Source: Macrostomum hystrix
Lineage: Eukaryota > Animalia > Platyhelminthes
NCBI GenBank assembly: GCA_950097015.1
Contig: CATNEN010000001.1
Location: forward strand, 18,290,001 to 18,354,000
DNA: 64,000 bases
Direction: 5' to 3'
The translations under genes and the position numbers were made by a program. This document shows positions 1 to 64,000 of the stretch, in pieces. Each line of letters begins with the position of its first letter. The first letter of the stretch is position 1. Under the pieces are notes generated by a model that was not told where the DNA came from, ran no database searches, and saw nothing but the letters and a program-made list of their open reading frames with translations.

Positions 1-38
1 CAAGTAACGGTGGAATCATCAGTACACTGGTTGGATAC

Positions 39-2486
39 TTAATCGGAGTCGCTATCAGAAGACTCCGAATCTTCTGAAGCAACCGCTTCATTAGCGCTCT
101 GACTCAGTGTGCTGAGGGAGAACTTATTCGCAAGAAGATATTTTACAGCATCAGTCACGCTTTTACTTGCAACATCTTCAAGCAGTCTTCTAAACAATTC
201 CCGAAATTGAGCGGCTAAGCCCGGCTGATTCGCTAAGTCATCACAGAGGCTCTGCAAATTAACCTGAAGGTCAACCCACTCATCTGAAATAATATGCGCT
301 TCTTCTTTTAGGCGTTTATATTTGATACTGACGTCTATAGCCCGCTGACGAAATCGGATGGAAAGGTCGGTTCCAGACAAATGTTCATATTTCGCACTAC
401 GCGGTTTTTTATATTCATCGAAAGAAGCTCTGTCTTCAATTGGAAGACGAGCGTAGAGTTTTTTCATGTCGGATGCATAACTTTTAACCTTTCGCAAGCA
501 CATTCTGGTTTGACTTTGGCCAACTGACTTACCAACCTGTTTACTCCAATGATCTCTGTGCACTGCAAGAGCGCGTAGCTCACATAGGATATCATCTTCC
601 GAGTTGTGTACAGCTACTCGGAGGGAATCTTCATACCATTGGGAGCCTAAATCCAAAATTTCATCCTCAGAGATGACCAGACTGTCATTTAGGACCCCCG
701 AGTGCTGCAAAATCGCAGACTGGCTTTGTAGCTCTTTTAGTTCACTTAGAATGCTTTTTCCCGCACCTACCATAAGCTTAATACGTTGTGTAAACCACCC
801 AGAAGCGCTAAGAAGCTGTTGTGCATTAAAGAAGTATAGAATATGCGCCATGTATTGTGCTCGTCGGTCTTTTCGCATGTACTTTAAAAACTTACCGAAC
901 GGCCTGAGTTGAGACCAGGCTCGCTCAGTATTCTCTCCATCGCATAGACCTGCGCCTGGAGTAACGCGAACAGAAAACTTTTTTTGACAACTGGGCAGGT
1001 GACCAAGAGCATGAAAAGCGTTTATTGCACAGCTACTCGCTTGAATGTTGGCACCAGACTTCGCAATAGCGGACGTAACCCGGCTGGATACGCGACAGCC
1101 TGTGAATTGGGATAAAGAGTAAGTCATGTTGTCATATAACTGTACACAAGCAACAGTATTTCATAGATTGTACGCATTTTATAAATTAATAATAAACTTA
1201 CCCACGTCATATACGACAAGTAATTCCTTAGACACTTTGACGTTTCGCAGAAAGTGTTCAAGGCACTGTTCCAGGTAGCAAAACTTTTCTCGACCAGTTG
1301 TGATATTTGAGCCACACAAAAGGCGATTGTGACGACAGAATAATCCAAAGAAACCCGTGACATCATGTCTCTGCTCACGGCTTAATGGTTCATGAGCACC
1401 GGCCTTCCAATTAGGACAATTCTGTTCCTCTGCTCGATTTTTTGGCACATCCGCTTTAATATCTACATAGACAAGCGGCGTAGGTAATGGACGACCATCT
1501 GATGGTATTTCCAGTTGTGTACGCCCCCTGGCTTTAAAGCGCTGCCAACCAAATAGAGCATCTGCACAGACAACAGTTTTGCGCACAGCGTGATTATCTG
1601 GACAGAGAAGACAATTATTTGGCCATTTTGCTGAGGCCATTTGCAGGTGGCGAAACCGCAGCAAAACATCATGTCGTTGAATGCGTTGATAAGTGCTTTT
1701 TACTAGAGCCAAATTATATGTACCTTGTCCCAGAGTTGGCCCAATGAGCAGTGTACTGACCGCTCTGTGAACAGGCAACTGCCCAGTCATACACAAACTG
1801 TCTAGCAGGGACAAAAAGGTAAAAGAAAAGAATGCATACCCATCTGAATCAGGCTTTGACCCTTCGCAACAAGGGAAGAACCCTTGGGAAAGGAGTGCAC
1901 CAATAAGATCACAGGAGTCGCAGGTAATAAAAATGACCTTTACGCTTCCAGCCAGATCTATAAGGTCAACTTTTGTAGCCGCACAGACATTCAGATTCAA
2001 TTTACTAGAAGCGCAGCAAAACATTTCAAAAGCATCGTGAGTAGCATCCAGTTCCTGAAACATTAGACTCTCCTTATTCCATATGAGAAACTTGTGGGCT
2101 GAAAACTTTTTATGCGTCTCATTTTTACAGCTGGCACATAAGCTAAGTCGACAAGTAACACATCGATATACACCTTCGTGCTCATAGCAAGAGGAACACA
2201 GATTTAAGAGAAAATGCTTCTCGTAACTACCTCTGTATTTCTCAGCAAAGCTGTCAAAATCTACCCATTCAACATCTTCTACTGTAGGAGCAAAAGACTC
2301 AGGCATACCGACATCATTCTCGGTGCTAGCTTCCACTGGAACAGGAGTAGTTTCAGACACAGGACGCCGAGATGTTGAGCCTCGATTTCGGCCGCTAATG
2401 ATTGTCTTAATCTTTCTGGGTCGCCCACGACAGCCAGTTTGCAGTGTAGCTTTGACAACACGCTTCAGTTCGATGCCGCGATACAT
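39..2486 (-). CDS. KDZ (Kyakuja-Dileera-Zisupton) family transposase with N-terminal AT-hook and Cys/His zinc (CxC-type) domains; 2 coding exons (2486-1202, 1099-39)
   Basis: Removing a GT-AG intron at 1201-1100 joins two ORFs into YDVG|CR. KDZ motifs present: CADALF, CRH, GREKF, YDVGC, FHALGH...CQ, GAGLCDGENTERAWS. Also RGRPRK and CxxC...CxxC...CxxC...H...H. Confidence 0.85.
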
Positions 2487-5113
2487 TGTCTGGAAATGAG
2501 AAAGTAATTTATAATCATTGCTCTACAGTATTTAATATTGTAGACAGACAACTGTTTTCTATTTAATACTATAAAGTTTTATATATTCTACAATGAAATC
2601 ATAGCACTTATATTCAACATATATTCCCACAAGTATTGTGGCCATGTAACTACAGTCTGTGGAGATTGCTGACCTGCACTTGGGCGTCATTTCTATACAC
2701 TTGCTTGAATATAAAGAATTGAACATTTACTTAAAAATTTGCACACAAATCCCTTTTTCTCACTCTCACAAATTAACACATTACTGCCACCCATGGACTC
2801 CATGGAATGTGACAAAGATTGGCAGACTTGGGGTGGCAGTTTGCTCAGCTTTGCCAGGGCCAGACTGTCATGCTGCAGTGTCCAGCTGCAGCTATTCTGC
2901 CGGACACACTGCAGTTGTTCTGCCTAGATGATCAGCCTGTCTGATACTGATACCAGCATGGACTTCTCTAATCCTCCAATGGATTGCCACTAATCTCAGT
3001 CTAATACCCTCTCAAGTGATTGATTTCAAGATTTCAAGTTCACGATTTACGATTGATAGATATAAATATTGATCTTAAGTTCAAGGTCCACTGGAAAGAA
3101 GCCTTTATGTGCAAAGAGTATGCATTAGTTTTTTGAGATCTTGCCCTATTAACTATTTACTTTATTTACTATTTACCAAAGCCTACTTGACTCAATGTTA
3201 AAGTTACTTATATTGGTGGTGCATGTCACATATTACATTGTTTATAATTTCTTTCTGGCACACAGAGCCACCTTTTTGACTCTGGAAGTAGGCTAGGAGG
3301 CTAGGTCTAAAGACCAAATGAAATTAGTGACTGTGTTGCTTCATAAAAAGTTGCAGAGCTTGGTACACTGTTAAGCAAGAAATGCAAAGAAACTAGCAGC
3401 AGAACTTAATAAATAAAAGTGAATATTATAGTCGGACAACTGTTTCTAATTTAATACACACTGGCACAACCTCTAACAAAATTTTGGATTAACCTATCTT
3501 CAATGTTAACTAAATATGAGTAAATGCTTATAGGCACTAGCTATAGTACTGGTTTACTGCCGAGTTAACTAGTTTCTAACCTGCCAAAGATAGTCAGATA
3601 ATATTTCCTATTCAATACTAGCTATCTAGGGTGTTATATTACATCATATTAACCATGTAATTTTGCCATATAGCGACATGTTATTTTCCAACTGACATTG
3701 TTTAGACATTTATCGAGTTTTTAATTACCTTGTGCAAATGACTCTGATTTGTCCAAAACTAAGTGAAGAGTGAAGTAAACAATACAAATATTTTTCTTTT
3801 TAACCTTAATTACGATTTACGAAGAACGAAATTAGCTACCAAAGTGGCAATAATCTAGAAAAAGTAACAGTAATGTGGAATGATTGCAATTGGTACAATC
3901 TTGTACTTTTTTGTCCCGATTTACCTGCCTTTCACTTTCAGTTGAACTCAAAGAGAAAATTAAATTACAAAATTAATTAATTCAGTTCAAAATTAAAATT
4001 TGAAAAAGTTAAAAACAACATGGCGGACAACTCCGACGAACATGCATCTGAAATTATTTAAACCGCGCCAAAAAAATCTGCAGAGCCTTCTTTATGTATA
4101 TGTTTAAGAACATAATTATTTGTTTTTTCAAAGCAGTATTAAGTAGTCTATACCTTTATTACGATTTTGTTTTTTTAAACTTGAACGCTACGAGTACGTT
4201 ACGGTTTACATACGTAAGTTGCGGGTAATATCGAGCCGATCTTCAAGAAAGGAAAATAATGTGTTTCGTAGCTAATTATTTGGAATACCTTGGTTTTTCG
4301 AGAATTATTAAATTAAGACCTAATATACCAGAAAGTCTTACGGTTTCCCTACTTTGTAGCAGAACACGAAAGCTCAGACACTTTTATTAAAAATATATAA
4401 TATTTGTAGATGAATTAACTAAATCGATGTTTCAGTAGGTTGAACTCGTGCGATTATACTGCTTTTGCGACAGAATGCAATGACTTTGCATCAATTAGAT
4501 TTATAAATTGGTCGATTATTTATCATGTTGATTTCTGTCGAAAAGGTTAAATGTTCCGGAAACTTTATGTAACTCTAAACAAAGTAAAACATTTAGATAC
4601 TGGTGTGAGGCATTGCACTTCGTACCCTACAAAATTTAAACGCTGTTTTGCCGTTTTTATGCAGTATGTGTTTAAAAAAAATCTTTTAGCGAACTATTTT
4701 CGCTTCAACCTTTCTTTTAAGTTACTTTTATGCTTTAAAAATAATGATTTTTGCCTTGCTGGTCTTTATTTAAAACTTTATGGATTACATGCAATGACAA
4801 AAATAAGTAGAATGTTTGGTGCAACGATAAATCGATGACTTTCGTTACGGGTGCTAATAATTTTGACTTTTGCTGAGTATTTGTAATATTGACGTTCACC
4901 CTTTTGGTTTTTGAAGCTTTGCAGATAAAATTTGGGGACCTGCTGGACCCGTCGTTAGATAATGGAGCGATTCGCTAGCTCGCGATATATTTGCTTGCGT
5001 TGCTAATATTGCGTTGCGAATTTGATCGCTACGATGGCCATTGCTTAAAATAAGTAAGCACAAGCTGCAGCCTGCAGCCAAAAAAGTAATAAATTACTAA
5101 TTAGTAAACCAAA

Positions 5114-6056
5114 TTACTAATAAATAGTAATTCTTCGTTGTATATGGGCAATGTCATGTGGTGAAACTGGTAGCACGTCAGCCTGACAACTGCGGGTCGT
5201 TGGTTCGACTCATTTTTATTTAAATTAATGATTATATGTTTTGCAGAACAACAAGAAACCAGAACATCATATAAGCCTACTCATTTCTTAATCCGGCTGA
5301 GTAAGAAAAAAAAGCGGTTTTACGCTGATTTACATAAATATCAGCACTTTACAGTACACTCGAAGCACCAAAGGAATCACATACAGTAGGATAGCCTATA
5401 TGTTTTGAAAAACTCTGAAAAAGTATTCGAACGAAAGAATATACTAATAAATAGTAATTCTTCGTTGCATATGGGCAATGTCAAGTGGTGAAACTGGTAG
5501 CACGTCAGCCTGACAACTGCGGGTCGTTGGTTCGACTCATTTTTTATTTAAATTAATGATTATATGTTTTGCAGAACAACAAGAACATCATATAAGCCTA
5601 CTCATTTCTTAATCCGGCTGAGTAAGAAAAAAAGCGGTTTTACGCTGATTTACATAAATATCAGCACTATACAGTACACTCGAAGCACCAAAGGAATCAC
5701 ATACAGTAGGATAGCCTATATGTTTTGAAAAACTCTGAAAAAGTGTTCGAACGAAAGAATATACTAATAAATAGTAATTCTTCGTTGTATATGGGCAATG
5801 TCAAGTGGTGAAACTGGTAGCACGTCAGCCTGACAACTGCGGGTCGTTGGTTCGACTCATTTTTTATTTAAATTAATGATTATATGTTTTGCAGAACAAC
5901 AAGAACATCATATAAGCCTACTCATTTCTTATTCCGGCTGAGTAAGAAAAAAAGCGGTTTTACGCTGATTTACATAAATATCAGCACTTTACAGTACACT
6001 CGAAGCACCAAAGGAATCACATACAGTAGGATAGCCTATATGTTTTGAAAAACTCT
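5114..6056 (+). repeat. Three tandem ~320-bp units, each containing a truncated tRNA-like (A box/B box) segment
   Basis: Near-identical copies start at ~5114, 5442 and 5762. Each contains TGGTGAAACTGGTA...CTGACAA...GGTTCGACTC followed by a T run. Confidence 0.85.
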
Positions 6057-6084
6057 TAAATTAAGAAAACTCTTAAAGAATTTA

Positions 6085-6322
6085 TTTTTCCAAACATATC
6101 GGCAGCATCCGAACCCCACAGAACTGCTTTATTCCACGCCAGCCGGAATTATTATTACCCGACGAAATGTCGGTACTCATCTGCAGCTGAGTAGACTGTG
6201 TGCACATCAGGGCAAAGCAGCTTGCCAAGGGCTGCACGAATAGTTCTAGACTAGGTCGGGAGTCGAACCCAGGACCATCTGATCCAGAGTCCGACACCTT
6301 ACTGACTGAGCTATCCGCCCTC
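6085..6322 (-). mobile_element. tRNA-derived SINE
   Basis: Minus strand reads GGATAGCTCAGTCAGTAAGG (A box)...GGGTTCGACTCCCG (B box), then CCCTTGGCAAG and CTCAGCTGCAGATGAGTACC, which resemble conserved SINE central domains. Confidence 0.7.
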
Positions 6323-6384
6323 ATGGGCAACCTCTCCCCCTCCTCCTTCCCCCCCGTCACCTTCCTATCCCATATCCGAGGCCC

Positions 6385-6605
6385 ACACCAGGAGCGCACC
6401 CTGGGCCCATGGGCTGGGCCCATGAGCTGCGATCGGCTAGCCCAGCTCACCTCACCATGAGGGCACCCTGGCTAGGCGCATAATAAACGCATGAGCTGGG
6501 GCCGGCTAGCCCGCGGCCATAGACTGCACCATGAGCGCACCCTGGCTGGGCGCACAATAAAAGCATGAGCTGGGGCGGGCTAGCCCGCGGGCCGCGGCCA
6601 TAAAC
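6385..6605. repeat. GC-rich ~74-bp tandem repeat, about 3 degenerate copies
   Basis: Recurring GCGCACCCTGG...CATGAGCTGGGG...GGCTAGCCC. Confidence 0.6.
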
Positions 6606-9497
6606 TGTTCCGCGCGGTCAAAGTTGTATACATCAAAAGCCTTCCACAGAAGCTAATAGCAAGCTTTTGTGAGCTAAAACGGCCCTTTTCAGGCCACTTG
6701 TGACTATAGTACCATAAATTGAAAAGGTAGTACAATACCATATTAAACTTTATTGCATGTGGAGCCTGGGCACTTGACGCACAAGCGCAGGCATGGCATA
6801 CCATAAAGCCATATCAAAGAATATAGAATAACATTTAAGAAGTTAAGAAGTTAATTTTTAAAGAGACAAGCCTAAAGAGCCAAGGCTGAAAGTAGCTAGT
6901 TATTATAACGCAGCGCAAGAGAGCATACTCTATTGTCTTTTCTAATGATCACCGATTGGTTAAAATGTTTGTGCTCTTAATGGTCAGGATGATTAGGGTT
7001 TGGGTGCTGTGTCCATAGCGTGGACGAGATTTAAATCGCAAACAACATTGAACTGTGCATTTTTTGAGGACCAGGCCCTTCTTAAAATCTAAGTAATACC
7101 AGCAGCATACTATATCATAGAACTTTAAGAGTGCATATTTTACGCATAATTTCCTCTGCACGAAGACAGATATTATAAAGAAAATATGCCTAGAAGAAAA
7201 ATGAAGTACAGGAAAAGCAAACTCACTTTCTGCATTGGCACCAATGTAAGCGAAATTATTCCATTTAGAAAACTGAGGTGACGAGTCTGAGGTCTGAAAC
7301 GTGAGTCCGCATGAATTTATACAAGAAAGACAATACAAAAACACGATGATCGATAATTTATTTAGCTGATTTCTGATTCGCTGCTAGCATATTTGTTTTA
7401 CTTTGTTGTTATACTTTTCTAACTTGTAATCTAATCTTTCTACTTGAAGTAAAGATGTACGTTAACGCCTTTCCTTCTTTACAGATTGCACTACAAATTC
7501 GTATTGCATTTCATTATTGCATTTTGTTGTAATTCTGTGGGCTCAACAAAAACTATCATTTTAACAATAATTACTGCAGAGAATTTAACTCCACTTACTG
7601 TTTTTTTAGAAAAAAAAACGAATATGCACAGCAGCATGAATGTACGAGTATATGTACTATGTAGTATATGAAGCTAAACGATTTCTACTTGCTTGCTTTT
7701 GTTTGCTTGGCTCGTTAGTCTACTATGACAGGTAAGGTAAGTCGCTTAATAAAAAGAAAATAAATAATTTCAACTGTACACATCAGAAAGATAGGTAAAT
7801 TTTCGCATTTAGATTGTCTTTATAATCTTATTCACTCTTTACATTCATTTGTCCTGACTAATATTTGCGTCGAAGTCCTTGCTGCAGGTGCCGCAATTTC
7901 AAATGGGAAACTCGAGATAAAAATAAATCACACTAATTCTTTTTTGGGATTTTTTGCATTTTGACTCGACCTCCACCGATGTCACAAAAATTGGTGTTAA
8001 AACGGCCCTATTTAGGGTTGTCAGAGAACTGCTTTTCCTCCAGAATGAGCGTTGTGTTCTTTTCCTTTCTTCCCCACAAACCGTGGGTTTTATTATATTA
8101 TCGAACTCTCCTATCAAATAATTGATTGCGTTTCTTTGTACTTTTATTATTTTTGGCTCATATCTTTATTTAGTTCATAGACTTTGCACAAGTAGCGCCT
8201 AACGCAGTAAGTAGGGAATCCAATTCCCCGGAAAAATCTGTCCCCGCGTGCCAATAAGTGAGAAAAAATATCATCTCGCTTGTTAATCACAGCTTTTGCG
8301 GTTGCTGAGTGTACATCTATCGTCATTTCTTAATTGGCTCAAGTTAATTTTGTCCAATTTCGAATAATGTGTATTTGCATGTATTGTCAATGGAGCGTGA
8401 ATGCTTATTTCAAAATAAACAAGAAAGTACAATCAATGTAAGAAATAATATTGCCGCATCTCGCTTAATTTTTGCCAATATGAGTAGGCGACGAGTCAAG
8501 CAATGGTTTATTATTGTTGTCTTTAGTTCGACACAAACAAGCAATAAACCTACAACACGAAAATCAAATATTTGTCAACACTGAACTGAATCAGTTTGAT
8601 GCAAATTTTTCATACATTAAAAATAATAGAACAACAAATACGTTAAACAGCATTAAGCAGAAAGCAGATCAGCTCAAATGAGTCCTTAAGCATTTTAACG
8701 TAATCAAAACAAAAGTACAACAGATACTTAAAACAAGAGGCAGTTTACAAAAAATAAAAATAATAGGATCAAGAATAAATTACATATTGATGCTAATTGG
8801 ACTGTCACAATAACAGGCTTACTGTCCGGATAAACTGTAAATTGATTGACGGTGAGACGGGTCAGGGACTTGTAGATATAGCATCTGAATAGGGCAAGCC
8901 AGTCAATTGAATGCCTGTAGTTGCACACACTCTGATTGGCTAACGTAAGTTAATCTTCTTGGAGCCAATCAATTTTCTCCAAGACTCATCTGTCCTACCT
9001 AGAAAAGTACCAAATCATGTTTAGGCAGTCCCAGAGTGAAATGAATTATCCTAGAAATAACATTGCTCTCACTGAGATATTATAACAAATCCATGAACCA
9101 GCTAGCGAAATAGGGAATAGAAGACACAGACACAAGCAACCTGACACCCTGAAGCAACAACTTTAAGCCTGAAGTGCATCCGATAATTGTCCTGTTCTGA
9201 GCGACGCGCACATGGCCACGCACATTGCTGTATTTTCTGTTCGAGTCAAATGAAGGACAGGACTTTAGAAAAATAAAATCTCACACCAGTTAACAGCATT
9301 GCAGCAAACATACGGACACAAGAAGCAAAGTAAGCAATAAAAGTGTGATAGAGCTATGAGAACAATGCGACTAAGGCGAACAATAACACAATGCGATTTG
9401 CGTAACTAAGAAAAAATAATTTTTCATTTCAACTATGGAATCCGTGATTTAGCTCACGCGTGACCTTCACAAATTCTTCATTTGCTCAAGTCTTCCA

Positions 9498-9720
9498 GTG
9501 TCACCAACCCAGATTTCCTTCGTGACCGTCAGTGTCACCAACCCAGATTTCCTTCGTGACCTTCAGTGTCACCAACCCAGATTTCCTTCGTGACCGTCAG
9601 TGTCACCAACCCAGATTTCCTTCGTGACCGTCAGTGTCACCAACCCAGATTTCCTTCGTGACCTTCAGTGTCACCAACCCAGATTTCCTTCGTGACCATT
9701 AATGTCACCAACCTAGATTT
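9498..9720. repeat. 34-bp minisatellite (~6.5 copies)
   Basis: Unit GTGTCACCAACCCAGATTTCCTTCGTGACCGTCA. Confidence 0.9.
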
Positions 9721-9915
9721 TCTTTAGGTGTTCCAATTTCAGCAAACAGATTTCCTCCAGAACCTTTCCATCAGATGCAGGTCAAACTCTGTCGAAGACG
9801 TCACACAAGAAGGACAGTAGCAGCAATAAAAATAAGCTATTTGATTTTCAAAAGCAACACAACAGAACCGGACAGCGGAACACGGACAGAGGTGGGACAC
9901 AACAGCCCGGCAGCC

Positions 9916-12443
9916 TTAGAGCAGCGTGCAGCATCGGTTGGTCTTCTTAGCTGTCTGATAGAAGGCCTTGCTCTGGGCGCTCAGGGCATCCGACCTGGCC
10001 ACCAGATCGTCCAGCTTCTCGCCGCGCTGCAGCAGGCTGTCCATCGTCTGGCTGAGGATGCCCTTGGTCTCGTCGATTTCGCTCTGGATTCGCATCATGG
10101 CGTCGGCCTGCTTGGGATCCTGATAGCGGGCCAGATCCGCCTCTAGCTGCTTGAACTGCACCTGACTGTCGAGCGGCGTGGCGGAGGGTGGACAGCACAG
10201 TTAATTAGAGGGACGAACTGAAGCTTCAGTTTGGGAAAGGATGTCAGTGCTGAGGGTTCAGGTTGGGAAAGGATGTCAGTGCTGAGGGTTCAGGTTGGGA
10301 ATGGATGTCAGTCCTGAGGGTTCAGGTTGGGAATGGATGTCAGTCCTGAGGGTTCAGTTTGGGAAAGGATGTCAGTGCTGAGGGTTCAGGTTGGGAATGG
10401 ATGTCAGTGCTGAGGGTTCAGGTTGGGAATGGATGTCGGTCCTGAGGGTTCAGGTTGGGAAAGGATGTCAGTCCTGAGGGTTTAGGTTGGGAATGGATGT
10501 CAGTGCTGAGGGTTCAGGTTGGGAATGGATGTCAGTCCTGAGGGTTTAGGTTGGGAATGGATGTCAGTGCTGAGGGTTCAGGTTGGGAAAGGATGTCAGT
10601 GCTGAGGGTTCAGGTTGGGAAAGGATGTCAGTCCTGAGGGTTTAGGTTGGGAATGGATGTCAGTGCTGAGGGTTCAGGTTGGGAATGGATGTCAGTCCTG
10701 AGGGTTTAGGTTGGGAATGGATGTCAGTGCTGAGGGTTCAGGTTGGGAATGGATGTCAGTCCTGAGGGTTCAGGTTGGGAAAGGATGTCAGTCCTGAGGG
10801 TTTAGGTTGGGAATGGATGTCAGTGCTGAGGGTTCAGGTTGGGAAAGGATGTCAGTCCTGAGGGTTTAGGTTGGGAATGGATGTCAGTGCTGAGGGTTCA
10901 GGTTGGGAATGGATGTCAGTGCTGAGGGTTCAGGTTGGGAAAGAATGTCAGTCCTGAGGGTTTAGGTTGGGAATGGATGTCAGTGCTGAGGGTTCAGGTT
11001 GGGAAAGGATGTCAGTCCTGAGGGTTTAGGTTGGGAATGGATGTCAGTGCTGAGGGTTCAGGTTGGGAATGGATGTCTTGAAGGTCCCGAAGAATCTCAC
11101 CCGGCCTGCAGGCTGGACCAGGACGATGCGGGGTACTGCTTGGTGAAGTCGTCAAGGATCTGAAAATAAAATTAAAAAAGTGCCAACTCAGTTTTCTTAG
11201 AAATAAATTGGCAAATTGTCAAACACAAGAAACTGTCGGACCTTGTTGAGCAGTGTCTGAGCAACCCTATCTGGGTATTCATCGTCTGAGATGCAGATCC
11301 CAGCCAGATAGTCGCCGCGGATATAGCAGTGGCAGATGTAGGCCTGCTCGCGCACCTTGCTCCGATTGCAGCGCTGTGAGCGTTCCACAACCAGCTTGCC
11401 GGTGAAGTCCATGAACTCCTTCACGCTGCGCGGGGAAAGTGGGGCAGGAATTGAAATAATAGTAATCGGAGTGCCCTGCGTGCACTGCCGCAGACTTGGT
11501 GCCAGTTCAAGCGTGAATGTAAGAGGAAAGAGGGGAAAGAGCCAGCAAGTGGTCGAAAGGGTTGAGGATGAAAGATAAGAAAGGGAAGAGCAAAGGAAGA
11601 TAGGGAAGAGGAAGGCAGGGAAGAGGAAGGCAGGGAAGAGGAAGGCAGGGAAGAGGAAGGCAGGGAAGAGGAAGGCAGGGAAGAGGAAGGCAGGGAAGAG
11701 GAAGGCAGGATAGAGGAAGGCAGGGAAGAGGAAGGCATGGAAGAGGAAGGCAGGGAAGAGGAAGGCAGGGAAGAGGAAGGCAGGATAGAGGAAGGCAGGG
11801 AAGAGGAAGGCAGGGAAGAGGAAGGCAGGGAAGAGGAAGGCAGGATAGAGGAAGGCAGGGAAGAGGAAGGCAGGGAAGAGGAAGGCAGGGAAGAGGAAGG
11901 CAGGGAAGAGGAAGGCAGGATAGAGGAAGGCAGGGAAGAGGAAGGCAGGGAAGAGGAAGGCAGGGAAGAGGAAGGCAGGGAAGAGGAAGGCATGGAAGAG
12001 GAAGGCATGGAAGAGGAAGGCAGGGAAGAGGAAGGCATGGAAGAGGAAGGCAGGGAAGAGGAAGGCAGGGAAGAGGAAGGCAGGGAAGAGGAAGGCAGGG
12101 AAGAGGAAGGCATGGAAGAGGAAGGCAGGGAAGAGGAAGGCAGGGAAGAGAAAGGCAGGGAAGAGGAAGGCAGGGAAGCGGAGGCAGGGAAGAGGAAGGC
12201 AGGATAGAGGAAATGGACTGAAAGGAAGAGGAAGGCAGGAAAAGAAGGAGGAAGGCAGGGAAGGGAGGAAAGGGAAGAGAAGCTAGCAGGAGGGTGGAAC
12301 GAGCCATGAAGATCAGAGCAGTCGGTTACTCACGCTTTCTTCTCAAAGAAGCCGAAGGAGTTGAGATCGTGAGCCACAGCCAGTGGTGAGGCCTGGTCGC
12401 TAGTCTCAGATTTATAAAGAACTTGCAGTGAGTAGAGCTTCAT
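9916..12443 (-). CDS. YKT6: Synaptobrevin homolog YKT6 (longin R-SNARE), ~200 aa; exons 12443-12334, 11425-11242, 11159-11101, 10165-9916
   Basis: MKLYSL start, DLNSFGFF, DDEYP longin motif, LLQRGEKLDDLV SNARE motif, C-terminal CCTLL prenylation motif. All GT-AG junctions are phase-compatible. Confidence 0.95.
10221..11077. repeat. 32-bp minisatellite in YKT6 intron 3
   Basis: Unit GGGTTCAGGTTGGGAATGGATGTCAGTGCTGA. Confidence 0.95.
11600..12210. repeat. 15-bp purine-rich minisatellite in YKT6 intron 1
   Basis: Unit GGGAAGAGGAAGGCA. Confidence 0.95.
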
Positions 12444-13174
12444 GTTGCTGACAATTTAGTAGCCGATAGTGACTGAGACTGATTGATTGATTGGCTGCAA
12501 GAAAAGCGTTGGCAAGTTGGCAGCGAACATGCATGAGGCAGCAGGTAAATTTAGAGGGCTTCAACTGTTAGCAATGGACTGCAGAACGTGAGTAAGGGTA
12601 GGTCTAGCCGCAGCCAAGCTATGCTCCAGGCTGACTAGATAAGCTAGGCCACACAGCCATAGCACAGCTAGGATGCTGCAAATGGTGCACAGTCTGCGAT
12701 TCACGCTGCCAAAACTGCCTGGCTTCATGGCGTGAAACTTGCCAAACGCCCGCTGTTCACGACTACCGGACCTCTGGATGGCTGTGCAGCTTTGTACCAG
12801 ACAGCGATAAACTACTGGCAAGGGAGGGGGACTGGCTGGAGTGAAGGGACTGGGGGCGGCGTCCATGTACACTCATGTACAGCTGGGTTAAGATGGCCGA
12901 GGCCCGGGGCGAGAGAGGAAGAGGTTGGGGAACAGTTTTTCCTTCTGATCTAAAAGCAGCCCCGCTCGGCTCCCCTCCTCTGGCCAATGGCTACTGCGCG
13001 AGCACAGCTTTCTCACTCGTTCCTTCGTTGGCATCCTGACCTGGCCAGTCACCGATTTCCTCAATTTCTGAGAGAGCCTGTTTGGTTTCTTCCTCCAGAA
13101 TCTATCATTCTACTGCCCCCATCAATATACATAATATGCATGACCATCTCATTCCACTTCATCTTTCCTATGTC

Positions 13175-13980
13175 CGATCTATCTCACCCCATCGCTACAC
13201 TCTATCTGAGCTTTCTCACCCCATCTCTCCACTCTATCTGAGCTTTCTCACCCCATCTTTCTCCTCTATCTGAGCTATCTCACCCCATCTCTGCACTCTA
13301 TCTGAGCTTTCTCACCCTATCTCTCCACTCTATCTGAGCTTTCTCACCCCATCTCCCCCCTCTATCTGAGCTTTCTCACCCCATCTCTCCCCTCTTTCTG
13401 AGCTTTCTCACCCCATCTCTCCACTCTATCTGAGCTTTCTCACCCCATCTCTCCCCTCTTTCTGAGCTTTCTCACCCCATCTCTCTCCTCTATCTGAGCT
13501 TTCTCACCCCATCTCTCCCCTCTTTCTGAGCTTTCTCACCCCATCTCTCCCCTCTATCTGAGCTTTCTCAACCCATCTCTCCACTCTATCTGAGCTTTCT
13601 CACCCCATCTCTCCACTCTATCTGAGCTTTCTCACCCCATCTCTCCACTCTATCTGAGCTTTCTCACCCCATCTCTCCACTCTATCTGAGCTTTCTCACC
13701 CCATCTCTCCACTCTATCTGAGCTTTCTCACCCCATCTCTCCCCTCTTTCTGAGCTTTCTCACCCCATCTCTCCCCTCTATCTGATCTTTCTCACCCCAT
13801 CTCTCCACTCTATCTGAGCTTTCTCACCCCATCTCTCCACTCTATCTGAGCTTTCTCACCCCATCTCTCCCCTCTTTCTGAGCTTTCTCACCCCATCTCT
13901 CCCCTCTATCTGAGCTATCTCACCCCATCTCTGCACTATATCTGAGCTTTCTCACCCCATCTCTCCCCTCTATCTGAGCT
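13175..13980. repeat. 32-bp pyrimidine-rich minisatellite
   Basis: Unit TCTATCTGAGCTTTCTCACCCCATCTCTCCAC. Confidence 0.95.
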
Positions 13981-13994
13981 TCCCCTTTATCCCC

Positions 13995-15420
13995 TCTATC
14001 TCACAGTCTGACTCACACTCTCACCATCTAACTGATCTATCTCACAGTCTGACTCACACTCTCACCATCCAACTGATCTATCTCACAGTATGACTCACAC
14101 TCTCACCATCCAACTGATCTATCTCACAGTATGACTCACACTCTCACCATCCAACTGATCTATCTCACAGTCTGACTCACTCTCACCATCTAACTGATCT
14201 ATCTCACAGTCTGACTCACACTCTCACCATCCAACTGATCTATCTCACAGTATGACTCACACTCTCACCATCTGACTGATCTATCTCACAGTCTAACTCA
14301 CACTCTCACCATCCAACTGATCTATCTCAGTCTGGCTCACACTCTCACCATCCAACTGATCTATCTCACAGTCTGGCTCACACTCTCACCATCCAACTGA
14401 TCTATCTCACAGTCTAACTCACACTCTCACCATCCAACTGATCTATCTCACAGTCTGACTCACACTCTCACCATCCAACTGATCTATCTCACAGTCTAAC
14501 TCACACTCTCACCATCCAACTGATCTATCTCACAGTATGACTCACACTCTCACCATCCAACTGATCTATCTCACAGTCTAAGTCACACTCTCACCATCCA
14601 ACTGATCTATCTCACAGTCTAACTCACACTCTCACCATCCAACTGATCTATCTCACAGTATGACTCACACTCTCACCATCCAACTGATCTATCTCACAGT
14701 CTGGCTCACACTCTCACCATCCAACTGATCTATCTCACAGTATGACTCACTCTCACCATCCAACTGATCTATCTCACAGTCTAACTCACACTCTCACCAT
14801 CTAACTGATCTATCTCACAGTATGACTCACACTCTCACCATCCAACTGATCTATCTCACAGTCTAACTCACACTCTCACCATCCAACTGATCTATCTCAC
14901 AGTCTAACTCACACTCTCACCATCTAATGATCTATCTCACAGTATGACTCACACTCTCACCATCTAATGATCTATCTCACAGTATGACTCACACTCTCAC
15001 CATCCAACTGATCTATCTCACAGTCTGGCTCACACTCTCACCATCCAACTGATCTATCTCACAGTATGACTCACACTCTCACCATCTAACTGATCTATCT
15101 CACAGTCTGACTCACTCTCACCATCTAACTGATCTATCTCACAGTCTGACTCACACTCTCACCATCCAACTGATCTATCTCAGTCTGGCTCACACTCTCA
15201 CCATCCAACTGATCTATCTCACAGTCTAACTCACACTCTCACCATCCAACTGATCTATCTCACAGTATGACTCACACTCTCACCATCCAACTGATCTATC
15301 TCACAGTCTAAGTCACACTCTCACCATCCAACTGATCTATCTCACAGTCTAACTCACACTCTCACCATCCAACTGATCTATCTCACAGTCTAACTCACAC
15401 TCTCACCATCCAACTGATCT
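13995..15420. repeat. 41-bp minisatellite (~35 copies)
   Basis: Unit TCTATCTCACAGTCTGACTCACACTCTCACCATCCAACTGA. Confidence 0.95.
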
Positions 15421-15914
15421 TTACCATGAAACCATGTGTGTGCAAAGTGCATTTTAAATTTTTTAAAAACTAATCTGCCGTTATAAAACACGGTATAAAA
15501 GGCGCTAACATATAAGTACGTTCAATACAAAGCCTAATTTAAAATAAATAATGAAATCAGCAGGCCAGCACGCAAAACATTGCTATTAGCAGTAGCGGCT
15601 GTTTAACCTAATTTTGATTCCTGCTAGGCACAGCTCAGTCGCTATGCAAATCTCTGGTCAAAATGGAGAACGCTGGCAACACTGGGAAATAAACAAAGCA
15701 TCACAAACTCAAGGTTACTAACTAGAGTATTAAGTATCATCACAAAGGTAATGTAGGCATCAATTGAACATCAGTTTTGCGCTTTCAGGGCACAGGACAA
15801 AAAAGTTAACAGAAAAAAATAGACGCAAATTTCAAAAAAACTTGCGAATTAAAAAAATGCTTTCTGACAATCTTTTTTTATTCTACAGACATGGTTGGGA
15901 TCTGGGAAAATAGA

Positions 15915-16390
15915 AGTAGGGGAGATAGAATGGGAGAAAGTAGGGGAGATAGAATGGGAGAAAGTAGGGGAGATAGAATGGGAGAAAGTAGGGGAGATAG
16001 AATGGGAGAAAGTAGTGGAGATAGAATGGGAGAAACTAGGGGAGATAGAATGGGATAAAGTAGTGGAGATAGAATGGGAGAAAGTATGGGAGATAGAATG
16101 GGAGAAAGTAGTGGAGATAGAATGGGAGAAAGTAGGGGAGATAGAATGGGAAAAAGTAGGGGAGATAGAATGGGAAAAGTAGGGGAGATAGAATGGGAGA
16201 AAGTAGGGGAGATAGAATGGGAAAAAGTAGGGGAGATAGAATGGGAGAAAGTAGTGGAGATAGAATGGGAGAAAGTAGGGGAGGTAGAATGGGAGAAACT
16301 AGGGGAGATAGAATGGGAGAAAGTAGGGGAGGTAGAATGGGAGAAACTAGGGGAGGTAGAATGGGAGAAACTAGGGGAGATAGGAGAAAG
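15915..16390. repeat. 24-bp minisatellite
   Basis: Unit GGGAGATAGAATGGGAGAAAGTAG. Confidence 0.95.
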
Positions 16391-16929
16391 TGGGACAAGA
16401 TGATGCAGCCTAGATGAATCTATAACCAATAGAAAGCATCGATGCAAAGTTGATGAAGTATGAAAATTATAGCACGGCGTCATCGTGAAGGAAGCTGGGA
16501 CAGATAAAACAATTTTACAAGCTTTCTAACGAAGGGAATATATGAATATGGCCAAATAGCCCAACAAAGCAATGAGGATTCGAAAAAAACAACAATTTTC
16601 TTTTCCTCCTATTCTCCATACAAGCCAATCGCCTTAAAAAAATAATTAACCAACCACACACCAAACTTAATAGATTTTAATATGCGTTTTAATCTATGCG
16701 ATGTCAAATCAAAATAAAGATGTCAAATGTGCGTGAGTACAAACATGGAAACTCACTTTATAAACACGTTATTCCACTGCTCAATCTGCTGAAGTCCCAA
16801 TTATCTGACTGTAAAATGATTTACTCTCTTTAAATCGGTGAGTCAGTCAATCAATCAATCAATCAGTCAATCAATTAACCACTAACCAACCAATCAATTA
16901 ATCAATCAACCAATCAATCGAACAATCAA

Positions 16930-19900
16930 TCAATCATCATTCAAGAATTTCTCAAGATCGTCCTCGTCGCCGCCAGCAGCTGTAGCGGCAGCGGTCGTCA
17001 CGACACCGGCCACCGTGGCATCGTCAGCCGCAGCTGGACGGTCTGTCACAGCCGGCTCGAAGGTGCTAGAAGTGGGAGGAGGAGGAGGCTGATGAGCAGG
17101 CGCTGGCGAAGGCGCCTGAGCCTTCAAAACTGGCGCTTCCAGATCAGAGTCCTGGTCCTCGGTAGATCCGGAAGCTGCTGACGCTGCAGCTGGCAGATTC
17201 CTCTCGTCATCGGAGTCGATATCCTCAGCGAAGGCCATCACCATGGGGTTGCCATGCTGCTCTTCGTCGTCGCTGTCTTCAACAGGAGCAGCCAGCTGAG
17301 GCCTAGCCTTGGCCTGTCGACTGTCAGGCAAATCTTCGTCGTCTTCCAGGAAGCTGTCGATTTTCCTGCCGGAGTCATCGTCGTCAATTGGCGGCACAAA
17401 ATTGTCGATGGAGGTCAGCGGCTGCGGCGGAGCTGCTGCCCCGGCTGGCTCAGGCCTGGCCGAACCTGTCTGAGCTCGCTGCAGCTGCATCAACATTCTC
17501 TCGCTGCCAGGTATTAGGCGTGGCGGCGGAGCAGCTGGCCTCGATTGTTGATCATCTACCCTAGCAACAGCTGGACTTGGAGTGGCGTCCTTAGCAACGC
17601 CGATTTGCTGGCCATTGTTGCCTTGATCGGAAATCGAACGCTGCTTTGACTGCGGCTGTGTAGGCTGCTGCTGCTGCTGTTGCTGCAGTGCCGGCTGTTC
17701 CTCCGCCCTGGCACGAAGTTGCTGCTGATATCTAGGAATTTCAATAGAAAGAGGTTAGTCCAATTTTAAGTAGTGGCCTTGATTCTAGCTCATCGATTTA
17801 TTAAGACCGGCTACTCTAACGCGAAGCGCTAGAAGTAGCAGAAAATTGCAGTGAATTTTTAAACGAGTATTTAGGTGCTAGTGTGAGTTGTCGCATTGTT
17901 ATCTGTGCTTGCTTCTAGTTCTAGGGAGGGTCGCATAGAAAATGGTACAGGTTGTAAAGCCACACGAATAAAGAGCTCGCCTGACCCTCTCAGCGAACAG
18001 GTCAGGATGGCCGAGCGGTCTAAGGCGCTGCGTTCAGGTCGCAGTCCTCTTCTGAGGGCGTGGGTTCGAATCCCACTTCTGACACCAAATTTTTGTTTCT
18101 TTAAGGGGAAAATTTCTAAGGGATGATAAATATTTTTAATTAGGCGTCAAAGCAATAAAAATACATTTTGTTCAGCGAAAATCTGCCTTACATAGGGATA
18201 ACTAAAACAAAACCCAAGCCGCCTATATGTGTTGAAAAAAACTATGCTTCGAGTCTTGAGTGAATAAAATAGTAGCGTGAATCAAATTATTTTTGCTAAG
18301 TTTAGCACGCTGCACCTCTTCATTTATAGCAAGTTAATTATGCTGGTAATGAATGGTTGCTGTGGAATTTCAACAAACTTTGTAAATTACAAATTAATTA
18401 TCCTTGCATTCTACTTTCCTTCAGCCACTAAGTAGTAACATTTGATCAAAAATGTCTAATTTAATAAATCAAAAGAGACGACATGCGAAGCTGATTAAAA
18501 TTGTGCCACCCAAAATCACTTAATTAGAAGCAGGCCTGAGCAACTACTCAAATTAATAATAACAAAGGATCAGCAAGCCTAAGCTGAATTGCTGAACAAG
18601 CTGAACAACATTGAGAAGATTTTCTAGCCTTTAACCGTTTCAATCGCATCGCATATTTAGAGTTTAATAATTATTCAACTAAAATCTGGGTGAATAAAGA
18701 ATCAGTGAGAAGGCCTACACGGCATCGCTAGTTTTGTCCTCCGTTTGTTTGGCATTAGCACAGCTGCAAAAGTTAATGTAGATTAACAATGATTAGGATT
18801 GGTGCTAAGGTGCAACATGTCTAATTGTCTTCAAAAGGCTGTTAGAATCCGACTGACTCTTGTTTAGAAGAAAATTGCAATAAAAACTACAAATACCCTG
18901 TTAAAAAAGTTGCACATTTGCTTACAATGCTACTATAGTCAGTAGGCGAGTGAACATCGGAGCACAGGAATCACATTATTTTTTTAAATTCTAAAGCGCT
19001 GTTAAGAAAGAGGCACACTAGATGTAGAAGATGAATAATGAATATTATTAAAATTATTACTAGCTCCTACAAAGTTAAGATGCTAAGTAAGAGCGAAAGT
19101 GAAGTACAAGCTCACACTGAAGCTCTCGGCTTGGGTTTAATAGAAGAGATAATGGAATTCAGCCAACAAAATCTTGAAAAAAAATATTTTTTTCTAATTA
19201 TTTGTCGATTCTTAATCACCAATGCTTTTCACTGCGCCCTGCGCATGAAAAGAGTTCGCATCCCATCCTCTCAGATCCTCCCTTCTACTCCCCTCTCCCC
19301 TGTAATCCCCTGCACTCCCACTCCCCTTTGTAATCCCCTGCACTCCCACTCACCCCTGTAATCCCCTGCACTCCCACTCACCCCTGTAATCCCCTGCACT
19401 CCCACTCACCCCTGTAATCCCCTGCACTCCCACTCCCCTTTGTAATCCCCTGCACTCCCACTCACCCCTGTAATCCCCTGCACTCCCACTCCCCTTTGTA
19501 ATCCCCTGCACTCCCACTCACCCCTGTAATCCCCTGCACTCCCACTCACCCCTGTAATCCCCTGCAATCCCACTCACACCTGTAATCCCCTGCACTCCCA
19601 CTCCCCTTTGTAATCCCCTGCACTCCCACTCACCCCTGTAATCCCCTGCACTCCCACTCCCCTTTGTAATCCCCTGCACTCCCACTCACCCCTGTAATCC
19701 CCTGCACTCCCACTCACCCCTGTAATCCCCTGCATTCCCACTCACCCCTGTAATCCCCTGCACTCCCACTCACCCCTGTAATCCCCTGCACTCCCACTCA
19801 CCCCTGTAATCCCCTGCACTCCCACTCACCCCTGTAATCCCCTGCACTCCCACTCCCCTTTGTAATCCCCTGCACTCCCACTCACCCCTGTAATCCTCTG

Positions 19901-22443
19901 CACTCCCACTCACCCCTGTAATCCCCTGCATTCCCACTCACCCCTGTAATCCTCTGCACTCCTACTCACCCCTGTAATCCCCTGCACTCCCACTCACCCC
20001 TGTAATCCCCTGCACTCCCACTCACCCCTGTAATCCCATTTACTCCCACTCACCCCTGAAATCCCCTGCACTCCCACTCACCCCTGTAATCCCCTGCACT
20101 CCCACTCACCTCTGTCCCATTTTTCTCCCATTTTCCATTCTCCCACTTTCCTATTTTCTCTCCTTCTCTCCCATTAATCTCTCAGCCACTTTGTTCATTC
20201 TTACCTCCCCCCATTTTCTCCCCTCCTCTCCTATTTTCTCCCCGTCTATCCCCTCATCCCCCAATTTCTCGCCGCTTCCACACTCTGTCCCGTCTGCTAT
20301 GATTTTCTCCCATCCAATTCCCTCTTCAATTCGCTCCCTTTTTTCTTTCTCTCCCCTCCTCCCCCATTATCAATCCCTCCTCTCCCACTTTCTACTCCTC
20401 TCCAATTCTCCCCCTAGTACTTAAAAATTAAAAATGAACGGGTCATAAAATGCAACTGTTATATTGTTAGAATGCTTTCTAACAAGCCGAACTGAACACG
20501 ATAAGAAACTGACAAAATACGCGAAGAACAGAGTTCTGAAAAAGCAGAAGAGAGGCCAGACATTTTGCCAAAATGTCCATCTTTTCTAATTTACCTGCTC
20601 CGATATAAAGCCAAACTGAAATAATAAGAAAATTTAAGAAAATTAGTTAAAGAAAGGGCAAAATGCTTAGCGCACTACTGGTTTGAGTAGAGTAGCGGCA
20701 ATGCAGATAGCTAATGAGTTTTATTCACCAACCTGTCGTAGGTGTTCTCCTCGCTCTCCTCCTCGAGGTCGAGCTCGAGAATCATGGCATCCATGTCCTC
20801 CTCGTTGGTTCTGAGCTGGGCCAGCAGGCTCTGGCGTTGCAGGTGCAGAAATGGCAGGTTTAGAAATCGGTGAATGTACTTTAGACCGTAGCCATTGCGC
20901 ATAGACGACTCGGCGTAGCGGGTGTATTCCAACGGCCTGCCGCTGTCCGCAATGACAGCTCTGGCTTGAGCCTCCGTCACGCTGCGGTGCTGCGCCAGGT
21001 CCCGACTGTTGGACAGCACCAGCACAGGGAGGCCCTCCGGCACACGGGCGAGCTCCCGCTGCACGTAGGCCAGCGTCCAGGCCTTGGTCATGTCCAGCAC
21101 CAGGATGACACCGTGGCAGCCCTTGTACACGTCAACCCACTGGGCGTCAAGGGCCGGCTCCGAAGGACGGCCGTTGGAGCGGCGGCTTTTGTCCACAACA
21201 TCCCACACCTCTACCTGGGATTAGAAGGGGGAACGGTTGGTTTAGGAAGAGGAATAATGGGATTAAGAGATGGAACAATAGGATTACGAAGTAGAACAAT
21301 AGGATTAGAAAGTCGAACAATAGGATTAGGAAGTGGAACAATAGGATTAGGAAGTAGAACAATAGGATTAGGAAGTAGAACAATAGGATTAGGAAGTGGA
21401 TCAATATGGATTAGGACGTGGAACAATAGGATTAGGAAGTGGAACAATAGGATTAGGAAGTGGATCAATATGGATTAGGAAGTGGAACAATAGGATTACG
21501 AAGTAGAACAATAGGATTAGGAAGTGGAACAATAGGATTAGAAAGTAGAACAATAGGATTAGAAAGTAGAACAATAGGATTAGAAAGTAGAACAATAGGA
21601 TTAGAAAGTAGAAAAATAGGATTAGAAAGTGGAACAATAGGATTAGGAAGTGGAACAATAGGATTAGAAAGTAGAACAATAGGATTAGGAAGTGGAACAA
21701 TAGGATTAGAAAGTAGAACAATAGGATTAGGAAGTGGAACAATAGGATTAGAAAGTAGAACAATAGGATTAGAAAGTAGAACAATAGGATTAGAAAGTAG
21801 AACAATAGGATTAGAAAGTAGAAAAATAGGATTAGAAAGTGGAACAATAGGATTAGGAAGTAGAACAATAGGATTAGGAAGTAGAACAATAGGATTAGGA
21901 AGTAGAACAATAGGATTAGGAAGTGGATCAATATGGATTAGGAAGTGGAACAATAGGAATAGGAAGTGGAACAATAGGATTAGGAAGTGGAGCAATCGGA
22001 TTAGAAAGTGGAACAATATGGATAAGGAAGTGGAACAATCGGATTAGAAAGTGGAACAATATGGATAAGGAAGAGGAACACGGGCAAGAACTCACCTTAA
22101 TAACGTCATCCGTGGTCTTGTAGCTCCAGTGGACAGACACAACTCGAATCTCATCGGAGGGTGTGTAGTTCTCTATAAAGGCCTTGCCCTGCAGTCTGGC
22201 CAGAAGGCAGGTCTTGCCAACATTGGCCTCCCCGCGGATCACAATCTTCATGTTGTACTGGACGCCCCTGGCGAAGCGGCGCTGCAGATGCTGGCCCATC
22301 GGCTGGAAGGCCGGAGCCGTTGGGCAGAGTGGCGGCGACATTGGTGACACGGAGGCCGACGAGGTTGACGATGACTCGTTGACAATAGCGGCGGCATTGG
22401 CTGATGAAGATGATTTGTTCAATAAGCGACTGATAAATGACAT
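16930..22443 (-). CDS. RABL6: Rab-like protein 6 (RBEL1/PARF), ~543 aa; exons 22443-22096, 21214-20733, 17731-16930
   Basis: [26 protein letters not shown] (P-loop), IK|[30 protein letters not shown], acidic tail with GNPMV. Splice phases 0 and 2 are consistent. Confidence 0.92.
18001..18084 (+). tRNA. trnL-CAG: tRNA-Leu(CAG), antisense within RABL6 intron 2
   Basis: GTCAGGA/TTCTGAC acceptor stem, anticodon loop TTCAGGT, long variable arm, GGTTCGAATCC, downstream TTTTT terminator. Confidence 0.95.
19285..20112. repeat. 28-bp C-rich minisatellite in RABL6 intron 2
   Basis: Unit CCCCTGTAATCCCCTGCACTCCCACTCA. Confidence 0.95.
21260..22075. repeat. 21-bp minisatellite filling RABL6 intron 1
   Basis: Unit GGATTAGGAAGTGGAACAATA. 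Confidence 0.95.
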
Positions 22444-22567
22444 TCTCTTTGGCTAGTCTTTGTCGGTGAGGCTTCAAAACATAATGGTCACATTGTTTTC
22501 CGACAGCTGAAACATAGATTGTACATTTGAGTTGTCATTTCCTAAACTTTGGAGTGCGATTTCTTGT

Positions 22568-23185
22568 CTGTGGGATGTGATTTCCCATACTGTGGGATGT
22601 GATTTCCCTAACTGTGGGATGTGATTTCCCATACTGTGGGATGTGATTTCCCTAACTGTGGGATGTGATTTCCCTAACTGTGGGATGTGATTTCCCAAAC
22701 TGTGGGATGTGATTTCCCTAACTGTGGGATGTGATTTCCCTAACTGTGGGGTGTGATTTCCCATACTGTGGGATGTGATTTCCCTAACTGTGGGATGTGA
22801 TTTCCCTAACTGTGGGATGTGATTTCCCAAACTGTGGGATGTGATTTCCCAAACTGTGGGATGTGATTTCCCTAACTGTGGGATGTGATTTCCCATACTG
22901 TGCGATGTGATTTCCCTAACTGTGGGATGTGATTTCCCATACTGTGGGATGTGATTTCCCAATCTGTGGGATGTGATTTCCGTAACTGTGGGATGTGATT
23001 TCCCAAACTGTGGGATGTGATATCCCAAACTGTGGGATGTGATTTCCCAAACTGTGGGATGTGATTTCCCAATCTGTGGGATGTGATTTCCCTAACTGTG
23101 GGATGTGATTTCCCTAACTGTGGGATGTGATTTCCAAACTGTGGGATGTGATTTCCAAACTGTGGGATTTGATTTCCCATACTGT
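22568..23185. repeat. 22-bp minisatellite upstream of RABL6
   Basis: Unit ACTGTGGGATGTGATTTCCCTA. Confidence 0.95.
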
Positions 23186-24406
23186 CTATGATGATGAGAT
23201 TACAAATAAATGATCAAAAACAGCTTTAATTAGAATTGGAGATATAAAAGATATAAAAATTGATTGTAGTTGTTTGATCTGTATAAAAAAGCTGCGCAGA
23301 CAGCGGAAAAACAAGAAAAAAATTAGTGAATGATTTCCAAAAATTTACGATAAACAAAGTGTTTCATCATATGCAAAAACGTATTTTGTGAACACAAAAA
23401 TAATTTTTTTAAAGATAATAAATTTATATCGTGAATAGTGATTGATTAATAATTTTAGGCACTTTCAATAAACAAAAAAATTATAATTACTGACAACCTA
23501 GATAAACTTCTAACGCTTTGATTGTTTACTAAGTTAAAGTTAAAATGTTAGAAATCGTTCGCGTTTGTAGATTGAAAACCCTAGGAACGTATTGTACTAG
23601 ACAAGTTGTTATTAAACGCATATGTACCTACTTAATATAAGCCACAAACTCCAGTAGCATTGTCCGTATATAGCAACCTATTTTTAACATTAGTTAGTGT
23701 TTTTTAAGCCCAATAAAAATACTAAAAGCTAAAAAATCACAGCGAAAAATGAAAGATAAATACTGGATGGAATAGAGGCATTAGTTACAGGTGAGTAATT
23801 CTTGATTGTGGTGCAGCGGTTTTGGAATCTCAGTGCTTGGAAAAATCGTATCCTTATCGTTCTCCCAGTTATAACCCCTGTAACAAATTCGGCTGCTTCT
23901 TCAGCGGTTTTTTGTGCAAAATAGGAGTGGAATCTACCAAAATGCCCCCTATCTCGCAAGAGTTAAAGAAACCACCCAGGAAGCAGCCGATGTAACCGTA
24001 AATTGTGCGGAAACCGCCGAAGAATCACCCGAACCAGTGGCCCATGGGACAACCAGAGAATTATTTACGGGCGATTCCTCGGCGGTTTCCGAGCCTGGAA
24101 TCTTCCGAACTGGAGGATTCTTTGGGTGATTCCATTTCGCCACCAAGAAGCACCGAGAAAACGCCCAGTTAAGTAGATTCTAAGCATGGAATCATCCGAT
24201 TGGTATGTTTCCAGCGTTCAGCTGTTTCTTTTTCTGGAAACACCGCAGATTCCAACTGGAATCACCCAAAGAAACATCCCTACTTAACATAACTATGAGC
24301 ACATAAGGACAATAGTCAATAAGGACAGGTGTAAATTCAATACAAAGCAATACAATACTTGTGCTCAGAGTATATGATTGAATTAGCTCCGAGTCCAATT
24401 AATCAA

Positions 24407-27400
24407 TCACATGTAGAAGCTGGTCTCGCCAATGACAACGGGCTGAGGCCAGAGCTCCACTCGGGCGCCGAGTCTGTCGCATTCTTGCATCAGCGGGTTG
24501 CAAACCACTGACACGGAATTCGCTGCCCGCTGCCGGCTCTGCTCATCGAGCTCAGAGTCCGCCGACTGTCTAGCAGTGCCGCCGGCTAACAGGGACAGGG
24601 GCTGCCAGTCAGTCAGCGGGGACGAGTCGGGAGACGGTCGCAAGATTGGCCCATCGGAGGCCATTAGGTCGAGCTGCAGGCCACAGACAGTCGATGAAGA
24701 AGAAGCTGATGCAGCAGTCGGGCGAATCCGGGAGCCCCTGGGAGTTGGCACAGGCGATTGGGAACGTAGAGTGTCCAGCTTTTGGACATTGGCTGGCTGA
24801 GATTCGTGCGGTTCGCTATCCTGGACAATGTCCTGATCGATCACGATCAAAGCACCGCTAGTGCGGTCGGACTGGTCCAGAATTGGCTGCTCATCCGTGA
24901 GCACAGGAAGCTGCGAATGACAGCTGGGATATTCCTGGATTGGCTGAGAGTCAGACTTTGGCTCCTCTGTGATTGGCTGGGAGTCAGACTTTGGCTCCTC
25001 TGTGATTGGCTGGGAGTCAGACTTTGGCTCCTTTGTGATTGGCTGAGAGTCAGACTTTGGCTCCTCTGTGATTGGCTGGGAGTCAGACTTTGGCTCCTCT
25101 GTGATTGGCTGGGAGTCAGACTTTGGCTCCTCTGTGATTGGCTGAGAGTCAGACTTTGGCTCGACTGTAATTAGCTGAGTGGCTGCATCATCTGCTATTG
25201 GTTGCGATTCAGATTTCTGTTCACCTGTGATTGGCTGGGAGTCAGAGTTTAGCTCTTCTGTATTTTTATGAGAGTCAGACACGGACTTGTCTTCGATTAG
25301 CTCTTGCTCGGAGTCACTATTCATTGGCTGGGGGTGCAAGATTGGCTCGTCATAGATTGGCTGACACTCTGGTCTCAGCTGCTCCTCAGTTCCTATTGAC
25401 TGAGACATAGGCTCAAAGCTGATTGGTTCCCAAGTTGGGTCGGGGCAATCCGGAAGGCCAAGATCCAGCAGATCACCGCCAAATGTTGACTCCCTGTAAG
25501 CTGTGGGAACAGGCCTGGCCTCAGCAAACTCAGTCAGTAAGTCGACGTCGCCAACAAAGGCACTGGGAGCTGCAGATGAACTAGCCAATGTCTGCTGGTC
25601 CTCATCGATAGAGATAAGCAAATCGCAAGGGACTTCTCCCCCAGTGTCACTGGGCCCACTGCCATTGTCAGCCGGCTTGTCCGAGTCCCCAACCTTCTGC
25701 TGCTGCTCCTCGTTGAACGTCAAGCCGCGCAGATGTAGCGGCGCGGGCGGCCGCTTCGGAGGTGCCTGGCCGGAAGTCGGCGTCAGCAGCATGATGGTGG
25801 CTCGCTGTCGCGGCTTCGCTGACGGCGGCTTCGGCTGATCCTGCTGCTGCATAGTTGCGACTAAGGCAGAGCGTCTCTTAGCAACCGGTGGCGTCTGAGC
25901 AGCCACCTGCGATGTCACGGACAGTGCCAGCTCCTGATGACGCGATCGTCTAGGAGCAGGCCGAGGCGAGGCGCGGCCTTCTCCGCAGCTGTCGCTGTCA
26001 GCCAGCTGGACGGCCGACACCACCGATCTGGGCGGCGGCGGTCGCGCCGGCGGAGGTCGTCGTTCGAGCGGAGCGCCGGCACTAGCGAAGACGCCTCCGC
26101 TGCCAACGCTGACGCTGTCTGGAGCGATATCCGCGCGACAGGCGAGCTCCTCAGCCAGGCGCAGGTGCTCCGGTGAGCCGAGAGAACGCAGCAGATCCAA
26201 CACCTGTCACAATGTGGCCATGGGGGGTGAGTGGCAGAGCATTCTAACAGGTTTGCCTCTCGCACAAAGGTCACTGAGATCGATTCCGTGGCGAGGCCAC
26301 ATTCAGTTGGGGCGCAGCCGCGAAGAGAAGGTTTGGGGGCTTGTCGTGCAATTTATGCTAATAGGCAACAATAAAACTACCTAGCCATTATTGTACAAAG
26401 GGCGGATTTTTAGGCAGCTTCTGAATGCTAAGAGCGTGGGGTGGTGACTGATTAATTGACAGACTAGGCGATGGTGTCCTGTAATTGCCTAGCCTCTCAA
26501 TTCGCGTCAGGGTGTCCATAGTGGCCTATTTCCTCCTATTGTAGCCCTTGAAGGTCCAGCAGTCCGTCTAGATAAAGGTGGGTGACCACCGAAGACGGAG
26601 ATGATGCAGGCAAATTCGGGTGACATGCTGATAAACTTTGAAGGCCTGGCCAGGATTAACTGAGGCACAGTGCTAATTAATAAAGGGGTGTATGAAATAC
26701 ACTTGCGCTTATGGGAAAAACTGACCTTCGGTCAGAACCATCTGGTCCTCCCCAGATGAATTTCTCGACGGTCTGAAGAGCTGGCGAGTTAATTCTTGTT
26801 TCAAAAAATTGTCTCCTGTTACTAACTTTGTAGTTCTACAGTTAATAGAGTACTTAAACCAGCGAACCAAAGCCAATGTGATTGCAAAACAACGAACCGT
26901 TCTGCCGGAGCTGTCCCTGGCGGCGGGGTTAGCGCCAGCCGCCAGCAGCAGCTGCACCGTGGCATGACGCAATCCGGCACTGGCCGCGTGCAGCGCAGTG
27001 CCGCCAACGCTGGAGTTGGCGCTTAAACTGCCGCTGCGAGCGTTCACTCGAAAGCCGGCATCCAGCAGCAGCTGGACAACAGCCGTGTGGCCGCCTCTGG
27101 CAGCTTCTTCAAGCGGCGAGCAGCCGGTGAAGCTGACAACGTCGTACAGGAAGCCACGGCACGCTGGCAGCAGGGCTGCCACAGTTTCAGTGTGGCCTCC
27201 AGCGCAGGCAACATCAAATGGAGTCTGGCCAGCTGTGTTGGGAACCAGCGGACTGGCCTAGCCAAATGAGAGCGATGCAAACCTGTCAGTCTTCGAAGCT
27301 GACCAGACTCTACGAGAAGACCCACATTTAAGGGATCTACAAGCTCATTCCCCACATCCCTCAGCTGGGATCTACAAGTTAAGGGATAAGTTATCTGTCA

Positions 27401-30400
27401 AAGGGTTTTCTTCATCGTCTGTTCTCAGACTCAAAGGCCTTTTATTTGAGACAAAATGTAGGACAAAATTAATGCCCACAGATGCGACACGAAATGTGGG
27501 AGTTTTGTTTTCCGTTCCTCGCTCAACACGCAAATCCTCAGCGAGTGTATGGAAACAGGATATAAAATAAAACTGGGATCTCTTTTGATTAAAATTCATG
27601 CACGATTTGTTTTCTTTTCGACTCAAAAGAATTGAACAAATCGAATGGCATACGTGGGCAGCGGCCTCACATTAAACCTGAGCAGACAGGCGGCAATGTC
27701 TGTCAGGTTGCTCTTGCAGGCGATGTGCAGAGCCGTGGCGCCATCGCTGCCAGTGGGATTCGATGGGGATGCGTAGGCGGCAACGCCAGCCAGCTGTGAC
27801 TTCTGCTTGGCGTCCTCGGTGAGCAGGTAGGCCACCATCTCAGTGTTGGCATTCCAGGTTGCATAGTGCAATACGGTGCAGCCCGACTCGTCGCGAGCGT
27901 AAATATTGGCGCCGGCGTCTGTTAGGGCGCGCAGGCAGATGCTGCGGAGGGTAGCAAGGCAGGTAGATTGTAAGGTAGCAAGGTAGATCGATTGGTGAAG
28001 CTGACAAGGTAGATAGATTAGGTAAAGGTAGTTAAGGGTAGATAAATTGGTTAAGTTATAAAGGTAGGTAGATTGGTAGTTCGGAAAGTATATAGATTGG
28101 TAGGTTATGAAGGTAGGTAGATTCGTAGGTCGGAAGGTAGATAGATTGGTAGGTTATGAAGGTAGGTAGAATGTAGTTACAAAAGAGCATTGCAAGGTAG
28201 ATAGGTTAGTAGGTACAAAGATAGATTAGGAGATTGGATAAAATGGTATGTACTAAGGTAGGTCTTGTACTACCTTTCTACTAAATAGCTAAAGTAGAAA
28301 AGCAGAAACTAAGTTGGTATTTTGTTAGGCAGGTGCTAGCACTTGGTTACAGTTCCCAAGTCACTCACATATGATTGTGCATAGCAGCCAGTAGAAGGCC
28401 AGTCCTCTTGCCATCATCTAATGAGTCCAAGTTGCCAACCAATCTTTGCCTACATATTTATTAGAAAATACATTTTGAAATTATTTTTATATCTTTGATT
28501 AAGACCATGTAATATAAGAATCATAAGCCAACACAAAATGTAAGCATGATAGATATAAAAAATCAATTACAAAAGGCCCTATTTGTCTAAGTCTTTAAAT
28601 TCTCTATCCTAGACTAGCATGAATTTTTCAGTGTGCTATAGTTGTATAGATGCATGTCAGGCATTAGCTAAATATACCTTTTAACAGTGTTGTTGGGCAT
28701 AAGTGAAATTTATCTAGTCCAAGTGCTCCTACCACTGAGCGAAGTGAGTTTGATTTAGTCGCTTCAATTAGCTTGCAGCCATAGACGGTGAATTCAATAT
28801 AGTCGTTTTTAGCGCGCGCAACGAGATCGTGACTTTTATTTAGTCAAAGTGAAATGAATACGGTCAACGAGATCGTAAACTTTCATGAAAGGCGCAAAAA
28901 CACATAAGATGTGTAAGATGTAAGATGTAAGATGTAAGGTGTAAGATGTAAGGTGTAAGATGCAATGGCAGCACACAACTAGTGACCGTCAGGCAAACAA
29001 AACTGTTCAGTGTTCAATTAGGCAACGATGTCCTCCATGGCTATGCAGCGCGGTACATAGCGCAGACTTTCTCGGTGCCAGGCTTCGCAGTGCAGCTGTG
29101 TAACTGCGCTCATACAGTCTTCCAGTTCACGCTCCAGAATGCGAGCGTGAACATCTTACACATCTTATGTGTTTTTGCGCCTTTCATGAAAGTTTACGAT
29201 CTTGTTGACCGTATTCATTTCACTTTGACTAAATAAAAGTCACGATCTCGTTGCGCGTGCTAAAAACGACTATATTGAATTCACCGTCTATGGCTGCAAG
29301 CTAATTGAAGCGACTAAATCAAACTCACTTCGCTCAGTGGTAGGAGCACTTGGACTAGATAAATTTCACTTATGCCCAACAACACTGTTAAAAGGTATAC
29401 TAATATGCACTAACAGACTTAACTTTTACATGCACACAAGCTATTACATTTACAAGTAACATTATCAACAGTTTGGAATAACACTGTAACATAATATAGA
29501 ATATGGTAATAACTGGTCATTCCAGTTTTTGCATGATCAGCTGTTGTCATGCTAATCCTACTTTAACTTTTTACTAAGATATTATAATATATTAGAAAAA
29601 ATTTGCCTGAATAGTATTTTTATTTATGCGTCAGACATACATGTGCAACACCCAGCTGACCGGCCAACCGGCCAACCTGGCCGGGTGAAATGAGGGCCAA
29701 GCAAGGTAAGTCACAAAAACCAATCGACCAAGTGCAAAAAATCAAAGGGGGGACCAAGGGACAAAAAAGGAAGGCATGAAGAAAAGGAAAAAGGGGAGAA
29801 AAAAAGAGAGCAAATGAGAGCAAACTAAGTCATAAATAGAGCAAAAACTAAGTTGCACAGCTGGCTAAGATTTGGGAGGTTGCACATGTGTGTGCGTCAG
29901 AGATATTTCTTTGTTGCCATTAGACCACGGGTAAACAAACTTATTAGCTAGCAGGCCAAAAAAACTACGACACAATAGCTAGCTTCATTGACTCTAGAAA
30001 TATGACATAGGAATCACAATGAGACATGGGAAAGATAAGACAGAAAATATATAGCAGGGGGAGATGAGATGCAAGAGAGATGATACTCAGGATAGATGAG
30101 ACAGCCTCTTGCTAATGGACCCAATTTGTTCTAATGGAGTCTGGAATTGAAGAGTCAGGAGTCAAGAGTCAGGAGTCTGACACTAACCAATAGGCTACAA
30201 TCCACTTCAGTTACAAAAAACAATTGTAACACAAACACAATATTATTTATTGCCTATTTTATACATGCCAGATTGAACAGTGTAGCCAGGATTTTCATTG
30301 AATCTGGTACACTTTGGCAATTTACCACTAGGAGGTCATAGGCCACTGCTTCAGAGCCCATGCCACATCTGCTTCCCCCAACCCAATGCAGCAGCATCAG

Positions 30401-30777
30401 CCCTAAAATATATCTTCTAGGGGGCCATGAACCCCCTAGCAATAGCAATATACACTTCTGTTGTCCACCTATGACTATGATTTAATTCTTTAAAATGTTT
30501 AACTAAATTACTTTTGTTTAATTATTTCAAAGAGTAAAATAGCTACTAAGAAAAATACTATACCATGCGTAATACAAATAAATTTAAATGGAAATGATAT
30601 CGACTTTACAAACCAGACAAAAATGTTAAAAGCATAGGCCTATATAGGCCTAGTATAGACAAGTCAGCTTAAGACTTACAGTATTGGGTTCATTTGTTTT
30701 TGTGACGCGATAAAATCAGTAACAATGCCTATATTTCCTTCTTTACAACCGTCAAAGAATTCTTTTAGTCGTCCCAT
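24407..30777 (-). CDS. Ankyrin-repeat protein (ANKS1/CASKIN-like N-terminus, long disordered Pro/acidic C-terminus), ~868 aa; exons 30777-30680, 28449-28369, 27941-27671, 27257-26898, 26203-24407
   Basis: Start MGRLKEFFDGCKEG. Ankyrin motifs GCTVLHYA, GATALHIAC, GQTPFDVAC, SPLEEAARGGH, GTALHAAS. All junctions are GT-AG and phase-compatible. Confidence 0.8.
24935..25162 (-). repeat. Coding 33-bp minisatellite (EEPKSDSQPIT x ~7) in the last exon of the ankyrin gene
   Basis: In-frame 11-aa repeats in the ORF. Confidence 0.9.
28675..29397. mobile_element. Foldback MITE with ~250-bp near-perfect terminal inverted repeats and TA/TATA target duplication
   Basis: 28673-28921 is the reverse complement of ~29151-29399 with about 2 mismatches. 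Flanks read TATA-CCTTTTAAC...GTTAAAAGG-TATA. Confidence 0.9.
29636..29892. mobile_element. Small non-autonomous DNA transposon with 14-bp TIR and 9-bp TSD
   Basis: TIR CATACATGTGCAAC / GTTGCACATGTGTG. Direct repeat TGCGTCAGA at 29627-29635 and 29893-29901. Confidence 0.8.
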
Positions 30778-32724
30778 GATTTCAAAATCATTAATACTCT
30801 TATTGAGACCTATCACAAATATAAGGCTAAAGGACAATAATAGCTTCAGCCTACGCTATGGTAAGTAACCTGTAATGACGCAAAAAACTAGTCACCTAAA
30901 TAAATTTTTTAGTATAATAATGAATTCTAGATTTTAGTTCTGTCCCAACGAAAACTGTTAGTAAAAGGGTCTCCTTTAAAATAATAAAGAAACTGAACTG
31001 ATAATAATGGTAATCTGTCAAATTAAAATATATTTTAGTGCCTATCTTAAAATAGAAACACGAAACATTAGTTCGAAATTGGGGTCGACTAGTAAAACAA
31101 ACATGAACACTAAACGAAAAAACTTTGAATGAGATAAGTTATATTTCAGTGAATTAATATATTAAGACATCCAATGAAATCCTATTTGTGAACAAAAAAG
31201 CATATAATATGCCCGGTGAAAATGATCTACAAGCCAGCCAGCCAGGATTTGAGGATGGTAATGTACACAACCCGGCCTTTTACAAATTTAACTCCGTACC
31301 GGCGACGTACGTACCACGTACAATACAAAAGCAGACAAAATGGTTTAAAATGCGCTTTGTATATGCGTATGCATTTCAAGTTTTAATAAGTACACAACCC
31401 ATGGACCATTGTGTAGTGCAACTACACTTTAACTGCAAACATATAATGCATGTATTGTGTATAACTGTAGCAGTAGCACTACTATGGAGATATCGATAAC
31501 GCAATTCTATGCTAAACAACTACATCTCAGCATCTGCACACTTTCTCTCTTGCTCAAACACGCCCGCGTGTGCTTATTTCTTCCCGGAACTCCTTAAGTT
31601 CTGAAAATTTAGTTCTTTGTGCCGAATTTCACTAAAGAATTCAGAATCGTTGCCGGTCCAAGGCTCCCCAAAATATAACTTTTGCAGTGGCAGAGACCCG
31701 GCTTGGTTCTGACCCGCGGTGCAAGCCCATTTCCACAGTTATTCACTAAAGAAAAGAGAAACAGGGATTGAAATCATGAGACATTGGGATGTCATTTTTC
31801 CTCACTGAAGTACTGATTTCCAACTCCATTGCACTTACAACATCTTCATTTCTACAATTTTCCTATCCCACTCCCTTAATTCCATTTATTCCCCCAATTC
31901 TCCTTCCGCGCCCTAAATCCACTTTTTACTTCCATAATCCACCTTCCCCTTTCTTAATCCCCTTAAATCTCCTTAACTTTTAAAATTCTCCTTTCGCTTC
32001 GTTAATCTACATTTGTATAACTTCTTCACTACTATACTCCTGTCAGCTCCCTGTACGACATTGGTCGCCTCAATCGCTATTGAGCCTCTAAATGTTTCCG
32101 TATTCCACGATGCAACTATTTTTCCTCTCACATAGATCTATTATCCTGCATCAAGCGATACCCCTTCGAAAGTCATAAGACTCATAATTTAGTTATTTTT
32201 TGCCGTTAAAATATCGAGATAATATAAATAGAACTATGATAGACTATTTACGAGCTGAAGTCAGTCTTTTTTAAGTCATTCTGGGCTAAAGGCAACAAAA
32301 AATGGATCTACTGAATAAAGAGTGAGAGATCAGCTAGCTTTTGCATTCGTATTCAAGTATTCGCAAGCGCCACTGTTCTCGAGGCCACGCCCATGATAAT
32401 TTTTGGAATGAGCTCACGGGAGCATATTTTGATGGCGCTGAAGGCTATTTGAGATCAAGGCAAACAGATGACAAGCGGGCTAGTGCTCATGCAACACTGT
32501 GCTAGCTCAAAGTTAAAAAGGAACGAAAATTCCAAGGCATGGTCCTAAAGCACTTCCTGAATCTCAACTCACAGCGGTTCTATATTTTGCAATGCCCTTT
32601 TAAGAACAGATTTGAGAAGTCGATAGAGCCCTGGCTTAGCGGGTTACTCGCGAGTTGCCTGCTCAACAGCAGATAGCCGACTGAAACTGCAGTATTTGAC
32701 TGCTTCTGCAGTTCTGTAGTATTT

Positions 32725-33830
32725 AACTCCCCCATCCCCATTTCTACTTCCTCACTCCCCATTTCTCCTACCTCACTCCCCATCTCTACTTCCTCACTCC
32801 CCATCCTCATTTCTCCTTCCTCACTCCCCCATCCCCATTTCTCCTTCCCCACTCCCCTATCCCCATTTCCCCTTCCTCACTCCCCCATCCCCATTTCTCC
32901 TTCCTCACTCCCCATCTCTACTTCCTCACTCCCCATCCTCATTTCTCCTTCCTCACTCCCCCATCCCCATTTCTCCTTCCTCACTCCCCCATCCCCATTT
33001 CTCCTTCCTCACTCCCCCATCCCCATTTCTCCTTCCTCACTCCCCCATCCCCATTTCCCCTTCCTCACTCCCCCATCCCCATTTCTCCTTCCTCACTCCC
33101 CATCTCTACTTCCTCACTCCCCATCCTCATTTCTCCTTCCTCACTCCCCCATCCCCATTTCTCCTTCCTCACTCCCCCATCCCCATTTCTCCTTCCTCAC
33201 TCCCCCATCCCCATTTCTCCTTCCTCACTCCCCCATCCCCATTTCTCCTTCCACACTCTCCCATTCCCATTTCTACTTCCTCCCATCCCCATTTCTACTT
33301 CCTCACTTCCCCCATTTCCATTTCTACTTCCTTACTCTCCCATTCCCATTTGTCCTTCCCCACTCCCCTATCCCCATTTCTCCTTCCTCACTCCCCCATC
33401 CCCATTTCCCCTTCCTCACTCCCCCATCCCTATTTCTCCTTCCTCACTCCCCCATCCCCATTTCTCCTTCCTCACTCCCCCATCCCCATTTCTACTTCCT
33501 CACTCCCCCATCCCCATTTCTACTTCCTCACTCCCCATTTCTACTTCCTCACTCCCCATTTCTACTTCCTCACTCCCCCATCCCCATTTCTACTTCCTCA
33601 CTCCCCATTTCTACTTCCTCACTCCCCATTTCTACTTCCTCACTCCCCATTTCTACTTCCTCACTCCCCATTTCTACTTCCTCACTCTCCATTTCTACTT
33701 CCTCACTCCCCATTTCTACTTCCTCACTCCCCATTTCTACTTCCTCACTCTCCCATCCACATGCTTTTTTACTCCTCAGTCTCCTATCCCCATTTCTACT
33801 TCCTCACTCTTCAATCCCCATTTCTTCTCC
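32725..33830. repeat. Pyrimidine-rich minisatellite with 21/28-bp variants
   Basis: Units CCCCATTTCTACTTCCTCACT and CCCCCATCCCCATTTCTCCTTCCTCACT. Confidence 0.9.
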
Positions 33831-34312
33831 CCTACAATCCCATGCCTATCTCTGCGTAGATTGCGCTGTTTCCGATCCAACATCATTTGATTGCTTGTCG
33901 GACATGCTGGGTCTGAAAGTACTTCTAGTCATAGATTCGCACATCGCCTCGAGAATTTCTTTTGAGCACCAGGCTGGAGATCAATAAACTGGCAAGTTGG
34001 ACACAGAAGAAGCTGGCAGGTCTAGATAGTCTACAAAATTCTGAAGTGATGCGGATTGACAGACAAACAGACAGACAGAGAGGGATGGGTGTGGTTTAGC
34101 AGCAAACCATTTGCTGGTCTTCACGCGTGGCGATCGTTCTAGCTACTCACTTGAGCACTGTGGGGACTTATGTGGGAAGAGAGGCATGAGTACACAGGAC
34201 AGGAGGGAAGGGATTGGGGTGTGGACATGGAGACGGAGAAGACAGAGTTTATAGGCCGAACGTCTACCGAGCGGTTGGTATTGAGCAAGTTAGTTTTGGT
34301 CCGATAATAGCC

Positions 34313-34489
34313 TATATAAAAACTGTCTCCACTTAACCGACTGACTGCACTGCCCGAGAAACACTTTGGGATTTGTTTAATCAGTTATCGAGATTATTTT
34401 TCTTAGTCAATCTTCTCTTCAAGGTCGTACACTTCGCTGTATCACTCTCATTTTGTTTATCTTGAGTCTTAATCGTTCTAATACAAGGT
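34313..34489 (+). promoter_or_regulatory. Putative distal TATA promoter and non-coding first exon of the arginine kinase gene
   Basis: TATATAAAAA at 34313 and a strong donor AAG|GTAAGA at 34488. Confidence 0.35.
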
Positions 34490-36295
34490 AAGAAATGTTT
34501 ACTCTTTTCTATTTAATATACGAGCTACAATGTGTCTTGTATTTGCGAGTCACATTGCGAGTCACAAGCAACCAAAAATTTTGTTTGGCCAAATTACAGT
34601 TAAGGCGGATTAACTATCATACATCGAATATCACGAATATCAGGAATCTACGTATACGCTCGCATGTGCTTTAATTGAAACGAATCATCTTGATATTTGT
34701 TTAGTTCATTTATGCTTGAAGACAATTCAAGGATTCAAAGTAGGAATTCAAGAAGAAATTGCAAATTTAAGTGAGATAAGGTGAGAAGTGTCAATAGCAG
34801 TCCCTTTGTCTAGCAGGCAGCTAGCATTAATTATACCTATCTGATTCCTATCGTATTAAACTGTAAAATCGGATTTATTAGCCTAGTCATGGTCGTCGAT
34901 AATAATCTCCTATAATTATTAGTGCAACTGCAAGGTCTAATGCTGAAAGCTAACCATTTCGCAAAGCCTGCACGCGCTTTGAAGCAAGTGCAAAATTAGC
35001 AAAGCGATTAAGCTACGGAGTGGGTGTGTGCGGACTGGCGCCAGACGGGCTCAATATGGCCCAGACAAAATCAACAGCCTGTACAGCTAAAAATTCCAGT
35101 TCCACCATAGGGTGGGGTCTATAGTTTTCATTCCTATCCATTTCCATTACAGAAATGGAATCGCTTCTCTGAACGCTCAATTGTACATTCATCCTAGGCC
35201 AGTTAAGGCTCCCCAATCCAGATAGGGTGGGTTGGTCAAGCGTACATTAGATCAAGTGAAGAGGAAACGCCAGGAAGGAAAGGAATCGGGGCCACATCTG
35301 AGTGGGTGTGAAATGCATAGTTTTTTATAAATTGTACAAAGGGCCGAAACCAGAACTTTACTGACTCGGAGCGGAACCGAAATCGTTGATTTAGTGCTGA
35401 ACTCGCAGCTACTTAAACCTCGCGAAATCCAGAAATTTCTCTGCCTATTTACGCTACAAGCCGACTGTTTTCTGCTGATAAGACTTCGCTTTACCAGACG
35501 GCATTGAATTAATTTTCATTTCAAGCTAATCAATCATTTTCGTACCGAAAATTCATTAGTTGGTATAGATAGATTAATTTTGAGTTTCGCACGATTTATA
35601 CAATGTATACCACATTCAAGTGAGTACACTAATTTATTTTTAATTATTCAATTGTCTTAAAAGCTTATGTAATAGTACACAATGTACACAAAGTCTTGAG
35701 AATGACATGGCCAGTGTCACTGGAAGGACAGAAGTTTCTTTCAATTAAAACAGTGCTCGATTTGAGGTTGCAAAATTTCGTCATGCAACTGCGTTGACTA
35801 ACTGCCGCGGCGTTATCTTGAATTTCTCAGGAATTTTCGCTGCTTGCGTCAAGGTTCAAAGTTTGTGCAGTTGTTAACTGTGTAAGTGCGCAGTCAGTAC
35901 AGAGAACAAGTCTAATTTTATATCCCAAGATTTGTAACGCCAAAGGCCAAGACGATTAGTGTTGTACGAGCTAACTAATTAAATTTTCTCTGCTTTCTGT
36001 GCTACTTACCCTACTATCAGTACTAAGCAGTGTTCGCGTGCCTCGTAATATAAAATATCAAGGGAAAATTAAATCAAATTATTTTCACATCCTGAATTTT
36101 TCTTCTTAAACTATTCTCATTGCTCTAATCTCCAAAAAGAAGCTTGTGGACCAGTTAGACTGGACCATCAAACTTTATTGGATATGCTCGATGTCCAGTG
36201 AGGTGTCAACCGTTAAACAAGAACACTGACTGACAGCAGAAAATGTTTTCTTCGATATTTTGTCTTTCGTAAACTTAGCCTTATATATTCTAGGG

Positions 36296-36681
36296 CAGGG
36301 GTCGGCAACTTACAACTTGCAACTTACAAGCTAGCGGGCCAAAGAGAGAACCTAAAAGACGACAGCGGGCCACATTGACTATAGAAATATGAGATAGGGG
36401 AGAGAGATGAGACACAGGAGAGACGAGACCGAGGAGAGATGAGACACAGGAGAGACGAGACCGAAGAGAGATGAGACACAGGAGAGACGAGACCGAAGAG
36501 AGATGAGACACAGGAGAGACGAGACCGAAGAGAGATGAGACACAGGAGAGACGAGACCGAAGAGAGATGAGACAGGGGAAAGATAAAACAGGATACTGTA
36601 GGTGTCGGAAGGGGCAACGGACCGGATTTGGGAGTTTCGAGGGCCGCATCTGGCCCGCGGGCCGGAGATTGCCGACCCCTG
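36296..36681. mobile_element. hAT (Charlie/Buster-like) MITE carrying an internal 32-bp tandem repeat
   Basis: TIR CAGGGGTCGGCAA / TTGCCGACCCCTG; 8-bp TSD TTCTAGGG / CTCTAGGG; subterminal GGCCGCATCTGGCCCGCGGGCCG. Confidence 0.9.
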
Positions 36682-37006
36682 CTCTAGGGTAATGTTCCCT
36701 AATATTAGCTTAGATAGAAAACAGACTATTAGATATTCAAAAACAGAACAGAAGAAAGAGAAATTGCTATGTATGATTAGTCTAGCAACGCTAGACTGTG
36801 TGGCTGCCTTTAGTTGCTAGGTACAGCTCAGGCGCTTATATTTATCTTCAACCACAAGTGCAGAAAATGCTGGCAACCCCAAACAGCCATCCACCCCTCC
36901 CTCCGCCACAGTACCCCGGTTCGTTGCTGAGCAGGCCAAGCAAGACTGACAAGCAGCCCTCCTCTGCCCCAACCCCATTGAGCCATTTTCTCTCTGCTCC
37001 TGCAAC

Positions 37007-37227
37007 TATAAAAGCAGCCTCAGTCCCTCATTGTTGAGCCCTCGCTATGCTAAGCGCTCTGTCACTGGCGTCAATAGTCAGCAGGAAAGTCAACTCACAG
37101 GTTGGTCGTTTATCTTCAACTACATCAGCAGCATCAGCAGCAGCAGCAGCAGCTAAATCGGCTAGCTCTACTAGTGTAAATACAATTAGCCACACTGCCA
37201 ACTCAGCCATGTACACGCAGTACAAGT
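37007..37227 (+). promoter_or_regulatory. Putative proximal TATA promoter and first exon of the arginine kinase gene
   Basis: TATAAAAG at 37007, Inr-like TCATT at ~37028, donor AA|GTGAGT at 37226. Confidence 0.4.
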
Positions 37228-37599
37228 GAGTTTGCGAGAAGAATTCCTGGCTAAGGAATGGACAAGGAATTGTGCTTTGCTTTGATGTGCATCGAAAGAG
37301 ATGGCTTGATGTTAACCCGATGTTCAGTTCAATAGCGAGCTGTGTTCATATGCACTTAACTAACTCAATCGAGTATTTTTTTGCTTAGCTAACTGATCAT
37401 TCATAGTTTAATAACACTGCCGTTTTAATTTTAAATAACATTTGCTACAAGCTTGAATTTTCATATTAGCAATTTTCCTTATTTCGTTAGCGTGAAATTG
37501 GATTTAAAAAGATAAAGCTTGATTTAAAACCTAAAAAGCTAGCTTCATATAAGATATTGCGAGTAGATAGTCACAAAACAATCTATTGCATGTGGGCAA

Positions 37600-37860
37600 T
37601 TCATTTCGTGGGAGTAGACCCGCAGCCAGCGAAAGGCCACTTCTGCCCATTACACACACAGGTTTGTACACCTGTCCTGACTTTCTCATTGTCAGGCAGT
37701 GTACCCTTGAGGGCTGGCTCTCAAGGGCGTAAATTGCAAGAGGCCACCAAGGCTTCTCTCCACGGTAGCGACCGAAATGAATATGGCCTCAGCTTGGAAT
37801 CGAACTCAGAAACCTTGTTGCGAGAGGCAAAGTTTTTAACCGCTCAGCCACTCCGTATCC
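37600..37860 (-). mobile_element. tRNA-derived SINE (3' boundary uncertain)
   Basis: Minus strand reads GAGTGGCTGAGCGGTTAA (A box)...GAGTTCGATTCC (B box). Confidence 0.6.
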
Positions 37861-38140
37861 TAATTGATAGTAATATTTATCCCCATTTGAAATTCTCACC
37901 TCAAATCCAGTTATTTTTTTCGTCATAATTTAATCGTGCGTAGCTCTTTTTCGCCGTTCAAACCAATCAGGTTTGCACTAAAACATAAAGAATGATATGT
38001 ACATGTATTTACATTGCCTTTGCAAACATATGGATGTTGCTGCCTTGGATTGAAAACATGTGCTTTCATGTGCTTTCATTCCTAACGTTCGTTAAATCTT
38101 GCAATCAATTCAGAAGGAGACGATTGAAACAATTACGACC

Positions 38141-41100
38141 ATGTCCTCTTTGAACAGGGAAAACAAGATGTCTGGAAGCAGTGGCGACGCCTCGGTGGAG
38201 TCCTATCTAGAGGAGGGCTACAAGAAGCTACAATCCGATCCCAAATGCAAATCCCTACTCAAGCACCACCTAACCCGAGAAGTCCTAGAGAAGCTGAAGA
38301 GTCGAAAAACATCGTTCGGCTCTACACTGAAGGATGTCATCCAGTCTGGTAAGGAATGCCTCCGTCGCCACTTTATTTCTTGATAATTTGTACTCTTAAT
38401 AAAGTGCAACGACTTTCCCACTTCCGCCACTCGCCCGCAGGCGTGGAGAACCTGGACAGCGGCGTGGGAGTGTACGCGCCTGACGCTGAGGCGTACACGG
38501 TGTTCGCGGACCTGTTCGACCCGATCATCGAGGAGTACCACGGCGGCTTCAAGAAGACGGACAAGCACCCACCGTGCACGCTGGGAGACGCGAGCCAGTT
38601 CGGTGACGTGGATCCCGAGGGCAAGTACGTGGTGTCGACTCGCATCCGGTGCGGCAGGTCGCTGCGCAAGTTCCCCTTCAACCCGAACATGACCGAGGCG
38701 CACTACAAGGAGATGGAGGAGCTGGTGTCGGGCACGCTGAAGGGCATGACGGGCGAGCTGAAGGGCACATACTACCCGCTGACCGGCATGACGAAGGAGG
38801 TGCAGCAGCAGCTGATTGACGACCACTTTCTGTTCAAGGAGGGCGACCGGTTCCTGCAGAAGGCGAACGCGTGCCGCTTCTGGCCGACCGGACGAGGTAT
38901 CTACCACAACGACAACAAGACGTTCCTGGTGTGGGTGGGCGAGGAGGACCACATGCGCATCATCTCGATGCAGAAGGGCGGCAGCATCCGGGAGGTGTAC
39001 GGCAGGCTGGTGAACGCGGTGAACGAGATCGAGAAGCGGATGGAGTTCAGCCACGACGATCGCCTCGGCTTCCTGACGTTCTGCCCGACCAACCTGGGCA
39101 CCACGATCCGCGCCTCGGTGCACATCAAGCTGCCCCGACTGGCAGCCGGAGGTCAGGAGGCTCTGCAGCGCGTTGCCGATCGCTTCCAGCTGCAGGTGCG
39201 CGGCTCGGCCGGCGAGCACTCGGAGGCCGTCGGCGGGCTGTACGACATCTCGAACAAGGAGCGCATGGGCCTGACGGAGTTCGACGCAGTGAGCAAGATG
39301 AACCGCGGCATCGCCGAGCTCATCAAGATGGAGAAGGCGCTGGAGCGAGGCGTCGCTCCCGAAGTGGTCAATTACGTCGAGGACGGCTTCGCCAAGATGC
39401 AGGCCAGCGAGTCCTGCCATTCGCTACTAAAGAAGCACCTCACTAAGGAGGTTCTTGACCGGCTGAAGAATATCAGCACGCCAACTTTTGGCTCGACTCT
39501 GCAGGATGTCATTCAGTCCGGTGAGTCTTGACTCCTCATTATTAATTCGAGGCTGCATTTAGCAGTGTAGCTAGCGCCTGCTTGCTTATGCCATTTTCTA
39601 TATCTGGGGCCATAGGGTCCCGCCCTGCTGTCTCGAGCATGCAACGGATCTCATTTGAATCTGCTTGTCTGATCGGCAATCGCTAATGACAAAGTCTTGT
39701 TGTCCACTCGCTCGAGCAGAGCCGGGCGCGAACTCGCCGTGGGATTCACACTGCACTAATTACCACTGTGGCATGTAGGTGGTGCACATCAGGGGACTAT
39801 GCTCAGCTAGGTTTTAGCGAGACTTTTCAAGAACATTTCATAGCAGATTTTTTACTCTCAGTTTTCGCAGTGTCAAGTTCTTGACAGCTGAGCTCATTAG
39901 GCAGTTTTCTACTGCGCTCTGTCAGGCGAGACGTGACACGTTTGTTTTTTTGCCGGGCCAGCGTTGATAAGCGACAAATCTAGCTCAGCTAACCCAACTC
40001 AAAAGGCTTAATACTCTATTTCTCACCGTCACAATTGGCCGCTCAGTCGGAAGATGTGAAATACAATAGTGCAACGGGAACTCACCATTAACATACTCTG
40101 ATTCATATTAAATCTGGTTTGTCCATACTCCACAACTACCAACCAATTAGTGCGAGCATAGATGCCCTTTTTTTGTTCGTTTAGAGAACGATCTTTAAAG
40201 TTTTTCAAGGTTCTTCAAGCGAGGCCTAACACGAGAGGATTGGGTGAAAAGCGTTCTAATAATGTTTTGTCCAATTGTCCTCTGAGAGCATGCATTGAAA
40301 TGAAATTAAATGCCTCAATAAAAGTATATCAGAGGCATGCGTTTTAAAGAATTCATGTGTTTTTTTTCTAACCTAAAAACTTCCGAATAAAATATATATT
40401 CAATATGAATGACCAACTCGTTTCCAAAATAACTGACTACCAAAAGGCTGACACTCAATCTAGTGATAATTGATGGGATAAGAATGTACATTAGGCCACT
40501 GCTTTCAGGACAGCTAAACTAACAGAAGGATGACTCTTAACTCGCCTGCAGGTGTGGAGAACCTGGACAGCGGCGTGGGAGTGTACGCGCCGGACGCTGA
40601 GGCGTACACGGTGTTCGCGGACCTGTTCGACCCGATCATCGAGGAGTACCACGGCGGCTTCAAGAAGACGGACAAGCACCCACCGTGCACGCTGGGAGAC
40701 GCGAGCCAGTTCGGTGACGTGGATCCCGAGGGCAAGTACGTGGTGTCGACTCGCATCCGGTGCGGCAGGTCGCTGCGCAAGTTCCCCTTCAACCCGAACA
40801 TGACCGAGGCGCACTACAAGGAGATGGAGGAGCTGGTGTCGGGCACGCTGAAGGGCATGACGGGCGAGCTGAAGGGCACATACTACCCGCTGACCGGCAT
40901 GACGAAGGAGGTGCAGCAGCAGCTGATTGACGACCACTTTCTGTTCAAGGAGGGCGACCGGTTCCTGCAGAAGGCGAACGCGTGCCGCTTCTGGCCGACC
41001 GGACGAGGCATCTACCACAACGACAACAAGACGTTCCTGGTGTGGGTGGGCGAGGAGGACCACATGCGCATCATCTCGATGCAGAAGGGCGGCAGCATCC

Positions 41101-44100
41101 GGGAGGTGTACGGCAGGCTGGTGAACGCGGTGAACGAGATCGAGAAGCGGATGGAGTTCAGCCACGACGATCGCCTCGGCTTCCTGACGTTCTGCCCGAC
41201 CAACCTGGGCACCACGATCCGCGCCTCGGTGCACATCAAGCTGCCCCGACTGGCAGCCGGAGGTCAGGAGGCTCTGCAGCGCGTTGCCGATCGCTTCCAG
41301 CTGCAGGTGCGCGGCTCGGCCGGCGAGCACTCGGAGGCCGTCGGCGGGCTGTACGACATCTCGAACAAGGAGCGCATGGGCCTGACGGAGTTCGACGCAG
41401 TGAGCAAGATGAACCGCGGCATCGCCGAGCTCATCAAGATGGAGAAGGCGCTGGAGCGAGGCGTCGCTCCCGAAGTGGTCAAGTACGTCGAGGACGGCTT
41501 CGCCAAGATGCAGGCCAGCGAGTCCTGCCATTCGCTACTGAAGAAGCACCTCACCAAGGAGGTTCTTGACCGGCTGAAGAATGTCAGCACGCCAACTTTT
41601 GGTTCGACTCTGCAGGATGTCATTCAGTCCGGTGAGTCCTTAGTGCCACATTTGCTTATCTTATAGGTACTTTCTATCTGCAAGCACTACACCAGTAGTT
41701 GAGAAGATGGTAGCTGTGCCCTGGCTTTTTATTTACGAGTACACATTTCTCTGCTGTGAAATGGCAGCGCTTCATGTGTGATTTCTCTGCGTAAGTCGCT
41801 GTGAATCGTGAGCTCCTAATTTTGTGGCTCGCAGCTCGGCCCTACAAAGCCCAGACAAATATATTTCTAGTCTCTAGCACTCAAGCTCTAGTCTAGCACT
41901 AGTCCCTGTCGCGGGACAGTTAATTGACTCGCAGTGTGCCATTTTTAATAGCTATCAGCCTGCGTCACTTAGCTCAGAGGGTGTGTGCTTTCGAGTTTTT
42001 TTAAGTACCAATTTAGTTTATTTAGCTGGCCTTGTCTCGGTCGGTTCTCACCTCTCTAACTGCACGTCTGTCTGTTTCACTCTCACCTTGCTTGCCATGG
42101 CCTGTGGTCTCATTTTGCCGTTCAGCCTTCACTTTGTATGGCCACCAAATTTTTTGTCCCTGCTGTTTGAGTGTTTTTTCTGAAGCCGTTTCGAATTAAG
42201 AAGAACTGATCATCTGATTAAATGCCGTGCCTGGTTTGTCACTCATCCTGCTAATTGAAAATTTGTGACCGTGACATTATTCTTCTGGGCAGCAGTGCCA
42301 GCTTCTTTAACATTTGGACTGCTGGCTTCGCTTTGAAAAGTGCATTAATTCTTGCTGCATTGGCTTAGTTGAATTGCCTAGCTACACTGCTGACAGGTCG
42401 ATTGGGCGTCTGATACGAGGCCGCTTCACCGTCTGTCTCCCCTCTTTTCCTCTCCCCTGCCGTGTCTTCAGGGTGCGCGGAGAGAGGTTGAGACTAGTCT
42501 GCTCAACCTACACTGTGCCTGTCTGTCTCTCTACAGCCAACAGAACCCTCCCACCGCCTCGTTGCCATGCCTACCGTTGGCAGGGCGGCTGTTTCTCGGC
42601 AGTGCTAGAATGAGCTGCTTGGCGTGTTCGGTGTGAATAAAATTAGACAGAGAGCGACGAAACACCGCCTTTAATTAAGTAAGAGGATGAAATGTTTGAA
42701 TAAGTGTAAAGCCAAGCGCTAAAAGTAGTTAGTAATTGAGAGAAGCAAAATAAACAAGGCATATAATAAGATGAAGATAAACTAACGAAAGATTGTGACC
42801 AATGATACCAGCACCGGGACATGGCGTATTCGAGAGTCATTTCAAAGCGCCTTTCTAAAGTTGCTAGTGACCCTATAACGACTAAAAAACCTCTTTAGAA
42901 ATTTGTAATAGCGTCATCCGAGATGCATTTAAGTCTGTTCTTGTCATTGAAAAATCTACCACTTACAAAATGAACTCAGATGCTTCATAAAATGCTTCAG
43001 ACGCCCGTATTTTTGTATAGCGTAAATAACCGACTGACTGTGGGGTAAACAGCGGACTGACTGTGGGGTAAACAGCCGACTGTCTGTGGGGTAAACAGCC
43101 GACTGTCTGTGGGGTAAACAGCGGACTGACTGTGGGGTAAACAGCCGACTGACTGTGGGGTAAACAGCCGACTGTCTGTGGGGTAAACGGCCGACTGACT
43201 GTTCGGTAAACAAAATAGGGAAAGCTTCTTACGCATCAAAATGAGTTGTACAGAACATCCACCACTTCAGTCCACAGTGTCTTCTAGCTTTCTGTTAGCC
43301 TTATTCTTTACAAAGCTGCTGTCATGCTTTATTCATTAGCTCTGCCTTCGCTAATAGCTTTATTCACTTCCTTTTCCATTCGAGATGTCAAGTGTCTGAA
43401 CATTAGTATTCAGTATTTTTAGCACTTGCTTAAATTCTCGTTATTCTTACTAAACACTATCTATCTTACATCTACCGAATTTCTAAAGTCTTTTTGTCTT
43501 ATTCTACGACTACCCGTATTCAGCACTTCATTATAAAACATTTTTTGCTGGAAATGCTCCAGTTAATATAAATTTCGTATACTCCAATGGCGTACATGAT
43601 GGTTCGAACACAGTCTACTCTCACTGACTTTAGAAGTACACTAGAATGAAACCCTCCCGCCACTCGCCCGCAGGCGTGGAGAACCTGGACAGCGGCGTGG
43701 GAGTGTACGCGCCGGACGCTGAGGCGTACACGGTGTTCGCGGACCTGTTCGACCCGATCATCGAGGAGTACCACGGCGGCTTCAAGAAGACGGACAAGCA
43801 CCCACCGTGCACGCTGGGAGACGCGAGCCAGTTCGGTGACGTGGATCCCGAGGGCAAGTACGTGGTGTCGACTCGCATCCGGTGCGGCAGGTCGCTGCGC
43901 AAGTTCCCCTTCAACCCGAACATGACCGAGGCGCACTACAAGGAGATGGAGGAGCTGGTGTCGGGCACGCTGAAGGGCATGACGGGCGAGCTGAAGGGCA
44001 CATACTACCCGCTGACCGGCATGACGAAGGAGGTGCAGCAGCAGCTGATTGACGACCACTTTCTGTTCAAGGAGGGCGACCGGTTCCTGCAGAAGGCGAA

Positions 44101-44587
44101 CGCGTGCCGCTTCTGGCCGACCGGACGAGGCATCTACCACAACGACAACAAGACGTTCCTGGTGTGGGTGGGCGAGGAGGACCACATGCGCATCATCTCG
44201 ATGCAGAAGGGCGGCAGCATCCGGGAGGTGTACGGCAGGCTGGTGAACGCGGTGAACGAGATCGAGAAGCGGATGGAGTTCAGCCACGACGATCGCCTCG
44301 GCTTCCTGACGTTCTGCCCGACCAACCTGGGCACCACGATCCGCGCCTCGGTGCACATCAAGCTGCCCCGACTGGCAGCCGGAGGTCAGGAGGCTCTGCA
44401 GCGCGTTGCCGATCGCTTCCAGCTGCAGGTGCGCGGCTCGGCCGGCGAGCACTCGGAGGCCGTCGGCGGGCTGTACGACATCTCGAACAAGGAGCGCATG
44501 GGCCTGACGGAGTTCGACGCAGTGAGCAAGATGAACCGCGGCATCGCCGAGCTCATCAAGATGGAGAAGGCGCTGGAGGCCAAGTGA
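38141..44587 (+). CDS. Three-domain (contiguous trimer) arginine kinase, ~1093 aa; exons 38141-38348, 38441-39520, 40552-41631, 43674-44587
   Basis: Each domain has SLLK, QSG|[24 protein letters not shown] and CPTNLGT. All three introns are phase 1 at the same homologous position. The only in-frame stop after splicing is at 44585-44587. Confidence 0.9.
43030..43212. repeat. 23-bp minisatellite in arginine kinase intron 3
   Basis: Unit CGACTGACTGTGGGGTAAACAGC. Confidence 0.9.
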
Positions 44588-45467
44588 GGTTGCTGGTCGA
44601 GTCAGCCGGAGCTCGCAGAGCAGGCAAATACAACGGCCTGCAGAGTTCCATTTGCCGCGGACTGTCCCTGACCTCCAGTTTTAACTGCCTGATGGCTGCC
44701 TATCAAGCCGTCTGTTAGAATTCACCTGGGCTGTCCCACGCGTGCGGTGTCGGGTGTTCGTCCCCCTCTTTGCAACACCTTCGTTTCTCGGCGTCATCAT
44801 GCAGATTGATTCCAGCTACTAAAATCTTCTGAATTTCCACTTCTGAGTGGTTTCTGTTCCTTTATTAGTTTATTAGGTTCGAGATTCAGTTTCCAGAACT
44901 CAATTGCAATAGTCTGACAGGTTTATAATAGGTAGTTAGTTACATTATTTGTAGGAATCGTTCTTTTCCGTACAACTGCTCGTAGCTCTTTTCGTTAACC
45001 TACTCATGTAGCACCTGTCCTTTGAAGTCTTCTCTTTCACTTCTAAGTTAAGCAGTCGACATTTTCTATTTTATGGCGAGAAATTTTAGCAAACGCACAT
45101 AATGAAATTGATTTATCTCTACGACAGTGTACTATTTGTACTTTGTACTTTGTACGAATCGTCTACTTTCTATCCTTAGGAATTGTTTCAAGAATTAAAA
45201 GTATAGGTTTATAGTTGCATATTGCAAATATTTGTCTTTACTTAAAATATTTAATTTCATATTCGGACTGTTTTACTAATTAAATATCGCAATTGAGAAC
45301 ACGTAAAAGTCTCATTTAACATAAAAAGGGAAAATAAATTTATTTTACTACTAAAACGTAAAGTAATCTTCCCTACAGATAATTCTACCAAAAATACGAA
45401 TCCCTCATATTGTTTTTGTATTTAATCTGAACACAGGCAATTCTGTCTCTTTCCTGAAACCTTTTAA

Positions 45468-46011
45468 CATCCCGATTGGCTGCAATCTCCATCCCGAATC
45501 CATTCCCCATCCTGATTGGCTGAGATCTCCATCCTGAACCTATTCCCCATTCTGATTGGCTGAGATCTCCGTCCTTTACCCATTCTCGTCCTGATTGGCT
45601 GAGGTCTCTATCCTGAATCCATTACCCATCCTGATTGGCGAGATCTCCATCCTGAATCCATTACCCATCCTGATTGGCGAGATCTCTATCCTGAATCCAT
45701 TACCCATCCTGATTGGCGAGATCTCTTTCCTGAATCCATTCCCTATCCTGATTGGCTGAGATCTCTATCCTGAACCCATTAACCATCCTGATTGGCTGAG
45801 ATCTCTATCCTGAACCCATTCCCCATCCTGATTGGCCGCTATCTTCATCCAGAATCCATTCCTCATCCTGATTGGCTGATACTCGTATCTTCATCCTAAA
45901 TCCATTCCCCATCCTGATTGGCTGAGATCTCCATCCTAAATCCATTCCCCATCCTGATTGGCTGAGATCTCCATCCTGAACCCATTACCCATCCTGATAG
46001 GCTGAGATCTC
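45468..46011. repeat. ~40-bp minisatellite
   Basis: Unit CATCCTGATTGGCTGAGATCTCCATCCTGAATCCATTCCC. Confidence 0.9.
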
Positions 46012-46696
46012 ACTCTTATTAGTGTATTAATATTTTCGAATTAAAAATGTTCAGTAACAGAATTAGTGGACACAGAAGGGCAATAAAACCGAGAGCGAAG
46101 CAATACTGGGATTACGAATTTGTGAATAAAATAATTAAATAATGAATAGGAACTAAACAAAGAGAACCCACATTGCAGCACTAATGATGGGTGCGCGGGT
46201 GAAATACAGTTAATGGCAGAGGATTGTTATGCCCCACGCGCAAGCAAATAAGTTATACGCATGAAAGCCTAGCAATAAAAAAATTAAATGACGCTATTTT
46301 TTAGGTTTTCACTTAGCAAATAAATTTCCTCGCTTATAATAACAAGGGATTAAACTGATAAGTGTATGAAGTTCAAGTATACGTAATTTCTACTCCTAGT
46401 AGAAAATTTAACTTTAAAAAAGCATTGAATTTTTTCCTCGGTTATAAAGTTATTAAGTTTTTCTTTATAACAAAGCTTATCAACTCTCCTCATCTTCCGG
46501 AGAGAAAAGTCACACTAAAGGTCCATGTCTTTTCATGCAAGCAAGCCTGAGACAAGCAATTAAAAAACCATTTTCTTAATCAAATCACAAATATTACAAA
46601 TGTAATTCAGCTTCGCTTCAGTCCGAGTCCTCCGCAGCTCTGTTCACCTGCCTTCCGCTTGATTCCCCGCTGGAGCTTCGGGATGAAAGTCCCGTT

Positions 46697-49600
46697 TCAA
46701 TGACAGCTAGCACATACCTGTTCAGTCAGCGGCATTGTCAGCGATCTCTTAAACCGCTGCAGCCTTGCGCGGATCCAGTCTTCTCTCTGCTGCGCCACCG
46801 TTTCCATGGAAACATTATTGCGCCCAATTCGAATCAGCTTCTCTCTGACCCAGCGGATCTTCTCAAAGTCCTGCGTCTCCATGGCGACGCGTTTCTCGTC
46901 TCTGAGCATCTCCATCTGCCGCAAGCTGAACTCCACGTGCTCAACTTGGTCGCTGTAGTGAGCCAGAGTGAGCAGCTCCTCCAAGTCCGGGTCCTCTTGC
47001 AGCTTTGAGAGCCACGCATCGAAGTCGATTGTGGTGAGATCGTGGAGCAGTTCAGCTTGGAGACTCCAGCTCAGGCAGCGGAAGTTCACGTACAGGTGGG
47101 AGGAGCGAGGCTGTGACAGTCTGGCTGTGAGCAGAGTCTGCGTGAACTCGGGAAGGAATGGGAATCGAGGCGGAGTGTCTGCGGGGAGGCAGAACCTCCA
47201 CGCCCAGTCCGAGTCTTGAGGCACTCTGATATCCGACTGCACTATTTGAGTGTCACACGGCCCCCATCCGTTTTGAAGGGTGTGACTTTGCAGCTCCATC
47301 AGGAGTCTCTCAGCCTCCTCGGAGTCTCCGAACTTCCGATGCGCCATGGCAGTCATGCTCAGGGCAGCGCACTTGCACCACCGCAGATGATCCAGCAGAC
47401 TGAGTTGCCTCATCAGCGTGTCTCTGTCACATGACCCTGACTGCAGCTCGGCCATGCACTGCCGCACCACGCTGAACACATCAACAAACTGTCTTATCTT
47501 CTCTTTCCGAATTTCCGAGACGTCAGGAAGCGTTTTCAGGGGGAGCAGAGTGAACGGATGAAAGTAGAAGTTCTCTGACTGCAGAGGCCTCACGAGTCTC
47601 CTCATCTGCTCAACCACTCTGCCGATATCCAGCTCTCTCAGTCGGTCTCGAACCCTCACCTTCGTGTTGTCGAAGTCGCCCCCTACTCCAGCGTTCTTGA
47701 AGTAGAGCGGAGCGTCGGACATGAAGAAGTGCGGCATGCACTCATCGGGTGAGCTGCTTGAGTCGATGAAGCTCAGCATCTTGTTGAGAGACTCCTTCAG
47801 TAGTGAGATCAGATTCCGAGGCTGCCAAGCTGTTTTATCTGTTCTGCGATGCTTCTCTAGCATGAAGAAAAGCAGAGTCTTTGCATGGTAAGTCTTGAGT
47901 CCAGGTGTGTCCAAAGAGAATGGCAAGTATCTCTTGAAAATGAACTTGATGAGCGTGAAGAGCTGACCTTGTACAGTGTTCAGCTGGCTCATTGTACTTT
48001 TCTCGTGGAAACTGAAGCTCACTCTGAGCTCGTTTGTCGAGTTCGGTCTGGTTGCCCTCACGAGATGCACAGGGTCAAGGTCATCGTCTTCTCTTCGTCT
48101 TATGAGTGACTTGATCCTCTCATCACACAATGAGCTGCAGCACCGGAGGGCATGGCAGGTGTCCTGAGCAGGTCGCACACCGCATGTGTCAGCTCTCACA
48201 GCAGGTTGGTTTCCTATGGAAAGATTGTGGCCTGAGTCATTCAAATCGATAGATCGAAGATTGATTCATAAAATAGTGAATGTGGAGTTTATGCTGAACT
48301 GAAGCTTAGTTCAAAATGCAGAAGTGATCATTCTCTCTTGAAATTAATGTCTAGGAAGCGCCAACATGGACGCGCTCTCACCCAATCCAACGGCCACCTG
48401 AGCATGGCCTTCCGTGACCAATAGCTTTGCCGTGACACCGTGACACTTGCAGCCGTCCTGCAGATGAAACTCGTTGCCTTCAACCAGCACAGTCCAGTCG
48501 ATGTCGGAGTCTGTCGCTGTCCTGCCGTTCACTTGCACCAGACTGTTGGCCCAGCCCTCTGCGTAGCTGCCTGTCATCCACCTGTCATCGTGGGCGAGGA
48601 CTCCAGCAACTTCCTCCAGCCATTCGGCCATTCTCTGCTGGCACTCCACTCTCTCTCTCGTGAATCCCGCCTCGTTGAGTAGTGCGTGCAGTTCCTCACT
48701 GAGCAGACCGTCTTCTGGTGTGACATTTCTGAGGAGCGCGATTGGGTGGGATAACTGGTCTACTCACAGATGGAAGTCTGGGAGCATTCTTCGGCCTACA
48801 CAGACCTGCAATCTGTCGTTATCGAGAATGTTAAACTGCGCTTCGGTCAATCAGAGTTTATGGTGCTCAAGGAACTTTTTGATTACCTAATAAAAACCGC
48901 AGGTATACGACAACTGGTACATAAAGTTAGCTGTGTAAAATAATACATACGAAATGAGTCGCGAATTATCGAGTCGAGAAACCTGCTGTTGTGACCCTGA
49001 GGTGCCAGAATTTCTGAAAAGAACGACAGGATTGTCTTTTAAGTGCACCGAGACACACACAAGAATACACATATTCTACGAATTTTGTATATTGCGAGTT
49101 AGCATCGCTACTATGCATTAAATTATGAGTTCTACTCGTAATTGCAGCATGTCTTGTGTTTTTTGTGTTTATTACCTAACAAAAATGTGAGAACGGGTAT
49201 CCAAAAAGTATTATACTCCCTACTGCTCACTCACCTGACAGTCTGGGGCTTCAGCAGACGCAGCAGCTCCGTGTGTCCCAGCTGCTCCGCCACCCGCGCA
49301 CACGTCAGACCCCGACAGTCCCGATGACTCGCATCCGCTTTTCTGTCCATCAGAGTCTGAGCTGCTCGCACGTGACCCGCTTCACAAGCTCGCAACAGAG
49401 CTGTCCGACCCTGACTGTCTTCAGCTTGCACTGACGCCCCGAGATCCACCAGTTTCTTAATGAGATCGTGATGACCTGCATCAGCTGCCAGCATGAGAGC
49501 AGTGGCTCCTGTGTCGTCTGGCAAATCGACATGCTCTCTTTTGAATCGTTCGTCAAGTAGTGTCAGAGTCAGTGCGACATCGCCAAGCGAGATGGTGATA

Positions 49601-52005
49601 CGAAGCAGCTGTATGATCTGACGTGGCTGCATTTTAGAGAGAGTCTGCTTGAGAACGGAATTCCTGCCCTCCATCGCCCTCGAGGCGGTGAAGCTGAGGA
49701 CTTGGCTGGATTGGAAGAGCCAGTCAGGCTCCACACCGACATATTCAACGCAATCGTCTTGAAAACGTGAGCAAGCTGCGATCGCACATTCAAAACGGCA
49801 GTTCCAAATGTGTTCGTCAGGTATCGACTGTAAAAAAACTTTCAAAACTTCGCTCTTACCTTCGAGTGCCGCCAGCTTCGATAGTTCCAAGCAGCAAACA
49901 GTTCTTAAACTTGAATCTGTTAAACGATCTAAAAAGGACTTCGAATTCTCCCACTGACTTTGCCCTCCAGCCTCGCGTGCCATCTCAAAGCAGCACCGAT
50001 TTCTGATGGATTTGTCTAAGATTTTATCCACCAGAAATTGTGCCACCTCAAACTGACCTCTGTCTGCTGCTCCTTTGCCTGCTTGGGCCCAGAACCGATC
50101 TCTCAAGGTCGGATCAGTGATTTTCTCTGCTAGAAGCTGTACCACTCGTCCCAAATGACCACTGACTGCTGCCTCTGTACCAGCTTGAACGCAGAACCGA
50201 TCTCTCTCTGTCTGATCAGTGATGTTTTCTGCTAGAAGCCACACCACTTCAAACTGACCACTGACTGCTGCCTCTGTACCAGCTTGAACGCAGAACCGAT
50301 GTTTCTCGGTCTGATCAGTGATTTTCTCTGCTAGAAACTGTACCACTTCAAACTGACCTCTGACTGCTGCCGCCGTGCCTGCTTGAACGCAGAACCGATG
50401 TTTCTCGGTCTGATCAGTGATTTTCTCTGCTAGAAACTGTACCACTCCCAACTGACCACTGACTGCTGCCTCTGTACCAGCTTGAACGCAGAACCGATCT
50501 CTCTCTGTCTGATCAGTGATTTTTCCTGCTAGAAGCCGTACCACTTCAAACTGACCACTGACTGCTGCCTCTGTACCAGCTTGAACGCAGAACCGATGTT
50601 TCTCGGTCTGATCAGTGATTTTCTCTGCTAGAAACTGTACCACTCCCAACTGACCACTGACTGCTGCCTCTGTACCAGCTTGAACGCAGAACCGATCTCT
50701 CTCTGTCTGATCAGTGATTTTTTCTGCTAGAAACTGTACCACTCCCAACTGACCACTGACTGCTGCCTCTGTACCAGCTTGAACGCAGAACCGATGTTTA
50801 TCTGTCTGATCAGTGATTTTTCCTGCTAGAAGCCGTACCACTTCAAACTGACCACTGACTGCTGCCTCTGTACCAGCTTGAACGCAGAACCGATGTTTCT
50901 CGGTCTGATCAGTGATTTTCTCTGCTAGAAACTGTACCACTCCCAACTGACCACTGACTGCTGCCTCTGTACCAGCTTGAACGCAGAACCGATGTTTCTT
51001 GGTCTGATCAGTGATTTTTCCTGCTAGAAGCCACACCACTTCAAACTGACCTCTGACTGCTGCCATTCTACCAGCTTGAACGCAGAACCGATCGCTCTCG
51101 GTCTGATCAGTGATTTTCTCTGCTAGAAATTGAACCACTTCCAACTGACCTCTGACTGCTGCCGCCGTGCCTGCTTGAACGCAGAACCGATCGCTCTCGG
51201 TCTGATCAGTGATTTTCTCTGCTAGAAATTGAACCACTTCCAACTGACCTCTGACTGCTGCCGCCGTGCCTGCTTGAACGCAGAACCGATCGCTCTCGGT
51301 CTGATCAGTGATTTTCTCTGCTAGAAATTGAACCACTTCCAACTGACCTCTGACTGCTGCCGCCGTGCCTGCTTGAACGCAGAACCGATCGCTCTCGGTC
51401 TGATCAGTGATTTTCTCTGCTAGAAATTGAACCACTCCCAACTGACCGCTGACTGCTGCCTCTGTACCAGCTTGAACAAAGAGCTCGTCTCTTTCGGTCT
51501 GATTACTCATTGTCTGTGTTAAAAAATTCGCCACTTCCAATTGACCACTGCTTTTTGCAACTTCAACGACTTGAATGCAGAACTGACCCCAGTAAGTCAT
51601 GTCATAGCAAACCAAAGCCAGAAATTTCACCGCATCTAAAAGACCATCAACGGCCGCTTTTTTGCCTGCTTCGATGAAGAACTGATTTATTTCAGACTGA
51701 CGAATAATTGTCTGTTTGAAAAGGATCACTATTTCACAATTTCTCTCAGCTACAGCTAAATCAAAAGTCTTCAAGCAGCACTGATCCTTCACAGTTTGGT
51801 CAGCGACTGACTGCACCAGAAACTTCACAGTTTCCCAATTCTTCTCCGATGCAGCTATCTCGACGACCTTCAAGCAGAGCTGATCTCGCACTTCTGGATC
51901 AACGACTGACGTCACCAGAAACTTTACAGTTCCCCAACTATTCTCCGATGCTGCTTTTTCGATTGCCATAAAATGCCGCTCATACTTTTTATCAAATGTC
52001 GCCAT
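46697..52005 (-). CDS. Ankyrin-repeat-fused cGAS-like receptor (Mab-21-family nucleotidyltransferase), ~1550-1570 aa; exons 52005-49235, [49013-48983, 48805-48768 optional], 48728-48382, 48213-46697
   Basis: NTase motif TGSYAEG...DSDIDW plus a candidate third Asp in QDTCHAL. Mab-21 motifs LRVSFSFHE, LKTYHAKTLLFFMLE, W...L, MPHFF. Ankyrin repeats upstream. Splice phases join all ORFs in frame. Confidence 0.85.
50090..51480 (-). repeat. Coding 99-bp (33-aa) ankyrin-like tandem array, ~14 near-identical units
   Basis: Consensus RFCVQAGTEAAVSGQLGVVQFLAEKITDQTEKH; 99-bp nucleotide period (e.g. 51181 vs 51280). Confidence 0.95.
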
Positions 52006-52530
52006 TGAAAATACTTCTTCGCTTTTTTTATCAAAGCTTGTCTATGATATGCGACACTATCATGAATACCACTGACAAACTCAATAATCATTTTGGTAGC
52101 TCATGGCGCTTTGCTGATCTTTTGCTTTCTGAGCTTTACTCAAGTTTAGGTCGTCGTTTCGTATCGTCCTGAGAGACCTGAAATCGCACCAATTTTCAAA
52201 TTTGTTAGGTGAAGCGCTCGATGCTCTTTAGAGACTGTTTAAATGCGACTATTGTTTTAAGCCATACTCGTTCACTGTTGGTACAATAAACGATGGCGAA
52301 GCCAGAAAATGTAATTGGGGAACAAAAGGCTCCACCTTGGCAGCACGTAGACCGCATAATTCCTTGAGCTAATTCACAACTAGAGTTGTCGCTGTTTTCG
52401 CAGAAACTATATTTGGAAATGCCAAGCCAAACAGAGTCAATCCATTTTTTTAAAGACGACAGATGGGGCCGCTAACTTTCTTCAAACTGAGGGGTGACAA
52501 AAATCACACAGGAATGCATAGTTTTAGCAT

Positions 52531-52698
52531 CATGGCAGCCAGGATTTTTGTCGAGGGGTGGCGCACTTTTTGGGGGGAGCGCTAATACTGGGGGGCACCA
52601 CTACCACATGGGGGCGCCACTATAGTCGCACTATGGGGCGCCACAGAGTTTCGTCCGCCGATTAGGGGGCCGCTCCTTGCCCCCTGGCTACGCCCCTG
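52531..52698. mobile_element. Degenerate G-rich MITE remnant
   Basis: GCAGCCAGGATTTTT at the left and CCCCTGGCTACGCCCCTG at the right, which are partial inverted termini typical of small DNA transposons. No clean TSD. Confidence 0.4.
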
Positions 52699-54820
52699 CC
52701 CCATGGAGCGCAGTGGCAACTGGCAATGGGCCATTTATACACTAAGATTAGCAAATTAAAAGTTTAGTATACGAATTTTATTAACAAATTTAGAATTTCT
52801 AGAGAACGAGACGCTATCATTAGATTGAGTTAGTAGTAAAACGGCCCTTTTCAGGGGCACCAATAAGTCAAGTAGGAAATACATTCGAAATTAATAGTCT
52901 AAAGGAGAGGGACCGGTCGTGTCTGGTGAAACGCTATCGCAGAAAGTGAAATAAAGAGACAAGCCCTGATAAATAATTATGAAAATCGACAAACTTATTA
53001 CAATAATACCAATACTACTATAGTATACTCTATATAATAATTAGTAAACTATACTTCAGTATGTTTATTAATGTTTTTAAAGTTATTTTTCATTTGTTAT
53101 TTATATTTTTCATGCAGATAAGTATGAATAAAAGGCTCATTACTTATCACAAAATTACATATTTATAAACTATCATGACCACTGATTAGAGGATGACGAA
53201 AATAAAAGAGCCAATTTCCAATTGGTTTTGTTGGAATTTTCAGGAGGAGCTTAATGCATTTTTAGGCACCAGGGAGGGTAAAAACGAATTGGAAATCAAT
53301 GCTTTCACAACAGCTAGACAGAAATCGATGAAGGTGGGCCTTTGATCCGTCGATCCAATCAAGCAGTCACTAAATTTGTGCAGAAAATTGTAAATTTTCG
53401 CATCTCCTAGTAAACCAGCCTCCTGAATTTTTTTCTAAGAAATTACTAGTTCTTCTACTTCTAGAGGTCATCGGGTTCAGCGCGGTCGAATGAAATCCCT
53501 CACCTGTGGCTGCAGTGCACACGGAGTGAATTGCGAATGTCTCTTTGTTGTCACGCGAATCGCTGCGGCTTCTGGTAATAGGCAAATGCTGTGAATTTTA
53601 ATGCACGATGATTATATTGCTACTGTTAGTAGAGTAGTTAGCATTGCTTTGGAAAATGCATTTAGTCTTCGCGCAATTATAGAGCCTGGAAATCGACTGA
53701 CATAATGTCAATACTGACGTGCAATAGCTTATTTCATTTCAAAATACAATTTAAATAGTTTTATGAAGTAGATTACGAAGTCTGATTAGAAAAACAAATT
53801 TTGTGTATAAAACTTTCAAAAATGCAGTATAGCTGTGTACACCACAAGTGTACGAGCTATAAAATCAGTTTTCACTAAAACTGTGAGAACCTTTGGAAAA
53901 ATAGATCACATAAGCCTTACCTTGCTAGTGAAATTTAGCTGAGAACTTTAACGGAATTACCCCAGAAAGATTTTTAACAGAAGCAATGAAAATCGAGTTC
54001 CTAGTTGCTTTGAGTTGAGTGGGTTGTGCCAGGTGAGAGAGCGGAATGCAGGGTAGGGCAGGTTGCGAGTGTGTTTTATTCTTGTGTGGTTAGCAACAAG
54101 TCAATGATATTTGCGACGAAGACTAAGCACAAGATGTCGTTGACAACAGTATCTTATTTTTTCAATGGGTTTGTGTACATTGTCATTAACTGCACACAAG
54201 GTACTGTACAGAAGGCTTAAGTATACGCTCGTAGAGTATAGAGAGTAATAGAGAACTCGCTTTCTCTCTTCTACCAGGTAAAGCACAATGCTGCTGAGAA
54301 TTTTCCACTGAGCCAAACCGTCCTTGGTTTCGGATGCCATGGGCGCACAAATTGGTCCAAACAAACTCCCATTGTATCCAGAAAATTACAGCTCAGTAAT
54401 AATCACATCTTATTATCTATCAAGGCTATAGAAGCCTCTGTAACTTTTTCTACTACTAACACAGAAGTATACGATCTACTAGCTTTTTCATCAAAATAAT
54501 CCCAAATAAACAAACGGGCCGAACTTCTATCTCAACAACACAAGCTCCACCTTTGCCTGCATTTTAGGTCACAAATGAGCTCTTTGAAGCTACCCAATGG
54601 GCTTGATATTGAGAAGGCACACAATACAACTTGAGCTTACAGGCTAGCTACTCAAATTAGCCATTGGAGAAGGACTGCAAGCTCGCACCTGACAACCAAA
54701 TTGCACTCCAGACAACCTACAGCACCACCCTCCCTCCCTTTCTCTCTCCTCTGTCTCATAAAGGCCTCATAGTCTCACACAATGAAGACAAGCTCGATGG
54801 CAAATTAAATACTCGTATTT

Positions 54821-54977
54821 GCTTAGACACTCTTAAGACTGCCAACACATGCCTACAATAAAACACACTGAATTTAGTGCTCAGCTAAATTAAATATATG
54901 CTTAGACACTCTTAAGACTGCCAACACATGCCTACAATAAAACACACTGAATTTAGTGCTCAGCTAAATTAAATATA
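54821..54977. repeat. 79-bp direct duplication just upstream of the tektin start
   Basis: GCTTAGACACTC...AAATTAAATATA at 54821 and 54900. Confidence 0.9.
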
Positions 54978-54989
54978 GGCGTGACTGCC

Positions 54990-57900
54990 ATGTTTGACTA
55001 TCATCACCAACAGCAGCTTCTGGCGCCGCTGGTTCGGATCCGACCTGCAGCCCCTTTGACGCCGCAAGTTTATGGAACAGCCTCCAAAAGACAACAACCC
55101 CAGGATTCAGCGTGCTTCTTCGCTGTCAAGACCAGCGTCAAGTCAGGGGACATTGCGGGACCCATTCGATCCGCCGGTGGGAGCTTGGCCAAGACAGCTT
55201 ACAACCCTACTCGGTGAGACTTGTTTCATAATTTTGCTCCAACTGCGGTTCGCTATGATGGGAGTTAAAGAAGAGATTGAATTTGCGTAGTCTGAGATCA
55301 CTCGATCATCAGGGAGTGCTTGGTCTGAGATCACTCCATTATCAGGGAGTGCTTGGTCTGAGATCACTCGATCATCAGGGAGTACTTGGTCTGAGATCAC
55401 TCCATTATCAGGGAGTGCTTGGTCTGGGATCACTCGATCATCAGGGAGTGCTTGGTCTGAGATCACTCCATTATCAGGGAGTGCTTGGTCTGAGATCACT
55501 CGATCATCAGGGAGTGCTTGGTCTGAGATCACTCGATCATCAGGGAGTGCTTGGTATGGGATCAGTTTATCATCAGAGAGTGCTTGGTCTGAGATCACTC
55601 GATCATCAGAGAGTGCTTGGTCTGGGATCACTCGATCATCAGAGAGTGCTTGGTCTGTGATCACTCCATTATCAGGGAGTGCTTGGTCTGAGATTACTCG
55701 ATCATCAGGGAGTGCTTGGTCTGGGATCAGTTTATCATCAGAGAGTGCTTGGTCTGTGATCACTCCATTATCAGGGAGTGCTTGGTCTGGGATCACTCGA
55801 TCATCAGGGAGTGCTTGGTCTGGGATCACTCGATCATCAGGGAGTGCTTGGTATGGGATCAGTTTATCATCAGAGAGTGCTTGGTCTGAGATCACTCGAT
55901 CATCAGAGAGTGCTTGGTCTGAGATCACTCCATTATCAGGGAGTGCTTGGTCTGAGATCACTCGATCATCAGGGAGTGCTTGGTCTGAGATCACTCGATC
56001 ATCAGGGAGTGCTTGGTCAGAGATCACTCCATTATCAGGGAGTGCTTGGTCTGAGATCACTCGATCATCAGGGAGTGCTTGGTCAGAGATCACTCGATCA
56101 TCAGGGAGTGCTTGGTATGAGATCACTCGATCACCAGGGAGTGCTTTGTCTGAGATCACTCGATCACCAGGGAGTGCTTGGTCTGAGATCACTCGATCAT
56201 AACTTACGCTCGTAGTCTGAGATCACTTGACAGAAAATGAGAACATTTTCGCGAATGTTTCGCGGCCTTTATTCTCATGTCCTGAATCTCGATTCACTTC
56301 AGCAACGCAGTGAGCAGTCGGTACACGAACAATGACTGGGCCAACTTCAACAAGGCCAGTCACAGGCAATCCAGTCGGGAGCGCTCAGCGGCGGAGCAGA
56401 CTAAAGCGGATGCTTGGGTCGCCATACGCGACACGGACGTCAGAACCCGGCTTCGGCAGGCCGACGTGTCTAAGAAGCTGAGTTGAGTGCCTTGTCCACT
56501 ATAGTATAGTGAATCATAATATAATAGTCTTATCCCCATCTTCTCAAATAGCTTCTGTTCCGCTTGTCTATTTCACGCAACAATAATCTCGACAATCAAT
56601 TGAAAGGTGAACGAGTGGCGGACATCGAGTACTGGCTGGAGCAGCTGGCTTCAGAAGCGGAGTTGAACTGCGCAGAGACGGAGGATCTGACGGTACCTGC
56701 TAAATATTTTGCTAATTTACTAAGTATGAAAGCTTTACAGGTTGAACTTAGGCACTATAGGGACACTAATTTTCTCAGCGGAATCGAGCTCAGGGACCCT
56801 GGTGCGGGAGGCAAACGCGTTAGACGGCTCAGCAACTCACCCCCACTAAGCTAACCCACTAAGACAAGCTCCCTGACTATACCAGTAACGAGCAACTAAA
56901 GCGCCAGCTTTAACTGGAATTCTACTCTGCCTTCTAGCACACCTAGGGTGAGAGGTCTCCCGAAATTTCACCTATAGCCTGAACAGCACTTTATTGAGGT
57001 GAATTATAGATCAGCACCAAAGAATGTGACGCATGCAGGCACATCTGCAACAGCACATTCTAACACCTGATTCCACACAGATTAGCGGTTTGAACTCACT
57101 AGTTAGCGTCGTTAAAACAGGCACAAACTTTATGAAATGCCAACTTCAGGACCACATCCGCGTGCTGGAGTCTTACATTGCTTACACGGCAAAGCCACTG
57201 AACATGTCTGAGCAGTGCCTGGCGCTCAGGGAGCAACGAATGGGTATCGATTTAGTTCACGACGAGGTCGAGAGGCAGCTGAATCGGGTGAGTCAGAAAT
57301 GATGCGAAATTGCTAGGAATGCTAGACTACTCTGGTGTGAGCAGTAACAGGATCGTTAGAATTATCTGACAGAATAGATAGATAAAACCTAGCCCAGTTA
57401 GCATAGATGCACAGCCAGTAGCACAGCCGTATGAGCAGTCTCAGGACTATATGAGCAGTCTCAGGAGTATGTGAGCAGTCTCAGGACCATATGAGCAGTC
57501 TCAGGAGTATGTGAGCAGTCTCAGGACTATATGAGCAGTCTAGGCAGTATATGAGCAGTCCATGAGTATGTGAGCAGTCTCAGGACTATATGAGCAGTCT
57601 TAGGAGTATATGATCAGTCTCAGCGGTATATGAGCACTCTCAGGACCATATGAGCAGTCTCAGGAGTATGTGAGCAGTCTCAGGACTATATGAGCAGTCT
57701 AGGCAGTATATGAGCAGTCCATGAGTATGTGAGCAGTCTCAGGACTATATTAGCAGTCTTAGGAGTATATGAGCAGTCTCAGCGGTATATGAGCACTCTC
57801 AGGACTATATGAGCAGTCTTAGGAGTATATAATCAGTCTCAGGACTATATGAGCAGTCTTAGGAGTATATGATCAGTCTCAGCGGTATATGAGCACTCTC

Positions 57901-60898
57901 AGGACTATATGAGCAGTCTTAGGAGTATGTGAGCAGTCTCAGGACTATATGAGCAGTCTCAGGACTATATGAGCAGTCTAGGCAGTATATGAGCAGTCCA
58001 TGAGTATGTGAGCAGTCTCAGGACTATATGAGCAGTCTTAGGAGTATATGATCAGTCTCAGCGGTATATGAGCACTCTCAGGACCATATGAGCAGTCTCA
58101 GGAGTATGTGAGCAGTCTCAGGACTATATGAGCAGTCTAGGCAGTATATGAGCAGTCCATGAGTATGTGAGCAGTCTCAGGACTATATTAGCAGTCTTAG
58201 GAGTATATGAGCAGTCTCAGCGGTATATGAGCACTCTCAGGACTATATGAGCAGTCTTAGGAGTATATAATCAGTCTCAGGACTATATGAGCAGTCTTAG
58301 GAGTATATGAGCAGTCTCAGCGGTATATGAGCACTCTCAGGAGTATATGTGCAGTCTCATGGTTTTATGAGTAGTGGGACGATTACATGAGCAGTCTCAG
58401 CATCAAATAAGCAGTTTTGGGACCTTTTCAGTCCAAAAATTAGATGATCGGTCTGAGAATGCTAACATTAGCTTAAACAAGGCTCGCATCGACTTCTAAA
58501 CCCGGCCCTAACAGGAGGTGGAGATCATCCGCAGGTGTCAGGACCAAATGCGCAAAATGGCTGAGAAGTCGAGAGCTCAACTCAAGTGAGTTCTCACTGA
58601 TCGCATAAGAATCAGAATCTTAATCCTACATCGTACAAAACCTGTTATCTTCTTTCCATCTCATTGCAAAACTCAAGAATCAACTGGACAGCGCTGCAAG
58701 CCTTGAACAAAGACTTGCTGAATAAGAATCAGGCGCAGGCCATAGACGATAAGATGCGTCATCTGAGCAATTTCTCTGCCGAGATCGACTTTCACCCGGG
58801 TGCTGAGACTGCCGAGAAGTGGTAAGTTGAGTTATTTTTAGTTGAGTCTTTGCACCTGTGCACTAATACTCAACATATTCGTCACAAGAGCTTTTCCTTC
58901 TTCGATTTTTTTCGCAACTGCAGCTAGACTAGCAACTGTAACTGCAGCTAGAATAGTAGTTAACTGCAACTGCAGCTAGAATAGTAACTGCAACTGCAGC
59001 TAGAATAGCAACTGCAACTGCAGCTAGAATAGTAACTGCAACTGCAGCTAGAATAGCAACTGCAGCTAGAATAGTAACTGCAACTGCAGCTAGAATAGCA
59101 ACTGCAGCTAGAATAGTAACTGCAACTGCAGCTAGAATAGCAACTGCAGCTAGAATAGTAACTGCAACTGCAGCTAGAATAGCAACTGCAGCTAGAATAG
59201 TAACTGCAACTGCAGCTAGAATAGCAACTGCAGCTAGAATAGTAACTGCAACTGCAGCTAGAATAGCAACTGCAGCTAGAATAGTAACTGCAACTGCAGC
59301 TAGAATAGTAACTGCAACTGCAGCTAGAATAGTAACTGCAACTGCAGCTAGAATAGCAACTGCAGCTAGAATAGTAACTGCAACTGCAGCTAGAATAGTA
59401 ACTGCAACTGCAGCTAGAATAGTAACTGCAACTGCAGCTAGAATAGCAACTGCAGCTAGAATAGTAACTGCAACTGCAGCTAGAATAGTAACTGCAACTG
59501 CAGCTAGAATAGTAACTGCAACTGCAGCTAGAATAGTAACTGCAACTGCAGCTAGAATAGCAACTGCAGCTAGAATAGTAACTGCAACTGCAGCTAGAAT
59601 AGTAACTGCAACTGCAGCTAGAATAGTAACTGCAACTGCAGCTAGAATAGCAACTGCAGCTAGAATAGTAACTGCAACTGCAGCTAGAATAGTAACTGCT
59701 GCGCTGTCAGCTGCACATCTGAGCCGATTGGGGCAGGTGTAATCAAGTATTAATTTTTATAATCAAGTATTAGGTAAAACTTGTAATCAAGTATTAACAA
59801 TACACCACTCTGATCTTGTCCTCCTGCCGTCCCTCCAGCGTGAGCATCCCGCACTCGTGGGCCCGGCACTCCCAGGAGAACATCGGTCGATCGCACGGCT
59901 GTCGGGCGGCCTCGGAGCGTCAGCGCCGCGGCATCGCCGACCTGCTCCGCGCCTGTGCGAACGAAATTTGGAGCCAGTTCATTGCGGTGAATGCTGCGTT
60001 CGCGACTCGCATCAAGGAGGTCACGGATGTGCGCAACGGACTGCAAGCTCAGCTGCAGGGGGTAGGAAATTCGGGTTGTCGGAACTCAATTAGACTCATT
60101 CCATTCCCAATGAAACCGCCAACAACCGCATCAGACGCTGCAGGAGATCGCGGAGGCCGAGTGCTCGGCTGCGCTGCTCAGGCAAGCCTTGGCTGAGAAG
60201 GCGGCGCCGATGAAAGTGGCACAGACACGGCTGGAGGAGCGCGTTCGACGCCAAGACGTCGAGAGCTGCAACGACCCGGCGATGACGGCGTGAGTACACT
60301 GCTCACTACAGTGAACTCACTACAGAGAGGCCTTTGAGGGCCTGTCTTCCTCCTACTCAACCTCTCTCCCTCCTACTCTACCTCTCTCCCTCCTACTCTA
60401 CCTCTCTCCCTCCTACTCTACCTCTCTCCCTCCTACTCTACCTCTCTCCCTCCTACTCTACCTCTCTCCCTCCTACTCTACCTCTCTCCCTCCTACTCTA
60501 CCTCTCTCCCTCCTACTCTACCTCCTTCCCTCCTACTCTACCTCTCTCCCTCCTACTCTACCTCTCTCCCTCCTACTCTACCTCTCTCCCTCCTACTCTA
60601 CCTCTCTCCCTCCTACTCTACCTCCTTCCCTCCTACTTCACGCAGCCTCCAGCGGGAAGTCAGCGACCTGAAGGAGTCTTTGAACTTGCTGTCGCACCGG
60701 CTGAAGTCTGTGGAGTCGGCCCTGACAAGGCTCCACAGAAACCGCACGCAACTGGAGGCGGACATTCGCGTGAAGGAGAACTCGCTGCTCATAGACGCCA
60801 GGCAGTGTATGCCGATGCGGCACGCACCGCGGGGTGCCCAGCAACTGACGTTGCAGGCAAGACGGTCGAAGCCTCAGACTATTGGCCGGTCGAACTAA
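54990..60898 (+). CDS. Tektin (tektin-3/5-like); exons 54990-55213, 56303-56481, 56607-56692, 57150-57287, 58515-58585, 58678-58821, 59839-60061, 60135-60289, 60646-60898
   Basis: SRYTNNDW, ERVADIEYW, CLALREQRMGIDLVHDEVE, PMKVAQTRLEERVRRQDVESCND (variant tektin signature), IRVKENSLLID..QCM. Phases are consistent. Confidence 0.88.
55288..56200. repeat. 33-bp minisatellite in tektin intron 1
   Basis: Unit TCTGAGATCACTCGATCATCAGGGAGTGCTTGG. Confidence 0.95.
57430..58400. repeat. 20-bp minisatellite with higher-order structure in tektin intron 4
   Basis: Unit GAGCAGTCTCAGGA(C/G)TAT(A/G)T. Confidence 0.95.
58913..59699. repeat. 24/18-bp minisatellite in tektin intron 6
   Basis: Unit GCAGCTAGAATAGTAACTGCAACT. 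Confidence 0.95.
60349..60637. repeat. 20-bp pyrimidine minisatellite abutting the last tektin acceptor
   Basis: Unit CCTCTCTCCCTCCTACTCTA. Confidence 0.95.
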
Positions 60899-61153
60899 CA
60901 AAGGAATCCCGAGTATAATGGAAGCTGAGAGCCACAAAACAGTGCGCGGTCGTTTTGTAAAACTCTTGAATCTCAAGCTTTTCGTTTTTTTAACTGGTTA
61001 TAAAATTCTATTGTGTCCTATTGAATTGATTTTGTTTGCCTAATTAGATAAATGATTAGTTAATATTGAAAGTTTATATTATTTTTCTAACAGTTTTAAA
61101 AATAAAATTGTGACAGTGCTGTCTGACCCATGAGTAACACTCAGCAGCCCCCT

Positions 61154-61742
61154 ATCTATCTATCTGCAGAGGGGCCCGGGGCACTTGTCGCACAAGCGAC
61201 GGAGCGGCACGCCCCCAGACCGGCGAACTAGGCGCTTAAGCGCCCATCGCGCCGCCTCCCCTGAGCAGGCACCACATACAGCAGCACAGACCAGCCGGGG
61301 AGGGCAGGAGGCACCCAGAATAGGCAGCAGTGTCCCCACCCCAGCCCCACACGCACAGAGCAGACCAAGGCTGATAAGAAATCAGTCCTCAGGGGGGGCC
61401 GGGTGATGACTGATGAGTGTACACTTATCCAATCGCGCTGACGGAATTCCAGGGAGCGCGCGGCGGTGTACACCCGCCCTCCAGCCACCCCCCGCAAGGT
61501 CTCACGCCCCAGCGCCAACGCACATAACTCACACAACGCAGAACAGGCACACAGAAGGTAGGAGCGAAGCTATTATTTCAAGCTTTGATTGCACGAAATA
61601 TGGTGCACCTCCGCCGGTCGCTACTGTCCAAACCCCCCCAACAAGTCCCGAAATTAATCGTGACTTGAAGGGTGAATCGAACTAACGTCCTTTGGAGTGC
61701 GAGGCAGCGACGTTAGCCGCTGACCCCACTCGCCCCTCTCAA
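61154..61742 (-). mobile_element. Full-length ~590-bp tRNA-derived SINE with (GATA)n tail and 9-bp TSD
   Basis: Head GAGTGGGGTCAGCGGCTAA...TAGTTCGATTCA on the minus strand; tail ATCTATCTATCT; TSD CAGCCCCCT at 61145 and 61743. Confidence 0.75.
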
Positions 61743-62067
61743 CAGCCCCCTGCTTAAATTGTTAGTTTTAAATGTTACTTCGACCGCTGTTGCGTAAGCG
61801 TTGAGTACTGGTTACGATTGCCCACAACTTTTAACTGAAGCAGCGACCTAGGCACCAATGTGCGTATAGTACAGCGAACTAGCCCTACCCATAGACGCCT
61901 CTTAACCATAGACGGTTGAAACCTACGACAATAATCTAGCCAGAGGCCAGAGCGTGTAGAAAAGCTTCGCCGTCTGTTTTCTAAATGTCTATGGCCAAAG
62001 TAATCGGCAGTTTAGAAATATAGATGTAGCAAGCCGTGGTATCCGCTCCAGCGGATGCATCCCGCTG

Positions 62068-62213
62068 GGCAGTCTCAGGAGTATGTGAGCAGTCTCAGGA
62101 GTATGTGAGCAGTCTCAGGAGTATGTGAGCAGTCTCAGGAGTATGTGAGCAGTCTCAGGAGTATGTGAGCAGTCTCAGGAGTATGTGAGAAGTCTCAGGA
62201 GTATGTGAGCAGT
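62068..62213. repeat. 20-bp minisatellite, same family as 57430-58400
   Basis: Unit GAGTATGTGAGCAGTCTCAG. Confidence 0.9.
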
Positions 62214-62484
62214 AAATGCACGCCGTTTCTCAGCTGTAAAATGAACAATAGAGATTCAAAGCGTGCAACAACATGCTAATTTCATTGGCAAACCAAAAAC
62301 TACCCATTCAAAATGATAAAATGAATAGCAGAGACGCCAGAGGGTGTACCCCTATTTTGAAATTTATCAGCGCAGACATGAGCTCCATAGCCGAATCTAG
62401 ATTCCAGAAAACTTCTTAAAGGGGCTGTGAATGTGTTTAAATGTCATGTAATTCGATGATGATGTGTCACATCAAGTCATGGAT

Positions 62485-63558
62485 TTACGGCAGAAGCCGG
62501 AAGAAGTCGCGAATCTGCTGTTCAATCAGGGACGCGTTCGCAATGGCCACAGCCCGCACGACTCCATTTAGCGATTGGCCTCCTCCACTGAACCTACGAC
62601 CGACAGACATGACGAAGCAGGACTGCCTGGATACGTCTTGTCGATTGGTGCTACCTGGCACAATAAAGCTGCCGTTGAAGTACAAGTGAGTGGATATCAG
62701 ATAGCCAAGTCGGACAGAGACCGCGATGTCGATGAGTGAGCTGAAGCTCGCTGGCAGCTGGTTAGGGAGTGAATAGATGAGAAAATTATTAGAGTCATCG
62801 CTGCTACCCTGCTTGTTGAAATACAGTTGGTTGGCCTGACCATACTCCCACAAGTGAGGGCCAGTCTCCTGAAGGTTCGAGCAGGACACGGCTTCCATAA
62901 ACGGTTGATTTCTCGGCTGCCTCTTCAGCCTCATCAGCCACGTGAAGCTGGCCGAAGGGTCGGTCGAGACGAAGCGACTGTCGTTGAGCAGCGCGTAGGA
63001 CGAGTGTCCGTCGAACTGGGCGCCCTCCTCAGTCCACTGCAAGTTCGCACTCTCCAGTCGATAGCTGCTGCTCGAAGCACGCTCACCGCTCTGACACACC
63101 AGGTTGCTGAATCTGTTGCTCCCACCTGCCAGCCACACACCGACCAACTGAGCGTTGAGCAGCGAGGCGTCGCAGCTCGCCAACGACTTGGTGCGATACA
63201 CCGAGCACTGCTGCACCGAGCCGTCGACTGCGGCCTGATCGCTGCTGCTCGACTGGCCTCCCATCGGCCTTGCTCCACTCGCCTGCATCATGCGACACAC
63301 ATGGTGGTAGTGGAAGATCGAGCACACACCTGTCTGCTTGTTCCACTGAAGCACGAGGTCGTAAGGTGCGCTGCTCGCTTTCAACACGCAGCCGTGCAGG
63401 CTTTGCAGCGAGTTCCACCGAGTCATCGCCGAGCTGTCGTCGATGCACTGCATCATCCGGTACTGGCACCAGCGCCTGCTGCAGCTCGCAGTGGCCACCG
63501 ACACTCCCAGTAGAAGTAGCAGCAGGATACTGATGGTAACATTTAAAAAATAATTCAT
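62485..63558 (-). CDS. Secreted single-exon protein: signal peptide, Cys-rich PAN/apple-like module, LamG/concanavalin A-like (pentraxin-type) domain
   Basis: Hydrophobic N-terminus from the ATG at 63558. LamG-like pattern FDGHSSY, SFTW, LYFNG, SVGR...LNGVVRAVAI...L...QI. Confidence 0.7.
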   Translation of the reverse strand: MNYFLNVTISILLLLLLGVSVATASCSRRWCQYRMMQCIDDSSAMTRWNSLQSLHGCVLKASSAPYDLVLQWNKQTGVCSIFHYHHVCRMMQASGARPMGGQSSSSDQAAVDGSVQQCSVYRTKSLASCDASLLNAQLVGVWLAGGSNRFSNLVCQSGERASSSSYRLESANLQWTEEGAQFDGHSSYALLNDSRFVSTDPSASFTWLMRLKRQPRNQPFMEAVSCSNLQETGPHLWEYGQANQLYFNKQGSSDDSNNFLIYSLPNQLPASFSSLIDIAVSVRLGYLISTHLYFNGSFIVPGSTNRQDVSRQSCFVMSVGRRFSGGGQSLNGVVRAVAIANASLIEQQIRDFFRLLP

Positions 63559-64000
63559 TGTCAGGAGTTTCGTAGCCAACTATTTATATGTATTGTCAAG
63601 TCTAATCATGCGTTCTTCTCAACGGTAGAGCTTCAATATTTATATTGCTTAAATGGGAGCTTTTTGGAATAGCCATTAGACAGACAAGGCCTTGATCAAC
63701 AGATGCATATATTCTGTTTGCTGGGTTATAAGGATGGTGTTGAAAATGTCTTGGACCTTGAGAAGGACGAGGCTACGTCTGCTTCTAAGGGCCATCAGTA
63801 GAATTCACGGGAAAGACGGCATTCTTCACTAGAAGAAATGTTGGGCTTAAAAAACTTCTTGGTATTTTTCAGATCTTCAGCAGAGTGAAGAGATGACTGT
63901 TCAGACTGACAATGCGGCGAGGGCTTCACTTTCAGGAATTTTCTAGAATAATTGTATGTGGCAGCGTCGCTTCAGTTGAATGTGTAACACCTTCATGGCA

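What the first reader, a model, noticed from the sequence alone, without database searches (positions are those of the whole stretch)
50090..51480. Combinatorially shuffled variable 33-aa repeat array (TALE/HET-like) in the cGLR
Seen: ~14 units are near-identical at the DNA level, but amino-acid variation is concentrated in a few slots with a small alphabet: TE/TA/RM, S/R, LG/LE/FE, QF/WL/RL and SD/KH/RD. These recur in different combinations (three identical TA-R-LE-QF-SD units, then mosaics such as TE-S-FE-RL, TA-R-FE-QF, TE-S-FE-WL). The flanking repeats are much more diverged, and the units lack the canonical ankyrin TPLH hairpin. Known: fungal NLR WD40/ANK/TPR arrays generate new specificities by unequal crossover among highly similar repeats with variable surface positions. 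Inference: this is a recombination-driven diversification system for a nucleotide-signalling immune receptor in an animal, and possibly undescribed.
Basis: partly seen in the sequence, partly recalled or inferred. Interest (0 to 1): 0.88.

Follow-up and report, generated by a model that had tools for sequence, protein, structure and literature searches.

The report
Shuffled ankyrin-type array in flatworm cGLR
A Macrostomum flatworm gene joins a cGAS-like signalling enzyme to a run of about 14 very similar ankyrin-type repeats that recombination has visibly reshuffled; at this gene the variation looks near-neutral, but the wider gene family does show hot-spot positions like those of fungal immune receptors.

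Summary
The array is real. It has period 99 bp and 15.3 copies, lies on the minus strand, and sits in exon 1 of an intact three-exon, 1,544-codon gene that encodes an ANK-type solenoid followed by a cGAS-like NTase.

Recombination among units is well supported. Units are 89% identical within the array and about 60% identical to other arrays. 39% of informative site pairs show all four gametes, silent sites included.

Adaptive hypervariability is not shown at this locus:
- Silent diversity (0.15-0.17) exceeds replacement diversity (0.08-0.09).
- The 16 replacement variants hit 12 codons, against 12.8 expected at random.
- The slots lie on both helices, and three are canonical core positions.

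The same genome holds at least 13 more array loci (4-46 homogeneous units), and NTase exon 2 was seen just downstream of eight of them. There, replacements pile up at ANK positions 13, 14, 31 and 9 (p about 1e-19) while silent changes do not. M. lignano shows the same hot spots. That resembles the internally conserved repeats of fungal NLRs.

ANK-cGLR fusions and Macrostomum cGLRs were catalogued in 2023, and this scan noted the family earlier on other DNA of this genome. Polymorphism could not be tested.

The parts
49235..52005 (-). Exon 1 (2,771 nt). It runs from the start ATG at 52005 to the last base before the donor GT at 49234-49233, and encodes the whole ankyrin-type domain (about 27 units of 33 aa).
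   Evidence: ORF listing. 33-aa rows. Donor context CAG|GTGAGT. Pfam Ank_2 at 6.6e-45. AF2 model with Foldseek top hits AnkB 24 repeats, ankyrin-1 and NOMPC.
51511..52005 (-). Five diverged N-terminal units (aa 1-165).
   Evidence: TRF lists a separate weak two-copy array at 51769-51962.
50125..51510 (-). The homogenised array: 14 units of 99 bp (aa 166-627). The 12 cleanest units are at 50224-51411. The last unit carries a one-codon insertion.
   Evidence: AF2 pLDDT is about 90, and each unit is an 18-residue helix plus a 10-residue helix. phmmer against the designed ankyrin protein 4o60 gives E = 2.4e-11.
49729..50124 (-). About four diverged C-terminal units (aa 628-759).
49235..49728 (-). 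Conserved linker followed by three canonical ankyrin repeats (aa about 760-923).
   Evidence: Pfam Ank, Ank_2 and Ank_4 best stretches at aa 816-896. 71% identity to M. lignano P0001.
48729..49234 (-). Intron 1 (GT...AG).
   Evidence: Colinearity with P0001 and P0006.
48382..48728 (-). Exon 2 (347 nt): the N-terminal part of the nucleotidyltransferase core, carrying GSYAEG and DSDIDW.
   Evidence: Translation. Homology to M. lignano cGLR-family proteins.
48214..48381 (-). Intron 2 (GT...AG). It holds the in-frame stop codons that split the ORF listing.
46697..48213 (-). Exon 3 (1,517 nt including the stop): the rest of the NTase core, the Mab-21_C HhH domain and a helical C-terminal extension.
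   Evidence: Pfam PF20266 at 30.2 bits against a cut-off of 24.1. 62-71% identity to M. lignano proteins. Exon lengths sum to 4,635 nt, which is 1,545 codons.

Best explanation
The array is the central, recently homogenised part of the ankyrin-type solenoid of a 1,544-aa ANK-cGLR fusion protein in a Macrostomum flatworm. It evolves in the germline by unequal crossing-over and short-tract gene conversion among its 99-bp units (concerted evolution). About four old unit variants, which differ at both silent and replacement sites, have been duplicated and recombined, and this produces the 'small alphabet in different combinations' look. At this locus the variation fits near-neutral or mildly purifying evolution, so site-specific diversifying selection is not shown here.

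By inference, the solenoid is the ligand-sensing or regulatory domain that controls the cGAS-like enzyme. Changes in unit number and order alter that surface over evolutionary time. The family-wide hot spots at ankyrin positions 13/14, 9/10 and 31/33 suggest that this matters for recognition in the family.

Shown: gene structure, repeat type, recombination and the family pattern. Inferred: sensor role, immune function and any adaptive value.
For: Gene model:
- Canonical splice sites and consistent phases give 1,545 codons.
- The model is colinear with M. lignano P0001 and P0006.

Repeat type:
- Register-true alignment to a designed ankyrin protein.
- Solenoid model whose best matches are long ankyrin arrays.

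Enzyme:
- Mab-21_C domain over the Pfam cut-off.
- GS and DxD motifs in exon 2.
- cGAS, MAB21L1 and MB21D2 are the top structural matches for a 64%-identical homologue.

Concerted evolution:
- Units are 89% identical within the array and 58-62% identical to units of any other array.
- Edge units are diverged.
- Three identical units lie in a row, and there are two more identical pairs.
- No other locus in the 220-Mb genome carries this unit type at the DNA level.

Recombination:
- 60 of 153 informative site pairs show all four gametes, among them silent third positions of codons 7-9, 20, 21 and 31.

No positive-selection signal at this locus:
- piN/piS is 0.53-0.67 for the whole unit and 1.07 at the variable codons.
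- The 16:8 split of replacement to silent variant types is not different from neutral (p = 0.23), and their placement is random (P = 0.39).

Family pattern:
- At least 13 more array loci have 4-46 homogeneous units in open frames of up to 1,810 aa.
- Eight of them show NTase exon 2 just downstream.
- Replacement types are very uneven over positions (chi2 = 164, p = 1e-19; peaks at 13, 14, 31 and 9) while silent types are even (p = 0.11).
- M. lignano arrays show the same hot spots.
Against:
- Silent diversity of about 0.15 among units means the variants are old. Their persistence under homogenisation could itself reflect selection for diversity, which these tests cannot detect with only 12-13 units.
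- Surface mapping rests on homology to ankyrin numbering and a single-sequence model whose coordinates I could not read.
- No expression evidence exists for this locus, and no ligand, product or receptor is known.
- The whole-unit ratios near 1 in the paralogues also fit relaxed constraint.
Confidence: 0.7

Rival explanations
1. The slots are ligand-contact positions under positive diversifying selection, and unit shuffling is an adaptive generator of new recognition specificities for this particular receptor.
For: - The mosaic structure is real.
- Most slot changes are radical in charge or size: E/A/M, S/R, G/E, Q/W/R, E/G, S/K/R and D/H.
- Five of the slots (9, 10, 14, 17, 33) coincide with family hot spots.
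- The family hot spots include the canonical binding positions 13, 14 and 33.
- Old variants persist despite homogenisation (piS about 0.15).
Against: - piN/piS is below 1 for the whole unit and about 1 at the variable codons.
- Placement of replacements is no more clustered than random, and the overlap with family hot spots is not significant (P = 0.16).
- Position 13, the most variable in the family, is invariant here.
- Positions 17 and 22 change only between L and F, and by ankyrin numbering they are core positions.
- No other locus shares these unit types.
Confidence: 0.25
2. Neutral coding minisatellite. In a genome very prone to minisatellites, the array expanded by slippage or unequal exchange with no functional meaning beyond keeping a foldable spacer or scaffold.
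For: - The window alone holds more than 20 minisatellite arrays.
- The replacement-to-silent ratio and the placement of variants are indistinguishable from neutral.
- Very recent duplications of whole units are present.
Against: - The open frame is kept over 924 codons, with intact splice sites and an intact enzyme part.
- The other minisatellites have periods of 15-42 bp, and I did not examine whether any of them is coding.
- The same 33-aa framework is conserved at about 52% identity between array lineages and across species (my count from the consensus units; M. lignano consensus units).
- In the family, replacements are strongly position-specific while silent changes are not. A neutral repeat would not show that.
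Confidence: 0.2
3. Assembly artefact or pseudogene. The unit order or number is an assembler's guess, or the gene is dead.
For: - Tandem arrays of 89-100% identical units are hard to assemble.
- In-frame stops appear if the introns are read through.
- No reads could be laid on the locus.
Against: - The array is only 1.5 kb long, within the length of a single long read, in a 42-contig assembly.
- The stops lie inside introns with canonical GT...AG ends, and the exon phases fit.
- Every exon is homologous to annotated M. lignano proteins.
Confidence: 0.05

Closest known systems
[quoted passage not shown] Sources: Dyrka et al. 2014, PMC4986451; Chevanne et al. 2010, PMC2873952.
   Same: Both are open-ended solenoid repeats with very similar units inside one gene, diverged edge units, and exchange of units within a locus. 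In the paralogue group at 11.4-13.9 Mb units are also exchanged between loci. In the family, replacement hot spots include canonical ankyrin binding positions. Both are attached to a presumed innate-immune signalling module.
   Different: - The signalling module is a cGAS-like nucleotidyltransferase, not a NACHT or NB-ARC NTPase.
- The repeats are N-terminal rather than C-terminal.
- The host is an animal. Dyrka et al. found HIC repeats in only 0.8% of metazoan ANK/TPR/WD proteins.
- This locus falls just short of the 85% identity criterion (83%) and shows no positive selection.
- Repeat-number polymorphism is untested.
ANK-cGLR fusions catalogued by Li et al. 2023 (bioRxiv 10.1101/2023.02.22.529553 / PMC9980059), for example in Stylophora pistillata, together with the M. 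lignano cGLRs in their screening table.
   Same: Both join ankyrin repeats to a Mab21/cGLR core. The M. lignano entry quoted from their table (PAA86972.1) shows the same GS...DxD region as exon 2 here.
   Different: The text and the stored supplements I searched say nothing about long, internally homogenised arrays or variable positions. [quoted passage not shown]
Macrostomum lignano hypothetical proteins BOX15_Mlig034126g1 (P0056, 1,582 aa) and BOX15_Mlig028056g1 (P0057, 1,758 aa), and the shorter P0001-P0027.
   Same: They have the same architecture. The enzyme and canonical ankyrin parts are 62-71% identical to this gene. Their 33-aa units vary at positions 9, 10 and 13-16.
   Different: Their units belong to the DQCC...VVKFL type, about 52% identical to this locus's DRFCVQAG type. 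No protein in the 5.8-billion-sequence search carries this locus's unit type. Their arrays are less homogeneous (64-80% pairwise).
TALE repeats of Xanthomonas effectors.
   Same: Both have units of about 33-34 aa made of two helices, near-identical at the DNA level, that are shuffled by recombination. In the paralogues a di-residue (13/14) at the helix-helix turn is the most variable spot.
   Different: No homology was found. At this locus at least nine positions vary and position 13 is fixed. The array is acidic (pI 5.0, net charge about -18), which argues against DNA binding.

Membership tests
Ankyrin repeat (Pfam clan ANK) | Tandem units of 33 residues. | tested here: met
   TRF gives period 99 bp with 0% indels. 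The 33-aa rows stay in register across 27 units.
Ankyrin repeat (Pfam clan ANK) | Significant sequence match of the units themselves to ankyrin repeats. | tested here: met
   Eight array units against the PDB match designed ankyrin proteins 4o60 (E = 2.4e-11) and 4qfv (E = 4.1e-10), with AAxxGxLxVVxxL in register. Pfam Ank_2 gives 7 stretches over the ORF.
Ankyrin repeat (Pfam clan ANK) | TPLH motif and beta-hairpin loop between repeats. | tested here: not met
   VQAG replaces TPLH. The AF2 model has one continuous 18-residue helix where the hairpin and helix 1 would be. The three C-terminal canonical repeats do have the ATALMLAA/GH type motif.
Ankyrin repeat (Pfam clan ANK) | Ankyrin-type solenoid fold. 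| tested here: met
   Foldseek top hits are AnkB 24 repeats (E = 8.4e-8), ankyrin-1, NOMPC and DARPin fusions, with TM 0.42-0.54. The model comes from a single sequence, with pLDDT about 90 in the array.
cGAS-like receptor (cGLR / Mab21 nucleotidyltransferase) | Mab-21 C-terminal HhH/H2TH-like domain. | tested here: met
   PF20266 at 30.2 bits against a cut-off of 24.1, in exon 3.
cGAS-like receptor (cGLR / Mab21 nucleotidyltransferase) | cGAS-type bilobed NTase fold. | tested here: met
   Tested by proxy. The AF2 model of M. lignano P0003 was built on alignment A1, whose summary lists the two window exons at 68% and 70% identity to P0003. Its best matches are cGAS structures (prob 1.0, TM to target 0.50), MAB21L1 and MB21D2. 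Sequence alone gives only MAB21L1 at E = 0.24. The joined window protein was not folded.
cGAS-like receptor (cGLR / Mab21 nucleotidyltransferase) | Catalytic GS motif and acidic triad. | tested here: inconclusive
   GSYAEG and DSDIDW are present in exon 2, and the S and A of the GS motif are nearly invariant in the family alignment. The third acidic residue was not assigned residue by residue.
cGAS-like receptor (cGLR / Mab21 nucleotidyltransferase) | Ligand-dependent synthesis of a nucleotide second messenger, and a receptor for it. | not testable with these tools
   Only a weak STING_LBD match was found in the genome (25.6 bits against a cut-off of 27).
HIC repeat receptors (fungal NLR type) | At least 85% identity among repeats over at least 100 aa (Dyrka et al. 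2014). | tested here: inconclusive
   Mean pairwise protein identity is 82.6%, and 83.8% between neighbours, over 429 aa. The 99-aa stretch at aa 199-297 is 100% identical. This sits just under the criterion as I computed it. T-REKS itself was not run.
HIC repeat receptors (fungal NLR type) | Concerted evolution, meaning exchange of units within and between loci. | tested here: met
   Within the locus: 89% identity inside the array against about 60% to other arrays, and 39% four-gamete pairs. Between loci: not for this locus. Among paralogues it does occur: three identical DNA units are shared by the arrays at 11.41 and 12.78 Mb.
HIC repeat receptors (fungal NLR type) | Positive diversifying selection at a few positions on the binding surface. 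| tested here: not met
   This locus: piN/piS is 0.53-0.67 for the whole unit and 1.07 at the variable codons, and placement of replacements is random. Family: hot spots at 13, 14, 31 and 9 are highly significant, but the per-site replacement-to-silent ratio there is only 1.26-1.47.
HIC repeat receptors (fungal NLR type) | Repeat-number polymorphism among individuals. | not testable with these tools
HIC repeat receptors (fungal NLR type) | STAND NTPase (NACHT or NB-ARC) as the central module. | tested here: not met
   Pfam finds only ANK and Mab-21_C in the three exon ORFs.
TALE repeats | One hypervariable di-residue per otherwise invariant unit, on a DNA-binding superhelix. | tested here: not met
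   Nine or more positions vary and position 13 is fixed. The array has pI 5.0 and net charge about -18. All structural matches are ankyrin proteins.

The most novel reading that the evidence does not exclude
Macrostomum flatworms would have an animal counterpart of the fungal HIC-repeat NLR system. In this reading, dozens of germline cGLR genes carry ankyrin-type sensor solenoids that are continually rebuilt by unit shuffling within and between loci. Recognition would be set by a few hot-spot residues per unit (13/14, 9/10, 31/33), giving a rapidly evolving and individually variable repertoire of nucleotide-signalling receptors. This locus would be one lineage-specific member of that system.
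Probability: 0.3. Interest if true: 0.85.

Novelty: new variant of a known kind. Interest (0 to 1): 0.5.

Why it matters
cGLRs are known as sensors whose ligands are mostly unknown, and most are bare enzymes without an appended recognition domain. A family in which the enzyme hangs on a long, recombining and internally homogenised solenoid would be different. It would show that animals have arrived at the repeat-shuffling route to receptor diversity known from fungal NLRs. It would also offer a tractable model, because Macrostomum is a laboratory flatworm, for asking what non-nucleic-acid ligands cGLRs can sense.

For this particular locus the lesson is more cautious. A striking combinatorial pattern can arise from a handful of old variants plus duplication and recombination, without any detectable selection for diversity.

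Tried and rejected
Polymorphism, expression and assembly accuracy at this locus stay untested.
Paralogues were studied only on the 3.4-3.6 kb loci returned by the genome search, merged where they overlap.
- Pseudogene reading. The in-frame stops between the two downstream ORFs lie in a 168-nt intron with GT...AG ends, so this was rejected.
- TALE-like or nucleic-acid-binding code. Rejected because the array is acidic and varies at many positions.
- Shared unit types with other loci. None was found at the DNA level in the genome, and none among 5.8 billion proteins.
- Surface mapping. The model's coordinates are not readable from scripts, so solvent exposure of the slots could not be computed. 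Mapping is by ankyrin/DARPin numbering only.
- Tree-based site models of selection. Not run, because recombination among units invalidates a single tree. Pairwise Nei-Gojobori and variant-type counts were used instead.
- Joined spliced protein. It was not built or searched. The exons were searched apart by reference.
- Direct sequence link of exon 3 to solved cGAS structures. Only MAB21L1 at E = 0.24.
Full report
**What is there.** Tandem Repeats Finder reports one array at 50033-51550 with period 99, 15.3 copies, 89% matches and no indels. It lies on the minus strand inside a 924-codon open frame, 49231-52005. In rows of 33 residues the whole frame is periodic:
- five diverged units (aa 1-165);
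- fourteen similar units (aa 166-627, window 50125-51510);
- about four diverged units;
- a conserved linker;
- three canonical ankyrin repeats (Pfam Ank_2 at 6.6e-45, best stretch aa 816-896).

Three units (aa 199-297) are identical at the DNA level, and so are the pairs aa 364/463 and aa 430/496.

**The gene.** Two downstream frames on the same strand carry the GSYAEG...DSDIDW nucleotidyltransferase motif and a Mab-21_C domain (PF20266, 30.2 bits against a cut-off of 24.1). Reading the sequence gives three exons with canonical GT...AG introns of 506 and 168 nt and matching phases: exon 1 at 52005-49235, exon 2 at 48728-48382, and exon 3 at 48213-46697. Together they make 1,545 codons. The stops that split the ORF listing lie in intron 2. 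The model is colinear with annotated Macrostomum lignano proteins, at 71% identity over the canonical ankyrin part and 62% over the enzyme part. All homologues of exon 3 that carry a source name are from M. lignano, and the best is 71% identical, so the window comes from a Macrostomum flatworm with a 220-Mb, 42-contig assembly. I did not build or search the joined protein. The exons were searched apart by reference.

**Is it a cGLR?** By sequence alone the link to solved structures is weak (MAB21L1 at E = 0.24). An AlphaFold model of the M. lignano homologue P0003, built on an alignment in which the two window exons are 68% and 70% identical to it, has cGAS structures as its best Foldseek matches (probability 1.0, TM to target 0.50), followed by MAB21L1 and MB21D2. 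Li et al. 2023 list ANK-cGLR fusions as a known architecture. Their screening table contains M. lignano proteins, and the one entry quoted to me (PAA86972.1) shows the same motif region. The third catalytic acid was not assigned here.

**Are the units ankyrin repeats?** Eight array units match designed ankyrin proteins in the PDB (4o60, E = 2.4e-11) in strict register. This fixes the standard numbering as D1 R F C V Q A G T9 E10 A A V13 S14 G Q L17 G18 V V Q21 F22 L A E25 K I T D Q T E32 K33, with VQAG standing where TPLH would be. A single-sequence AlphaFold model is confident in the array (pLDDT about 90). It gives each unit an 18-residue helix and a 10-residue helix with no hairpin. Its best structural matches are AnkB 24 repeats, ankyrin-1, NOMPC and DARPin fusions. 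The units are therefore an ankyrin-type solenoid of a variant kind.

**Recombination.**
- Units are 89% identical at the DNA level within the array, but only 58-62% identical to units of any other array in the genome.
- No other locus carries this unit type, either at the DNA level or among 5.8 billion proteins.
- The edge units are diverged, as expected when exchange homogenises the middle of an array.
- Among ten distinct units there are 18 informative sites, and 60 of the 153 site pairs show all four gametes. These pairs include silent third positions of codons 7, 8, 9, 20, 21 and 31.
- Multi-nucleotide block haplotypes occur in different combinations. For example GCA-GGC-ACG-GCG versus GCT-GGT-ACA-GAG at codons 7-10, and GTT-CAA versus GTA-CAG at codons 20-21.

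Unequal exchange and short-tract conversion are well supported. The 'combinatorial shuffling' is real.

**Selection at this locus.**
- Nei-Gojobori diversity among the twelve clean units is piS = 0.147 and piN = 0.082, a ratio of 0.56. It is 0.67 on distinct units and 0.53 with thirteen units.
- At the codons that vary the ratio is 1.07.
- Counting variant types, which is unaffected by copy number, gives 16 replacement and 8 silent variants. That split is not different from the neutral 77:23 expectation (p = 0.23).
- The 16 replacements fall in 12 of 33 codons, against 12.8 expected if they were placed at random (P = 0.39).
- The overlap with the family's hot spots is 5 of 9 positions (P = 0.16).

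By ankyrin numbering the slots are scattered:
- positions 33, 1 and 14 are at or next to the canonical binding face;
- positions 18, 21 and 25 are on the outer helix;
- positions 10, 17 and 22 are canonical core positions, and 17 and 22 switch only between L and F, mostly together.

Position 13, the most variable in the family, is fixed here. The simplest account is about four old unit variants that have been copied and recombined.

**The family.** A protein search of the genome with six units found 129 matches in many long open frames. On the loci I could read there are at least 13 further array loci. They hold 4-46 homogeneous units each, in open frames of up to 1,810 aa, with units 84-92% identical at the DNA level within an array. 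Eight of these loci show NTase exon 2 just downstream within the stretch fetched. Arrays between 11.4 and 13.9 Mb are as similar to each other as they are internally (about 87-91%), and two of them share three identical units. This points to exchange between loci or to very recent duplication.

Whole-unit piN/piS is 0.86-2.08 in these arrays. Replacement types are very unevenly spread over the 33 positions (chi2 = 164, p = 1e-19), with peaks at 14, 13, 31 and 9, while silent types are evenly spread (p = 0.11). Up to seven residue types occur at position 14 within one array. The per-site ratio at the hot spots is only 1.26-1.47, so positive selection is suggested but not proven. M. lignano has long-array members (P0056 at 1,582 aa; P0057 at 1,758 aa with Mab-21_C), and their variable positions again include 9, 10 and 13-16.

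[quoted passage not shown] Those show repeat-number polymorphism, concerted evolution and positive selection at a few binding-face positions. Such repeats were found in only 0.8% of metazoan ANK/TPR/WD proteins (Dyrka et al. 2014, PMC4986451). This locus is not a member of that family: it has no STAND NTPase, its unit identity is 83% rather than 85% or more, and it shows no positive selection. The Macrostomum family as a whole does behave like it. The ANK-cGLR architecture itself is catalogued. Full-text searches found no description of homogenised arrays on cGLRs. Earlier notes of this scan had already flagged and followed up the same family on other DNA of this genome. I re-derived the family pattern independently from the loci I fetched.

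**Limits.**
- No reads could be used.
- Paralogue context was limited to loci of about 3.5 kb.
- Model coordinates were not readable.
- Selection tests on 12-13 recombining units have little power.
- Immune function, the ligand, the enzyme product and the receptor are all inferred. The genome gave only a sub-threshold STING-like match.

**Verdict.**
The pattern is real, but the concentration in slots is not beyond chance, and the units are 89% identical rather than near-identical.
The gene is a recombining ankyrin-type array in a cGLR, and adaptive diversification is not shown at this locus.
- The family-level phenomenon is a new variant of a known kind and deserves population data.

Noticed in passing
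window 39-2486 (-): Two adjacent ORFs (362 and 435 aa) match the Kyakuja-Dileera-Zisupton (KDZ) transposase, PF18758, at 6.8e-16 and 1.1e-8. They cover the two halves of the profile. This looks like one transposase gene split by an intron or a frameshift.
   Followed up: partly
window 5115-62213, many places: The window is packed with minisatellites. More than 20 arrays have periods of 15-42 bp and up to 49 copies, for example 10218-11077, 13995-15420 and 57430-58400. One of them (45468-46011, period 40) starts about 700 bp beyond the stop codon of the cGLR gene.
   Followed up: no
window 55143-56200: A 33-bp minisatellite of about 27 copies (55290-56200) fills an open frame of 349 aa on the minus strand that has no Pfam match. 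An 11-residue coding-like periodicity may be chance.
   Followed up: no
G000:C1:11414350-11419797 (loci L014, L017, L020): In a 1,476-aa open frame the N-terminal leader of this gene family (the stretch around 'QMGQKISFERAVAQGL...') occurs twice, near aa 100 and near aa 1,156, each time followed by its own repeat array. Two tandem gene heads appear to lie in one continuous open frame.
   Followed up: no
G000:C1:12760843-12764343 and 12772193-12775693 (L023, L024): Two array-bearing gene copies 11.35 kb apart differ by 2 nt in 3,501, and their 7-unit arrays are identical. This is either a very recent segmental duplication or a duplicated assembly stretch.
   Followed up: partly
G000:C2:9104529-9104996 (-): This is the only STING ligand-binding-domain match in the genome: 25.6 bits, just under the Pfam cut-off of 27, in a 337-aa open frame. 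It is a candidate receptor for cGLR products.
   Followed up: no
window 62485-63579 (-): A 364-aa ORF has a weak Laminin_G_3 / concanavalin-like lectin match (2e-5, just under the cut-off).
   Followed up: no
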